A DNA stretch of 64,000 nt. Source: Vicugna vicugna. Its lineage: Eukaryota. The translations under genes were made by a program, and so were the position numbers. The notes beneath the pieces are model-generated. The model was not told the DNA's origin. It searched no databases and worked only from the letters and a program-made list of their open reading frames with translations. The stretch covers positions 6,412,489-6,476,488 of the forward strand of contig MU063897.1 in NCBI GenBank assembly GCA_013265495.1, in the 5' to 3' direction. This document shows positions 1 to 64,000 of this stretch, piece by piece (within the stretch, counting starts at the first letter, position 1; every line of letters begins with the position of its first letter).

Positions 1-517
1 CTGCAAGATCCCGGCTGCCAAGTTAAACTTCTGAATGAGGCTTTTGCCTAGGCAGTCCACTGCTTCAACACCTTTAGTGGGTCACTGCTGCCTATAGAAG
101 AAAGGCCACACTCAAGCTCAGACTTTCTTGACAACCTGAGCTCCCCACGTTCCCTGACACACAACGCCTCTGATCCAGGCAATAGTCATTTGTTCAACAC
201 ACGTGTATCGGGCACCCACTATGTGCCGGACACACTGTTCTACATAGGTTCTTAGGTCCCAGTGTCTGCTTTAGCTGTTTCCCCTGCCTGGAAAGCCTTC
301 CCTTCTACCAGCCCCTTTCTACTTAGCCATCTCTGCCCTCCAGGAGCCACATGATCACTCAGCCACAGTGCCTGCTCCTGTCCTGCACTGACTTCCCTGT
401 GCCTTAGACAAGGGTCTCCCTGATGAGGGTAGACAGACAGCCCAGGACTGGTGCCATAGGACATAACTGCCTGAGATTCATGATGCAAGAGCATAAAATT
501 GGGGTCTGAGGCCCTTA

Positions 518-660
518 CTAGCTCTGTGACCCTGCAGACGACACTTAACCTCTCTGAGCTTTAGCTTCCACATCCCTAAACAGGAACAATCACAGTACCT
601 ACATTGTGGGGTTGTTCTGAGTGTGGTATGAGGTGACAGGGTTAATGTTCTATGTAAATT
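518..660. mobile_element. MIR
   Basis: CTGTGACCCTG....ACACTTAACCTCTCTGAGCTTTAGCTTCCACATC..TAAA core. Confidence 0.6.
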
Positions 661-2379
661 GTAGACAGTGTTTATAAAGCAAACAGGAAATGGGAGATGT
701 GGGGAGGAAAAGAGGGGTTTAGGTTCCCCTGAAGCCTCAAAACCAACAGGCAGCTTAGGGCAAGGGCCACAGGCGCCAGGAGAAGGGTGGCCATGGCTCC
801 ATCCCTTCTCCTGACTCTCTCAGACCTCCTGGAAGCAGTGAGCACTGCCAGCTGGAGAGCCAGTCCAGAGGCCCCTGAGCCTACTCATGGGTAGATGCCA
901 GCCGAAGCAGCCCAAGGACCCTTGTCTATAAGGATCCCTGGCTTCAGCCCCTTACCTATGGGTTTCCTGTCACTGAACTTACCAACATTCCAGCTGGGGA
1001 AATCAAGGCCCAGAGAGACAGAGAGACCAAGACTCCGGCCCCAGACTCCCAGTCTGGCTGGTTTCCCCCAGCCCACATTGCCTCCCCTCAGCCTCTCTCT
1101 CCAAACAGCTGGGCTCATCCTGAGAAGCCAAGCCCTACGGTGGCCCCTGCCCCAGGTTCCCCATGCTCTCCATGACCCCCAAACCCCAGGCATCCCACCA
1201 AGGTCCCTTCAGTCCCTCACAACTGATTCCTCCCAGGCCGGCCTCAGCCGGCCGGCCTCTCCATAGGCCCTCGGGCAGCCAGGCTATACGTTTGGTGAAT
1301 AAAATGTATTGTTGTGAGCCAAGTGGGCTCTGGCCCACTGGCTCATGGAGAGGGGAAAAAGGGACAGGAGCCCAGTGATTAGCTCAGGCCGAGGCCCTGG
1401 TCACAGGCAACACCAGAAGGATGACTGCAAGGGGCCTGGGGCAGGCAAGGGGTCCTCTGTCCACTGCCTTCTCCTCTGTGCCAACCCCCTTATGTTCAGC
1501 TCCCTTTCCTTGCTGGCCCAGCACTTCCCCAGACCTCTGACCCTTCTGTTTTGTCCCCTAACCCCGAGCTTCACCTCTGCTCTCAGGTTTGGGCTGGCAA
1601 AGGGAGATCAGGTGGCACTTACAGAAATGGAGGGGCTTCTAGAAGACCCTTCTGGAAACACCATCCTTCTACCTGCCACCATCTCCATCTAACAGCTGAG
1701 AACACTGCTATCCAGGTTTTTCTACCATTGTCCAGTAAGACAAAGGCTAAAGGCAAGCCTCTGACCCCTGGCCCAGCTCTGCCCACACACAGGGCACAGG
1801 CCCAAGTCCCTGAGGGCCATGGGCAGCCAGGCAGTCCAAGGTCTGAAGGGCCCCCAAGATCAGAGGCAGCTCCAAGCTCTGGATCCCGGAAGCAAGGGAG
1901 CTGTGACTTCATCACAGTTTTAAGGCAACCCCACTCCCACCCCACCACTTGACACTGCCCCCCCAACTCAGCTCAGGGTATGTGAGACTTCAGCTCTCTG
2001 CCTCACATTAACTGCCTAAAGGGAGATGAATAATCTTTGGCTGGTCCATCTCAGAGGGGTTGAAGATGATGGCAGCCTCACCATCACCTGAGCACTCTGT
2101 GTGCCAGACTCCTGGTGAGGTGGTGCTGCTTCCACTTGAAGAGGCTAGAGAAGTTACGCAACCCATCTAAGGAGGCACGGCCAGGACGTGGCAGAGCCGG
2201 AATCAAACCCACACATTCTGTGCTGTGTGGTCATCACCCATCAAAGGGCTCCACGGCTGGACCTGGGACCTAAAAAAGGGTTAAAAGGAGGGCAGAGGGT
2301 ACAGCCAGTGGAAGAGCAAGAGAGGGGTGAGAAGATGCCCGACATGCCGACAAAGGGTGGCTACACATCACAGGGAAGC

Positions 2380-2700
2380 AGGCGGAGAGCAGCCGGCGGG
2401 CACCGGCTCCCACGCACGCATGCCGGGGACACACATGTTCACACACATGCACAGCAGGCAGTACCTGTCACGTCCTTCTTGGGAGACTCAGCCCAGCTGG
2501 AGAGCCACACTTCCGAGTCCCCCCCGAGAGCAAGCAGCAGCAGGAGAGAAGAGAAATCAGAGGAGGAGAGAGAACCGTTAGGCAGGCAGGAGGTCCACCG
2601 GCGAGTGGCTGCAGGCGCCGCGTTGGGCCGGCGGAAGGCGGGGGAGGGGAGGGGAGTGATTTCCTGGCCCTGGGACGGCTGCTGGGCGTGGGCCTGAGTG
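2380..2700. promoter_or_regulatory. Small CpG-rich patch around exon 7
   Basis: About 11 CpGs in 2590-2690 and a further cluster at 2380-2430, against a CpG-poor background. Confidence 0.4.
2465..2509 (-). CDS. SH3PXD2A: SH3PXD2A 45-bp symmetric exon: (V)WLSSWAESPKKDVT(G); exon 7
   Basis: Peptide is visible in ORF 2439..2819(-) and follows DYGSSKRKS in Tks5. Acceptor GGAAG after a long pyrimidine tract, donor CAG|GTACTG; phase 1 to 1. Confidence 0.93.
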
Positions 2701-3720
2701 ATTACAGAGGCGCTGGGACACTGCCGGCCAGGACGAGGATAATGAGGTGTCTGCAAAAACGCAGGAATCCTCTGGAGCACAGAGAATCCTACACAATCTC
2801 TGTCTGGAACAGGGCCCACGGGTTATCGTTGCTCTGGAGAAGGCAGCCTGAACCTTTCTCTCTGGCTATGTGGGTGGCTGACCCCAGAGGGCCTCATGGC
2901 TCCAAAGATCCTCACCAGGCCAGCAGGCTCAGCAGCCTGGGCCTGGAACCTTCAACATCCAGGTTGGGGAGTCCAAGGCCTGTCTCCAGTCTCCGGGCAC
3001 CGCACTCCTGGGCCTGTGTCTTGTCCAGCCCTTGCCCCAGCCCCAACCATTGAGGACAGACAGGCCCTGGCAGAATGGGAGGAAACCTCCTTTTAAAGAG
3101 TCTCACACCCCAACTCCAACCCAGAAGGATGGGGACCTTTCGTGACCAGAAGAGATGAGGCTCTATTGCAGGCTCAAAGAGTCATGTGTGATCTGGGCCT
3201 GTTTCCTCTACAGTGAAATGAGGTTAAAAGCTGTCCTCCTGTCAAGAGGGAAGGACAAAGTCAAAGCACCTAAAACAGCTTAAGATTGTGAGATGTGCTA
3301 TAGTAACATAACAAGGCAAGAAGCTCTTAGCCTAATTAATGTGTGAACATTTCTAGACTATCAGAGGCTCAGCACGTAACACTGATCATCCACCTATAGT
3401 CACAGTGGCTCATTTACACCCGACAATCCCTTGAGATACGTACGCATTTTTTGCCCCATTTTACAGGGGTGGAATCTCTGAGTTTAGACAGGGAAGGAAC
3501 CGGCCCAAGTGCACACAAGGTCAAAGTAGCAGAGCCAGAAATGGAACCAGGTCTGGGACACCCCAGCTGGTGCCTCCTCTGCTGAACTGCTCATGGCCTC
3601 CCGAGGAGAACAGCACTGGCTATAGCGGGGACCACAAGACGGAAACGTGGAGGTGCACGTCTGAGAGGCAAACCCTCGGCCTGCCCACCCAGCGCTGGCC
3701 AGGAGAGCGAGCTGCCTGAC

Positions 3721-3900
3721 AGAGTAATGACAATCACAACAGCATTCACTGCACATCCAGCGTTGTGCTGAGCACTTACATGTAACAAGTCATCTGTTTT
3801 CCACAATAAACCCACAGTGACAAGGTACTCCCTCCGTTTTGCAGATGAAGAAAATGAACCAGAAAGGTGAAGTTCCTTGGCCCAAGGTCACACAGCCAGT
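3721..3900. mobile_element. MIR
   Basis: CCGTTTTGCAGATGAAGAAAATGAA..AGAAAGGTGAAGTT.CTTGGCCCAAGGTCACACAGC core. Confidence 0.65.
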
Positions 3901-3943
3901 ACAGTGCCCATCTCTTGTGGGGACACAGGCTTCAGGCTTTGGC

Positions 3944-3979
3944 TTGATACCACTCACCATTTAAAGTGAGTGGTATCAA
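3944..3979. repeat. Perfect 14-bp inverted repeat TTGATACCACTCAC-(CATTTAAA)-GTGAGTGGTATCAA
   Basis: Arms 3944-3957 and 3966-3979 are exact reverse complements. Confidence 0.95.
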
Positions 3980-4864
3980 ACTAAAGGACCTAACTCTCCC
4001 TCATTCAGCAAGCCTCCCTCCAATTGCAGGCTGGCTCCCACACAGAACCGGGAAGCCTGGCCCTGCCGGTCCTCACTGTGAACCAGGAGAGTGGAGCTCT
4101 CACGGAGAGGCTTGGTGAGACCTCTGGAGTCTGTCTGGATTCAAATCCAGGCTCTGACCCCTTTGATAAAGTCTCTGAACCTGTCCCCTGGGCATATCCC
4201 ATGAGCTTGGTTCAATCAGCTCTTGGGGCATCAGGAAAATCAGACTCCTGGAGTTGCAAGGACAAGACCTGGATGGCAGCTCAATACTGGATGCACCAAG
4301 AAAATGCTGGCACCCAGAGATGCTTCCCACAGACAGCCCCGGACACCGGGTCCGCTAGAACTGGGGGCAGAGGGACTCTGGGGGGCTACACTCAGCATCC
4401 TGTGGCCAGAAATCTCCTGGGACAGCAGGAGCCAGGCTGGCCCTGCTTTCATGTCCCGGGTGGGGCAGGGCTGGTAAGACAAGGCAGACACACTCAGAAG
4501 CTTTAAACTCCTGTGGCCGAGTGGGTCTGAGTTCAGAATGCAGGGCTTCATTGCCTGGTGCCAGATCTTGCTGGGGCTGACTTCTTGCTCCTGTGCCCCA
4601 CATGTGGCCAAGTGGGCCGCCTCTCAACAAGGCCATCCTAACGCCCTAGGGCAGGCCTATTGCCAGGTGCATCCCAGCCCTGGGCTGAGCCAGCTAAGAG
4701 GTTACCCACACCTCTGTCCTTCTCTGCTGGCTTTGTTACTTTGTACACTTTCCTTTGGGGTTTTCAGAAGGAAGCCTTTTGGGAAGTGCTAATGTCTGTC
4801 AGTGAGCCAAGGGAAATTACCTGGCTAAGGGCCTGGAGGACCCAGGAAGACGTGTTCTGCTAGA

Positions 4865-5092
4865 GGAGGAGCGACAGACTTTCTGTAAAGGGCCAGATAC
4901 TAAAGGTCAATACTTTAGGCTTTGGGGGCCACGTGGTCTCTGTTGAGACTACTCACCTCTGCTGTTTCAGTGCAGAAGCAGCCCCCAGCAATCCGTAGAG
5001 GAATGAATGAGCTGTGTGCTAATAAAACTTTATTTATAAAACCATGTGGTGGGCTGGGTTTGGCCTGTGGGCAGTGGTTTTGCCAGGCCCTA
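4865..5092 (-). mobile_element. MER58A-like hAT-Charlie non-autonomous DNA transposon
   Basis: TTCTGTAAAGGGCCAGATA..AATACTTTAGGCTTTG..GGCCAC..GTCTCTGT...AATAAAACTTTATTTATAAAA...TTTGGCCTGTGGGC matches the recalled MER58A consensus over about 225 bp. Confidence 0.8.
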
Positions 5093-8000
5093 GGCTAGGA
5101 GATGAGGTTGTCAGAGATGGGGAGCTGTTCTCTTTCAATGGGGAGATGCTCTAAAACCCCAGGAGAGAGAAGTGGGGGCCATTGGCCCACCTGGACTAAA
5201 TGCTCACAAGGCCTTTGCTGCTTGGTTGGGTTTTTCAACAATCATCTTGAAGGGTCTGACGCCCTTCCAGGACTTTGGGGTGTGGGCATTTGGGCAGGCC
5301 AGGGGGAGTGGACAGGGAAAGATCCCTCAGCCTCTGGAAACCGAGTCCCCACTCCTAAGTGTGGAACAACTCAAGCTCATGCCCACCCGCCCCCCACCCC
5401 GCAATAAGCAAGCCTTCCCTCTTTCCAAAGGAAAATGGGAAGCGAACCAGAAACGAGCCTGTCTTTTAAAAAGAAAAGACTTTTTAAAACGTGATTTATT
5501 TCCCAGTCCCCCTGGATCCGCAGAATTAATCCAGTTCCGCAGCTCCCACCCCAAATTTCCCCTCTTTGGAGTGCCTTCTCTCCAGCCCACCCGAGCAAGC
5601 CCTCTCCCAGGGTGGGGAGGACCCCCACCTCCAGCTCATTACAATGAACAGAGGAGAGGCCCCTGGCTCACAGACCCTGGCCCCGCCCTCCGGCCAGTAG
5701 ACCAACAAGGCTGCTGGCTCAGGCCTGGGAAAATGGCGAGATGGGGAGACAGGGTGAAGGAGAAAGAGGCAGGCGCAGCCAAATGAGCAGCTGTGAGTGA
5801 CACGAAACAACTGCTTCCTGCCCTCCCTGCTGTCTCCATCCCCCTCTCTCTGGTGACAGAGTAGACTACGGGCCCTTGTGGAAAGCAAGGGGCGTGAGAC
5901 TGGGAATCTGCACAACTGGTTTTACTGTGAACTGGCTGTGTGACCCTGGGCAAGTGGCTTGACTTCTCTGGGCCTTGATGCTCTTATCTGTAAAATCAAG
6001 CATTTGGGCCCACTGATCTCCAAGATACTTGTTTAACGTTCTAGACTCTTCCAGCAGAAACCTGCTAGCCTCCATAATGTAAGTGCACCACAGCTGAAAC
6101 ATCTTTCCTGAGAAACAGACTGCCTTTCCAGGGAAAACCACTTGAACACATTCTCAGTATATGAAACTCAAGTGAAGAAGGCCAACAGTTGGGAGGCAGA
6201 GAGGAACTGGAGCAGGAATTTTTTTAAATCTTGGTTTTTGTGCTTACTCTGCTCAGCTCACTGATTCTGGGGCATTTAGCAAACCTCTAAGCCTCTTTTC
6301 CATCTGTGAAAAAGGGTGATAAAAATACCTACCTTGTCATCTTCATAGGGCTGCCTTAAGAGTGAAATGGCCTATTGCCTGTGAAAGGTTTTGGAGGGGC
6401 AGGAATTAGGCCTCTGGAACACAGAAGGGGAGTGGGTGACAGGGACAAAGCTGGGAGACAGGAGGCATGGGGACAGGGTCCCTCCCTTGGCCATTCCACA
6501 AGACTCGTGTCCCTGCCACACCCATTCCTCCTGGCTTGCCAGACCAGCAAGAATCCAGGCCCAGAGAAAACCAGGTGCCTGCAAATCCCAGCCAAGTACA
6601 GTGACCTGAGGACACATGGATGCTGAACCCGACTCTTGTCAAGTCCAGGTGATTACGAGAAATCAAGAATTTCAACGCTCTAAGTGCCGCCAACTTTAAG
6701 GACGTTCCCCGCAAGCACATATACACCCAAGTACTACATAATAAACACCTGGAGAGACCTAAGTTAGGAAATGGACTCTTATTGGTTCATAATAAGGTTT
6801 CTGTTAACATTGAGTAACTCCAGAGCAGTGAGAATTGGGTTCAATTTACCCAAATCTAGTCTCAAAGCATGCTTCCAGGAATTCTTCCCTGGTGTAAAGC
6901 AAGTTCCACCCATCCAAACTAATAAATCCAGAGTGGGCTGCGAGCCCAGGTGGGAGAGACAGGAGAACAGCCAACAGCACAAACTCCTCGGAGAATGAAA
7001 GCAAACCAAGGGCTCAGGGCGACCAGGGCAGGGTCACCCGCCTTATCGGCTTACACAGCCCCCGCCCTGGGCTCCTGGGAGGGGAGGAGAAGCAGGGCCC
7101 CTGCACGGAATGAATCCCCCACTTCCATCTTCTCTGCATCCCTCCAGTCTTCAACATCTCAGCATACTGAACACTCAAGACCCCTCCCTCTTTGGGAATT
7201 CTATTGTTCTTACCTCACTGCAGCCTTGAACTGGTTTCTGAATATCTGTTGTATTCTAGTCTTTTCCCTCCTTTTGTAAAACTGAACTTTGCGTAGGGCT
7301 AAATTTCTTAGGTTTCCTCCAGATGCCACATGTTTCTTTTCCTTTTTGACTAGGCCATCAGGGAACTCGGCCACTGCTTTTAGGCCATCAACTAATTAGG
7401 GCCTGACAGCTGCTATTCAACAGTCCTGTTATTTAATAGGAGGAGGAGGAGCTGCTACTTTTTCATGAGTAGAGCACTTCTCTTGTTGCAGGCACAGTAC
7501 TGTCAAAGGCACATAGTAACTCAGACCTTTACAAGAGCCCTACAGGGCTGACAGTCCTTCACAAAGAAGTAGTTCCTTTACCAGCTTGGCCTACTGATAT
7601 ATAGTGCCTGCAATGGGTCATTGTGCTCAGAGCAGCAGAAACAGAGGCACAACAGTGAAGTGATATGAATGGCAGCCGGGAAAAGCATGGCACGAATTCA
7701 GATGGTGCAGCCGGAGAACAAGCCATAGCTCAAACAGGACTTCTAACCCAAAGTCACAGTTGGGAAGTTGGCAAGTGTCCAGTTATAAGGTGGATGAGCT
7801 GCTGCTCCCCTGGGCAGCTGTCTGCAGTCGCTCCAGGGGAAGCAGCAGCCTCTAGTTCGTCATCAATACCTATGGCATGAAAAAAAATCATGCCCTTGGA
7901 CTGGAGGAGTGAGGGGTCAATGCTGCAGCCCAGACCGCCCCCTTCACGCATAGCCTCCAAGGCAGAGCTGGCTTCAGGCACGTGATCTGCACAGGTGCAC

Positions 8001-8950
8001 AGGGACTCACACTTGGAAGGGTCCTGTGCTTGGTTTCATATCCTTCTGTCCCCAATCTGAGATCTTTAATAATTTATGAACAAGAGGCTCTGTAAATTAT
8101 GTAGCTGGTCCTGCGCAAGGTCTAAGGGTTCTGGGCCACAGATTTCTGAGCTAAATAAATTACCTCTAAAGGCTGGAAGGAGCACACTGGGGACTCAGGA
8201 CCACAGAGGAGAAGAAATTTGCCTAAGATCACACAGCAAGGTAGTGGCAGGGCTGGGGCTGGAACAAGCATACCAGTTCCCACTTTCTCAACACGCATGC
8301 TAGGTACTGGGCTAAACATTCAATGAGCATTAGCTAATTTCATCCTTACAACAACCCGTGTTTTACAGATCCAGAAAGTGAAGCTCAGGAAAGTTAAGGT
8401 TTTTCCCAAGGCCCCACAGCGAGACTTCAGCCCAGGCAAACTGGCCAAGAATTGGGAACAAGGGAGCATAAAAACAGGGGATTTCATTCTCTGGTTCTTC
8501 CCCGGCCACTGGCCAAGGGAGGCTCTTTTATATCTGTTGAGTTTCTCTTAATAAATGTCGTCATATTCCTATTCATTTTGCTCTCAGTAGGAAGGGGCCT
8601 GCCTCCTTCCCCAGAAGCTGCCTTTCCCAGATTCCAGAGTCCATGCAGGGGCAGCCCAACCCGGGGTGGGAATGCAGCACTGACCCTCTGGCCACTAAGC
8701 CACACAGTCAGAGAACAGTCGGTCTCCTGGCTCAGGTGGGGAATGGGGTGGGGTGGGGGCTGGGCCTGAAGCCATTCCACAGCCCCTTAGGGACTGAGTC
8801 CAAGGGCACCCACCTAGGCCATGGCTGGGGCCAGCACAGATGGCCCAACCCAAGTGGGTGGACTGAGAGGCCAAGGATGCTCCCAGGAGCACTTCAACTG
8901 CCTGGGTGCAGGGGCTGGGGGGAGGGCTGCCCTGGCAGGAGGTGGCCAGC

Positions 8951-9016
8951 AGGTCTGCCTCCTCCTTCCACCCTGCAGGGGGCGGCCGGTAGGTCTGCCT
9001 CCTCCTTCCACCCTGC
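8951..9016. repeat. 26-bp direct repeat AGGTCTGCCTCCTCCTTCCACCCTGC, 40-bp period
   Basis: Exact copies at 8951-8976 and 8991-9016. Confidence 0.95.
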
Positions 9017-10755
9017 TCGAAAGACCTTCAGCCTCTTGGTTAAAGACAAGTGCTGTGGTGAGTCAGATGGGCCGTGGGCGGACAGAGGGGCGCTGTGTGG
9101 GGAGGCCGGCTGGGTTCTGAGCCTCGCTTCCAGCAGCTGCTGCCTGACCCCGCTGCAGCCCTTTGGGTGGCGGCCTCCCCCTAAGCCCTTGGGTTCTCAC
9201 CTCTCCCCACGCCGGGGCGCTGGTGTGCAGAGAAGAGACAAACTCAACACTGTTCAGAGTTCCAGGATCCCAGCCACCCCTCATCCCTGGGGTGGTCTGC
9301 CTTGGTGGTCCTCCCCTACTTACTGGGATAGTCCCCTTCCAATCCCCCACCCACTAGCTCTCCCAGCCAAAGCTGGTGAGGGTGAGGCAGCGGCAGCAGC
9401 AGAAACAGGGGCCAGCAATGCAGGACGAAGGGAGCAGCTGCTGGGTCCCCAGGGCCCCAGCCAGCAGCCCACCCCGCTCCCTGGTTCAGTCTCTACAAGA
9501 GCCGTGAGAGATGGAGTCAACAGCAACGGGCCCAGGACTGACATTACCATCCCAGGGCCATGAAAAGCGCAATGTCTTGTTTTCTCCAGACTGGACTCTT
9601 GCTATCAGAGTATCAATGAATCAACTGCCAACTGTTTAAAGGCAGCATGGCTCCCTCGGCCACCTGCCTGGCACTGTCGGCGCTGCCTATATAGTGCATC
9701 CTCACTGCCCCAGGCCGCCCAGACCCAGCTGGAGGGCAGGCTGGGGCCAGACCCAGCAGGCAGGGCTCCGTGCGGGGACCCGTGGTGGGTGGGGGCGACC
9801 ACGGGGTTGAGTCCTGGAGCCTGTGCATCTGTAACGGGGCCCCACTTTTGGGGCAGCGCTCATGATGCTTCAGCTGATGTCTGGCTGGATATTGCCACTG
9901 GCTGGAGCGGGCGGGGCTAGGGATGAAGGGCCAGGGGCTGGGGCAGAGCACACCTGCAAGATGAGGTTGAGGATGACCCCCATCAATGTTTGTTTGCTTC
10001 CCTCATCTTGCGCTTGGCAGGACCTCTGTGTTGTTCACTGATAGTGTCAGCTGGACAGTGCTGTAGTCCTAGCAAGTATCTGGCACATAGTAGGTGCTTA
10101 ATCAAAATTTCTGAGTCTCTCCAATCAGATCTGAAGTTCCTTCAGGGTCTTAACCCTGTCAGCATCCTCACAGCACACCCAAGACAGTAGGCGGTGCCTA
10201 GAAAGTCTTCGGTGGCTTATGGAAGGACGAATACTCGGTGCACTCAGTCCCAAGGGGTTCACAGGGAAACTGAGGCCCAGCTTACCCCACTGCTCCAGGG
10301 CCTTCTTGGCACCCAAGTCCCTGCATTGCCTCTCGTCCAGGTCTTACCTAGGTGGCCTAGGACACATATGGGCATTCTCAGGCCAGAAAGACCCTAAAAC
10401 TAGCTGGTGCTATGCAGAGTAACTCATGGGCAGGCCCCCAACCCCACAGAACATCCCTGGAAGGCTACAGGCTTCCAGCATCTGCTGTGAAGTTCTTCAA
10501 AGAGATTAAAAAAATTTTTTTTATCCATAACCAATATGGTCTATGGCAAGATGGATGTTGCAGGAAATGGGAGTCTGAGCAAAAACAACTGGCTTATCTA
10601 TGATGTCTGGTGGGAGCAGGGCTCAGCAGGGCTCGGCGCAGCCTCCCAGGGTGTGTGCCTGGAGCCCGGGGGCCTTTCCTCACCCCCATCTCTCTCTTGC
10701 TCTGCGTGGGTTTGGACCAATTGCCTGAGCTCTCAGATGCCACGTAAACAGAGCA

Positions 10756-10822
10756 GTGTGTGTGCGTGTGCGCGCGCGCGTGCGTGCACACGCGTGCGCA
10801 CACACGCGCGCACGCACACACA
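10756..10822. repeat. (GT)/(GC)/(CA) alternating purine-pyrimidine microsatellite
   Basis: 67 bp of uninterrupted RY alternation read directly. Confidence 0.9.
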
Positions 10823-13394
10823 TCACTGCTTGGGAAATCCCCACATCTGGCTCTCACGTGACCAAGCTATGCCCAGGAGGCCGCAGCTGGGAAGGCCTGG
10901 AGGACAGGGGAGGGTCAGGACTGTGTGAGCTCTCTGGGGAAGCATGCAGTTAACCCTTTGGCACCACAGCTCAGGGTCTCTGGCTAATGCTGAGCTTCCA
11001 CCCCCGGGAGAAGCCAGGAGGGAGACCCATGCTCAGGCGGCCCCATCCTGGCTCACTGCAAAAGTGAGAAGGTGACATCACTTCTCTGGGTCCCCCTGGT
11101 CTTCACCTGTGACTTGAAGGGGCTGCTCTTTCTCCGTCCTGGCATCCTAGTCGATCATTAACCACTAGGGAGACCCATTGGACAAAGGCTCCTTCCACAA
11201 TAGAGACCCATCTGTTAGTCAGATATTTAATGAGCACTTCTTAGTGCCAGTCACCATGGCTCTGGAATCGTATGGAATCAGGATTCCTGCCCTCCTTTCA
11301 TAGGCAGGGCATGCGTCCCCCAGAGACCACTGGAAGCGAGAGTCCTCCTAACAAGGAAAAAGTCAGGTCACTTTTGGGGCAAGTTCTCTCCAACCTAGGC
11401 ACGTGCATTGATTTTATAATTAGAACTTTTTAAGCTTCAACCACTTAAGTAACCCAGGTGGCCATCTGCAGAGGTATCTCTGAAACAGTACTGCCCAGCA
11501 GGTACTGGGGAGATGTGGAGGACACGCCCCAGCCCAGTTTAGGAGACGTGGCACGCTTGCACAGCCAGTGCTGAGACTGGCCAGATGCCTCTGCAGGCCA
11601 CCCCCCTCCCCAGCCACCCGCTCCTTGCTGACTCATCTAAGAATCTCAGGGAACCAGGGGTGGAAAGCCTTGCTCGGCCCCCAACCCGCAGGCAGGGCTG
11701 TGTACCTCCCCCGGGGAGGCTTCCTTGCGCTCTGCCCCAACCCCCATCATAGCACTAGGACAGCACATAACTGTGGTTTACTTTCCTACCTCCCTGACCC
11801 AACTTAGAGTCCTGAGGCCACAGACCTCATCATATCCAGTTTGGTACCACTGGGCTTGGAATACAGGGCTTGGCACAGAGAAGGCAGTCAGATGTTCATT
11901 GGACAAATCTTCCTAACGGCCACGGCCAGAGCCAGTGAGGTCAGCTATAGGTCCAGCAGGAACCACCCAATCCTGGGAGAGTCTGACACTAGCATCCGCT
12001 TGGAAACTTGCTTCTTATCAATTCAGGCCCCAAGGGATCCCCCATCCTTGCCCCCTGGGAGAGCTGCCACTAGTGTCAAGGCCTATTCAGAACCCTGTGG
12101 TCAAATGCAAATGAACAACTGTCAGCTCTGGGAGCCACTAGGCTCCAGGAGGGCTAGTGTATGGCAGAGAGGTAACAGACCAGGAGAACTTGTCCCACCC
12201 AGACAGATCGGGGACAAGGGACGTTAAAATCTGCATGTTCTCAAGGAAAGTCTCCCGGGGTGGGGGTGGGGGGTTGCCAACATACAAAGACAGTCTTAGT
12301 TTGGCTTCTTGTCACTAGCCTGTCATCACAGCTTTCCAAGGACCTCACCCTCCTGCCAGGAACAGTTAGGTACCCAACCCTGACCCTGATCCAACACTTA
12401 GGGGTGTCTAAGGTGGTCCAGGGCTGGAGCTGGAAGACCCTGGCTAGGAGGAAAGACAGCCCCCAGCCACCTGCGGGGGCCTTCTACAACACCGCACCCA
12501 GTAGCCAGATGCCGCGTGGGGGCGGGGAAAGCATCTCAAAGAGGTGGTAGCTCTTTTCGAGCACAAGGAACAGAAGGGACTTTCTGACATTGCCCAGTTT
12601 TCTTGGTACCAGAATCCAGATCTAACATGAACAACACACATCTTCATACCAGCTGCTTGGGTCACACGTGGCAATGAACAGATCCAGGGGGCAAAGCAGA
12701 AAACATTTTTTTCCCTGCAAACTTGCAAGTTTTACTGAAACTTTGGAAAATTTTTCTCTGCCATCACACTTCAAAACTGACCAATTATAAAAACGCCATG
12801 AGCCAATGGAGTTACACATGCCACATTTCTGCTTTTAAACAAGTAACTTTAGATCAGAACAAGGTGCTAAAACAATAAATAATGCACATTTCCTCCAAAT
12901 CTTTGTTTTTCCACTGGCTTCGTCATTACTGGAAATGTTGCCTCTTTTGTCACATGTTTATAAACCAAAACGCCCAAGTGGGGAACAAGTTATTTTCTGG
13001 CTGAGGGCCGTGGTGGGAAGCACTTCTCTGCTGGACCACAATGCGGGTGTTTCCTCCCTTGAGGAAAAAAAACCTTATGGAAATAAGAGGCAGGCAGAGT
13101 CTTGTCACTGCCTCCTGATGAGGCCAGAAGGGAGGCTGGTGGCTGGACAGGCCCTTTGGATAGCCATTCTCCAAGGCCCTGAATGCTGGGCTTCAGTCCT
13201 CTGATTGGCCACCCCACCCTTCCCACATCGGTCCACCCAACTTGGAGCACAACTAAATGAACCTTCAAAGAGCAGCCCCATCAAGTCACAGTCCATCCTG
13301 GGGGCTCTGATTCTTCTGCTACCTCACTGCCTTTCAACCCTGAATACGGCCATCCACCCGCATGGACAATCCATCCCAAATCCAATCCTGGCTT

Positions 13395-13530
13395 GATCTC
13401 AGGATCCTTGGGGAGCCCGTCAAAACTGCCTGGCGCTCCTAGGCATCGCCCTCAGAGATGCTGATTCAGGAGGTCTGGGCAGGGCCTGGGAGTCTGTGCT
13501 TCCACAAGCAGGCTCAGGATTCTCAGCACA
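13395..13530. mobile_element. MER5A-like fragment
   Basis: CCCTCAGAGATGCTGATTCAGGAGGTCTGGGCAGGGCCTGGGAGTCTGTGCTT matches the MER5A core. Confidence 0.55.
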
Positions 13531-14866
13531 CCTCTGGGCCTTTGCATGTGCCACCCCCTTCCAGACCCTCTTCCCATTTTCCCAGCAGGAAAGGTCAGGT
13601 GATAGGAGTGATGGCAGAAAGAAGCTAAGCAAGCAGGGCTGAAGGAACCAAGGCTACCTACCAGCTATCTGCTTCCTTCCTGGGAGTGAGATACGTGCTT
13701 CCAGGATTTGGGGAGCCCTCCCCTCTCCTCCCCTGCTTCATGTGTCCAGGCCACTAGGGCAGTGGGACCACACTGCCTGCAGCCAGGGGAGTCGTGGCAC
13801 AGACACACACTTTCTCCATCGCATCACTGCCACATGGGCTGCCTGTGGAGCTGCCAAATCAATCAGCCTTCTTTCAGTTCCAATTAGTTGGCTTTGAACT
13901 CCAGGGGTGACATTAGGCTGAGGACCCAGAGCCACAAAAATAAAAATTATTTTAAAACACCAGCCCGGGTGAGATGTGCTAGAAGGCAATGCCCTCAAGA
14001 GACACGTTCTTTTGGAACAGGCCATTGCAGGGTGCCAGGAATGTCTTGGCTGTGTTTGCTCAGCAGCCTGGGCCTTTCTCCCTGAGGATGGGTGGCTGCA
14101 GCAGAGAAGCCTGGGGAATGGCTTTGAAAAGTCTTGCTGATATACCCTCCAAGGTTTCCTTTCCAGACGCATCTCCTGCTCTCCCCTTTCCTAGCCCTTC
14201 ACTCCTGCCAAGCCAGACACCTCTTCTTCCCTCAAACTTCTCAAACTCACCCCAGCCTCCGAGTCCTTGCTCATGCCTGGCCCTCTGCTCATCCCAATCC
14301 CTTCTATCCTCCAGGACACATCTCCAGCCTCCCCCATCTTGGTTAGTGCCCTGCCTCCAGTCAGTTCTGACTCCCACTGCTTGTGGATTGCAATCCATCC
14401 TGCCTTGTATTTCTTAATGAAACCCCAAGGACATCCTACTTTCTCAGTTGACCTGTGAGCTCCTCGGGGTTATGGACAATCAATCACTTAAGGTGAGTAG
14501 AGCAGGCCCGGGTCGAGAACCTGGTTCTGCTCTGTGTCCGACTGGGACATTCATCCTGGGGGAAGATGAAGCACCACAGACCTGCTTTCTCTGCCTCACC
14601 ACGCCCCCCTCCCAGCTCTGCCTCATTCCAGGTTTGGTGGAAGGGTGAAGAGCAGGAGGCCAGGTTCTGCCCACCCCTCACCCCAGCAGCAGCCCCTGTC
14701 AATTACTTCTACTGCGAAAGGAGGAGGGGAGACTAACTGTATAGTAGACAGAACCTACGGGCAGGTTTTGCTTTAAGCCAGTCCACTTCATTAAAAACTG
14801 AATTCATACGAAGAGTCACACCCTGCAGAGGGACCTTTTACCCAATCAAAAATCCCTGGTGACAAA

Positions 14867-15136
14867 AATAGACTCATGGAGAGAGAATACAGACTTGTGG
14901 TTACCAGGGGGGTAGAGGGTGGGAAGGGATAGACTGGGATTTCAAAATTGTAGAATAGATAAACAAGATTACACTGTATAGCACAGGGAAATATACACAA
15001 AATGTTATGATAAATCACAGAGAAAAAATGTGACAATGAGTGTGTATATGTCCATGAATGACTGAAAAATTGTGCTCAACAGTGGAATTAGACACAACAT
15101 TGTAAAATGATTATAAATCAATAAAAAATGTAAAAA
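14867..15136 (+). mobile_element. 5'-truncated L1 3' end (young, lineage-type subfamily)
   Basis: L1 3'UTR motifs (CTGTATAGCACAGGGAAATATA ... GACACAACATTGTAAAATGA ... CAATAAAAAATGT plus A-tail). Perfect 19-bp TSD AAAAATCCCTGGTGACAAA at 14848-14866 and 15137-15155. Confidence 0.88.
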
Positions 15137-15629
15137 AAAAATCCCTGGTGACAAATGGGTTCTTTCTAGAAACCTCAGAGGGGGTTCTCTTGGGGCAGGC
15201 CCTTCTGGGTCTGTGGAAACACCTGCTAGACATCTCCAGTGCCCAGTCCTGCTTACCTGTGGATCCCTCAGGCCTTGGCTCAGGAGGGAACAGACCTCAG
15301 TGGAAAGAGGTTCGGACCAGAAGGACCAGACTTAAATCCTGTGTCTACCTGGCCAGACGATCTTGGACAGGTTCCTGAACCCACCCCTCCTGGTCTAGGA
15401 AAGGCGGTAAGACCATCTGCCTAGGTTGTTGGGGAGCCGCCTGGCAAGTATGAGGTGGTGCACACTCCACCCTCCCCCACTGGTTGAGCAGAGTCTCTCC
15501 TGGACGAGGGCAAATGCCAAAGCCAGTGGTCCCTCCTGTTCAGGAGCTGGACACCCAGGGTGCTGCCTCCCACTTGCAATAAAAATAGCTTAACCCTTAG
15601 TGTTTTCCTGTAGCAGACATCTCATATGT

Positions 15630-15805
15630 ATTAATACACATTCAAGTCTCAAACAACCTGGTGAAGTGCTATCATTATACCCATTTCACAGATGAGGAAA
15701 CTGAGGCACAGGAAGTTAAGGACCTGCCCAAGACCACACAGCTGGCAGATCAGGGACACAAAACTAGGCATTCTGGCCCCAGAGCCTGTGTTCTTAACTC
15801 TACAG
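15630..15805. mobile_element. MIR
   Basis: CCCATTTCACAGATGAGGAAACTGAGGCACAGGAAGTTAAG.ACCTGCCCAAGACCACACAGCT core. Confidence 0.75.
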
Positions 15806-18049
15806 AATATTCTGCAATGTCCAAGTCTAAGTTCTGTCTCCTCTGGGGCCAGGCCCTGGCTCACAGAATGAAAATAAATGCTTCAAGTGGATCTTTTTAC
15901 TCTCAGATTGAAGGTAAGACCAACTTCTCCCCTCCTTTCAGAACCTATCAATAATTAAAATAACAATGACAGCTGCTATCACCGGAAGCTTGCTAAGTGC
16001 TGGGCCCTCTGGAATCCAATCCTTAAATTTAATCAAGGCAGGCACTATTTTTACCATCGTTTTACATGTGAGGGCATGAAGGTCAGAAGTTAAGCAGCTT
16101 GCCAGTCACAGAGCAAACACAGGGCAGCGCAGGGATTCAAATTCTGACGCCAAAACCTAAACTCAGAACTCCAAGCAACAATGCTTCTCCGCAGTGAAAC
16201 TACGGTAACGCTGATCTCATTCACTATCCAGTGATGCAGATTGTATGATAAATAAAATGAAAGGCGAGTTGAGCTCACCAATTTTCCAAGGAAAAGTATA
16301 AACAGGATTTCATGAGGAAGAGCAACACTAGCCCAAAAGAACAAACTTGCAACACTCTTGAGCAATCTTATTTGCATTTAAACGAGCTGCAGCTCATCAC
16401 AGAACTCCTGGGTGGGATGGAGCCTCACACCCAATCCCAGAGCCAGGATGAGCCCACAGGATCCGTGGCTGTCTGCGCCCCCTCGTGGCACAAATCAGAA
16501 CTCCCTAACTTTGGGCGCTGGAACCATGCAGCTCCCTAGAACTGTGAGGGCACCAGTCCATCTTCTCAGGTCTGAGGAGGCGCCCCCGCTCTGGGGAGCC
16601 TGCTCCAGCCCCATCTGAGCTCCCGGAGCAGTGCTCACCTTGGGGAGGCCGATCACAGCTAATAGCAACAGGCCGTTCCTACTGCCAGGCACGTGCCAAG
16701 TCCTCTGGCTGCACCAAGTCCTTGAACCCGCTGCACCTTCCTGCAGGTGGCTGCTAATCCATTTTTACAGGCAAGACGTGACAGTCTTACATGACATCTT
16801 GGCTAGGCTAGTCTCCAGTTCATTCAACCACACACTAATCCAGGAGTTGCTGGAGAAGGTAATGTTGCAGATGTGATCAAGTTCACAGTTAGTTGATTTT
16901 CAGCGAGATTACCCTCGATAATCTGAGGGGCTCTGAGTCAATCAGCTGAAACACTTTTAAGGCCAGAGCTGAGGCTTCACTGCAGAAGAAATCTCACCTG
17001 TGGATGGCAACCCTGCCTGCCCTTGGACTTCAGATGTGTTTAGCCAGCCCTCAATCGCATAAGAAAGCTCCTTGCAAGAAATTTCTTAAATTAGCTCCTA
17101 CTGGTTCTGTGTCTCTAGTTGAACCTGATCGATACAACAGAACAAGTGAGGTCACAAAGCTCAGGCGAAGGGATCTCCCAGAGTTGTGGGGCTGTGAACG
17201 GGAGCCCAGGCAACTTGACATCAAATCCCCCCCCACAGCCCACAGCCCACACCCCATCACATAAACCCCTTTCGTCTGTCCCCTGCTGCCAGAGTCCTCG
17301 TCCTCTCACCTGTTTCCTCCCCTTGTCCATCTCCACCCACCGGTCAGAAGAGTCCTTCGCAGAGCTAAGTCAGATCATGTCCTGCTCTCCTCAGAACCCT
17401 TGAGCGGCTCTTCATCTCACAGTGAAAGCCCAAATCCTTAAACCAGCTGGTAAGGTCCTATGAGGTCTATGCTGCTGCCCCCACCCCCACTACATCTCTG
17501 CCCTCCCCTCCTAACACCCTGCCCTTCCCCATGTTCCACCCCAACCACAAACCTCCCTGCCATGCCTCAAGCAGTCCAGTATGCTCGACCCCTGGGCCTT
17601 TGCACTTGCTGTGGCCCCTGGCCTGGACTGCTCTTCCTCAAGTAACCAGGTCACTTCCTTGTTTCCCTCTGTCCAACAGCATGTTCTTGTCTGCATAGTT
17701 CATCACCCAGAGCAGACTGCCAACCCCTTGAAGGCAGAAAGGCACAGCCCTGTAACCTCAACGCCGTACACAGTACTGGCAAACAGCTGGTGCTCAGTCA
17801 GGTCAGCTGCAATATCTGGTCTCCAAACAAGCCTCACTTGGTCCTACTCCCCGACCTTTGTGGAAGTGCTGTCTCTTGATTAGCAAAGCTCCCTGCTCTC
17901 CGTCCCTAAACCAGAAAAACTCCTCCTCTCCCTGGATAACGTCCTAATCCTAACCCTACCCTCGACTTGAGGCCACAGTGACCTCTCTTTCCCGACCTCC
18001 AGTGTCATTCATGCACTCACTTCTTCCATCCACCGCCTATTCACAAGCA

Positions 18050-18940
18050 CGAGGGGACCCCGCCACTGGTGTGAGCACCACAGCAAGGTCTTGGCTTTCA
18101 AGGTGGTGGGACACAGATAACAAACAAGAAAACCAACAAGGTAATTAGTGATGTGCAGGGGAGAAGTGGGGTGACTTCAGAGGGCAGCTAGACAGTAGAG
18201 GACAGGGCGGCTTCTCTGAAGTGATAAGCAGACATCTTAAGAAGCTAGCCATGTGAACGAATGTGGAACAGCATTCAGGCAGAGGCAACAGCAAGTGCAA
18301 AGACCATGTGGAATAGTAACTTCAGATTTCATCTATTGATGTTCCTACGTATGTGGAAAGAACTTATTTACTGTGTAGTGTGTTTAAACATTTAAGTTTT
18401 ATGAGCTGGTTCCTCCTTTATAAGCTGATTATTCAACTTGTTCACTTTTTCCTTTTTTTAATAATTATCAGATAGTAAAAATGATATGTTTATTAATTGT
18501 TCAAATAAAAAATAAAAGTGTAAAGAAACTACATGTGTTTAAGGAACAGAAGGTGACAGGCGTGGCTGAGCAGGGGGCTGGGGTGGGAATGGGAGACGGG
18601 GAAGAGGGGATGAGCTCGGGGCAGGGCGGTAGGCAGGGGCCAACGCACACACGGCTCTGCAAGCTGGGATAAGGAGTTTTTCTGGGAGGGATGGGAAGTC
18701 CTTGGGGAAAATTAAGCAGAAAAGCACATTAATTGATTCCATGTTTTGAAGACCTCACTCTAGCTATGGTGTGGAGAACGGTGTGGATGGGCCAGGATGG
18801 GAGCAGACAGGCCAAGGAGGAAGCTGGGGTCTTTCCAAGAGAAGGGGACTTTCAACAGCTGTGATGGTGGGGGTGGGAGAAGGGGATGGATCCAGAGGTC
18901 AGGTGGGCAGGTAAGAGGAAGGGAGGGGTCAAGGATGACT
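18050..18940. mobile_element. L2 remnant interrupted by a ~210-bp AT-rich insert and ending at the 18942 L1
   Basis: AGCATTCAGGCAGAGGCAACAGCAAGTGCAAAG ... TGTTTAAGGAACAG..GTGGCTGAGCAG ... GACCTCACTCTAGCTATGGTGTGGAGAA are L2 motifs. Confidence 0.6.
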
Positions 18941-18941
18941 T

Positions 18942-19175
18942 TTTTTTTTTCCACTTTTTAGCCATAGAATTTTATTTTATTTTATTTTTATTTTCCTCTT
19001 TTTTTAAGAAACATTTTTTATTGAGTTATAGTCATTTTACAGTGTTGTGTCAAATTCCAGTGTAGAGCACAATTTTTCAGTTATACATGAGCATACATAC
19101 ATTCATTGTCACATTTTTTTTTTCACTGTGAGCTACCACAAGATCTTGTATATATTTCCCTGTGCTATACTGTAT
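18942..19175 (-). mobile_element. 5'-truncated L1 3' end, same subfamily as 14867, with compound tail
   Basis: Homologous to the 14970-15130 segment. 11-bp TSD AAGGATGACTT at 18931-18941 and 19176-19186. Confidence 0.88.
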
Positions 19176-19888
19176 AAGGATGACTTCTTGATGCTCAAGA
19201 TGTTTCTTGAGCAACAGGATGGATTGGGGCGGATGCAGGAAGCAGCAGGCAGAGGGAAGGAGCAGAGATAAATTTGAGGCTACACTGTCTTCCATGTTTC
19301 AAGGTCACCAGTCCTGCCTGCACTTTGAGGCTGTTAGCAGCCGAGAACTTTCTTCCTGCTGACTTCAACCTCTCCAGGCCTGGCTTGTAGTCTTGGCTCT
19401 GCACTCAATAAGAGATCCTTCCAAGGATGAGCTGGGCTTTGGGGACCAAAATGTGACAAGTGATGACCAGGGAACAAGCATCCATTTTCTCCACACAAAC
19501 ATTCCTGACTGAAGTGACCCTGGGGAGCTTCCTGAGCTTCACTACAGAGCAGAGTGAGGCCCTAAATAAACCCAAACTCAAACCTTCACTTTGCCACGGA
19601 CTCTGGGTAGACACCCTTGGAGCCTCCACTTCCCCTCTGTGAAATGGGACTCCCACCAGCCACCATGCACCGTGCCACTGAGCAGCAGATGAAGAAATGT
19701 TTGTAAAGTTGTCTCAAGTGGTATTCTCAAACGTATGTAACATTCCTCAAATAGATGCTCACGAAATAATAACAGTAGCTAGTACTTTGGGAGAAAATTT
19801 TGAGGTTGCAGGCAGTGTTCTAAGCACACTTAGATATATTAGTTTATCTAATCTTCTTATCTAATCTTCACTATAACCATATGAGGTG

Positions 19889-20303
19889 TGTATTAGGGTT
19901 CTCCAGAGAAACAGAATAAGGTGTGTGTGTGTGTGTGCGTGTCTAGAAAGAGAGAGAGGGAGAGAGGGAGGGAGAAATTGACTCACGTGATTGTGGGGCT
20001 TGGCCAGCCCAAAATCTGATGGAGTAGGCTGATAGGCTGGAGACTGGGGGAAGACCTAGAGTTCAAGTCCAAAGGTAGTAGCAGAATTCCATTTTTCTGG
20101 GGGAGGTCAGTCTTTCCTCTGTTAAGGCCTTCAGCTGATGGGATGAGGCCAAGCCCCATTATGGAGCTTAATCTGTTTTACTCAAAGTCCATTGATTTAA
20201 AAGTTAATCTCATTCAAAAAACACCTTCACAAAAACATCCAGAATAACACCTGACCAAATATCTGTGGCCCTGCCAAGTTGACACACAAAATTAACCATT
20301 ACC
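19889..20303 (-). mobile_element. MLT2D-like ERVL solo LTR with internal (GT)n(GA)n, inserted into a MIR
   Basis: Termini TGTATTAGGGTTCTCCAGAGAAACAG and GTTGACACACAAAATTAACCATTACC; 5-bp TSD AGGTG at 19884-19888 and 20304-20308. Confidence 0.85.
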
Positions 20304-21109
20304 AGGTGGGTATGAATATTATCCCCACTGTACAGAAGCAAAGACAGGCACAGAGAAGGTAGCAAGTGTGCCCGAGGTCTGAGGAGCCAGACCCTAACCT
20401 CCTGCAGGCCGGCTCCATCCAGAGCCGGCACTTTTAACCAGGACACTAAGTGGCCATTATCATAAGCACACCAGCGAAATTAAATTTCCCCATCCATCCT
20501 CTTCCTGGCCTGAGAATGGAAGGCAGAGAAACAGGAAGCTTTCCCTGGGTGGGGCCCTGCCTCACTCAGGAAGCCACACAGAACCTGAGCCTCAGAGATG
20601 GAGGGCAGGGCACCTGAGAGATTATCCCATCCAGCCTTTGACTTTACAGGGGGAAACTGAGGCCTGAGTAGAGAAGGGACTTGTGCAAGGCCCCAGGGCT
20701 TCAGGAGGTGATGATGACAATAAACTGACACAGCATCTGTAGCCGTTATCCTATGCCAGGGACCATTCCATGCTAACTTAGTCTTCTACATGATCATTAT
20801 CGGGAATGAGGAAACTGAGGCAGAGAGGTTATGAAACTAGCCTGAGGTCACATAGAGCCAGAATATGAACCCAGGTTTAACCAGTCATGACACCTCTGAG
20901 GCCCAGGGCAATTTCTTGGAGAGGGGGCTGTTTCTTCTGAAACAGGGTTTCCCCTCCTTCCCTGTTCCCCCACCAACTGCTCTGGCTGCAAGTCACAGCT
21001 GAGATGCTGGAGTTCCTCAAGTTCATTAGGTAGCCTCACCCTCCTGTTCACAGAGAAAATGCTCCTCTGCACCAGTGGGCGGGCAGACCAGAAACACCCC
21101 TGCCCAGGA

Positions 21110-21670
21110 GACAGGCATGTGTGCACACACATCTCATCCCACAGCTAGACACGCCCCAACCAGGTAAACACACACTCCAACCCACAACCGGATACATCCC
21201 AACACACTGGCACACTCACCCAGTCAAGTAAACATACCTTCAGAGCACAGAACTATAAAGCCCCATAGGTACACACACAAACCCATAATCACACATGCCC
21301 CCTCATATACAAACCAGGACACAACTTCCCTCATTCCAATTAACATGCAAAAGCAAGCACTGTATGGCAAAACATAGGAACCCAGACTCAGAAACCCACA
21401 CCATACAATCACACCTACCCCAGTTCACAGCTCATCCAACACACAGGCACACACACCTCTACGGATCACAGCCCAAAGCACTTGGACGCAAATATCTCCC
21501 AACACGAGCCATTCACGTGAGCCGCGTGTGCACACGCACTTTCCGCATCTCCAAGGGCCAGAACCCCAGATGGCTGGCCCACCCCCATAACTCACCACGA
21601 CCAGAAACAGGGACAACACACATACCAACGCAGGTCTCTCCAGTCCCTTTCCCCCCACCCCGTACACCCA
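21110..21670. repeat. Degenerate CA-rich low-complexity region
   Basis: Dense CAC/ACAC runs and G-poor composition on the + strand. Confidence 0.6.
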
Positions 21671-22485
21671 GCCCTAAGTACAAGGGACCACCGCCACCCA
21701 ATTAACTGCGCCCCGCCCGCGTGCAGGCGTTTGCTTAGCCCCGCCTCCTCCACCCTGAGAGAATCCTGACCCCAGCCGACAGCGCCCAGAACACAGCATT
21801 GAGCACCCGAGGACTTGCCCTTCTGCTCCCTGTCTCCACCCCCTTAGCAAACTCAGGGTGCCCTGGCACTTGTCGGGCCAATGCCAGGGGGAGTCGGTGC
21901 CCTCCCATCCGGTCTCTGAGGGCAATCACGCAGAGCCCCCACCCCCGCAGCAAGAAGAGTTGGGGGAGGAGGGGAAGGTCTGCGCTGCAGGCGTTAAAAA
22001 CTCAAGTCACTCAAGCACGAACCCCCCTTTTCGGTCCTGGGTCTCACCTTCCCACGGGGAAAACCCTGCCTCTCTATTAACCCTTCCATCGCTGCCACAC
22101 CGCGGGAAGGATCCAGGGAGAAGTCACAGCGAGCCCAGCAGTGAGCCCTGCAGCCCCAGGGGGAAGATCCGACTGCCTAGGTCGCGGGGGCTTAGGCCCT
22201 TTACAAGACACCCCCACATTCCCCATGCACCCACCCTCATTCCCACGGAAGAGAGCCCGGGGAGAATCTGTGGGACGCGGTGGGAGGAGAAGGTGCGAGT
22301 AGCAGGGATCTGAGGGAGCATGAGCTGGGGAGGGGGGCAATTGAGGGGAGTACCCCGGCCCCGCAGGACCACTGGGCAGATGGGCGAGGACAAGCCCCCA
22401 GAAAGTCCTCTGCAGGGTCTGAGCGGCTCGTGCGCGAAGCGGGAGGAGAGGCTGGAGGGAAAAACGCCCGTGGGGGCTCCCTTAC

Positions 22486-22514
22486 CTGATTTCCTCTTGG
22501 AACTGCCATAGTCC
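22486..22514 (-). CDS. SH3PXD2A: SH3PXD2A 29-bp micro-exon: (E)DYGSSKRKS(V); exon 6
   Basis: GGACTATGGCAGTTCCAAGAGGAAATCAG flanked by TTCTTTTTCAG and GTAAGG. Phase 2 to 1 links the 47706 and 2509 exons in frame. Confidence 0.95.
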
Positions 22515-22543
22515 CTGAAAAAGAAGCAACAACAGACAGACAT
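22486..22543 (-). CDS. SH3PXD2A: Candidate alternative first coding segment (5'-extended exon 6): MSVCCCFFFRDYGSSKRKS
   Basis: ATG at 22543-22541 with A at -3, in frame with exon 6, directly downstream of a CpG island. No transcript evidence available. Confidence 0.45.
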
Positions 22544-22810
22544 GATTAGGGCCTGGCGGGTGCGCGGGGCTGCGGGGCTGCAGGGCTGCGGGGCTGCGGC
22601 AGCGGCGGCGGGGCGCCCACGGGCCGGATGCTCATGTGATTCTCGCGGCCGACAAGCGGCGCGCTCCGCAGCTGCACGCACTGCGCGCCTGCCCGCGGGT
22701 CCCCCGTCAGCCCGGCCTCCGGGCGCGATCCGCCCTCCTCGCCCGCCCCTCCCGCCCCGCCCTGCAGCCCGCTGCCCGCTGCCCGCCGCCGCGAGGGGCT
22801 AGGCGGGCTG
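22530..22810 (-). promoter_or_regulatory. Intragenic CpG island and GC-box cluster, probable internal SH3PXD2A promoter at the end of intron 5
   Basis: Very high GC and CpG density, several CCGCCC/GGGCGG boxes, TCATGTGA E-box at 22632-22639. PX-less Tks5 isoforms initiated in intron 5 are known in mouse and human. Confidence 0.75.
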
Positions 22811-23884
22811 CTGGTGCCCTTTCCCAGGCACCTTCCCTCTTTCTCAGCCGACAGAGGAGGGCGAGGCAGATTCCCATGCACTTTGTAAATAGGGAAACTG
22901 AGGCCTGGGCGGGTGGTCGCTAGGACTCAGGCCTTGCCCCGCGCTGGGAGCCTGTTCCCCATCCCTGAAGCGCTTCCCGTCCCAGTATCTTTGCATTGCC
23001 TGCTCCAGCCCACTAAGCCTTTAAAGTCATGACTGAAATGTCACCTCCTCAACGTGTCTTCCCCAACATCCTCCCCTTCTCCTTGTTGGCCTCTGAGTAA
23101 TTACAGATTTGTGTGACTCTTCGAAGGCTAGACCCAAGACTCCCTGAGGTCACACTGTGGCTCGTGTCTTCCCACTGTATTCCCTGGTCCTGGAATAGGT
23201 GATGATAGATAGGTGCTGTAGGTTGAATGTTGACCAGAAAGGCTCAGGCTGGGAACCTGGGGATTCAGTAGAGGTGAGGCAGAGCATACTGCCAGGAATG
23301 GTTGTTGAACTTCTAAGTGAGCACTAGGTTCAAATCCTGTCACTGATAGTAACTGCTGGGAGACCTCAGGCACTTAGCACTTTTACCTGCCCTGGGCTGC
23401 CCCAGCCTGGAGCCTCCCCTGCCCTCCAGCAAGGAATTAGCCCAGACTCAGCACCACAGTACTTCCCAAGGTCTGCCCCCACTGCCCTCCTGCCCTTGCT
23501 CCTGCCTTTGGCTCCTCCCAGGACCCCTTCATCCACCAACCCCCGAGTGGAGCCTCACATGCCTCTAAGATGCTCACGGTCTGTTAAGTGTTCAGGAGGG
23601 GCTGGTTGGGGTCCTATGTCTAGAAGAAATGCCTTTTGTCACCCTGGGATCAAGGAAAATGCCAATCTCAGGGCTTTGGTCAAAGCAAACTGTCCAGCTA
23701 GGCCTGCTGGCTGGAAAGAGGGGGGTCTCTTGGAGGAAAGGACAGCAGGTTCACAGGAAAAGGAGTCACCCTCATGGACACTCCCTGAGACTCCGATCCT
23801 GACAATCTGAGGGGTGGCCTGAGCTTTGGGGGCATTTGTTAAGCTCCAAGATGATTTGCCTCCACAGCCAAGGATGAGGGATCC

Positions 23885-23990
23885 CCCTCATGTTTCCCAA
23901 AGTTTGGACTCAGAACGCAGTGAGTCAGAATGCTGGGGCTGAGGCCCAGGAATCTGCATTTCTGATATCTTCCCCCTTCTGGCTCTCTTG
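23885..23990. mobile_element. MER5A-like fragment
   Basis: GAGTCAGAATGCTGGGGCTGAGGCCCAGGAATCTGCATTT matches the MER5A core. Confidence 0.55.
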
Positions 23991-26900
23991 TCTGAGAACA
24001 TCCTTGGTATTCCAAGCCTCTTTCAAGCCTCACATCCACACTAAGGAGGTTCTATCATCCCCACTTTACAGATGAAGAAACAGAGGTTCAGCCACTGTCA
24101 CAGGCTAGGGAAGGGCTGTGGTTTATAAGACCACCTGCCCGAATGAGACTGCATTGTGGATGGGGGGAGGGGGTAAAGGGGAACCTGTCATATCTGTTGC
24201 CTCCAAAAGGCAGGTGGAGGAGCTCCCATTTGCTCCCTTCCCTGACCTGGCCATCCAGGAAGGTCTGAGCCAGGGTCACCTCCCTAGGGCAAAAGGGAGA
24301 TCGGGGACAGACTGTGTCCGAAGTGCCTGGCCATGCCCCTTGAAGCTCTGCTGTGGGGAGAATTCCCAGGGAGGAGGAGGAGAGCATTATTATATGGAGG
24401 CTACATCCTGCCCAGCAGACTTGCGTCTCCCAAGGAGAAAATTCGTTTCTCGGGCTTTTTTTTGCAGAACAGGGCCTGGGGAAGGGCAGGGAATGGAGGG
24501 TAAGGAGGAGCTACCCCCTCTGCCCTACTGTTCTCCCGCTGGTCCTGCCAGAGACGCCCTCTGGGCCTGGGACCACAATGGCCCACTGACTATTTCCTGG
24601 CTTCCCAGCAGTGATGGCCACCTTCTCCCCCTCTGTTTGTGCAGCTGCAGCTGCCCAGGATTCTCTTTGAGTTTGTAAACAGCTCCAAAGGGGAGATGAG
24701 CAGGTCATTACCGTGTGACAGGGGAGCCGACTGAGGCCCAGGAGCGCCCTGAGGCCCTGTCAGAGATTCTCAATCTGGTTATTCAACAGGATCATCTGGG
24801 GCCCCACCCTGACCTGACCTAAAGCAGCGTCTGCATCTCCAATGAGCCCCCATGGGGGTTCCGAGGCTGGGCCAGTGTTGGCTGAGAACCTTGGGCCCAG
24901 CACAGTGTCAGCCTCTGTCACTACAATCCTCACAGGTAGGCATGGGTGGTTCCAAGGGCCACTCCAGTCTCTGTACCATAATCTCCATCAGGACCTCAGC
25001 CACCCCTAAGAAACATTAATGCTTAGTAAGAACAATGAGCTTGCGGTGCCAAAGAAGCTTCCAGACAAATCTCCTGGCCGGCCTGTCCTTCAACCAAAGT
25101 ATGAGCCCTTTCTACCAAGGACTTCTGTGGACCCTGTGGTTTTGCAGGTGAGAATGGCAAAGCTTAGAGAAGCTAGACAACTTGTTCAAGGTCACACAGT
25201 GAGTGGGTGAGGCTGGGGCTCAAGACAAATCCCCAAAAGCTGCCAGCAATGGGTGCAGGGGAGGAAGGGCAACACAAGGCCCTGGGGGCCTGAGAAGCAT
25301 GTGGGTTAATGAAATGGAGGCCGAGGCCCTGGCAGTGGGGGTGCCAGGCTGGGACTGGATGGTGGGAATGGCTGGCATAGGAATCCTTCACACAGCATCT
25401 GGCCTCCAGCCAGAGCATGAGTGGCCCTAATAGGAAACCTCTCCAAGGTTTCCGGTTGGGCACCTTGTAGCCAAGCCATTTCATATTTTTAGCAGCTGAA
25501 TATGCTGAGAAGCAGCTTAGGTATCCAGTGGCTGGGACTCCCCCATCCCTCACATACCAGGGCTTAGGGGAGCAGGGGTTGGGGGGCGGTCGGGCTCCTG
25601 GACCTCCAGCTGCCCTGCAATCAGTCCTGGCCTGGGCAGGACAGCAGGCCCTCTGCTGGGGTCCAGTTCCTGAACAACTCAAGATCCCCTTTCCACCTCC
25701 CCTCCTTGCCCCAGTTCTTGCCTTGAGCTGGTGCTGACAGCCCCCACACCGCCGGCGATTCCACTCCCCATAGGTCACAGTCTAGCCTGCTTCCGACTTG
25801 CTGCTGAATCACTATCTTCCAGGGAGTCACAGGAAGGAGAAAGGGAGGGGAGGGAGGGCCAGCGTCTCCCTCCAGTGCTGCCAGAAGCTAATGTAATTGA
25901 AAAAGCCTCCCACAGGCTGTCCTGACGCGGTTCCATCAGGCCACTCAGGCTTCTCTGCAGCTGGTCCAGGGGTGAGAAACACCACAGGTGCAGTGACCAA
26001 CCATCCTAGACAGACTGGGAAGGGGGACTTCCAGGGCTCAAACTGGGAAGGTTGCAGACAAACCAGATAGTTGGTCCCCAGAGGGTCCCCAAGTCAGGCC
26101 TGGCTGGGGGAAAGGGGCAGGGTTCCTGCAACCTAGCAACACACCCCTCCCCCACTTAAACAGGGACTCTTGAGCCCCCCCCACGATATAAACAGTTCAC
26201 CTCAAAACAAAAAAATTTTTCAAAACAATTTTTTAAAAAGAAAAGGTATCAATCAATCAATCAATTGTTCATCTCTTGGTCTTTCCTCTTGGGATGATAA
26301 TGTCTGTGGAGCGAGGGCAGGTGCTAGAAGCAGACAGACCCCAGTTCAGCTCTGTACCCCTGCTAGCTGGGTGGTCATCCTGTGCCCTTCCTTCACATCT
26401 TGAGCCTCTATTTCTCTGTCTATAGAATGAGGATAGTAACTATACCAACCCCTTAGGATCTGGGGAAGATGAACCATACAGTGCTCATAAAGGGGTTCAC
26501 AGAGTGCTCGGCACAGAAAATGCTCTAGAAATTATTACTCTTTCACACCTAGACCTAACCCCATCTCTGTTGCTACCCAAATGGCAAGGGCCTGTTTAAA
26601 CCTAAACCCTGCAGACCCCCCTAAAACCAAAGGCAGCGGCTTCTTCTTAAGGACTCCACCACGATGCTGACGGCACAGTGCCATGCAGGGGTGAGTCCAG
26701 CCCCACATTTAGAGTCCGGGGCTTTCACAGACACCAGCACCAGTGCTGGTCTCTGTCCAGTGCTGTCCACCTGGGAAAAGCCTCTTTGCACACACAATGT
26801 TTGAACAGGACTCGTCTGGAAACAATTATACTTTCACGGTGACACTGACCCACAGGAATTGGCAAGCTCTGGGCTCATTTATTGGGATGCATTTAACCAC

Positions 26901-28029
26901 CAAGGAGCGGCAAACGCTCAGAGCCCCAAAATGAACTGGGAGGTGTGAAGGGCCCTGCATTTCCACAGTAATGGCACCCAGAAGGCTCAGCTTGCTTTTT
27001 TCTTTTTTCTCCCTACTTTCATTTCTCTTGGTGAGTCACGCTGTGCTCCTTCCCCGGACATTCCAGTGAAGGAGCTGGTGTTGGAGACAGAAAAGAGGGA
27101 GAGGCTGGAGGGAGGCGGCGGGAAAGGCATTTAACAGTTCCTGCGTCTGGGCCACCTGTTTTTGCTTCCCCACCCTCCGCCCTTTCTTGAACATTCCTGA
27201 TGCGCATTTGCCCTTCAGTGCTCTGAAGTAGGCAGAGGTGGTGTTAATCCATTTTATGGATGAGGAGGCTGAGGTCTTGAGGGCTTAAGTGGCTTGGCCA
27301 GGCTGGGTGAAGCTCCACTGACATCCTGACCCAGAGGGCTCTCCAGGCAGAGGGCCAGCGGGGAGAGGACACACAGGCAGCAGGAGCAGGCTCCCGCTGG
27401 GGAAGAGAGGCGTCCATCCTGCCAGTGCAGGTCAAGGTTCTCAGAGTGAGAGGCAAAGCCGGGAAGGACCCCTGAGGCAAAGGAGAGACCAGGAAAGGAA
27501 GCCCAGTCTGGCGGGGCTGGCTCTGTGGAAGGATGCAGAGTCCCTGCCAGGTGGAATTCTGAGCGCTACAGGGCCGTGCCCTCGGCTGCCTGCCTTCCCC
27601 TCCTGCAACCTTGCTCCCATCAGTGAGTGCCCTGGCGGAGGAGGACACGCACGCACCGCCAGCCTGATGTTCTCACCCTCCTGTCTGCTGGCTGACATTG
27701 GCTGCTCAGCCCAGGACGCCTGTCTGCAAGGCCTGCGGCTGCTGGGAACTGCTCAAGAAGCCGGCTGGGTTGCCAGATGGCTGTGGGTGACCTTGAGAGC
27801 CAAGTGGTCTTAGGGACATGGGCAGCACCTGGAATATGGGGGCTGGGGGTGGTGGTATGCAGCCTTGGCCAGGGGAGTGATGTGGAGCCCTTGAGGTATG
27901 TAATGATGATTTTGACTGCTGTTATTAACCAATAAGCACTTTTTCAGCTCCTGCTGGAGGCTGCCTCGTAAAGGCCTACGCAGGCAGAGGAGAAATATGT
28001 GACATGCTTCTTGCCTGCAAGTTTGGGGT

Positions 28030-28465
28030 GAAAGTAGGGGAACAAAACTACACAGCATAGTGAGAAAGCTAACATTCTGAGACAATCTATGCCAGGAGTC
28101 ACAGGAGAGGTTATACTCCAGGTGCAGAGAAAAGAGAGATTCCAGGGTTGCAGGACATCCAAGGTGTCTTCCTAGAGGAGGAAGCCTTGAGCTGAGCCTT
28201 GAAGGATCAGAGGAGTTTGGATCCATGGAGAGGGTAAAGAGGGAAAATTCTAGATGCAGGAACACGTGGCTCCAAAGAGGAGGAGCTGAACTGCTTGGGA
28301 GGGCTGGTGAGCTGCGAGATAGGCAGGGAAAGGCCAGGCCGGGGCAGGGGTTGGGGTGCAGGAGTCGGGCTTTGCTGTCCTGCTGTGAGATCTGTTAGGT
28401 TTCAGAATCAGGGAGTGATGGGTCAGAGCAGGACTGGAGAAAGGTTTTTTGTTAAGAGGTGAGGT
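28030..28465. mobile_element. L2 remnant
   Basis: TTGAGCTGAGCCTTGAAGGAT.AGAGGAGTTTGGA and GGTTTCAGAATCAGGGAGTGATGGGTCAGA motifs. Confidence 0.55.
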
Positions 28466-28475
28466 GGAGGGAGTG

Positions 28476-28566
28476 GAGAGGGTATAGATCAGTGGTAGAG
28501 CACATGCTTAGCATGCACAAGGTCCTGGGTTCTGGGATCAACTCCCAGTACCTCCTAAAAAAAAAT
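28476..28566 (+). mobile_element. tRNA-Ala-derived SINE, short-tailed copy with disrupted B box
   Basis: GAGAGGGTATAGATCAGTGGTAGAGCACATGCTTAGCATGCACAAGGTCCTGGGTT(CTGGGA)TCAACTCCCAGTACCTCC plus A-tail; flanked by AGGTGAGGT repeats. Confidence 0.85.
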
Positions 28567-30620
28567 AAGGTGAGGTAGAAAGCTAGTGGGGCAGGGTGGG
28601 AGAGAGGCTATGACAGCTCTGGGATTGAATGTCAGCACAGCCAGGGTCTGGGCCTGGCCCTGTCCTTCAGCAGCTGGGGGACCTGGGCAAGTTACTTCAA
28701 ACTTGTGTTTTTCAAATAAATGCCAGGTTGTGACCCATTAGTGAGTTCTGACATCAGCTTAGTTTAGGTCCCAACAAGCATTTTAAAAAGGTAGAAGAGA
28801 CAAAGTGAATCACCCACAGTTAGATTTAATACTGTTTTGTGAAACTTGGGTTTCAGATGTCTGTCTACTCATCCTCCTTCCTGTCTGTCTGTCAGTATTG
28901 GGGTGTGATGTGAAACTTCTTACTGTGGCACCAAAAGGCTTAGCAAACCAATAAATTCTTGAGACCTCAGTTTCCCCATCCCTAACCTGGGTCCCTCCGA
29001 GTGTCCTCACAGGCTGGTAATTCTCTGTGAAACCAAGACAGTGAGACAGAGCACTTCAGTCTGGAAGTTGAGCCAGGAGACTCCGAGAGAAGGGGCTTCC
29101 AGTCAGCTGAGGGCTGGAGGGTGTTGGGGCAGTTCCACCCCATTTAGCCCCTTGCTGGCTTTTTGTTCTGGCTTTTGCGAGCCTCTGCGTGGAATGGTTT
29201 CGAGGGGCAGCAACCTCTAGGGAAGACAGACGGAGGGGGTATGAATCTGTTCTTTGCCCCCATTTGTGCCCTGATCTAAATTGTGGCACTGAGGGCCCTT
29301 GTGTCCAACAAGAATCCGTCCTTTCTCCGCAGGGGCTGTGTTTTCCAGGGTTCTCAGAATGGGTCCCATTGTGACCATGTGGACAGTCCAGAGAGGCCGG
29401 AATTCCTGCCCCGGGCGAAAAAGCTGAATTCCTGGGGAGGGAAGAGGTCCTGGGCCCCCCCAAGGCTGCGTCCCAGAGAGGCCCACGCCAGGGCCAGAAA
29501 TCTCCCAGGACTCACAATTGTCTCCTGAACATCCCAGAGGGTCTCTGCTGTTGCTCTGTCCACAGCAAGAGGACAGACAGAGCACTGTCTGTCTGTCTGT
29601 CTCCTCACCATGACTAGACTGGCCAGTCTAAGCAAAGGCTCTGAGCGTGTCTCCAGCCCAGGGATGGCTTCACTGTGGTCTTGGCCTCCAGCCGTGGGTT
29701 AAGAGTGTGAGTGGGGTTAAGCGTGGTTCAGACACCTACCACTCTGTGACAGAGGCAAGTTCCTTAACCTCTCAGTACCTTCATTTGTCAAAGAGATAAG
29801 ATTAGTTCCTGCTTTTGCTATTGTGGGGATTACCTGGGATAACGTGCAAAGCTCTTAAAACAGCGTCTGGCACGTGGGAAGGACCCCTGGCCAACAGCCT
29901 GGGTTCGGGAGAGGGGCTAGATGTGGAGCATGGACCGTGGCCAGAGCACAGGAAGGGCTGACTGGCCCATCCTCACCAGTGTGGGCTTCGCAAAAGCCTG
30001 GCCCTGTCGCCCAGGGCACCAGCTCAGGACCGGGAAAGCGAACAGGCCTGGGCTCCCACCTGCGTGCACTCCAAGGCATCCCACCCTGATGTGACCAACG
30101 AACCGTCTGTGGAGGAGCGAGGGGATGGAGTTAGGGACACAAAACTGGTTTCCGAGAGGGGACGTGAGGCTGCTCAGCCCTTTGCTGTGGGCTCCCCACT
30201 GGCTCCCTGAGCCCCTGCTCTCTGCTCTGCCCACTACTCCTGGTTCCGAGCCTCCCTGAACTTCTGGGGCCTGCAGGCCAGACCCAGGGAGCTGTGGGAG
30301 GGGCAGTGACAAACCGCTGCGATGGGCGTTGACTACAAAGTTCCCAGAGAGAAGGGCAAGGAAGGTCTTCCTTATTTGGAGGCCTTCCCGTCTTTATCCA
30401 AGTGCATTTGTCCATGTGTCTGTCCATCCATCCACCCATCCATGTCTTAACTGAGGGGTTGCCGGAGACCCAGCCTTGTGTCTGAGCAGAAGGGTAGGAA
30501 ACACAGTTCTGCCCTGACAGGGCACACTATTTAGGTGGAAACACAAGACAGACACCCAGGAAAAGAAAACATATCACTTTGTGATTAAGTGTCCCAAAGC
30601 CTGATTAAAAGGATATGTGG

Positions 30621-30779
30621 AGGGAGGGTATGGCTCAGTGGTAGACCGCATGCTTAGCATGCACGAGGTCCTGGGTTCAATCCCCAGTGCCTCCATTAAA
30701 TAAATAAATAAACCTAATTATCCCCCCACCCCCCCCAAAAAGAATTTAGAAAAAAGCAGATTGCCTTAAACAAAAAAAA
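30621..30779 (+). mobile_element. tRNA-Ala(AGC)-derived SINE (camelid Vic-1-like), full length
   Basis: A box 30631-30641, anticodon arm GCATGC-TTAGCAT-GCAC, B box 30674-30683, (TAAA)n/C-rich/A tail. 14-bp TSD AAAAGGATATGTGG at 30607-30620 and 30780-30793. Confidence 0.9.
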
Positions 30780-30975
30780 AAAAGGATATGTGGTAGAGGC
30801 ATTTCCTGGAAGGGGAGGACAGTGGACTGGGGTGGTTGTGGAGGGCTGCCTGGAAGAGGGGGGGAGTAGAGCTATCTTTGAAAGATGAGTATTTAGAAAG
30901 AGCAGAGGCAGGAAGCAGAGTTGGGGTGGAAGGGATGATGTGAGCTAAGGGGCAGAGGCAGGAACAGGTGTGGGA

Positions 30976-31025
30976 TTGTGTGTGTGTGTGAGTGTGTGTG
31001 TGTGAAAGAGAGAGAGAGAGTGAGA
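30976..31025. repeat. (GT)n(GA)n compound microsatellite
   Basis: Read directly. Confidence 0.9.
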
Positions 31026-31721
31026 GATGGAGCGGAGGAAGAGGCTGCTTCTGGGAGGCTGTATGCCTAGGGGGACAGACAGACACCAGGGCTGGGGAGA
31101 CCTCCGGGTTGCTCCTTGGCTGTGGGCCTCTCACTCCCCAGCCCTGCCCTAATTTTGAGCTGGGGCTGGAAAACTGGGAGCTTGGACCAGTGGCTTCCTG
31201 CTCCCCACCGAGGTCCTGATCCCGCCCAAGACCCAGCTGTGCTCGTTCCCTACTGCAGCCTCTTTGGGAGAGAGTGCTCGGGGCAGGGCCCAGGCCTCCC
31301 CCAGGCCCTGAGCCCCACTGCACTGCCTGGGGGGCCTGCGCTCTTGGAGCTTGTGTGGTCACCACTGACAGAGATTTCCCCAAACTCCTCGTCCCAAATG
31401 CAGAAGCATTGAGCACCCAGAGGTGCCGGGCCCCTTGTCACCTGCTTTACCTTGTCTCTGAGCAGGTCCTTTAGGCCCATTTTACAGACGAGGCTCAGAC
31501 AGGTTAAGTAACTTGCCTGGTGCCACACAGCCAGCAATGAGGAAGCAGGCGCAACCTCAGGGTCATCTGTGCTTACAGCCACTACACGCATCCTCTCTAG
31601 TATCTCGCAACCTTCTGAGGCCCGAGGAGGGGTACCTTCTCCAGAGAGCCCCCTCTGATTTTGACCCCCGACAGCTCTGAGTGTCCCAGTCCTGCTCCTA
31701 ACACCTAGCAGTGTCCTACCT

Positions 31722-31900
31722 GGAGCTGCCCAATAGAACTCTGTGATCATCAAGGCCCCTACCTGTGCTGTCCAGCATGGTGGCCCCTAGCCACTGTGGC
31801 TGTCGAGCACTTAAGAGGTGGCTAATGTGAGCCAAGAACTGAATTTTTAATCTTCATTAAAATTGTGACGTAAATCGCCACAGTGGACTGGACAGCATGG
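31722..31900 (+). mobile_element. MER3-like hAT-Charlie element
   Basis: GCTGCCCAATAGAACT ... TGTGCTGTCCAGCATGGTGGCCCCTAGCCAC.GTGGCTGTCGAGCACTTAA ... GAACTGAATTTTTAAT ... TGGACAGCA. Confidence 0.75.
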
Positions 31901-33349
31901 CCTAGACCAGTGGCCTGAATCAGGCACTGGCAGGAAGGCAGGTCTATCTGGCTCACACAGGGAGGTGTGTGTGTAGCTGGCTGGGTTCAAATCCCAGCTC
32001 TGCCAGACAGATTTAGGGTCTGTCTTAATTTCTACTCTATAAAATGAAGAGACTGACAGGCCCCATCTAACTGGATTGCTGGAGGGCAAAACAAGCTAAC
32101 ATACAGCAGGTACCTGGTGCACAGTGCGGCTCACGCCTCCAGCCCCCACTGCAGTCACAGAGCTCTGCGCAGGCCCAGTAGTTAACCTTGGGAAGGCAGG
32201 GGAGGGAAGAAGGGGGAGGGGAGAGGCTGCTGGAGGAGGAGCTTGGGAAGGACGTGGGGAGGCTGACCTTGCTGGCCCCAGTGGGGTGGGCCAAGGCATG
32301 GAGTGTCTGTTTAGAGATGAAGAAACCCAGGGTCAAGGGTAAAGCCACTTCGCCAACAACTTGTAGGGGTGGCAGAGCTGGGCAGTTCGAGCCCCATCCA
32401 GATGACTGTATTCCTTGCATGTTCCCCAGGAATCCCCATAGCTGCCAGGCTGCCGGGCTGCCCAGGGGCCTTGGCCCTTGATCCCACAGGCCAGAGGGAC
32501 AGCCAAGTCTGGATCCCCCTCACTGCTGGACCATGTGGCCAACATAGTGAAGTTGCTTCATGAAGTGGCAGGTGATGGCCACACGGTGAGCTGCGGGCAC
32601 TAGGAATGCAGGATAGAGGGGCTCTCTGCCCAGGCCAGTGTGTCCAGGGAACTTGGGGTGCTCCCAAGCCTGCCTGGGACCAGGGCAACTGGGGATTCTG
32701 GAGGGTCTGCCCACCAGCTCCCTGAGCAGCACAGGAGAGGGTCTAATGAGGTGTCCCCAAAGACACCAAACTGGGCCACCCAGTGTGGGGTTCAAAAGAC
32801 CTGAGGAATGGTAGTCCTTTGTGTGCCTCAGTTTCTTTGACGGAAAAAAATGAGAGTGTTGCTCTGAGCCCCACTTGACCTCTGCAAAGAGGCCTCCAGC
32901 TCCAGGTCTGCATCCTCCTTCTTGTAAGAGGGACAATCTGGAAGCCCTGGAGAATGACTTCCTGCCCCAGCCCTCCAGCTAGCCTTCCTGTCAGCACTGG
33001 ACCTGTTCTCCCTCCTCTGGATCAGCCTGGCTCCAACTACAAAGTCACTGCTCACCAGGGCACCCATTCCAGGTCCCAGCGGGCCAGTCCTGGACCACTA
33101 CCTCCACTTTCCATCACGTAATGATGAATGATGTCCAAGCCCCTGCAGTCAAAAAGGCCCTGGAGCCCTGGGGCAGGCATGAGCCCTTGAACCCCAGAGC
33201 ACGGTGGGAAACGGGGAGGGGGATGGAGGGAGTGGATTAGGCTGCCCCACCCTGAGTGAACCCTTCTTCCTCAAAGGTGCGGGTGTGGGCGAGGAATACA
33301 ATTACTGATTATTGTTCTTATCATTATTATAATCACTAACACCATAACT

Positions 33350-33905
33350 GACAGGTATGACTTATTTTTTTCAAGCATTTACATTATACCAGGTACCAAA
33401 CTAAGCCCTTGACACATATCAGCTCATTTTATCCTCACAACACTCCTATGTGGTAGGCTTGTTATTTCCCTCATTTTACAGGAGAGACATGGAGAATCAG
33501 AGAGGTCATGTCACTGCCCAAAGCAACACAGCGTGTGAGCCCAAGCTGCCTTAGTCTAGCGCTCAAATTATTTACCACCTTGTGGTTCATAAGGACATCT
33601 GTAAAATTCAGACAGCTAAGCTAAATTAAGAGAAGCCGGGGAAGAGGAAGGGAAGTAAAATAAAGGCAAAGGCTCAGCCAGAAATACCAAAATGACCCCA
33701 AATTCTAAACACTCCTCACTGCTTCAGCTCTGGTGTGAGCTTCATATACATTATCTCAATTCTCTTGACCTCCCCAAGAAGACACTATCATTACCCCCAT
33801 TTTCTAGATGAGGAAACAGAGGCACAAAGAGCTTAAGTTGCTAGCCCAGTGGCAGAGCTCACATTTGAACTGGGTGCTGGTTGACTTCTAGGCCTGTGCT
33901 TAGAA
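33350..33905. mobile_element. Two adjacent MIR copies (about 33350-33555 and 33740-33905)
   Basis: Each has the CATTTT.CAG/TAGATGAG.AAAC..AG.C.CA.AGAG core. Confidence 0.65.
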
Positions 33906-35239
33906 CCATCACCATCTTTTCAGCCTCTTGGCTTTCCTGCCCTCCCACCCCTCAAGAACACCCCTGTCTCTGCCTGGAAGCCTCCCCTGACCCAGGCCTC
34001 TCCCTCCCTATCTGTCTCTGAACCTTCCCTCAACATCCTAGTCCAGGTGGAGGTCTGGCTCCCCCAGGCTGTCTTCCCTGCACATCCCTGGCCCCTAGAG
34101 GTCTGGCTCCCTCTCCAAGGTCCCCCTGCCCTCCTGATCTGAGCATCTCCACCGGGCCTGCTTGACCACCTCATACTCAACAACTGTCCCTGGTGCACTG
34201 GCTAGGCCTGCCCTCCTGGGAAGAGGACCACAGGGGACTGGCCCCTCCACCCAGGCCCTCCAGAGAGCTTTAGCCAGTGCTGACCTCAGGCCTTTAGCAG
34301 ACTCACAATGACAGTCCCTCTCCACTCTGGTTGCAGAAACTCAGTGCCTAGTGATAAGCACCACCCCACCTCCCTGAGCCCCCAGGCAAGGGTGGGGCAG
34401 TGCTTTCCCACCTTCCCTGCAGCTGCATTCTCCTCAGACTCCCTGTAGGGGCTCCGGTCCTCAACCAGCATTTACTGAGCACCTATTATGTGCAAGGCCC
34501 TGGAGGTCACAGCATTGAGTGAAACAGATTTAAAACAGACTCAAAACAGACTCATCCCCCACCTGGGGGAGGACAATAAGCAACTGGATAAAGCAGACTG
34601 ATAAACTGGGTTAAGAGCTGTGAAGAAAGCGATAAAGAAGCTGAATGAAGAAAGGAAGGGCTCTCTGAGGAAGAGAGGATTAGAGAAGCCCCAGGGGCAG
34701 ATGGAAAGGCAGAGGCAAGGGCTGGGGGCTGGGAAGGGGTAGGGGCTGTGGCTGGGACAGGGACCAGGTCATCCCAGGTGCAGGCCGAGGGGAAGCTCCT
34801 GGAAGTCATCTTAAGCACTGCGGAAAGCCATGGGGGTGTTGGCTCACACAGGCTTTCTGGAAAGCTCCCTCCCCTGCTATTTAGGGGGGACTGGAGGTCG
34901 GTGAAGGGAGGAGGGGAGGGAAGAAACAGCAGTGGGTCCCAGCACCCCTGCCCTTGGGGAGAACAGCCCTGCAGCCGAGAACTCTTTGCCAGCTCCCCAA
35001 GTTCCTTGGGAGATGAGGCCCCGGCTGCTGACAGGGTAGCTGGCTGAGAACGCACCACTTTTGGCTGCCTTGGCCCCCCACCTCACCTCACTCCCTCACT
35101 GGTATCTCCTCCCAGATAAGCTGCCTGAGCGCAAATCCTCATTCCCAAATCTCCTTCTGGAGGATTCTGAACAAGACAGCACCTTTTCCTGTCCCTGGCA
35201 TGTCCCATGGGCCCCCACCTGCCCACCAAGATCCTCGTG

Positions 35240-35500
35240 GTGCAGGACCCAGCACGGCGCCCAACACCCCTCGGCGGCTTCACCGAGACATGCGGGCTGT
35301 GGGCCAGCGTGGGACAACCCGTGTCCTCGGGCTCCCCAGGCAGCTGCCCGCGGCGCTGCAGGTCCCCGTGGGCCTCGCAGGTGCCCTTTCCTGATTGGGG
35401 TGGGGGCCTGGGCACTCCTGGCTATTAATCTTGAATTCTTTGGCTTGGCAAGCGCAGCCGTCTCTAATCAGGAGCCTGCCTCTGCCTAATTAAATCAGAC
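35240..35500. promoter_or_regulatory. CpG-rich patch with adjacent TAAT-rich segment; candidate promoter or enhancer in intron 5
   Basis: About 14 CpGs in 35250-35380; TATTAAT, CTAATC and CTAATTAAAT at 35420-35500; no repeat recognised. Confidence 0.4.
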
Positions 35501-36089
35501 TTGACCACAGCCCAGCTCCCACTTCCCTGGCCAGAGCAGCTGGCCCCCCTTCCCTGTCCCTCAGCCAGTCTCTGATTCAATTCTCTGTAAGGGCCTCCAG
35601 GTGCCTTTCTGTGCACCAGCTCTCAGGATGCTCTGGAAATCAGCTGGGAGAGTTTCTGAGAGCTGGAAGGAACACTGGACTCTGAGTCAAAAAACCTGGT
35701 TCAAGTCCAGTTTCTCTGGGTGACCTCAGGCAAGTCACTTCCCTGCAATGGGCTGCAGACCCGTCAGTGCAGCCTTGGAGCTGGGCTGGAGGATGTCTGG
35801 GGAACGCTGGGCTCTGAAGGCTGGGACTGCTGGCAGCCTTCCCCTCCTGCCTCTCCACAGACACAGCCAAGATGGAAGAGGCTGCTTTGACGGCTCAAGA
35901 AACTGCAAACTCACTTGCCTGCAAGTTGAGCTGTGAGTGTTCTATGGGCCTTGGGTAGCCAGGCCTCCTCCCGCACACGTTAGCCCCTCAACCATAGCAA
36001 CAGTAATCACAGGTCCCATTTATTCTGAACAGGTGCCATGCAATGTCTAAACACGAGCTTTATTGAGGAGCAAGACAGGTAAGAGCCAG

Positions 36090-36245
36090 GCTCTCCTGCC
36101 AGACTGTTGGGACCTAGCTATTTCTGCCACTTAGCAGCTTTGCCAGTCACGTGACTACTCTATTTCTTAGTGGCGTAATCTGTAAACTGGGGGAAATAAC
36201 TGTACCCACCTAATGGATAGATGTAAAAATTAAATGAGCTAAAAC
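36090..36245. mobile_element. MIR, truncated near the 36494 L1
   Basis: CTGCCACTTAGCAGCT..GCCAGTCAC...CTGTAAACTGGGGGAAATAA..GTACCCACCT....GTAAAAATTAAATGAG core. Confidence 0.6.
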
Positions 36246-36493
36246 ATAATTGCTTTCTACTAACCCCCTGGGCTGCCTGGAACTTTCCCTGGTAGAAAGT
36301 TGGGCATCTTGTGGCTCAGTCCCCAGATCTGTTGTCTGTGCCCCATGGCCTTCTGAAATGGCTTGGGGGAAAGTAAGCATCGAGGACACGGTGTGCTGAT
36401 CCGTGGAGCCAAACTGTGTATGTACTTCCTGGGGGTGGGGATGAAGTTCAGAGTGGGCACCCAGTGGGCCACTGGAATCAAATAGGCAGGGAA

Positions 36494-36901
36494 AATGTCC
36501 ATTGACAGATGACTGGATAAAGAAGATGTGTTATGCATATACAATGGAATACTACTCAGCCATAAAAAAGAATGAAAGAATGCCATTTGCAGCAACACGG
36601 AGGGACCTGGAGATTATTATACTAAGTGAAGTCAAAGAAAGACAGATATCATGTGATATCACTTATATGTGGAATCTGGAATATGATACAAATGAACTTA
36701 CTTACAAAACAGAAACAGATACACACATATAGAAAACAAACTTATGATTACCAAAGGGGAAAGGGGGAGGGATAAATCAGGAGTTTGGGATTAGCAGATA
36801 CAAACTACTGTATATAAAATGGATTAACCCAACAAGGTCCTGCTGTATAGCACAGGAAACTATATTCAGTATCTTATAATAAACCATAATGGAAAAGAAA
36901 A
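36494..36901 (+). mobile_element. 5'-truncated L1 (ORF2 C-terminus plus 3'UTR), older subfamily
   Basis: Translates to DWIKKM.Y.YTMEYYSAIKKNE..PFAAT..DLE.IILSEV, a typical L1 ORF2 end. 14-bp TSD AAATAGGCAGGGAA at 36480-36493 and 36902-36915. Confidence 0.92.
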
Positions 36902-37189
36902 AAATAGGCAGGGAAGGTACCCACTGAAATGGGTGCCCTCATCCCTCCACCCTGGGCCTCTACTCAACGGCCAGTCCACCTCAGGCCTGCCCCTGGGCTA
37001 CTGAGCAATTTGTTCAAGGGCCAAAGCAGCTGAGACTATGGGAAGGTCTAGAAACCAGACCAGCACACAAGTGAGGAAGAACTCAGTCCCTGGGAACATG
37101 CATTTTCTCTTCCCAGACAGGAGCAGAGGGAAGGGATGCCAGTGGGCTCCTAAAGGAACCCTGGAGTCCGGGAAGGAGTTAAAAACCTC

Positions 37190-37335
37190 CCTCTGGGATC
37201 TTTCTAGGGTGATGAAATTTTCTAAAACTGGATTGTGAATGGTTTCACAACTCTGTAAATTTACTAATAGTCATTGGATTAATTGTACAGTTCAAATGAG
37301 TGAAGTTTGTATTATATAAATTATTCCTCCATTAG
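37190..37335 (+). mobile_element. Old L1 (L1MB/L1MC-like) 3' fragment
   Basis: GGGTGATGAAATTTTCTAAAACTGGATTGTG ... CACAACTCTGTAAATTTACTAA resembles old L1M 3' ends. Confidence 0.65.
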
Positions 37336-40300
37336 GCTGTTTGAAAAACAAAATCCCCATTCCTGCCCTGAGCACTGGGGCAGGCCTTGCCCAAAAGGCC
37401 TCTAATGGGAGCCTCAGACTGCGTGTCCTGGGTTGGGGGGGGGTGATCACATTGATTTAGGATCCCCCATGTGACAGATGGGCTACATGTTAGAGAGGGG
37501 GTGGGAGGCTTAAGGGCTTGGTCTGGGGCTGGAGTCACAGCTGCCCCCAAGACCCAAGTCAGGTCTCAGTTTGTCTGGGGAAAGGGAGACCTGCTCTTTT
37601 GGGGGCTTCCAGAACCACTGTGCCCATCCTGAAAGTGGAGCTGGAAAGCACCCACCCCTCCTCAGAGGTCTGACCCCACAGCAGGAGGCCCTCCACAGGC
37701 TGGACCCTGCAACCTTCTCACCTGGTGAGAAGCCTGGATTCCCCTTCAAGCCCCCAAGTGTGGGAGGTGTCCTCACCGATATCTCCAGCCACTCCCTACC
37801 CTGTGAGCACAGCAACCATGGGGTACTGATTCTAACATTCTGCTCTATGGTCAGATGAATGGTCCTGTCTTGCAGTTTGGAGCCAGTCGCCCTGGCCATG
37901 GACCCTGTGATTTTCTTCATCACACCTGTGTGGTCAGTGGGGTGCAGACCTGGAGTTGGAAGGGTTTGAATACAGCCTCTGACATTTACTAGCTGAGGGG
38001 TGACGCAACCAATCTGAGCCTAAGGTTTCTCATCCTCAAAAAGGAGGCATAAAACCTCAGAGGATTATACTGATGGTTAAACAAGATAGATCATACTCAA
38101 AGGTCCAGCACAGCTTCTGGCAGAATCAGCCAAGCCTGCAAGCGCCTGCCAGGATGCTGACTGGTGTAATATCCAATGGGGCCACAAGGTGGAGCCAGAC
38201 ACACATAGAGCCCACGAACTAAGACGCTGGAAGTGACCCAAAGTTACAATGGTGCTTAAACTCCAGTCTAGCTTAGGACCCAATTTACAGGGCCTATGAA
38301 GGGGATAGTGGTCCATGATGTCCAGAATACTTGTCTCTTTCACATCTGACTTACGGTGAATGTCTCACAGCCCTCAGTCCCCACTCCAGATGCTGGTTGT
38401 TACATGCTTGGACTATTGACAATAGCCTACTGGTCTGGATAGGATCACAGAATATCAGAGCCAGGAGGGACTCTAGAGACCCCCAAATTTTGCACCCTCA
38501 CCTGAAACTGAAGTGTAGAAGGGGTTAACGACTGTCCAAAATCACCAGCTGGACGTTGGATGCCCCAGGCCCATCTCCTCTGGCGCAGCTCAAGCCAACA
38601 TTCTCACTCTCCAGGAAGATAGACTTTCTTTTCGTTTAAAGAAAATGGAAACTTCTTGAAACTGCCCCAGTCCTTGCTCCTGTGCCCTGCTACCTCCCAC
38701 AGCAGCGAGCCAGGACCTGCCAGGTCTCTCCTCAGAACATGAGCTCCCCACAGGCAGGGCTGAGCCGTACCCACTTCTGTGGCCTTGGGCCTCACACCAA
38801 GAAAATGATGAAAAACGTTTGAATGAACAAATGCTTGCTGCCTGGATGCCACCAGAGGAAGCCTGGTCTAGGGGCTGAAGACCTGGGTCTTAGGTTCCGC
38901 TCTGCCACAACTCCCTGGGGAGGGGCAGCCAGGGGAATGGTTACAATGCAGGGATGGCAATTACAAGACAAAGGAACTAAGACTCCCCTCAAACAGGACA
39001 TAGCAGCAAAGCAGGCCTCAGGGGCTCTCTGGGGGGGCTCTGGAGCCTCCAAAGGGTGCCATCGTCCAGGGGGCATGGGGGTGGGCACGGGGGGCCCTGG
39101 GCACCTGCACACCAGGACCATCCCCCGGGGCTGAGGTTTCAGGGAAACATAAGCCTGAGAAAATATCAAGGACCCTGCCCACACCCCCTCCCTGTATTGG
39201 GACATCCTTCCCCACCCTGCCACCTCCTTTCCATCTGGCTTGCAGGAGCTCAAAGTCCTGTGCCAGACCTGAACACGGAGTAACCTCTCTGCCTGGCCAT
39301 GGCCCTCACAGCTCTTGCTCTGAGCTGGCCGGTCTAGAGCTGGCCTCCCACCTGCTTGCCCACCCAGCATGACAGCCAGGCCCTCAGAAGTCCTCATTCC
39401 CTGGAGCCAACACCCCTTTCAAGTGGGCTGAACACAGCTTCCTATGGGCCCTTCCTCCCACCTGCCCACCCAGGTTAAAGGAAGCCATGGCAGGGGGCGG
39501 GCAGGAGCACAGAACATCAAGTTCTGTGCTGTTCCAGTCCCCAGCCTCGGGTGGACCCACAGTCCTGAGGTCCAGCTGGCTTTCTCTAACCCATCAGCGT
39601 AAAGAGGCTATTTGTGCAGCTGTCAGGGGCAGAGGGGTTGGAAGGACAGTGTGGCCGACATCTCTGGCCAGATGGGTGTGGTAGGGCCTGCTGGGTGCAG
39701 AGAGCTGTCCCGCTGACAAGGGTCTGACCAGGACTCAATAGAGCATGGTGCAGGTGCGTGGGCTGCCCCCTCCAATTTCCAAACTGCCCGTCCCTTGGGG
39801 ATGGCCAGGAACATGGATGCCTCAGAGTTCCCAGTGGCCAGCAGAGTGCCTGAGGGTGGAGGGGACAGCTTCACCCCCCCAGTTGGCACCAACCCTGGTG
39901 AGAACTCCCAGAGCTGAGAGAGGCTCGGGAAATGTCAGCCCAGCTCCTGTCTTCAGCTTGACCCAACTCCATTACCCTAGGATTTTCTGAGTGGCCACTG
40001 GGCACCCAGGTCTGGGCTGATGGAGGAAAGTGGGGGAAAGAATAGAAAGTTCCCGTTTACTGAGCATCGGTGACGGCCAGGCACCCCAAAGGTATTTTTT
40101 TTCCAAAGGCATTTATACCCATGAGTTCCCTTGAACCTCACAACTATCCCGCCAAGAGGGCACTGTTGGCCCCTTTAACAGAGGGGGAAACCAAGATGGG
40201 AACAGGTGAAGCGACTCATTCAAGGCCACAAGCAGAGCTGGGGGTTCTGACTGTTGTCTTCAGAATCAGTTTAACTCAATTCAAAATTCCCACCTAGTGG

Positions 40301-43199
40301 TAGCCTTGAGCCTTGAGTTCGTTGGCCCGCACGGTCCCTGGCACACAGTAGGTGCTCAGTGAACACCTGCTGGGTGAAGGCCGCAGCAGAGACATGTTCT
40401 CAGGGCTCTTCCCAGGACCTTCCTCTGCCTCCCAGGGAAGGGGAAGGGAGAGGAGAAGTGACCTGACTCTCAGCACCTCCTACGTGCTCCACACACAGCA
40501 CCTCACTTCATTCTCCTCAGTGCCGGGCAAGTAGGTGTGACTTACGGAGAAAGTAAAGCTGCTGTCAGTGGAAGCCTAGATTCTGAGATCCGGAGTCAGG
40601 CTCCCAGGCAGGCCTGACCTGGAGTTCGACTGGGATCGAGGCTGTGGGGGCTCCTGGAGGAGCCTCCCCAAACTCTCGGGGCCCTCCTGGATGCCCTGCC
40701 ACACACACTCCCTGTCTTCCTGCTGGGTCCTGAGGCAGGGCTGGCAAAGTCCCCTTTGTCCTCCTGGACCCTGCTTTCCCCTGGGAAGGGCCACCCTGGC
40801 CTCCATTTTCTTCCGAAATATAAATGGGGCAGGAGGCTGGGAGGCCTTGTAAGGAGCGCCTTTTCTGGGGTCTGACCTCACATCACCCCAGCCCCAGAGG
40901 AGCTGCCTGTCCTCTGCTGGGGTCCTCCAACCCTGGAAGCCTGGCTCAGTGCCCTCCACCTCAGCTGCTGGGCCACCTTCACAAAGCTCCGGCCCAGACC
41001 CAAACCCAGAGCTCCATCCGTATCGGGTAGGACAGCCTCCCTGTCTCGCTGGCCTGCCCGGGCACAGACCTAGCGGGTGGCAGGGGTGTTGAGGGTGGAC
41101 CCCAGGCCAGATGGAAGCTGGCCCTTTGGGCAAGCTGGGGCAGGGACAGACAGTCCCGCCAAACATTGAGCCATTGTTTTAGGCCACAACAGAGGGTGGC
41201 TCTGTGGCCCTGGGGCTGACGAACAAAAACCTGTTCAGCAAGGCCCTGTTCCTCCTGTGCAATTTCAAGAATTTAACCAGGCTGGCTGGCTTCAGTTGGA
41301 AGAAATGGGCCGAGGCGACAGGAGCAGGCCTGGAGCTGAGAGGCGCGTCAGAGAGCAGAAGACCCTCAACCTGCTATGTGAGCCCACTATGCACTGCTGC
41401 TGTGTGGGTGGCCCTACTGACTGCAGCTCCCAGGCAGTGGGCTGGCACCAGGCACATGAGCGGGATGTGATGAGATGGGGCACACTGACCCAAGCCTGGC
41501 CGCTGTTTTCCCCTCTGCAATGGAGGGGGGCGCAAATGCGTGTATGCCCACCTGCCCACGGGCTCAGGCCATGAGCAGAGGGCCAACCATGTCAGGCTGT
41601 GGAAGGAGGCGGCACCCCCACAAGTGGCAGACCGGGGGTTGCCCTCCTGCTGTTGCTGCGGTTTCCCCACCGACCCAGGGCTGCCACGATGATGACAGTG
41701 AGCCCGGCCTTGGGTAGTGCTGACCTGACCACATGCCAGGTCTGTTCTGGGGTTTTCCACGTGCTAAGGTGCCACCCTCCCAGCAGCCCTGGGGGAGCAG
41801 GCACTGTTGTTATTCTCACTCTATAGATAAGGAAACTGAGGCACAGACGGCAAGGGAACCCAGACCACCTCACTCCAGAGGAGTCGAAAGTGCTATTCAC
41901 TCTGCAACCTTGGTGGTGGGCAGTGCAATTCTGAATGCTGTTAAACAGCACTGACTTGGATTCAGTCAACATTTACCAGGTGCCAGGCCCCCGTGGTGGG
42001 GAGAGACCACAAGCGGACAACGTGGTGTGGCCAGTGCCACGCCCAAGGCTGCGGGCTTTGGGGAGGCTTCCTGGAATGTCTGAGGGCTGACTAGGACCAG
42101 GTAGGTGGGAAGGGGGACAGGAGCACTCCAGATGGAGGGAAAAGCCGGGCCTGGGCTACACTCCTGTGCAGGCACCTAAGAATGAAGGCGGTGGGCCAGG
42201 AGGCTGGAGAGATGGGAAGGCTGGTCTCAGCCCTCGGGCCTCAGAGGGCTGCGCCTCCCCTGTCCCTTCTGCAAGGATTGTGCACAATGCTGGGAGTCTG
42301 AGCACAGGGCTTGCAGAGAGCTGTTTGAGAACCTGCAGGTTCACTGTTTCAATTGGATGCAAATTTAAACTTGAATAAAAAGAGGCATTTGCTGGTCATG
42401 TGATTGACTGGGCTGAGAGTCCTGCCTTAGCTCCAGTTTCCATCACTGACATCACTGGGGAATCTGAGCTGAGGGACTGGCTGCTTGGGGGCCCCTGGAT
42501 CTGCGGAAGGTAGGTCAGGTGACACCTGCCTCCCTGGCCCAGTGGCCCAGTGGCCCAGCAATGGGATCTTGAGCACTCAAACACAGCTCAGCACAGTTGA
42601 GCTGGCATGTGTGACCCTGGGACATTGTGCCAGGTGGCCCAGTGCACAGCCCAGGGGTCACCCTGGGGGCTGCAGGGGTGCTGAGGTGTGGCTTCCACGA
42701 GGCCAGGCTCATTTGGTTGTCAGCGTTAACGCTCAGGACCACCCAGGCCTGGTCCTGCACTGAATTCTGTTGAGTTTCAGGGATGCGTCTTTGTCCCCCT
42801 CCTTTAGATCTGGCGACCAGGGATCTTCCCACCACAAGCCACCCACATGGCTTCCCCAGAATCCACACAGGAGAGGCTAGGGCTCATCATCCCCAGCTTC
42901 CTGTGCCGGCCACTTGCCAACTGGGTGACCTCAGGGCAGCTACTCAGTTCTCTGTACAGTGACGTCACTGTCTACCACCCATGGGAGGCTAACACAAAGC
43001 CTGAATGACACCAGTCACCCATTTGGCAGACTTCCCCCAAGTGCCCGCACTGGGAACATGGTGTGAACAGGATTAGTTCAAGCTCTACTCTCCTGGACTG
43101 ACAGCAGCGCAGGGAGGGAACTGGTCACCTGGGAGGTGCTGAGAAGTTCTGTGAAGAAAGATGAAGCCAGGAGGGGGACAGCCAGTGCTGGGGGATTTT

Positions 43200-43765
43200 A
43201 AACAGGAAGGTCAGGGATAGCTTCACTGGGCAGCTATTTGAGTAAAGACTACAAGGAGGTGGGGGACCAGGTTGGGGCTCTCTTGGGGAGGGGCCAAGTG
43301 TTTCAGGCAGAGGGAAAAGCCACTGCGAAGTCCCCAAGACAGGAACACAGCTGGAAGGTTCGAGAAGCAGCGAGTAGGTTTAAGTGGCTGGAGTAGAGCT
43401 GGGTGGGAGGGTCAGGAAGTGCCACCGGGGATGAGGGGAGGGCACAGGGCCTTGACTCTGAGTGACTCAGGAGGCATGGAGGATTTTGAGCAGAGAAGTG
43501 ACACGAGCTGATGTATATTTTTAAATGATCACTTCTTCCCTGTGTTGAAAGTGGACCACAGAGGGTGAGGGCAGAAGCAGGGAGACCAGTCAGGCCAGGA
43601 TCCAGGGGAGAGATGCTAGCTTGGCCCCCTTGGGGTAGCAGCAGGGGAGATGGTGAGACATGGTCAGGGTCTGGGTAGATCCCAAAGCAGCGCCCACAGG
43701 ATGTGCTGATGAACTGGACGGAGGGGTGTGAAGGAAAGCAGTGAATCTAGAAGAATGCCAAGGTT
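43200..43765. mobile_element. L2 remnant
   Basis: GACTCTGAGTGAC..GGAGGCATGGAGGATTTTGAGCAGAGAAGTGACAC..GCTGATGTATATTTTTAAATGATCACT is an L2 motif. Confidence 0.65.
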
Positions 43766-43770
43766 TGGGG

Positions 43771-43927
43771 GGCAGTTTAGTGGTAGCTCAGTGGTAGAGT
43801 GCATGCTTAGCATGCACAAGGTCCTGGGTTCAGTCCCCAGTACCTCTCTTAGAAAATAAATAAGCAAACAAACAAACAAATAAATAAATAAACCAAATTA
43901 TCCCCTTTCCCCAAAAAAATTTTGAAA
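43771..43927 (+). mobile_element. tRNA-Ala-derived SINE, same family
   Basis: Same body and tail as the 30621 copy. TSD AAGAA(T/C)GCCAAGGTTTGGGG at 43751-43770 and 43928-43947; inserted in an L2 remnant. Confidence 0.9.
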
Positions 43928-45902
43928 AAGAACGCCAAGGTTTGGGGCCTGAGCCAGGGGCCCCAGAAGAGCTCAGCACTGCACATACAGCAGAGTAACC
44001 TTTGGCCAGTAGTCAGGGGAGGTAAGGGCAGGGCCCCTGGGGTGAAACCTCCATGGTTGCCTGTGCCAGACTCACCAGTGCCAGACTCACCAAAGATGCT
44101 TATAAAGTACATCCTTTCTGCGCAAGGCCCGTGGTCCAGAGCAACCACTAGCAGCCCAGGGATGGGCCCTGTTCTCCAGCCACAGAAGCCAACGAGTGGC
44201 CTGGGATCAAAGCTGAGGAGCCGGGGCCTGATGCCCACCTCCCCCACCAAGGTGGGGCTGCTGCAGGCCTTGTCTTCCCTGCAAGATGGAAAGGGCCACG
44301 GTCCCCTGACCCCAGCCTCCTGTGAGCACTCAGAGGTCCTGCAGCAGCACACTTGAAAGGGGCCAGGGTTATCTGCAAAATTCCAATTAAATCCACAGGC
44401 TTTGATAATTTGATAAGCCACTCCACCGTCGCCCCAGAGTCAAAATATGCTGTTACTCGATCCTGTGTTTATGTTTCAGGACGGAGAGGGGAAGTGTACG
44501 ACAGCCTGGGAGGGAGGGCATGCAGGCAGTGGGCTGATAGATGGTCAGCCTGTCAGCCCAGGGTCACCCCTGGGTCTGGGCTCTAAGGCGAGCACACTCT
44601 GCATGGAACACGGGTCTCTCCTGGCAGATCCTGGAGGCTGAGAGGGGCCAGGGCCTGGGGACAGGGAGAAGCCCTTCAGAATTGGGTGGCCGCAGCTGAC
44701 CCCACTTCCCGAGCCTCAGGCCTGTCTTGTGCTGGAGGGGTTCCTGTACTGAGGCCATCTCTTGCCAGATGAGCTGTGAACTGGTCCAGGTGGCCAGTAC
44801 TACCTCAAGAAAGAGGCAGAGAACCCTCATTGCCATGGTGACTTAGAGGCCAAATGCTTTACGACTCCTCCCTGCAAAAGTCAGGCTGTGATCTGCAGGG
44901 GTGGAGCATGCACCCTGAGCCACGCCCCGTTCCGCTCCACAACCTTCCGCGGTCAACACTGCTGTATGGGCGGACAGCAACAGCTGGGTTATCTCAGTAC
45001 AAGTGTTGTCTCCGTAAGCCCCCTGGACCACTTCAGGAGTCTTGCACACTCCCATTTCAGGGATGGGAACACAGAAAGGCAGAGATCAGAGATCTCTGAA
45101 AGGCAAAAGGTCAGAGATCACAGAGCCTTGGGTGGTGGGCCTAGACCCCAGAGTCTGCCCCGCAAGGCCACACCTGCGGCCTCACCAACATACAGCTGTC
45201 TCTGCAAGCCTGGTTTCCACATTCCTTGAGGACCTTCCAGGGATGGGCAAAGGCTGACTTGTTACCATTAGTGCACAAGTCAACAGGTGAAAGAGGACCA
45301 ACTCATTTAGCTGACTGGCAGAGACCGGGTTTAGAGACATGAATTAAAGGCGGGGTCAGGTGATTTTGTGATGACGCCCCGGCTACTTCCCCCTCCAGCA
45401 ACAATCCCTCTCCCCTCCTCTGGGCACAGGATCACGTGTGACTCCAATGACAACCCGCCTGGGGAGGGGCATCTCCTCTCTCCCCTTGGAAGGAAGAGGC
45501 TCTGAGCTCACAAGTGGCAGGGCCAGGCAGACCCGGGGACACTGCTGCCAGGCTCAAGAGCCTTCCTCTGCCCTGGGAGAGTGACGAAGGCTGGAGCAGG
45601 AACACAGAAGGGAGGACAGAGAGGTCACACTGAGAGGTGTCAGGACCACAGTTCTGGTCCCCCTGATACCTCCCCAAACCCGGTGCAAGGAGTGGAAAGA
45701 GTACAGGCCTCTGGAACCAGAAAAATCTGGGTTCAAGTCCTGGCTGCAGCTGTTAGCCTCTGTTTCCTTTTCTGGAGCTTGAGAATAAGAACATGTAACT
45801 CCCGGTGCAAACCTCTCTCACAAGCCTGACACACAGTAGGTACAGTGAGAGTGATGCTTCTCCCACTGGTGAGAACAGACATTTATATCTCAATTTGTTG
45901 TT

Positions 45903-45995
45903 GTTGTTGTCGTTAATGGAAGTACTGGGGATTGAACCCAAGACCTCACGCATGCTAGGCATACACTCTACCACTGAGCTATACCCACCCCTCCT
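45903..45995 (-). mobile_element. tRNA-Ala-derived SINE, minus strand
   Basis: Reverse complement of the family body with an (AAC)n tail. TSD TC(A/G)ATTTGTTGTT at 45890-45902 and 45996-46008. Confidence 0.88.
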
Positions 45996-47029
45996 TCGAT
46001 TTGTTGTTCACAAAGCTCTTTCCCAGCCCGCATGTTACCTAAATTTCACAACTAATCCTTGGAGGTAGCAAGATCAGGGATGAATCACTGTTCCCTTTTT
46101 ACAGATGAGAAAAGAAAGGCTTGGGGAAGGTATGTGAGTGGTCTGCCTTGAAGCGGTGTGCCCAGTCAGCAGCAGAGTCAGAGTGTGAGCTCAACACTAC
46201 ATCCTCTTCCCTGTGGCTTTCCACTACTCCACACTGTGAACCAAGTCACTGATGAGTTTCTGACTGTTTACAGCATTTGCTTGTTTCTTAAGCCTGTGGC
46301 AGCCAGTAAAGGAGATGGCCTTTGTTGTGCCAGGTGAGTCTCTGAGCTGGGTAATGCCTTCCTCTCTCAAAGGGTACAGGCCATTTTAGGCTGTTAGTCT
46401 TACAGCATGGATGAAAAGAGAAGAGCTACTTTAGCTGGGACTGCCATGTATGGATGGGCAGGTTGCACACTCTACAACCTCTATGGCAGTGTTCACAGAA
46501 AGAGCAATGTGAATGGCGTCCCTGCAGCTGTGCAACACACACCCTTGTCTGTAGGCTTTCTCTCCCCATTACTTGATGGCCCCCTGCGTCTCCCCACCTG
46601 TCCCAGACAATTCTTCTGTACTATTATTTCCCTTCCCTCCATAGTACCCATCCCATCTGCCTCTCTCCTGCCCACCCTGGTACTTTTAAGATTTCAGGAG
46701 AACAGAGGTATGGAGGGAGGTGATTGATTAGCATCCTCTTCAGTCCTCTCCCCAATGCTTTTCCCAACCGAACCCTGTTCCCTGTCTGCCTTCTTCTGCT
46801 CATCAGCTCCTTGGTGGAAACTGGATTTTTCCCTCCATTGAGAAGCTACTCTGGGGAGTGAATGTAAGGGTAGTGTTCTGAGCAAGAGAAGGTGGCCATT
46901 AGGATGGAGTTCAGTCGTGTGTGTGAAAAACTGACATGGCTGGGTGGGTCGTCTTGACCATCAGGCCCAGAGTGTCCTGCTTCCAGAGGAAAAAGAAGAC
47001 CTGCTTGGGCCTCATTTCTCCCCAACATG

Positions 47030-47230
47030 AGACATCAGCCAGCTCTGGGTCACTAGGAATCAAAGACTTGTGTTCAAGTCTCATGCCTGTCACATACCCA
47101 ACCAGCTGCATGACTTGGGAAAACACACCTGACCTCATGGGCCTCAGTTTCCTCCTCTGTAAACAGGGCTACTAATATCTATCATAAAATGCTACAAGTA
47201 AAAGCCATCTGGTAAGTGCTCATTGCACAC
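47030..47230. mobile_element. MIR
   Basis: GCTGCATGACTTGGGAAAA..CACCTGACCTCATGGGCCTCAGTTTCCTCCTCTGTAAAC core. Confidence 0.65.
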
Positions 47231-47705
47231 TCACTGCTGTCTTTGATGATGATTTGCAGCAGCCCAGGACTGCTGGGTTAGTCAGCGGGTGAGGGTCATG
47301 TGGGCAGCACGTGCCCTCCCGGGCCCACATTCCAGTGGGACACTTGGGAGCATCAACAGTTAAGAGCAATGACTGCTAACCCTGGGCATCTGAACGGCAT
47401 GACCATTATATTTTCTGTTATCTCATCTGCTCCTTACAATAACCTGTGAGCTAGAAAGAATTTACAGGAACACCTGTTCCCCAGATGTGAGGACGCCCTC
47501 ACCTGGCAGCCCTGGGGGTCAAGGGGAATGAGGAGCAAGCCCTGGCAGCAGGAGTCTGGGGCACCCTGGTCCCCGTCCCCTGGTCCATCTTTGCTCAGCC
47601 TTGTTGGCCCTGTCAGCTCTCCCTCTGCTTGTGTCCCCACCTCCCGAGCCTCTCTGGCTGGCCTCCTCACCCAAGCAAACGGGAGAGGCCTGAGGTACCA
47701 CTTAC

Positions 47706-47797
47706 TCTTTTGGGGGATTGACATCCTCTGGCCGGGCCTCAAAGAACCGGAAGACTTCATCACACTGTGAAATGTGGGGAGGCAGCCGGACAAGTGC
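47706..47797 (-). CDS. SH3PXD2A: SH3PXD2A coding exon, 92 bp, end of PX domain: ALVRLPPHISQCDEVFRFFEARPEDVNPPK(E); exon 5
   Basis: Peptide is visible in ORF 47702..47935(-) and is diagnostic of Tks5 rather than Tks4. Branch-like CCTAAT, pyrimidine tract and CAG acceptor; donor AGA|GTAAGT; phase 0 to 2. Confidence 0.97.
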
Positions 47798-48939
47798 CTG
47801 TGGAAAGACAGGAAGAAAGGGCATTAGGCCTGATGAAACTGGGCACAGGAAAAGCAAAAGCAGGGTCAAACAGTGATGGGGAGGCTCAAGGGCAGTGCCA
47901 GGGAAGACACAGTCAACTGGCCACCACCCCCTCACCCAGACAACTAATCAGCAGATTAACTCATCAGCTAACTCGTGAAACAACTCTCCATCCAGCCATT
48001 CATCCCTCCCTCCCTCCCTCCTCCTTCATATTGCCCAAGAGGAGAGAGAGGGTCAGGGAGGCCACGTGGCCTGCCCACAGTTGGGAAGGACCTTTCTAGA
48101 AGGTAAACTTCATTTGGGCAGGGACTTTAGTCTGTTCTGTTGGCTGCTGTGTCCCCAGATCCTGGAAGAGCACCTGGCACTCAGTAGGTATTTGTTCAAA
48201 TGAATGAACGAATAAGGGTTTGGTGTGCAGGGGCCCACTGTCCAGCAGGAATGGGACATGATGATGGGGCAAAAAAAGCACATGTGGTCTTAGGCTGCAT
48301 GGACAGAAGTACAGTGTTGAGGAAGAGAGACGTGATTGTTTACTTCTACTCTGAGCTGGTCGGGTAACAATTCCAGTGTGGCATCGAGCCCGATGGCCCC
48401 TCCTGGTGCCAAACCCACACCCGGACAAGACGGGACAAGACCTGACTGTAGCAGCTAAGACAACACTGTGCAACTCCCATGTTCCTTCCAGAGCCCATGG
48501 CTTTCCAACGTTCTCCAACAGATCACATCCCCATAAACAGGCGGGAAATAGAAAAGAAAGGAAATTAACATTTAATGAGCAACTCCATGTGTCAGGCACT
48601 GTCCTAGACCCCTGGACTCTCCAATCAGCCAACAAACATTTTCAGTGCCCTGGTGGTATAGGAGGAGCCAGACGCAGCTCCTACCCTCACCAGTGCACAG
48701 CAGGTGATGCACCACGCATTTCGTCCTGGAGGTACACATCATTGCTTCCATTTGCAATGGGGACACTGAGGCTGTTGGGGAGTGAAGTCACAACTTCCAG
48801 TAAGTGACAGAATGAAGCCTTGTGTTCAGATGTCAGATGGGAGGAACGCACCCCCAAAGTGTTCATGTTTTCATCTAACACACGTGGTGTGTGCTGTTTT
48901 CTCTCCCAGGAAGGGCAGAAGGAAACAAAAACTGAGGAA

Positions 48940-49045
48940 GAAGAGAGAGAGAGGCAGAGGGAGGGAGAGAGATAGAGAGACAGAGAAAGAGACAAAGACA
49001 GAAAGAGACATAGAGAGAGACAGAGACACAGAGAGAGAGAGAAGC
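48940..49045. repeat. (GA)/(GACA)-rich purine tract
   Basis: Read directly. Confidence 0.85.
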
Positions 49046-49789
49046 GGAACTCAGGCATGTGCAGAGAGCAAGGGCTCCTGGTGGGAGGAGGAGGGTTTCT
49101 GGAGGGAGCACTAAAGGGCCAGGACGGGCAGGAGGCAGGAGGCAGAAGGCAGAGGCAGGAGGGAACCATTACCAGGGACCCAGGCTGTGTGCAGAGCTGC
49201 TGCCAGGGTGACCTCCCCGACAGGCAGAGGGAGGGGAGGCAGGGCAGGAGCCCTCCCAGCTCAGCGCGTGGCCACCCACCCCAGGCACAGCCCGGCCGCC
49301 GGCTCACCCCGCAGCAGCGCTGAACACAGGGGCTCTTCATGCCGACAGAGACCAGCATTCCGGGAGCAGGGGACGCGTGGGCTGGAAGGGCCTCAGACAA
49401 AGAGGCCTTTTGGTGAAACCACTGCGGCATCTTTATTTAACAGGGAGCCCCGAGGGGAGCCGCATTGAGGGCTCGTCCTGATTTCAGGCTGACAAGAGGC
49501 TCTCGGCTCAGAGCAGCTTCCATTAGAGCTGCCGCCAAGCCCAGCTCTGGCCAAAATTATTTGGCAGAAGAGCTAGGTGCTGAGAGGTCAGTCCCTGAGG
49601 CCTGGGCTGGCGATGACAGCCAGAGCAGGGAACCCCCAAACTTAGCTGTTCTGGGAGGAGCAGGTAGGGGCCAATACCTGGGCACCTTCAGGGGCACCAC
49701 CTCCCACTCATATCTAAAACTCTGCCATGGGACATTCAGGATGTACACCATGGGGTGGCTAAGTCTGGGCTTCGGGGGTAGGGAGATGT

Positions 49790-50530
49790 GAGTTTGAGTC
49801 CTAGCTCTACGGGTCACAGGCTATGTGATGCTGAATGCACTGCTTGCCCTCTCTGAGCTCAGTACAACGGATTTCATGTGACACCTCCCTATTAGGAGGT
49901 TAAATGAGATCATGAATATGAGGAGCCTAGCACAGTGCCTGGTACTGAGGAAACAGTAAAATTTAGTTATACTGTTGTCTTCGTTGTCATCACCCTTTAG
50001 GTGACAACAGAGAGGCACACTAGAAAGAACAGGAGTCAGGAGATCTCAATTCTAGGTCCAGTTCTCCTGTCATATACTTGCTACGTGACCTTGGGCAGCT
50101 CACCTCACCTCTCTGGTTGTCGTTTCTTCTAGGATAAAACAGACTAGCTTTGGAATCTCAAACTGTATCTCATGGAACACCTTTTTGAGGAGGTAAAGTG
50201 AGTTCTATGGGCACATGTGAAAGGTGCCTTGTAGATCCCCGTTTTGGTCTTGGCGAGCACCATGTTCATTAGCACAGCAAAGGCTCTGAGAAGTCCTGCA
50301 GGAAAGAAACCTATAGAGCTGTGTTCAGGCCAGTATTTATTAATTACAATGACATCCTGGGAGATGGACTCATTTAATCATCACATTAACTCTAAAACAT
50401 ATGTCTAACTATGATTCCAATTTTACAGAAGAAGAAACTGAAGCACAGAGAGGTTAAATCATTTCTCAAGGTCACACAACTAGTAAGTAGCAAGAGTTTG
50501 AATTAGGTTGTCTGAGCCCAGAGCCTATGC
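49790..50530. mobile_element. Cluster of MIR copies (about 49790-49965, 50020-50150, 50350-50530) with an intervening possible hAT fragment
   Basis: Repeated MIR cores, e.g. TTTTACAGAAGAAGAAACTGAAGCACAGAGAGGTTAAAT..TTTCTCAAGGTCACACAACT. Confidence 0.55.
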
Positions 50531-53500
50531 TCTGTCTGATCTGCTGCTCTGCACTGTCTGCTGCGTTACCCACAGGTCTCTGTTGTACTGGTTTTCCAAA
50601 TAATTCCTACTGACAGCCCATGGAACACAGCTGGGCAAATCCAGGCTAGAGACATTCGAAGTTTCTTCTAGCTCTAACAGTCATTGGCTTTAGGACTGTA
50701 AACAGCACCATTATCAGTGTCTAATCTATCACAAAGCCCTGTCTTTGCAAGCACAGCAGTGGCATGGAAGGGGGCCCCCCTGTGCTCAGACCCTCTGCTT
50801 TGAAATGATCTCCCTCCATTTAGCCCACGGTTCTGGGTGACATCTGTCCCAGGACAAAAAGCAAAGTTCTGCATTTGGAAAAACAACTGTGGGTGCCCTG
50901 CTCTTTCCATAGGATCAAACGTTTTCCTATTTTTAGTTGTATCATTTGTGTTTCTAATCAATGGAAACCGTATAGGTAAAAGCCCAGCGATTCTCCGGTG
51001 GGGTGGGGTGCAGGGGGGCTGCAGTCCTGCCCATTTGGCCCCCACCCCCACCCCTGGGGCTGCTTCTAACCTGCCTGAACTGTCCCTCCTAGATTAGCAT
51101 CTACGAAGCTGGGGGCTCATCCAACTTCTGCAGAGCAGAGTATTTCAAACACATGAGTTCTCTTTTTGAAGGATCTGAGCAGCAACTTCTTTTGAAATGG
51201 AAATAGTGCCTAACTGGCAATTGCAGTTTAAACCATTTCACAAGGGGTCCTGGTAATTGGGCCCTCAGGGACATGTCACCCTCCTCAGAGGTTTCCTCTG
51301 CTTGTGTGTGATCTTTGCATCTTGTCTTCAGATACTGGCTGGACTCCCATGTGGGGCCAGGCTTCCAGCTTGTTAGTGAAGACACAAAGATAACAGATGG
51401 GGACTTCAAGGGGCGCTTGGTCTGGAGAAGATGGACACACAGAAATTATCCTTCTACAGAGGGTCAATGTGCAGCGTGGACGCATGCATGGAGTTTTCTG
51501 GGGAGCGGAACAGCAGGGGTGGGCAGCTTCTCCTGGGCAGCTGGGAGGCTTCTGGGAGGGGTGCTGGGGGAGCTGAAGGCACCCCCAGGAAAGGGACTAG
51601 CACAGGCCAAGGGCAGGAGCCTAAGGGAGTCTGGCCAGCTGGGAATGGCTGCACTTCTGAGGACTGGACTGCAGGGCGTGGAGGAGAGGTGGGAACTGAG
51701 GCTGAAGCAGTGCTTGGAACTACCTGACAGAGGGTCCGGCTGAGCCACTCAGAGCCTCTTGTGAGCAATGGGGCTCCTCTAAAGGCCTTTAAGGAGAAAG
51801 TCGACACAGTCAACTTTATCCCAGGCTGGGAATGCTTCTTCGTAGGTCTGTCTGGACTGGAGGTGATGAAGAGATTCTGCCCCCTGGGTTCCCACCGAGT
51901 ACCAGACCACTCAGGAGGCCTGGGTGCATTAGTCTGGGTGCATGCGGCTCTCTGCCTCAGTCTCCCCCTTCAGCAGCACTCTTGGCCCAGGCCTGCCTCA
52001 GAATGAGTGGCACAAGAACAGTTACTCTCTCTGTATCTAGGACTAAGCATGCCAGGAAGGAGGCTGTTCCTGTTGCAACATGAACCTTTCTCTTTACTAA
52101 GGTGAGAGACAAGGGCCATGGTAGAAAACTCCTATGGTGGGAGGGAGAATACCTGGGGCCAAGAACTCCCACCAAGTAATAGCCCCAGTTTTCAAATCTG
52201 GGAAGTGGGGCTAAAAGTGAGTACGACTGGGAGATGCAGAGGGTTGGGAGGGGAGATCCTTACCCCTCCAGGGCTGACCCCTTTACTGGGCTTGGAGTCC
52301 CTCTCCCAGCCTAACTACAGCCAGCCCCTCATCCTTCCACAAAGCAAGTCTTTGATCCTGAAAGCAAGTCTGTCGTGGGCAGCAGATAACAGAAGCAAGC
52401 TTGGCTTTTTGGGTAGCAAAAAAATCCTAGTCGCACCCAACAGGAAATGGAGACTTGTATAAATGTCATTGCAGAGGGTGAGCTGATCATTCTCAAACAC
52501 TCTCTCTCACTGACCCTCAACCCCGCAATATTTATTTTATCCCCAAGACAAACACTGCAAACATGTATTTCACATGCAGGAATGGAATGGATGGAGTCAC
52601 GTATGGGGTAGATTGTTTGTCTGAGCCCCTAAAGTGTAGCTCACACTTATTAGTGAGATGAAAGTATTCAAATTGTTGAGGCCACAGAACCATTAAATAC
52701 TAACCACATAACCATGTTGCCCATTAAATTAATTTACGGAGTTACAGAAATGCCTTTGGAACCCCTCTTGATAGACACCGGCCCTCAAGAGCCACATAAA
52801 ACAATCACCCGGCTGGTGCTTGGTAAATTTTCCGTGACGCTCATCCAATCTGCTCCATATATGTTTAAAATTAACACTGAGATCTGGGCTGTGAAACTGC
52901 CATTAGGCAGAGGGACTGGCTGGCCAGCGAGGACAGGGAGTCCGAAGTCTGGGGAGGTCTGCTGCATGGTCAGACTTTCCACGTCGGAGTCCTGGCAGAG
53001 GACCTGGCTACTCTGTACAAAGCCAGCTTCACAGTTTTGGGTGCATTTGAATTCCCAGCAAATCCCAGATTCAGAGCCCACACTGTCCAGCAGATCCAAG
53101 GAAGATTCCAGCCAGCCAAGCAGAGCTGCACTGGCAGGGTGCTGGAAATAAAACTCTAGAGGTTCTAAGTGGTGTGTCCAAGGACAGGTAGAGACAAGGG
53201 AGGGCTGGCCATGGGCAGGCTGTACATGGCCCTGACTGTGAAGTTGGCTGTTGGGGGCATTGATGCTGAGTGAAAGGCTGGATCTTAAGTTGCACAAACT
53301 GGACTTTTGGGTGGCAGAGCTGAGAAGTGCAACGCTGGGGGGCAGTGACTATGGGCTGCAGCTGGACTCATCCCTAATGACCATTCCAAGGTCATTCCAA
53401 GGTCTCAGACAATCAGATCACAGATCCCAGTTTTCTAGTTCAGCAGAATGAAAGGTCACTTCTGCACCGCCCCTTCCCCTCTGCCATTCACAGAGTAAAT

Positions 53501-54329
53501 TACGGCCTGCAAGCTGCCTGGCTGCTTGGTGAACCCATGACAGTGCTCCTTGTTGCCTGGCTCTGAGTAGTTCTCATCTGTGCTAATCAGGTTAGGAGGC
53601 CCCTCCTCTTATCGACCCCTTGCACTTAAACGGCTCCCCAGACACCAGCAGCACTCATGCAGCCCCAGAGGCTGTCAGAATCCCATCCCAATTCAGGAGT
53701 CCTGTTCAAAGCCTGAGCTCAGGAGATAAGATGTTATCGGGTTCCTGCTCCCAATGACCCAGGAGATGGCATTTCCACAGAGCCCGACTGCAGATGCCTC
53801 GGGCTCCCCCAGCTCAGGGAGGCTGAGGCTGACGTGAGCCACAGACCCCAGCTGAAAGAGGCCTCCTCCTGCCCTTTGCCCCTCCTCCATTAGCTGTGCC
53901 CATTTGTTTAACTGCTTGGGAACGGAAGAGAGAAATAAAATCTCAGACTACAGCCATCAATTTAACTGGAAATGGCAAATGCCCTTTAAAGAGAAAAATG
54001 AATATTGATCTGAAGAAGAGAAATTTCTAGCTTAAAGAAATTCACCACAGGGGCATCCTTCTAAGTTAAGGCAAAAAATGTGACCAAGTATATAACCTGT
54101 ACACAGTTACAAAATTTAAACATGGGTTAATGGAGAGTATGTGGGAGCACTTGTCTCCCCAAAGTCTTGGGAACACCGGTTAGTGAATTAGCAAATTTGT
54201 TCTTGTTTAAACATTTTGTTGACAAGAATAATGATTCCAAATTATAAAATATTTGTGAGGGACCTTATGGTAGCAATTCCAAGTTGGGACAGAATATTTC
54301 AGAAGTTACAACACTGTATATATACATAC

Positions 54330-54845
54330 TCTTCTGCTCAACCCTTCATGAACCCCGTGAGATAGTTGTTTTTACCTCCATTTTACAGATCGGGAAACTG
54401 GAGCTCAGAGAGGTAAAGCAAACTTGCCAAGGTCACACAGCTAGTAGGTGGGGCACTGGGATTTGACCCCAGCTCTTCTCACTCTAAGCCAGCACTTGCA
54501 ACGAAATATTATTCCCCATTTGCTTCTCCCCAAGATTCTTGAGTCAGACTCCACGGTAGATTTCATTTAACTGAAAAATTCCATCTCCATTAAAGCCAGT
54601 GGTGCCCAGTGGTAACATTAAATTGTTTATGCTTTGTAATAATAATAACAAAAAACTCATGTCCACTGAATGAGTCCTCTGTGCCGGACACTATGTGCTG
54701 CTGCCTCATGCATGTCAGTTCATTACACCCTCTGCAAAGGCACTGCTCTCCTGCCTCTTATACAGATGTGGAAACTGAGGCGCTGGGAAGTTCAGTAACT
54801 TGCCCAAGTTCACGAAGCCAGTCAGGGGTTTTAACCCAGGTGGTC
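54330..54845. mobile_element. Two MIR copies (about 54330-54490 and 54640-54845)
   Basis: CCATTTTACAGAT.GGGAAACTGGAGCTCAGAGAGGTAAAGCAACTTGCCAAGGTCACACAGCT core. Confidence 0.7.
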
Positions 54846-55522
54846 TGGCCATCTGGAGGCCATGTGCCAAGGCCACTGAAGTGGGAGTCTCTTCTCACTG
54901 CAGGGATCCCGGGCTCTAGACAAGGTACAAAGACAAACGGGCTCTCCTTCATGGCCTTTTTGTCACTGTCCGCCTGCTCTTTGGCATGGCTGTTCTAAAG
55001 CACATGCTGTGTGTGTGTTTGGGGGGCATGTGTGAGCATTTGCATTTATAACAATGTGTACATGAATGTCTGTAGCTAAGAAGACTTCAGCAAATAAACT
55101 TTGGCATTTTGGATGCTGCTGGACTCAGGACCAATTTCAAAAATGTTCCAAAGGGAATTCAAAGAAAGTTTTCCCGTATCCAGCAAAATGCCACACACAG
55201 AATCCCTGAATTGAGACGCCCCTGAATTGAGCTCCCAAGCCAGTGGAAGTGATTTCAAAGACTGTTTTGTAAACACAGACGTGTCCTGAAAGGAGCAGAG
55301 GTTCCGCTGTGAGCCCAAGGCCCTCATGCCCCAGAGGTGGCCTAGTCATGGGGTGACCTTCTCCCCAAGGGACACCCACACCCACCTCTCTGGCCAGGAA
55401 ACGCCAGGCCTCAGGATGCATCTGCTAAACCACAGCAGTTTTTGTACAGACCACCTTCTTTCACAGATGGACAGATTCTCCGGCAGATGGACTGCCCCTC
55501 CCTACTCCAGACACACTCTTAC

Positions 55523-55599
55523 CCGGCAGTACTCATCAATGGGCTTCAGCCTCTTCACAGCTACGTCCCGGATGTGGCTTCTCCGGAAGAGGATTTTGC
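55523..55599 (-). CDS. SH3PXD2A: SH3PXD2A (Tks5) coding exon, 77 bp, PX domain: (G)[25 protein letters not shown]; exon 4 by human numbering
   Basis: Minus-strand translation matches the Tks5 PX domain as recalled. Acceptor CTCTCTTCCAG, donor CGG|GTAAGA. Phase 1 to phase 0 joins the 47797 exon in frame. Confidence 0.96.
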
Positions 55600-56639
55600 C
55601 TGGAAGAGAGATGCTCATGAACTGGGTGATGCTGCCACAGGGACCTGAGACCCTAGCCTTTCATTCCCCTCTCCCTCAGCATCTCAGCATTGTAGCTGGC
55701 TGACAAGTGCCATCACCTCTGCCAGTTGCCAAGGAAACAAGAGAGGAGTGGTCACCTCTCCCAGGGGGCAGGAGGTGCCGAAGGCTCTTGGGCAGATGAG
55801 GAGCCTGGGAGGCTGCCATCTTGGCCAAATCACCTTGTCTGGGTCTAATGGCAGGACCAGTGCCCCGACATGGGTGTGGCTCTCAAGTGACCTCCCAAAT
55901 AAATACAAAGGATGGCCCAACCCACATGCTGTGTTTTGCTTTCAGGCCCATCCCTCCTTGAGAAATCGGCATTTGTTCCTGCCAGCCAGACAGGAATTCC
56001 TATTCTTAGTTTAGGTGGGTGGCTATTTCCACTGCAGGCACAGACTAATACAAGGGAGTCTGGCTGCCCCAGCCTGACTGTTCTCCAGCCTTTCTGTACA
56101 CACAGCCTCCAGCCGTGCGGTCCCCTGCATCTGGGCAGGTGTACCCACCTCTATAGGTCTGGGCAAGGCCCCTAAACCTTCCCAGAAGGCTCTTCTGAAT
56201 TAGCCAAATTCAACTATAACAAAGAGATCAACATGTAGTCCTTTTACAGTGGGTTAAATTTAGAACGTGAACTCCCTGGTCTGACGTTCAAGGCCTAACA
56301 CAGCTTCTGCGCCCAGTAGCCGTCAGTGTCTAGACCAGCACCTCCCTTTTAGAAGGCCTTCCCTGATGGCTGAGCTGGGAGTACTCGCCTGCTCTCCACA
56401 TCTGCACATTTTGTCCATTCCTAAGACGCTCACCACATTCTGCTGTGTGTTACAGGTACAAGTATCTGTGAGCCCCCTTCCACAGGGGCCTGGCTCATCT
56501 TAGGGCCCCCAAAGCCCACCCAGCACGTGATGAGGTGCTCCCTTCATCGCTATAACAGGCATTTATTGTCCACGTCCACCCAGCTCCCCTCTGGAGAGAA
56601 CCCCTCCATTCCTAGTCCTTGTGGTTCCACTGGCACTGA

Positions 56640-57115
56640 CCACACCCCTGGCAGCAATGGTAGGCATGTGACCCAGCCTAGCCAACTAGAGCCACAGTGA
56701 CCGGCTCAGAGATGGGCAGGGGGCCCAGTCTGGGCCAATGAGGGTCAGCCCCGAGACTTCTGCTGGCACTATCTTCCTGCCACAGGTTCTCCCACAGTTG
56801 CTAAGCTGGAGGATGAAAGCCTGGTGCGTCTAGAGGCCATTCTTTATTACCGCCTGAGAAGGAAACCGACCAAGACGAAGGATCTGAGGGTAGGTGCTCA
56901 ATAAACGTTTCCTGAATGACTGAAAAGCAGAGCCGAGAGATGGTGATGGGGATATTCCTTTGACATCATTTGAGCAGCTGAATATAGCTGTTCCTGAACC
57001 CAGAACTCACCTGAAACTTTCCAATTGTATAAGATAATCCAATTAAAAAAATTTAAATTAGTGGGAGATGGATTTTCATCACTTGCATTAATGGAGTCCA
57101 AATGAGATGATTCCC
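56640..57115 (+). mobile_element. MLT1 (J/I/K-like) MaLR LTR
   Basis: GCATGTGACCCAG, GGGCCAATGAG, TTTGAGCAGCTGAAT..AGCTGTTCCTGAA and TCACTTGCA..AA.GAGTCC motifs. Confidence 0.6.
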
Positions 57116-57199
57116 ATCGCAAGTGGACAAATATGTAGATTGCATGTAAATCCACTTAAGCTTCTTCTATCCAGGTCCAAGTGAAGTACTAAGCATTGC

Positions 57200-57480
57200 T
57201 TTGGTTTAGGCTTTTTCCCCAGAAGTAAATCCAGAGACAAGGAGGTGAGTGCAAGTCGATTATTTGGGAAGTATCCCTGGAATTACCAGTAGGGGAGGGG
57301 GGCATTAAGGCAGGGCAGGAGGAAAGTACCATCCAGCCCCCCCATCACTGCTGGGGAGCAGCAGCTCAGTTCTGTTGGGGAACTCCGGGGGATGGTGCAG
57401 AACGGACCTCAGAGGCATCCCGACCTGAGGCAGGGCAAGGTGGCTGGGGTATCTATCACCAGCTTCCTGCTTGTCCTTGA
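57200..57480. mobile_element. Old ERVL/MaLR-type LTR fragment
   Basis: CCCCAGAAG...GAGACAAGGA..TGAGTGCAAGT..ATTATTTGGGAAG motif. Confidence 0.45.
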
Positions 57481-59689
57481 GCTTCTGAGAGCACCGCTTC
57501 TCTGGCACTTCTGGCCAGGCGTGCTCCTGCAGCTAGGACAAGAACCCCAGCAGCTGCTGGCAGGTGGAGGTGAATGGGAAGGCGACCTGGGGGGGCCCAG
57601 AAGCAGCTGCTACAGGTGTCTCTGACTTCCTTGTCACCACAGGTGGTGGTCACCAGCCCTGCTCCAGCCAGACCATGGAACATCTAACTCATCAAGTCAT
57701 CGAGTCGTGTGTGACTGTTACCCGTTCGCGTGTTTCTTCCCTCCACATTCGGTGTGAACCGGCAGCCCCCTTCCGCAGCTGCTTCCCCCGCTTGGAGCCG
57801 CACGCCACACTCAGTACAAGACTTTGCATACAGCAGCCGCCCCAGAGGCACTTGCTGTTCCATGCACTTTCCTTCCCCACAGATGCTCCCTCAAGCTCTG
57901 CTTCCTGCCTTTCTCACGGAAGCCCAGAAGAGTGGCCGTGTCCCCAACAGAGGGACGATGCTGTACAAACTGGACAGTGTCATCAAGATAAATGGGCCCC
58001 TTGGCGTGTTCCTTTTGAAAGGAGATAAAAAGGTGATTCATCAAGACATGGGAGATGGCCACCTTTCCTTGGGAGAAGATGCACGGATTTGGTATTCCTG
58101 GCCTCTTCGCCTCCTACTCTTTTTTGGTTGCCTGTCACTTTATTGCCTGCATGCCACAGGTGAACATGTGTGCAGCCAAGGGGGTGGCATGTGAAATAAA
58201 CACGTGGCCAGGGGAGACCGCTCCCGGATGGACGAAACGACACACAGCCCTGGGGAGGGTTTTGGGCCTTCTACCTGAGCCGGTTGGCTGTCAGGCACTG
58301 GAGGTGGCCCAGGCCTGGTGATGCCAGAGGCGGAGCGGTATCTTGCACGACCCTGGAGGACTTGCTAAGGAGAGGCCACATGAGGGACTGGGACCCCCAG
58401 ATCTGGCTCTGCCCTGTGCTTCTTTCAAAGGGAGAAAACGCGACTTAGCCTCCAAAAAATAGCTCTCCTGCCCTTTCTCATCCTATCTGAGGACAAAAAA
58501 GAAAGGAGAGAGATGCAGAGACAAACTAGGTCCCCTTCCCAGGCCCCCATCACAAGGCTGGCCAAACCTCTGGCTGGGCTAGGTATCTGTGAGATATTCA
58601 GATACAGATACAGACATAGGTACAGATGTAAGATCGGACAGGACCTGATTCAGTAGCAGAGACAGATCTAGCAAAACACACACAGTTAAGGAACAGTTAA
58701 GGCCTCCAGCGGTACAGAAGGTTCGGAGAAGGGAGAACTGGGGTGGGGGAGATGGGGAGGGAGGTGAGCGGGCTCCTCACCCACACTGGCACGGGACCCC
58801 CACAGCGACCCTCAAGCCCACCCTCTGCAAGTGAGACCGCCGTGCCTCTGCGCCAGACACCTCCCATGCCCTCCACTGTTGTCAGGTGCAAAGGCGGAGG
58901 AGAATTTCTGTACAAGCCATTTCCCAGTTGATTTTTTGGAATCCCAACAGGGCTTCTCTCCTTGCCGCTGAAATCCTGACAGGAGCAATGTCTTCCTTCC
59001 TTGGGGCCCTGGCACAGGCAGCGGGGGCGGGGGAGGCGGGGCAGAGGGAGGGAAGATCTGGAAGGGATTCCACGGTCTGGACTTCTCTGTTAGGAATCCA
59101 AACCGCACTCTGAAAGCCAAACCGGTGACCATATTCAAAGGGAGAGAGAGAGGAAAAGGAGGAGGAGGAACATCCCCATTAAGGAAGCGGGGACCACAGG
59201 GCATTAAAGACCTCTTGTAAATGTAATTCAGCCCGCTTACGGCGAGGCCAGGCGAGGCTCCTGCCAGCGCCTTCAAAGCCGTGCCGACGCCGCCCCAGAA
59301 ATACGATAAGTATCATAAGAAAGATTACACGCGGGGCATGAGACAGACCTTGGGACTTAACTCCTTCCTGAGAGTGGGGGAGAGAGCCACTGAGCCCGAC
59401 GGGGTCCGAGCATGTAAGTGGGGGCCCCTCTTCCTGCCGCCCTGGGCTGGGCTGAGAGGGTAGGACCAGCAGAAGGAGCAGGGGCCTCGGCTGGAGTCCT
59501 GCGTTCAAGTCCTGCCTGGGCCACGGGCCGGCAGTGTGACCCTCCACGGGGGCCCTCTGCACGCTCATCTGGAGATGAGAAGGCCAGGCCTCCATGGCCG
59601 CTCCCTCCAGAGTCCTAAGATGTACGTGGTGGGTGGGGTTATCAAGAGGAGCAGAGAGGGAGTGAGGCCAGGCGTAACAGGCGCTAAGT

Positions 59690-59880
59690 GCTTCCTCCCT
59701 GCCAGGCGTAGGCCAAGAGCATTCCGTTGGGGTTTCTTGCTTAATCCTCACCACGACCTTAAAGCAAGTGCTTTTATCATCCCCACTTTGCCCAGGGGGA
59801 GACGGTGGCTCAGAGAGGTTGAAGGACTTGTCCAAAGTCACACAGCTATTAAGTAGCTGAGTTGGGATTTCAACCTGGGG
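59690..59880. mobile_element. MIR
   Basis: CCCCACTTTGCCCAGGGGGAGAC.GTGGCTCAGAGAGGTTGAAGGACTTGTCCAAAGTCACACAGCT core. Confidence 0.65.
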
Positions 59881-61964
59881 TTCTGGGGACACTGAAGGGG
59901 AAAGAGAAGCCAACAAATCTCCAGAGAGCTCGTTGGGTTCAGATCATGTGAGGCCTTGAGAGTCTTGGTCCGGATTTTATTCTGTGTGTGATGGGAGCAT
60001 GATTAACGTCTCCTCCATGCCAGGTGCTGCACTGAGGTCTGGGGACGCCTTGGGGGCTGAATGAGAACTAAGCAAGCAGTAATTGTGGAGGATGGGACAT
60101 CCCATGGTGCGTGAGGTACAAGCAGCCCTCTCGAGGTCTCTGCAGATCAGATACAAGTGGATGAGTGAGTGAGTGAATGGATGAGAGTGAATAGGTGAAT
60201 GAGAGTGAAAGGATGGATGGAACAACAAATTAGGGAAGGAGAGGTGACCTAGTGTCTCGTGGACCTGGGGAGAAAGAGCTCCCCAAAACAGCACACCTCC
60301 CTGTCCTTTAAATGGCCCTTCCTGCCAGCTACCCCCACCCAGGCTGAGCAGGTGCCAGCACAGGGGACGCAGGGGATGCTCACCCTCACAAGTGGGTGGG
60401 CATCACCTGGGGGAGGCCGATCTCTGCCCTAGCCCCCAATTTGGTCTGACCTTCTCACTATGAGTGTCCGCTCTGGGCCAGGACACACAGGCAGGGCACT
60501 GCCTCAAGAAGGTCCCTATGCTTGGGTGGCAGGGGTGTTTCTCCCTCCCGCCCAGGATGCCAGGCCCTCAATAAAGCTTCTGTGTGGCATCTGATGGGTC
60601 TTAGCCGTTGGCATTTGCTTCTAGAGAATGAATCAGTTCAAGATGGTAAGAGATGAGAACATGGCTCCTTCTCACTGGTAGAGAGAAGTGGTTAAAGAAA
60701 AGACAGAAACTGGGGGGGGGGAGAAAAAAAAAAAAGAAAAGACAGAAACTTCTGAGAGCAGTTAACCTCGAGGCCAGCCACAGCCCCTAGGTTCCTCCTT
60801 GTGAAATGTGGTATCTATAGGGGATTCCTTCAGCAGGAGTCGAGGGGCCAGAGGCCCAGGAGGAGCCAAAACACCAGACACAGCATCCCTGGCTAGGGAG
60901 CCCCCACCCCAGCCATGAAGGGCCTGTAGCAACCTCGAACTAGGCACGTGTTCTGACAAAGAGGCAAGCACCCGCTGTACAGGGGCAGTAAGAGGGCTCT
61001 AGCTACAGTGGAAACAGAAGAGGGCTGGCCTCAGAACCTCTTGCGGTCTGTCCAGGCTGATCTATTCTTGGCAGCCTCCCCTCTTCAAAATTCACAGCAT
61101 ATGTGAGTGCATGCATACACCCTCATATACCTCCCTCTTCCTTGATTTTTCTGCCACCTGCGATGCCATCCACCCACTGACCCATCCATCCATCACTGTC
61201 TTGATGGAGGGCCTGCTCCAGGTGCTGAGAACACCCTGGTGAACAAGACAAAGGGGGCCCCTGCTCCCGAGGTGTTTACTGGGGGAGGGGCTGTGCATGG
61301 GAGGGATACAGTACACAGTATTCACATCTAGTACGTAGTTTGCTTACACACACGTCTCGTCCCACCTCTGTAGAGAGGCTGTAACAGGGTAACGGAAAGG
61401 AGCGTGCCTGGGGGATGGGGGAATTCAGCTAGTGGTCAAGGAAGTCTCTGATTTCACCCTAGACTCTGAGGAGGAGAAGAGACAGTCACGCAAAGCTCTG
61501 GGGGAAGAGGGCTCATCCAGAGGGAACCACAGAGCAAAGCTGGGAGACGGAAATGAGGTTGTGTCTTATAAGCCACAGAAAGGAGTTTGGTTTTCTCCTA
61601 AGCACCCCTGGGCCTGCCTACCCAAACCCCTCCCCACCCTAAGGCCTTCTCCTCAGGGCCTTCCTTGAATGCCTGCCACGCCCTCCTTTGCCAACCTGCT
61701 GGACCCACTGGCAGTCACCTGACTCTCCCCTCCTTTCCCTGCTGTTGTGGAGAATTTGTCAGGGAGCTGCCACCCTCAGGGCCCCTCTCACCTTCCCAGG
61801 GGGTCCCCTGATGCACAGGCCAGCTCCCCCAAGCCACCCCAGCCTCCAAGGACACAGATGCTCCCAACCCTCTCCCTTCAGTGTGGCCCAGAGAGCCTGG
61901 AGCACCACAGGAGCTCCCTAAGGAACGGGGGACCACAGGAGGGCCCCAAGCTCCACAGACTGTG

Positions 61965-62146
61965 TGGGTTTAGTGCCCACCCTAAATTCAGGATGACCTC
62001 GTGTCACAATCCTTAACTTAATTACACTCACAAAGACCCTTTTTCCAAATAAGGTCATATTCACAGGTTCCGGGAAATGAGTTCACAGGTTCCAGGTTAG
62101 GATGTGGACGTATCTTTTTGGGGGACCACTATTCACCTCACTACAA
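61965..62146 (-). mobile_element. MLT1C/D-like LTR 5' portion
   Basis: Reverse complement reads TGTAGTGAGGTGAATAGTGGTCCCCCAAAAAGATACGTCCAC...GACCTTATTTGGAAAAAGGGTCTTTG; internal 22-bp-period duplication of TTCACAGGTTCC. Confidence 0.7.
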
Positions 62147-62552
62147 GGGTCATGGGAGAGTCCACAGGGCTGGCCAGATACCTGAGGGAGGCTTGGATCC
62201 CTAACTAGACTGCCATCGCCCTGAGGGCTGGCATGACTTTCTACATTCCCTTCATCCTTGGCAATACCTGGCACGGAGCTGGGTGTGATGAACGTGAGGG
62301 TACTGCCTGATACCTTCAGAAGGGACAGGGGAGTGTCTGGAGAGAGTGGGTCAAGGGTGTCTGGGGCCCGAGACAAGCTGTGAGGATCTGAAAGCTGAGT
62401 GAACGGGGGAGACAGATCCCCTCTGGCTCTGCTGGCCGATATGGGGCCCAAGGAAGAAGAGTCAAATTTCCCAAACTAATTAGAGGAAAGAAGATGTGAA
62501 GGTTACTAGAGGGACCCCCACCCCACCCAAAATGACATGTACGCTCACGGGT

Positions 62553-62720
62553 GTGCCATGGTTGGAATGTGTGTGCTCCTCAAAATTCAAGTAGAAATCC
62601 TAATGCCCAATGTGATGGAAATTAGGAGCAGGGCCTTTGGGAGGGTAGAGCTCTCATGAATGGGATTAGTGTTCTTATCAAAGAGGCTCCACAGAGCTCC
62701 CGGGGCCCCTCTGACCTGGG
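62553..62720 (+). mobile_element. MLT1A/B-like LTR 5' portion running into the assembly gap
   Basis: TGCCATGGTTGGAATGTGTGTG..CCTCAAAATTCA.GTAGAAATCCTAA..CCCAATGTGATGG...CTCTCATGAATGGGATTAGTG. Confidence 0.7.
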
Positions 62721-62897
62721 NNNNNNNNNNNNNNNNNNNNNNNNNNNNNNNNNNNNNNNNNNNNNNNNNNNNNNNNNNNNNNNNNNNNNNNNNNNNNNNN
62801 NNNNNNNNNNNNNNNNNNNNNNNNNNNNNNNNNNNNNNNNNNNNNNNNNNNNNNNNNNNNNNNNNNNNNNNNNNNNNNNNNNNNNNNNNNNNNNNNN
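62721..62897. other. Assembly gap (177 N)
   Basis: Run of n. Confidence 0.99.
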
Positions 62898-64000
62898 CAG
62901 ACAATGCCTGTGGGGAGGGAAAAAGGAATAACTGATCTACTCCCCTGGCTCTCTACAGGCTGGCGTGGGTCCTCGTGTGAAGTGGGCCAGGCCAGCAAAT
63001 GAACCCTGTGCCCAACTGCCTGGGTCAGGTGTCTCAAACTTTGTGTTGCTGACAGATGGATGAAGACAGACGCTCTTAAAGAAACAGCCTTGGGCATAGG
63101 AGGAGGGCCCAGAGAACCTGCATGAAACTGCCAAAGGCTCTTCCTTCACTGTGAAAAACAAAAACAAACACCCCTCCTTCATTTCATCCCTTTCATTTCA
63201 GAGGGGCGGACGCCAACCCCCAACTCCAGGAGTAACCCCAGTGGGCAGGAGCCCAAGTCGCTCTGGTGAGAATCAGCCTGGGGCTGCTGATGGTTTAGAG
63301 CAAGCAGCCACCTGGAGGGTATGCTCTGGGCTCTCAGAAAACCCCCCTCCAAAAGCAACCAACCCACCTCACAGCCTGCTTCCTTGATGCCTCAGATCAC
63401 AGAATCAGAATGCAGTTTGATTTGAGATTTTGGTTAAGATATATAAACCTCTCCCTGGGCAGTGACCGTGAGCCTGGTTAAAGGTTCCTGCCTGAATAGA
63501 AACAAGCTTCAGCTTCTCAATGGACAACAGGGTCTGGTTAGGAGAGCAAGCATAGAGGCCTTAAGGGAAGGGGACAAGATGGGCAGAGGGGAGAAGGATG
63601 AAGAAACAGTCAAAGCCAGCCTCTGCCGGCTTCCCACTCCTTCTGCAAGCTGGTCCTGCCCTCGATGTCCAGCTGGTTGCTGACTGCAGCCTCCCAGCCT
63701 TCACCCGGTTAGCTTTGTCCATGCTGAAGTCTGAACGGCTGGAGGGCAGCCCCTGCTTATCTTTCCCCTGAAGCCACTATGCCACCTCTGACCTGATGAC
63801 AGTCGGGGGACAGCAGGCCACCTTCTCACCTGCTTTCAGCCTCTGATGTGGCTGAGATGACATCCCCACCATCTGTGGTCTTGTGCCTGACTCAGACTGC
63901 ACTCTGCCACCCAATCCTGCTTCTCACCTGCTACACGTGGCCTTGCTTGCCCTTGATCCAGATCAGTAAAGACAAGGGGCCCTTTGGGCTGGGGGAGGGC

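What the first reader, a model, noticed from the sequence alone, without database searches (positions are those of the whole stretch)
22486..22543. Internal-promoter N-terminus MSVCCCFFFR could replace the PX domain with a palmitoylation-type anchor
Seen: 29 nt upstream of the exon 6 start there is an ATG (A at -3) in frame with exon 6, giving MSVCCCFFFR-DYGSSKRKS, directly below a CpG island. Established: mouse and human make PX-less Tks5 isoforms (Tks5beta/Tks5short) from intron 5, and the PX domain is the phosphoinositide membrane anchor needed for invadopodia/podosomes. N-terminal Cys clusters followed by basic residues (e.g. GAP-43 MLCCMRR) are S-palmitoylated membrane anchors. Inference: this isoform may not be a passive PX deletion. 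It may swap a phosphoinositide-sensing anchor for a reversible lipid anchor (CCC + FFF + KRK) and send the five-SH3 scaffold to another membrane. Whether this peptide is already annotated in other species could not be checked here.
Basis: partly seen in the sequence, partly recalled or inferred. Interest (0 to 1): 0.85.

Follow-up and report, generated by a model that had tools for sequence, protein, structure and literature searches.

The report
Tks5-beta start peptide, possible lipid anchor
The ATG is the already published start codon of the PX-less Tks5-beta isoform of SH3PXD2A, but its ten-residue Cys/Phe peptide proves to be conserved as coding sequence from frogs to mammals and fits a known palmitoylation rule, making an untested lipid-anchor idea worth a bench test.

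Summary
On the minus strand an ATG at 22543 (A at -3) lies 29 nt upstream of the 29-nt exon 6 of SH3PXD2A. It is in frame, gives MSVCCCFFFR-DYGSSKRKS, and sits just below a small CpG island with four GC boxes.

This is not new. It is exon 6-beta, the start codon of Tks5-beta, described in 2014 (PMC4178035).

What that paper did not show is how deeply the peptide is conserved.
- MS[IV]CCC[FL][FY]FR occurs, with no indel, in 55 annotated or fragment proteins from placentals, marsupials, birds, reptiles and frogs. One teleost has MPLWCCFFFR.
- In seven DNA lineages, the eight beta-specific codons show 9 third-position changes, all synonymous. There are 2 first-position changes (V/I, F/L) and none at second positions (P about 0.002).
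- The adjacent 5'UTR shifts frame and length freely.

So the peptide is under protein-coding selection and is not merely a polypyrimidine tract.

Seven consecutive hydrophobic residues including three Cys, followed by basic residues, satisfy the experimentally defined GAP-43/PSD-95 N-terminal palmitoylation rule (PMC2156213). No paper in the searchable library links Tks5 to palmitoylation, and the delta-PX constructs used to mimic Tks5-beta lack this peptide. Acylation itself remains untested. Read-level RNA evidence could not be obtained.

The parts
22486..22543 (-). Exon 6-beta coding part (58 nt): the Tks5-beta start codon through the exon 6 donor. It encodes MSVCCCFFFR-DYGSSKRKS plus the first base of the next codon.
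   Evidence: sequence. (PMC4178035 gives a 58-bp exon 6-beta with a start codon 29 bp upstream of exon 6).
22515..22543 (-). Beta-specific 29 nt (ATG + 26). In alpha pre-mRNA it is the polypyrimidine tract and AG of the intron 5 acceptor. In beta mRNA it is codons 1-9 plus two bases of codon 10 (M S V C C C F F F R).
   Evidence: ungapped in 7 lineages, with 9 third-position, 2 first-position and 0 second-position changes; 56 proteins carry the core at the same length, and 55 have CCC.
22486..22514 (-). Constitutive exon 6 (29 nt) encoding (E/R)DYGSSKRKS. The KRK cluster lies 6-8 residues after the Cys/Phe stretch.
   Evidence: In one search all changes are synonymous, with the same third-position rate as the beta-specific codons.
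22544..22549 (-). CTAATC, a branch-point-like CTAA(C/T) motif directly 5' of the ATG. The Kozak -3 A is the likely branch adenosine.
   Evidence: CTAA is invariant at -6..-3 in 7 lineages; the in-frame residues before the Met are always L-T or L-I.
22546..22635 (-). Upstream ORF (29 codons), out of frame with the main ORF. Its stop ends at 22546, 2 nt before the main ATG. It is included only in transcripts that start upstream of 22635.
   Evidence: One search shows the frame and distance of this uATG vary among mammals.
22629..22640 (-). Conserved ATCACATGAGCA motif (E-box/M-box-like) that contains the uATG.
   Evidence: identical in mouse-like L005. (read as HMS or SHE in 21 mammalian fragments).
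22655..22688 (-). A 34-nt block nearly identical between the window and the mouse-like locus. It is the likely core promoter / transcription-start region.
   Evidence: The human EST 5' ends at -134/-119 from exon 6 map by position to about 22648/22633.
22730..22767 (-). Cluster of four GGGCGG (Sp1-type) GC boxes.
   Evidence: Partly conserved in L005. The paper mentions SP1 sites within -400.
22500..22850 (.). Small CpG island in the 3' end of intron 5.
   Evidence: GC 0.71-0.82, CpG o/e 0.78-1.05.
47706..47797 (-). Exon 5 (end of the PX domain, [31 protein letters not shown]). It is spliced to exon 6 in Tks5-alpha. Bounds are approximate.
2465..2509 (-). Alternatively spliced exon 7 (45 nt, VWLSSWAESPKKDVT). 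Intron 6 is about 20 kb.
   Evidence: Beta-type proteins occur with and without it.

Best explanation
The feature is the alternative first exon ('exon 6-beta') of SH3PXD2A. A small CpG-island promoter with GC boxes at the 3' end of intron 5 starts transcripts roughly 100-250 nt upstream of exon 6. With no upstream donor, the intron 5 acceptor is not used, so the last 29 intronic bases stay attached to exon 6. Translation starts at ATG 22543 and gives M-S-V-C-C-C-F-F-F-R fused to DYGSSKRKS and the five-SH3 scaffold without the PX domain. This is Tks5-beta, and up to here everything is published. The same 29 bases are dual-use DNA: they hold the branch point, polypyrimidine tract and AG for the alpha mRNA, and codons for the beta mRNA. 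Shown here: the codons are under protein-level purifying selection across tetrapods, and possibly since the teleost split. Inferred: the conserved stretch of seven hydrophobic residues with three cysteines, followed by R and KRK, is a GAP-43/PSD-95-type N-terminal S-acylation motif. After transient hydrophobic and electrostatic membrane sampling, zDHHC enzymes would acylate one to three Cys and tether Tks5-beta reversibly to a membrane, independently of PI(3,4)P2. Step confidences: identity as Tks5-beta start about 0.95; peptide under coding selection about 0.85; peptide is S-acylated about 0.45.
For: Identity:
- Sequence.
- PMC4178035 describes the same ATG, the 58-bp exon, ESTs, 5'RACE and a CpG island with SP1 sites. 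Its mouse primer reads MSICCCFFF.
- PX exons 4 and 5 and exon 7 are in the window.
- Homologues are SH3PXD2A.

Conservation:
- Beta-type N-termini are annotated in porcupine, fur seal, wild dog, bat, wallaby, monito del monte, 7 frogs, lizards, a turtle, birds and one teleost.
- A further 33 fragment ORFs read through the locus.
- All 56 have Met at the same place, no indel, and only V/I, F/L and F/Y swaps.

DNA from 7 lineages:
- Beta-specific codons 2-9 show 9 third-position changes (all synonymous), 2 first-position and 0 second-position changes.
- P = 0.0014 against equal rates, and P = 0.0017 against a pyrimidine-only null. A hand-computed, tree-free count of variable sites gives about 0.005.
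- The third-position rate equals that of exon 6 proper.
- Upstream of the ATG, frame and length vary freely.

Motif rule:
[quoted passage not shown] Hydrophobic swaps are tolerated, and a 6-residue N-terminal insertion is tolerated (PMC2156213).
- Tks5-beta has seven such residues.

Expression in this organism (indirect):
- RNA-run contigs hold 13-19 of 35 sampled words in 22545-22900, but only about 9-11 of the other 39 words of 22300-23000.
Against: - No acylation, fractionation or localisation data exist for the native peptide.
[quoted passage not shown] Those statements do not test other membranes.
- Tks5-beta mRNA is far less abundant than alpha mRNA, by over 400-fold in one tissue, and the protein is proteasome-labile. 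The peptide could therefore serve turnover instead.
- The DNA sample is small (7 lineages). Part of the conservation is certainly owed to the splice signals of a 29-nt exon.
- In about half of the mammalian fragments, and in sauropsid gene models, an upstream in-frame ATG could place the Cys cluster 24-40 residues from the N-terminus.
- Read-level evidence for transcript starts in this organism could not be obtained.
Confidence: 0.5

Rival explanations
1. The peptide is functional but acts as a turnover or quality-control element, not as a lipid anchor. An exposed, very hydrophobic Cys/Phe N-terminus (Ac-S-V-C-C-C-F-F-F after Met removal) serves as a degron that keeps Tks5-beta scarce and Src-responsive.
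For: Tks5-beta protein is stabilised by MG132, epoxomicin and bortezomib and is lost under high Src activity (PMC4178035). Its mRNA is much less abundant than alpha mRNA. The peptide is under coding selection, which this reading also explains.
Against: A hydrophobic degron does not require three invariant cysteines. F, L, I or V would serve, yet Cys never changes in the 55 tetrapod sequences, although two other hydrophobic positions do vary. The paper ties degradation to tyrosine phosphorylation, not to the N-terminus.
Confidence: 0.17
2. The conservation is owed to splicing and the peptide is incidental. A 29-nt exon needs an unusually well defined branch point, polypyrimidine tract and perhaps UGY-binding factors. 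Tks5-beta is then effectively a passive PX deletion whose first ten residues do not matter.
For: The ATG sits between an invariant CTAA(C/T) branch-point-like motif and the pyrimidine tract. All third-position changes are also pyrimidine-to-pyrimidine changes that a tract tolerates. Very short exons are known, from general knowledge, to have conserved flanking intron sequence.
Against: Pyrimidine swaps occur 9 times at third codon positions but only once at the 12 first- and second-position pyrimidine sites (P = 0.0017). The three G's, which weaken a pyrimidine tract, never change. The ATG has no splicing role yet is invariant in 56 sequences, 37 of which have ORFs that extend upstream, so the caller did not force the Met. 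There is not one indel in the tract. The one transversion seen (F to Y, TTT to TAT, in two frogs) damages the tract but keeps an aromatic residue.
Confidence: 0.13
3. The Cys triplet is a redox or metal sensor. Tks proteins organise NADPH-oxidase-dependent ROS production, and three adjacent thiols could be reversibly oxidised or could bind a metal to regulate the scaffold.
For: Tks5 promotes NOX-dependent ROS at invadopodia (cited in PMC4178035). The Cys are invariant.
Against: Adjacent cysteines are poor geometry for disulfides or tetrahedral metal sites, and no further ligands are nearby. The conserved hydrophobic and basic flanks are what a membrane-binding acylation motif needs, not what a redox switch needs. 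There is no direct evidence.
Confidence: 0.07

Closest known systems
Tks5-beta / exon 6-beta of SH3PXD2A (Cejudo-Martin et al. 2014, PLoS One, PMC4178035)
   Same: The locus, ATG position (29 bp upstream of exon 6), 58-bp first coding exon, intron 5 CpG island with SP1 sites and PX-less five-SH3 product are all the same. The mouse peptide MSICCCFFF differs from the window's by one conservative residue.
   Different: Nothing differs structurally; this is the orthologue. The paper compares only human and mouse and never mentions cysteines or lipidation. The tetrapod-wide conservation, the codon-periodic substitution pattern and the overlap with the branch point are added here.
GAP-43 (MLCCMRR...) and PSD-95 (MDCLCIVTTKK...) N-terminal dual-palmitoylation motifs (El-Husseini et al. 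2000, PMC2156213)
   Same: A short N-terminal stretch of at least five consecutive hydrophobic residues includes the cysteines and is followed by basic residues. There is no myristoylation glycine. It sits on a soluble multi-domain scaffold. The substitutions tolerated in evolution (V/I, F/L, F/Y) are the kind tolerated in the mutagenesis.
   Different: There are three adjacent Cys and an all-aromatic FFF flank instead of aliphatic residues. Position 2 is Ser, so Met removal and N-acetylation are likely. Acylation of Tks5-beta has never been shown. There is no sequence homology, only resemblance of motif.
Tks5short (Li et al. 2013, as summarised in PMC4178035)
   Same: It is another PX-less SH3PXD2A isoform from an internal promoter with a unique in-frame intronic N-terminus.
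   Different: It starts in intron 7, lacks exons 6-7, and lies outside this window (fragment family MDRGRPGRG...|GADTNAEP; scan note s1-219872). It has no N-terminal Cys cluster of the beta type.
Delta-PX-Tks5 constructs used as Tks5-beta mimics (e.g. BioID study PMC7176661)
   Same: They lack the PX domain and retain the five SH3 domains.
   Different: They are made by deleting PX from Tks5-alpha, so they do not carry MS[IV]CCCFFFR. If the peptide is an anchor or a degron, they do not model Tks5-beta.

Membership tests
Tks5-beta alternative first exon (exon 6-beta) of SH3PXD2A | The gene is SH3PXD2A: PX exons lie upstream, and exon 6 (DYGSSKRKS) and exon 7 lie downstream on the same strand. 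| tested here: met
   (exons 4, 5, 6 and 7 in the window). (hits named SH3 and PX domain-containing protein 2A).
Tks5-beta alternative first exon (exon 6-beta) of SH3PXD2A | An in-frame ATG lies 29 bp upstream of exon 6 and gives a 58-bp coding first exon. | tested here: met
   (ATG 22543, exon 6 from 22514, donor after 22486). One search gives the published definition.
Tks5-beta alternative first exon (exon 6-beta) of SH3PXD2A | A CpG island with SP1 sites lies within about 400 bp upstream. | tested here: met
   (island 22500-22850; four GGGCGG boxes at 22735-22762).
Tks5-beta alternative first exon (exon 6-beta) of SH3PXD2A | Transcripts start in intron 5 and run unspliced into exon 6 in this organism. 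| tested here: inconclusive
Word shares of RNA contigs fit coverage of about 22486-22750 and not the bulk of intron 6, which is rough and indirect. This is shown in mouse and human by the literature.
N-terminal hydrophobic Cys-cluster S-palmitoylation motif (GAP-43 / PSD-95 type) | Cysteines lie within the first ~10 residues of a cytosolic protein that has no signal peptide or TM segment. | tested here: met
   Cys4-6, conserved in 55 of 56 sequences, with two Cys in the teleost.
N-terminal hydrophobic Cys-cluster S-palmitoylation motif (GAP-43 / PSD-95 type) | At least five consecutive hydrophobic residues include the modified Cys (rule from PMC2156213). | tested here: met
   [VI]-C-C-C-[FL]-[FY]-F is seven residues. 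All observed substitutions keep it hydrophobic.
N-terminal hydrophobic Cys-cluster S-palmitoylation motif (GAP-43 / PSD-95 type) | Basic residues flank the motif and assist membrane sampling (supportive, not strictly required). | tested here: met
   R10, K16, R17 and K18 are invariant in tetrapods.
N-terminal hydrophobic Cys-cluster S-palmitoylation motif (GAP-43 / PSD-95 type) | Thioester-linked fatty acid on the Cys (hydroxylamine-sensitive, labelled by palmitate analogues). | not testable with these tools
No paper in the library links Tks5/SH3PXD2A to palmitoylation.
N-terminal hydrophobic Cys-cluster S-palmitoylation motif (GAP-43 / PSD-95 type) | Cys-dependent membrane targeting of the protein or of the isolated peptide. 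| not testable with these tools
   Published 'Tks5-beta' localisation work used delta-PX constructs without the peptide or antibodies that do not separate beta from short.
Myristoyl + palmitoyl N-terminal anchor (Src-family kinase / G-alpha type, MGC...) | Glycine at position 2 for N-myristoylation. | tested here: not met
   Position 2 is Ser in all tetrapod sequences and Pro in the teleost.
Signal peptide / transmembrane anchor | A hydrophobic segment long enough to span a bilayer (about 18-20 residues), or a signal-peptide core preceded by a positively charged N-region. | tested here: not met
   There are only seven hydrophobic residues, preceded by M-S with no positive charge and followed by the charged RDYGSSKRKS.

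The most novel reading that the evidence does not exclude
Tks5-beta is not a passive PX deletion. It would be an ancient, separately anchored form of the scaffold, conserved since at least the tetrapod ancestor. Its Cys-Cys-Cys/Phe-Phe-Phe N-terminus, encoded in the very bases that serve as the branch-point-to-AG segment of the alpha mRNA's intron 5, would be reversibly S-acylated. That would send the five-SH3 scaffold to a membrane chosen by zDHHC enzymes rather than by PI(3,4)P2. Delta-PX surrogates would then have mis-modelled it, and the alpha/beta ratio would switch the scaffold between two membrane addresses.
Probability: 0.4. Interest if true: 0.75.

Novelty: new member of a known kind. 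Interest (0 to 1): 0.55.

Why it matters
Tks5 is the core organiser of podosomes and invadopodia. The ratio of PX-containing to PX-less isoforms tracks with metastasis and prognosis. The field models the PX-less forms as cytosolic dominant negatives and mimics them with delta-PX constructs that lack the native ten residues.

If those residues are a conserved lipid anchor, or a conserved degron, two things follow:
- Those surrogates are wrong.
- The isoform switch changes where the scaffold acts, not only whether it acts.

The locus is also a clean example of dual-coding DNA. One 29-nt stretch is a 3' splice-site region for one mRNA and a selected coding sequence for another. That constrains how variants there should be read, because a 'deep intronic' change would be missense for Tks5-beta.

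Tried and rejected
No read-level starts, junctions or depth were obtained, and no workaround was tried.
- **The look-up of encoding contigs on annotated beta isoforms** found nothing, because only the longest product of each gene is on record. Beta-only gene models span more than 100 kb, so no DNA was returned.
- **Metagenome scan** with an exon 6-anchored degenerate pattern gave zero hits.
- **The search of protein representatives** returned mostly fragments. It was useful only for giving P0010 as a length reference.
- **The protein-atlas search** on residues 1-30 returned SH3 clusters with scores of 0.71 or less, so it was uninformative for the peptide.
- **Literature** searches for Tks5 or SH3PXD2A with palmitoyl/acyl terms found only unrelated co-mentions such as CPT1A and reference lists.
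- **Rejected: myristoyl-type anchor**, because there is no Gly2.
- **Rejected: signal peptide or TM anchor**, because there are only 7 hydrophobic residues.
- **Rejected: a longer N-terminus from the upstream ATG in the window**, because that ATG is out of frame and its ORF stops 2 nt before the main ATG.

Full report
**1. Observation**

Reading the minus strand gives ...cctaatc ATG TCT GTC TGT TGT TGC TTC TTT TTC AG|G GAC TAT GGC AGT TCC AAG AGG AAA TCA G|gtaag.
- The A of the ATG is at 22543 and -3 is an A.
- The acceptor AG is at 22516-22515 and exon 6 is 22514-22486 (29 nt).
- Upstream lies a small but genuine CpG island, about 22500-22850, with GC up to 0.82 and CpG o/e about 1. It has four GGGCGG boxes at 22735-22762.
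- The gene is SH3PXD2A (Tks5). Exon 4 ([26 protein letters not shown], about 55600), exon 5 ([31 protein letters not shown], about 47797-47706) and exon 7 (VWLSSWAESPKKDVT, 2509-2465) lie on the same strand. Homology searches return SH3 and PX domain-containing protein 2A.

**2. Already known**

Cejudo-Martin et al. 2014 (PMC4178035) describe this feature:
- It is a second SH3PXD2A promoter in intron 5.
- The paper cites human ESTs beginning 134 and 119 bp upstream of exon 6.
- It reports a mouse 5'RACE product.
- It defines a 58-bp 'exon 6-beta'.
- It notes a CpG island with SP1 sites within -400 bp.

Their beta-specific qPCR primer, TGTCTATCTGTTGTTGTTTCTTTTTC, reads (M)SICCCFFF.

One correction: Tks5short comes from intron 7, not intron 5. 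That promoter lies just outside this window (scan note s1-219872; fragment family seen).

The word 'cysteine' does not occur in the paper. Searches combining Tks5 or SH3PXD2A with palmitoyl/acyl terms found only unrelated co-mentions.

Later work treats Tks5-beta as a delta-PX protein that has lost membrane localisation. It mimics the isoform with PX-deleted Tks5-alpha, which lacks the native decapeptide.

**3. Is the peptide more than a pyrimidine tract read as codons?**

*Protein level*
- Using a porcupine beta-type model (P0115) as query for residues 1-40, I recovered annotated PX-less SH3PXD2A isoforms starting with the same peptide.
- MS[IV]CCCFFFR occurs in porcupine, fur seal, African wild dog, a bat, wallaby, monito del monte and five frogs.
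- MSICCCFYFR occurs in two frogs.
- MSICCCLFFR occurs in monitor, skink, gecko, anoles, softshell turtle, pheasant and a tinkerbird.
- MPLWCCFFFR occurs in one teleost.
- A second search for short fragments found 33 ORFs, called on short Logan/ENA contigs, that read straight through the locus into intron 6.
- Across all 56 sequences, the Met is present at the same position. In 37 of them the ORF extends further upstream, so the gene caller did not force the Met.
- The length from Met to Arg never varies. The only substitutions are V/I, F/L and F/Y.

*DNA level*
- I obtained the locus for six further lineages: one frog-like, two squamate-like, one galliform, one other sauropsid and one mouse-like.
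- In an ungapped alignment, Fitch parsimony over the eight beta-specific codons (positions 4-27) gives 9 changes at third positions, all synonymous. It gives 2 changes at first positions (V/I, F/L) and none at second positions.
- The probability of at least 9 of 11 changes at third positions is 0.0014 against equal rates.
- A null tailored to a pyrimidine tract counts only T/C swaps over the 20 pyrimidine sites. It gives P = 0.0017 for at least 9 of 10 at third positions.
- A tree-free count of variable sites (6 of 8 third positions against 2 of 16 others) gives about 0.005. I computed this hypergeometric figure by hand.
- The third-position rate (1.1 changes per site) equals that of exon 6 proper, where every change is synonymous.
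- The three G's of the Cys codons weaken a pyrimidine tract, yet they never change.

*Upstream of the ATG*
- The invariant CTAA(C/T) at -6..-2 looks like the branch point, which would make the Kozak -3 A the branch adenosine.
- Further upstream the constraint collapses. The window and the mouse-like locus differ by indels.
- A conserved TCACATGAGC motif is read in frame in 10 mammalian fragments and out of frame in 11. Its distance to the ATG ranges from 24 to 34 codons.

I conclude, with about 0.85 confidence, that the 27 nt are dual-use and that the decapeptide is under protein-level purifying selection across tetrapods.

**4. What the peptide most likely does**

The experimentally defined rule for N-terminal palmitoylation of PSD-95 (CLCIV) and GAP-43 (MLCCM) has these parts (PMC2156213):
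- Five consecutive hydrophobic residues that include the cysteines are required.
- Hydrophobic replacements preserve the modification, and hydrophilic ones abolish it.
- A six-residue insertion after the Met is tolerated.

Tks5-beta has seven such residues ([VI]CCC[FL][FY]F), followed by R10 and K16-R17-K18. The substitutions evolution allowed are exactly the hydrophobicity-preserving kind.
- There is no Gly2, so it is not a myristoyl-type anchor.
- Seven residues are too few for a transmembrane or signal segment.

S-acylation is therefore the best single explanation for three invariant cysteines in an otherwise unstructured N-terminus of a cytosolic scaffold. It remains an inference, and I put it at about 0.45.

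The rivals are:
- A hydrophobic degron. Tks5-beta is proteasome-labile, but a degron would not need invariant Cys.
- Pure splicing constraint. The codon periodicity, the invariant ATG and G's, and the absence of indels argue against it.
- A redox or metal role for the thiols.

**5. Expression in this organism**

I did not try to get round that.

The run index gives only a rough, indirect picture.
- RNA-seq contigs of runs X1-X3 hold 19 of 35 sampled words in 22545-22900, but only 9-11 of the remaining 39 words of 22300-23000. Runs X4 and X5 hold 13 and about 9-10.
- That is what a transcript covering about 22486 to about 22700-22750 would give: exon 6-beta plus a 150-200 nt leader, without most of intron 6.
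- It is not what even pre-mRNA or DNA coverage would give. It does not prove the splice to exon 7 or 8.

**6. Further anatomy**
- In the window an upstream ATG (22635, weak context) opens a 29-codon out-of-frame ORF that stops 2 nt before the main ATG.
- The human EST 5' ends reported in the paper would map by position to about 22648 and 22633 (my inference). Many transcripts probably exclude that ATG.
- A 34-nt block (22688-22655) and the GC boxes are conserved with the mouse-like locus.

**7. Verdict**

The feature itself is already known. It is cheap to test and remains unproven.

Noticed in passing
window 22629-22640 (minus strand) and 22546-22635: A conserved ATCACATGAGCA motif (E-box/M-box-like TCACATGA) contains an upstream ATG. 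In the window it opens a 29-codon out-of-frame uORF that ends 2 nt before the main ATG. Across mammalian fragments the same motif is in frame in 10 and out of frame in 11, at 24-34 codons' distance.
   Followed up: partly
window 22655-22688 (minus strand): The 34-nt block GCGCGCAGTGCGTGCAGCTGCGGAGCGCGCCGCT is nearly identical in the mouse-like locus L005. It is probably the core promoter / transcription-start region of the beta promoter.
   Followed up: partly
window 22544-22549 (minus strand); L001-L005 and L011 at -6..-1 of the ATG: A branch-point-like CTAA(C/T) is invariant in seven lineages directly 5' of the ATG, so the Kozak -3 A is probably the intron 5 branch adenosine. The start codon sits inside the branch-point-to-AG interval.
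   Followed up: partly
proteins P0203-P0207, P0213, P0317, P0321, P0322, P0325, P0331; loci L002-L004, L011: Sauropsid models and fragments carry a length-conserved (39-41 aa) in-frame extension, MPCGP..LFKG..PLSKWVGAWD..L[TI], before MSICCCLFFR. The 'WVG' corresponds to a GGGTGGG GT/GC-box-like DNA motif, which is also present in the frog-like L001. Whether this is coding or a promoter element is undecided.
   Followed up: no
proteins P0319-P0358 (outside the window, about 3 kb before its start according to scan note s1-219872): A large family of fragment ORFs, MDRGRPGRGAMAGRWLTACFLPSP|GADTNAEPMILEQ..., represents an in-frame intron 7 ORF running into exon 8. It is the Tks5short-type alternative N-terminus and is conserved among mammals.
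   Followed up: no
protein P0278 (Centroberyx affinis, SH3PXD2A-like isoform X4): A teleost PX-less model starts MPLWCCFFFRDCGGSGKRKS. It has two Cys and keeps the FFFR, which hints that the beta N-terminus predates the tetrapod-teleost split. This rests on a single predicted protein, and no DNA was obtained.
   Followed up: no
window 62721-62897: A run of 177 N (assembly gap or masked stretch), left untouched.
   Followed up: no
proteins P0010 (Fukomys damarensis) and P0260 (Vicugna pacos isoform X2): These annotated models have aberrant exon 6 regions (DRESSSSGSKTS and EDWGSFKKKS in place of EDYGSSKRKS). They are probably gene-model or assembly artefacts rather than real variants.
   Followed up: no
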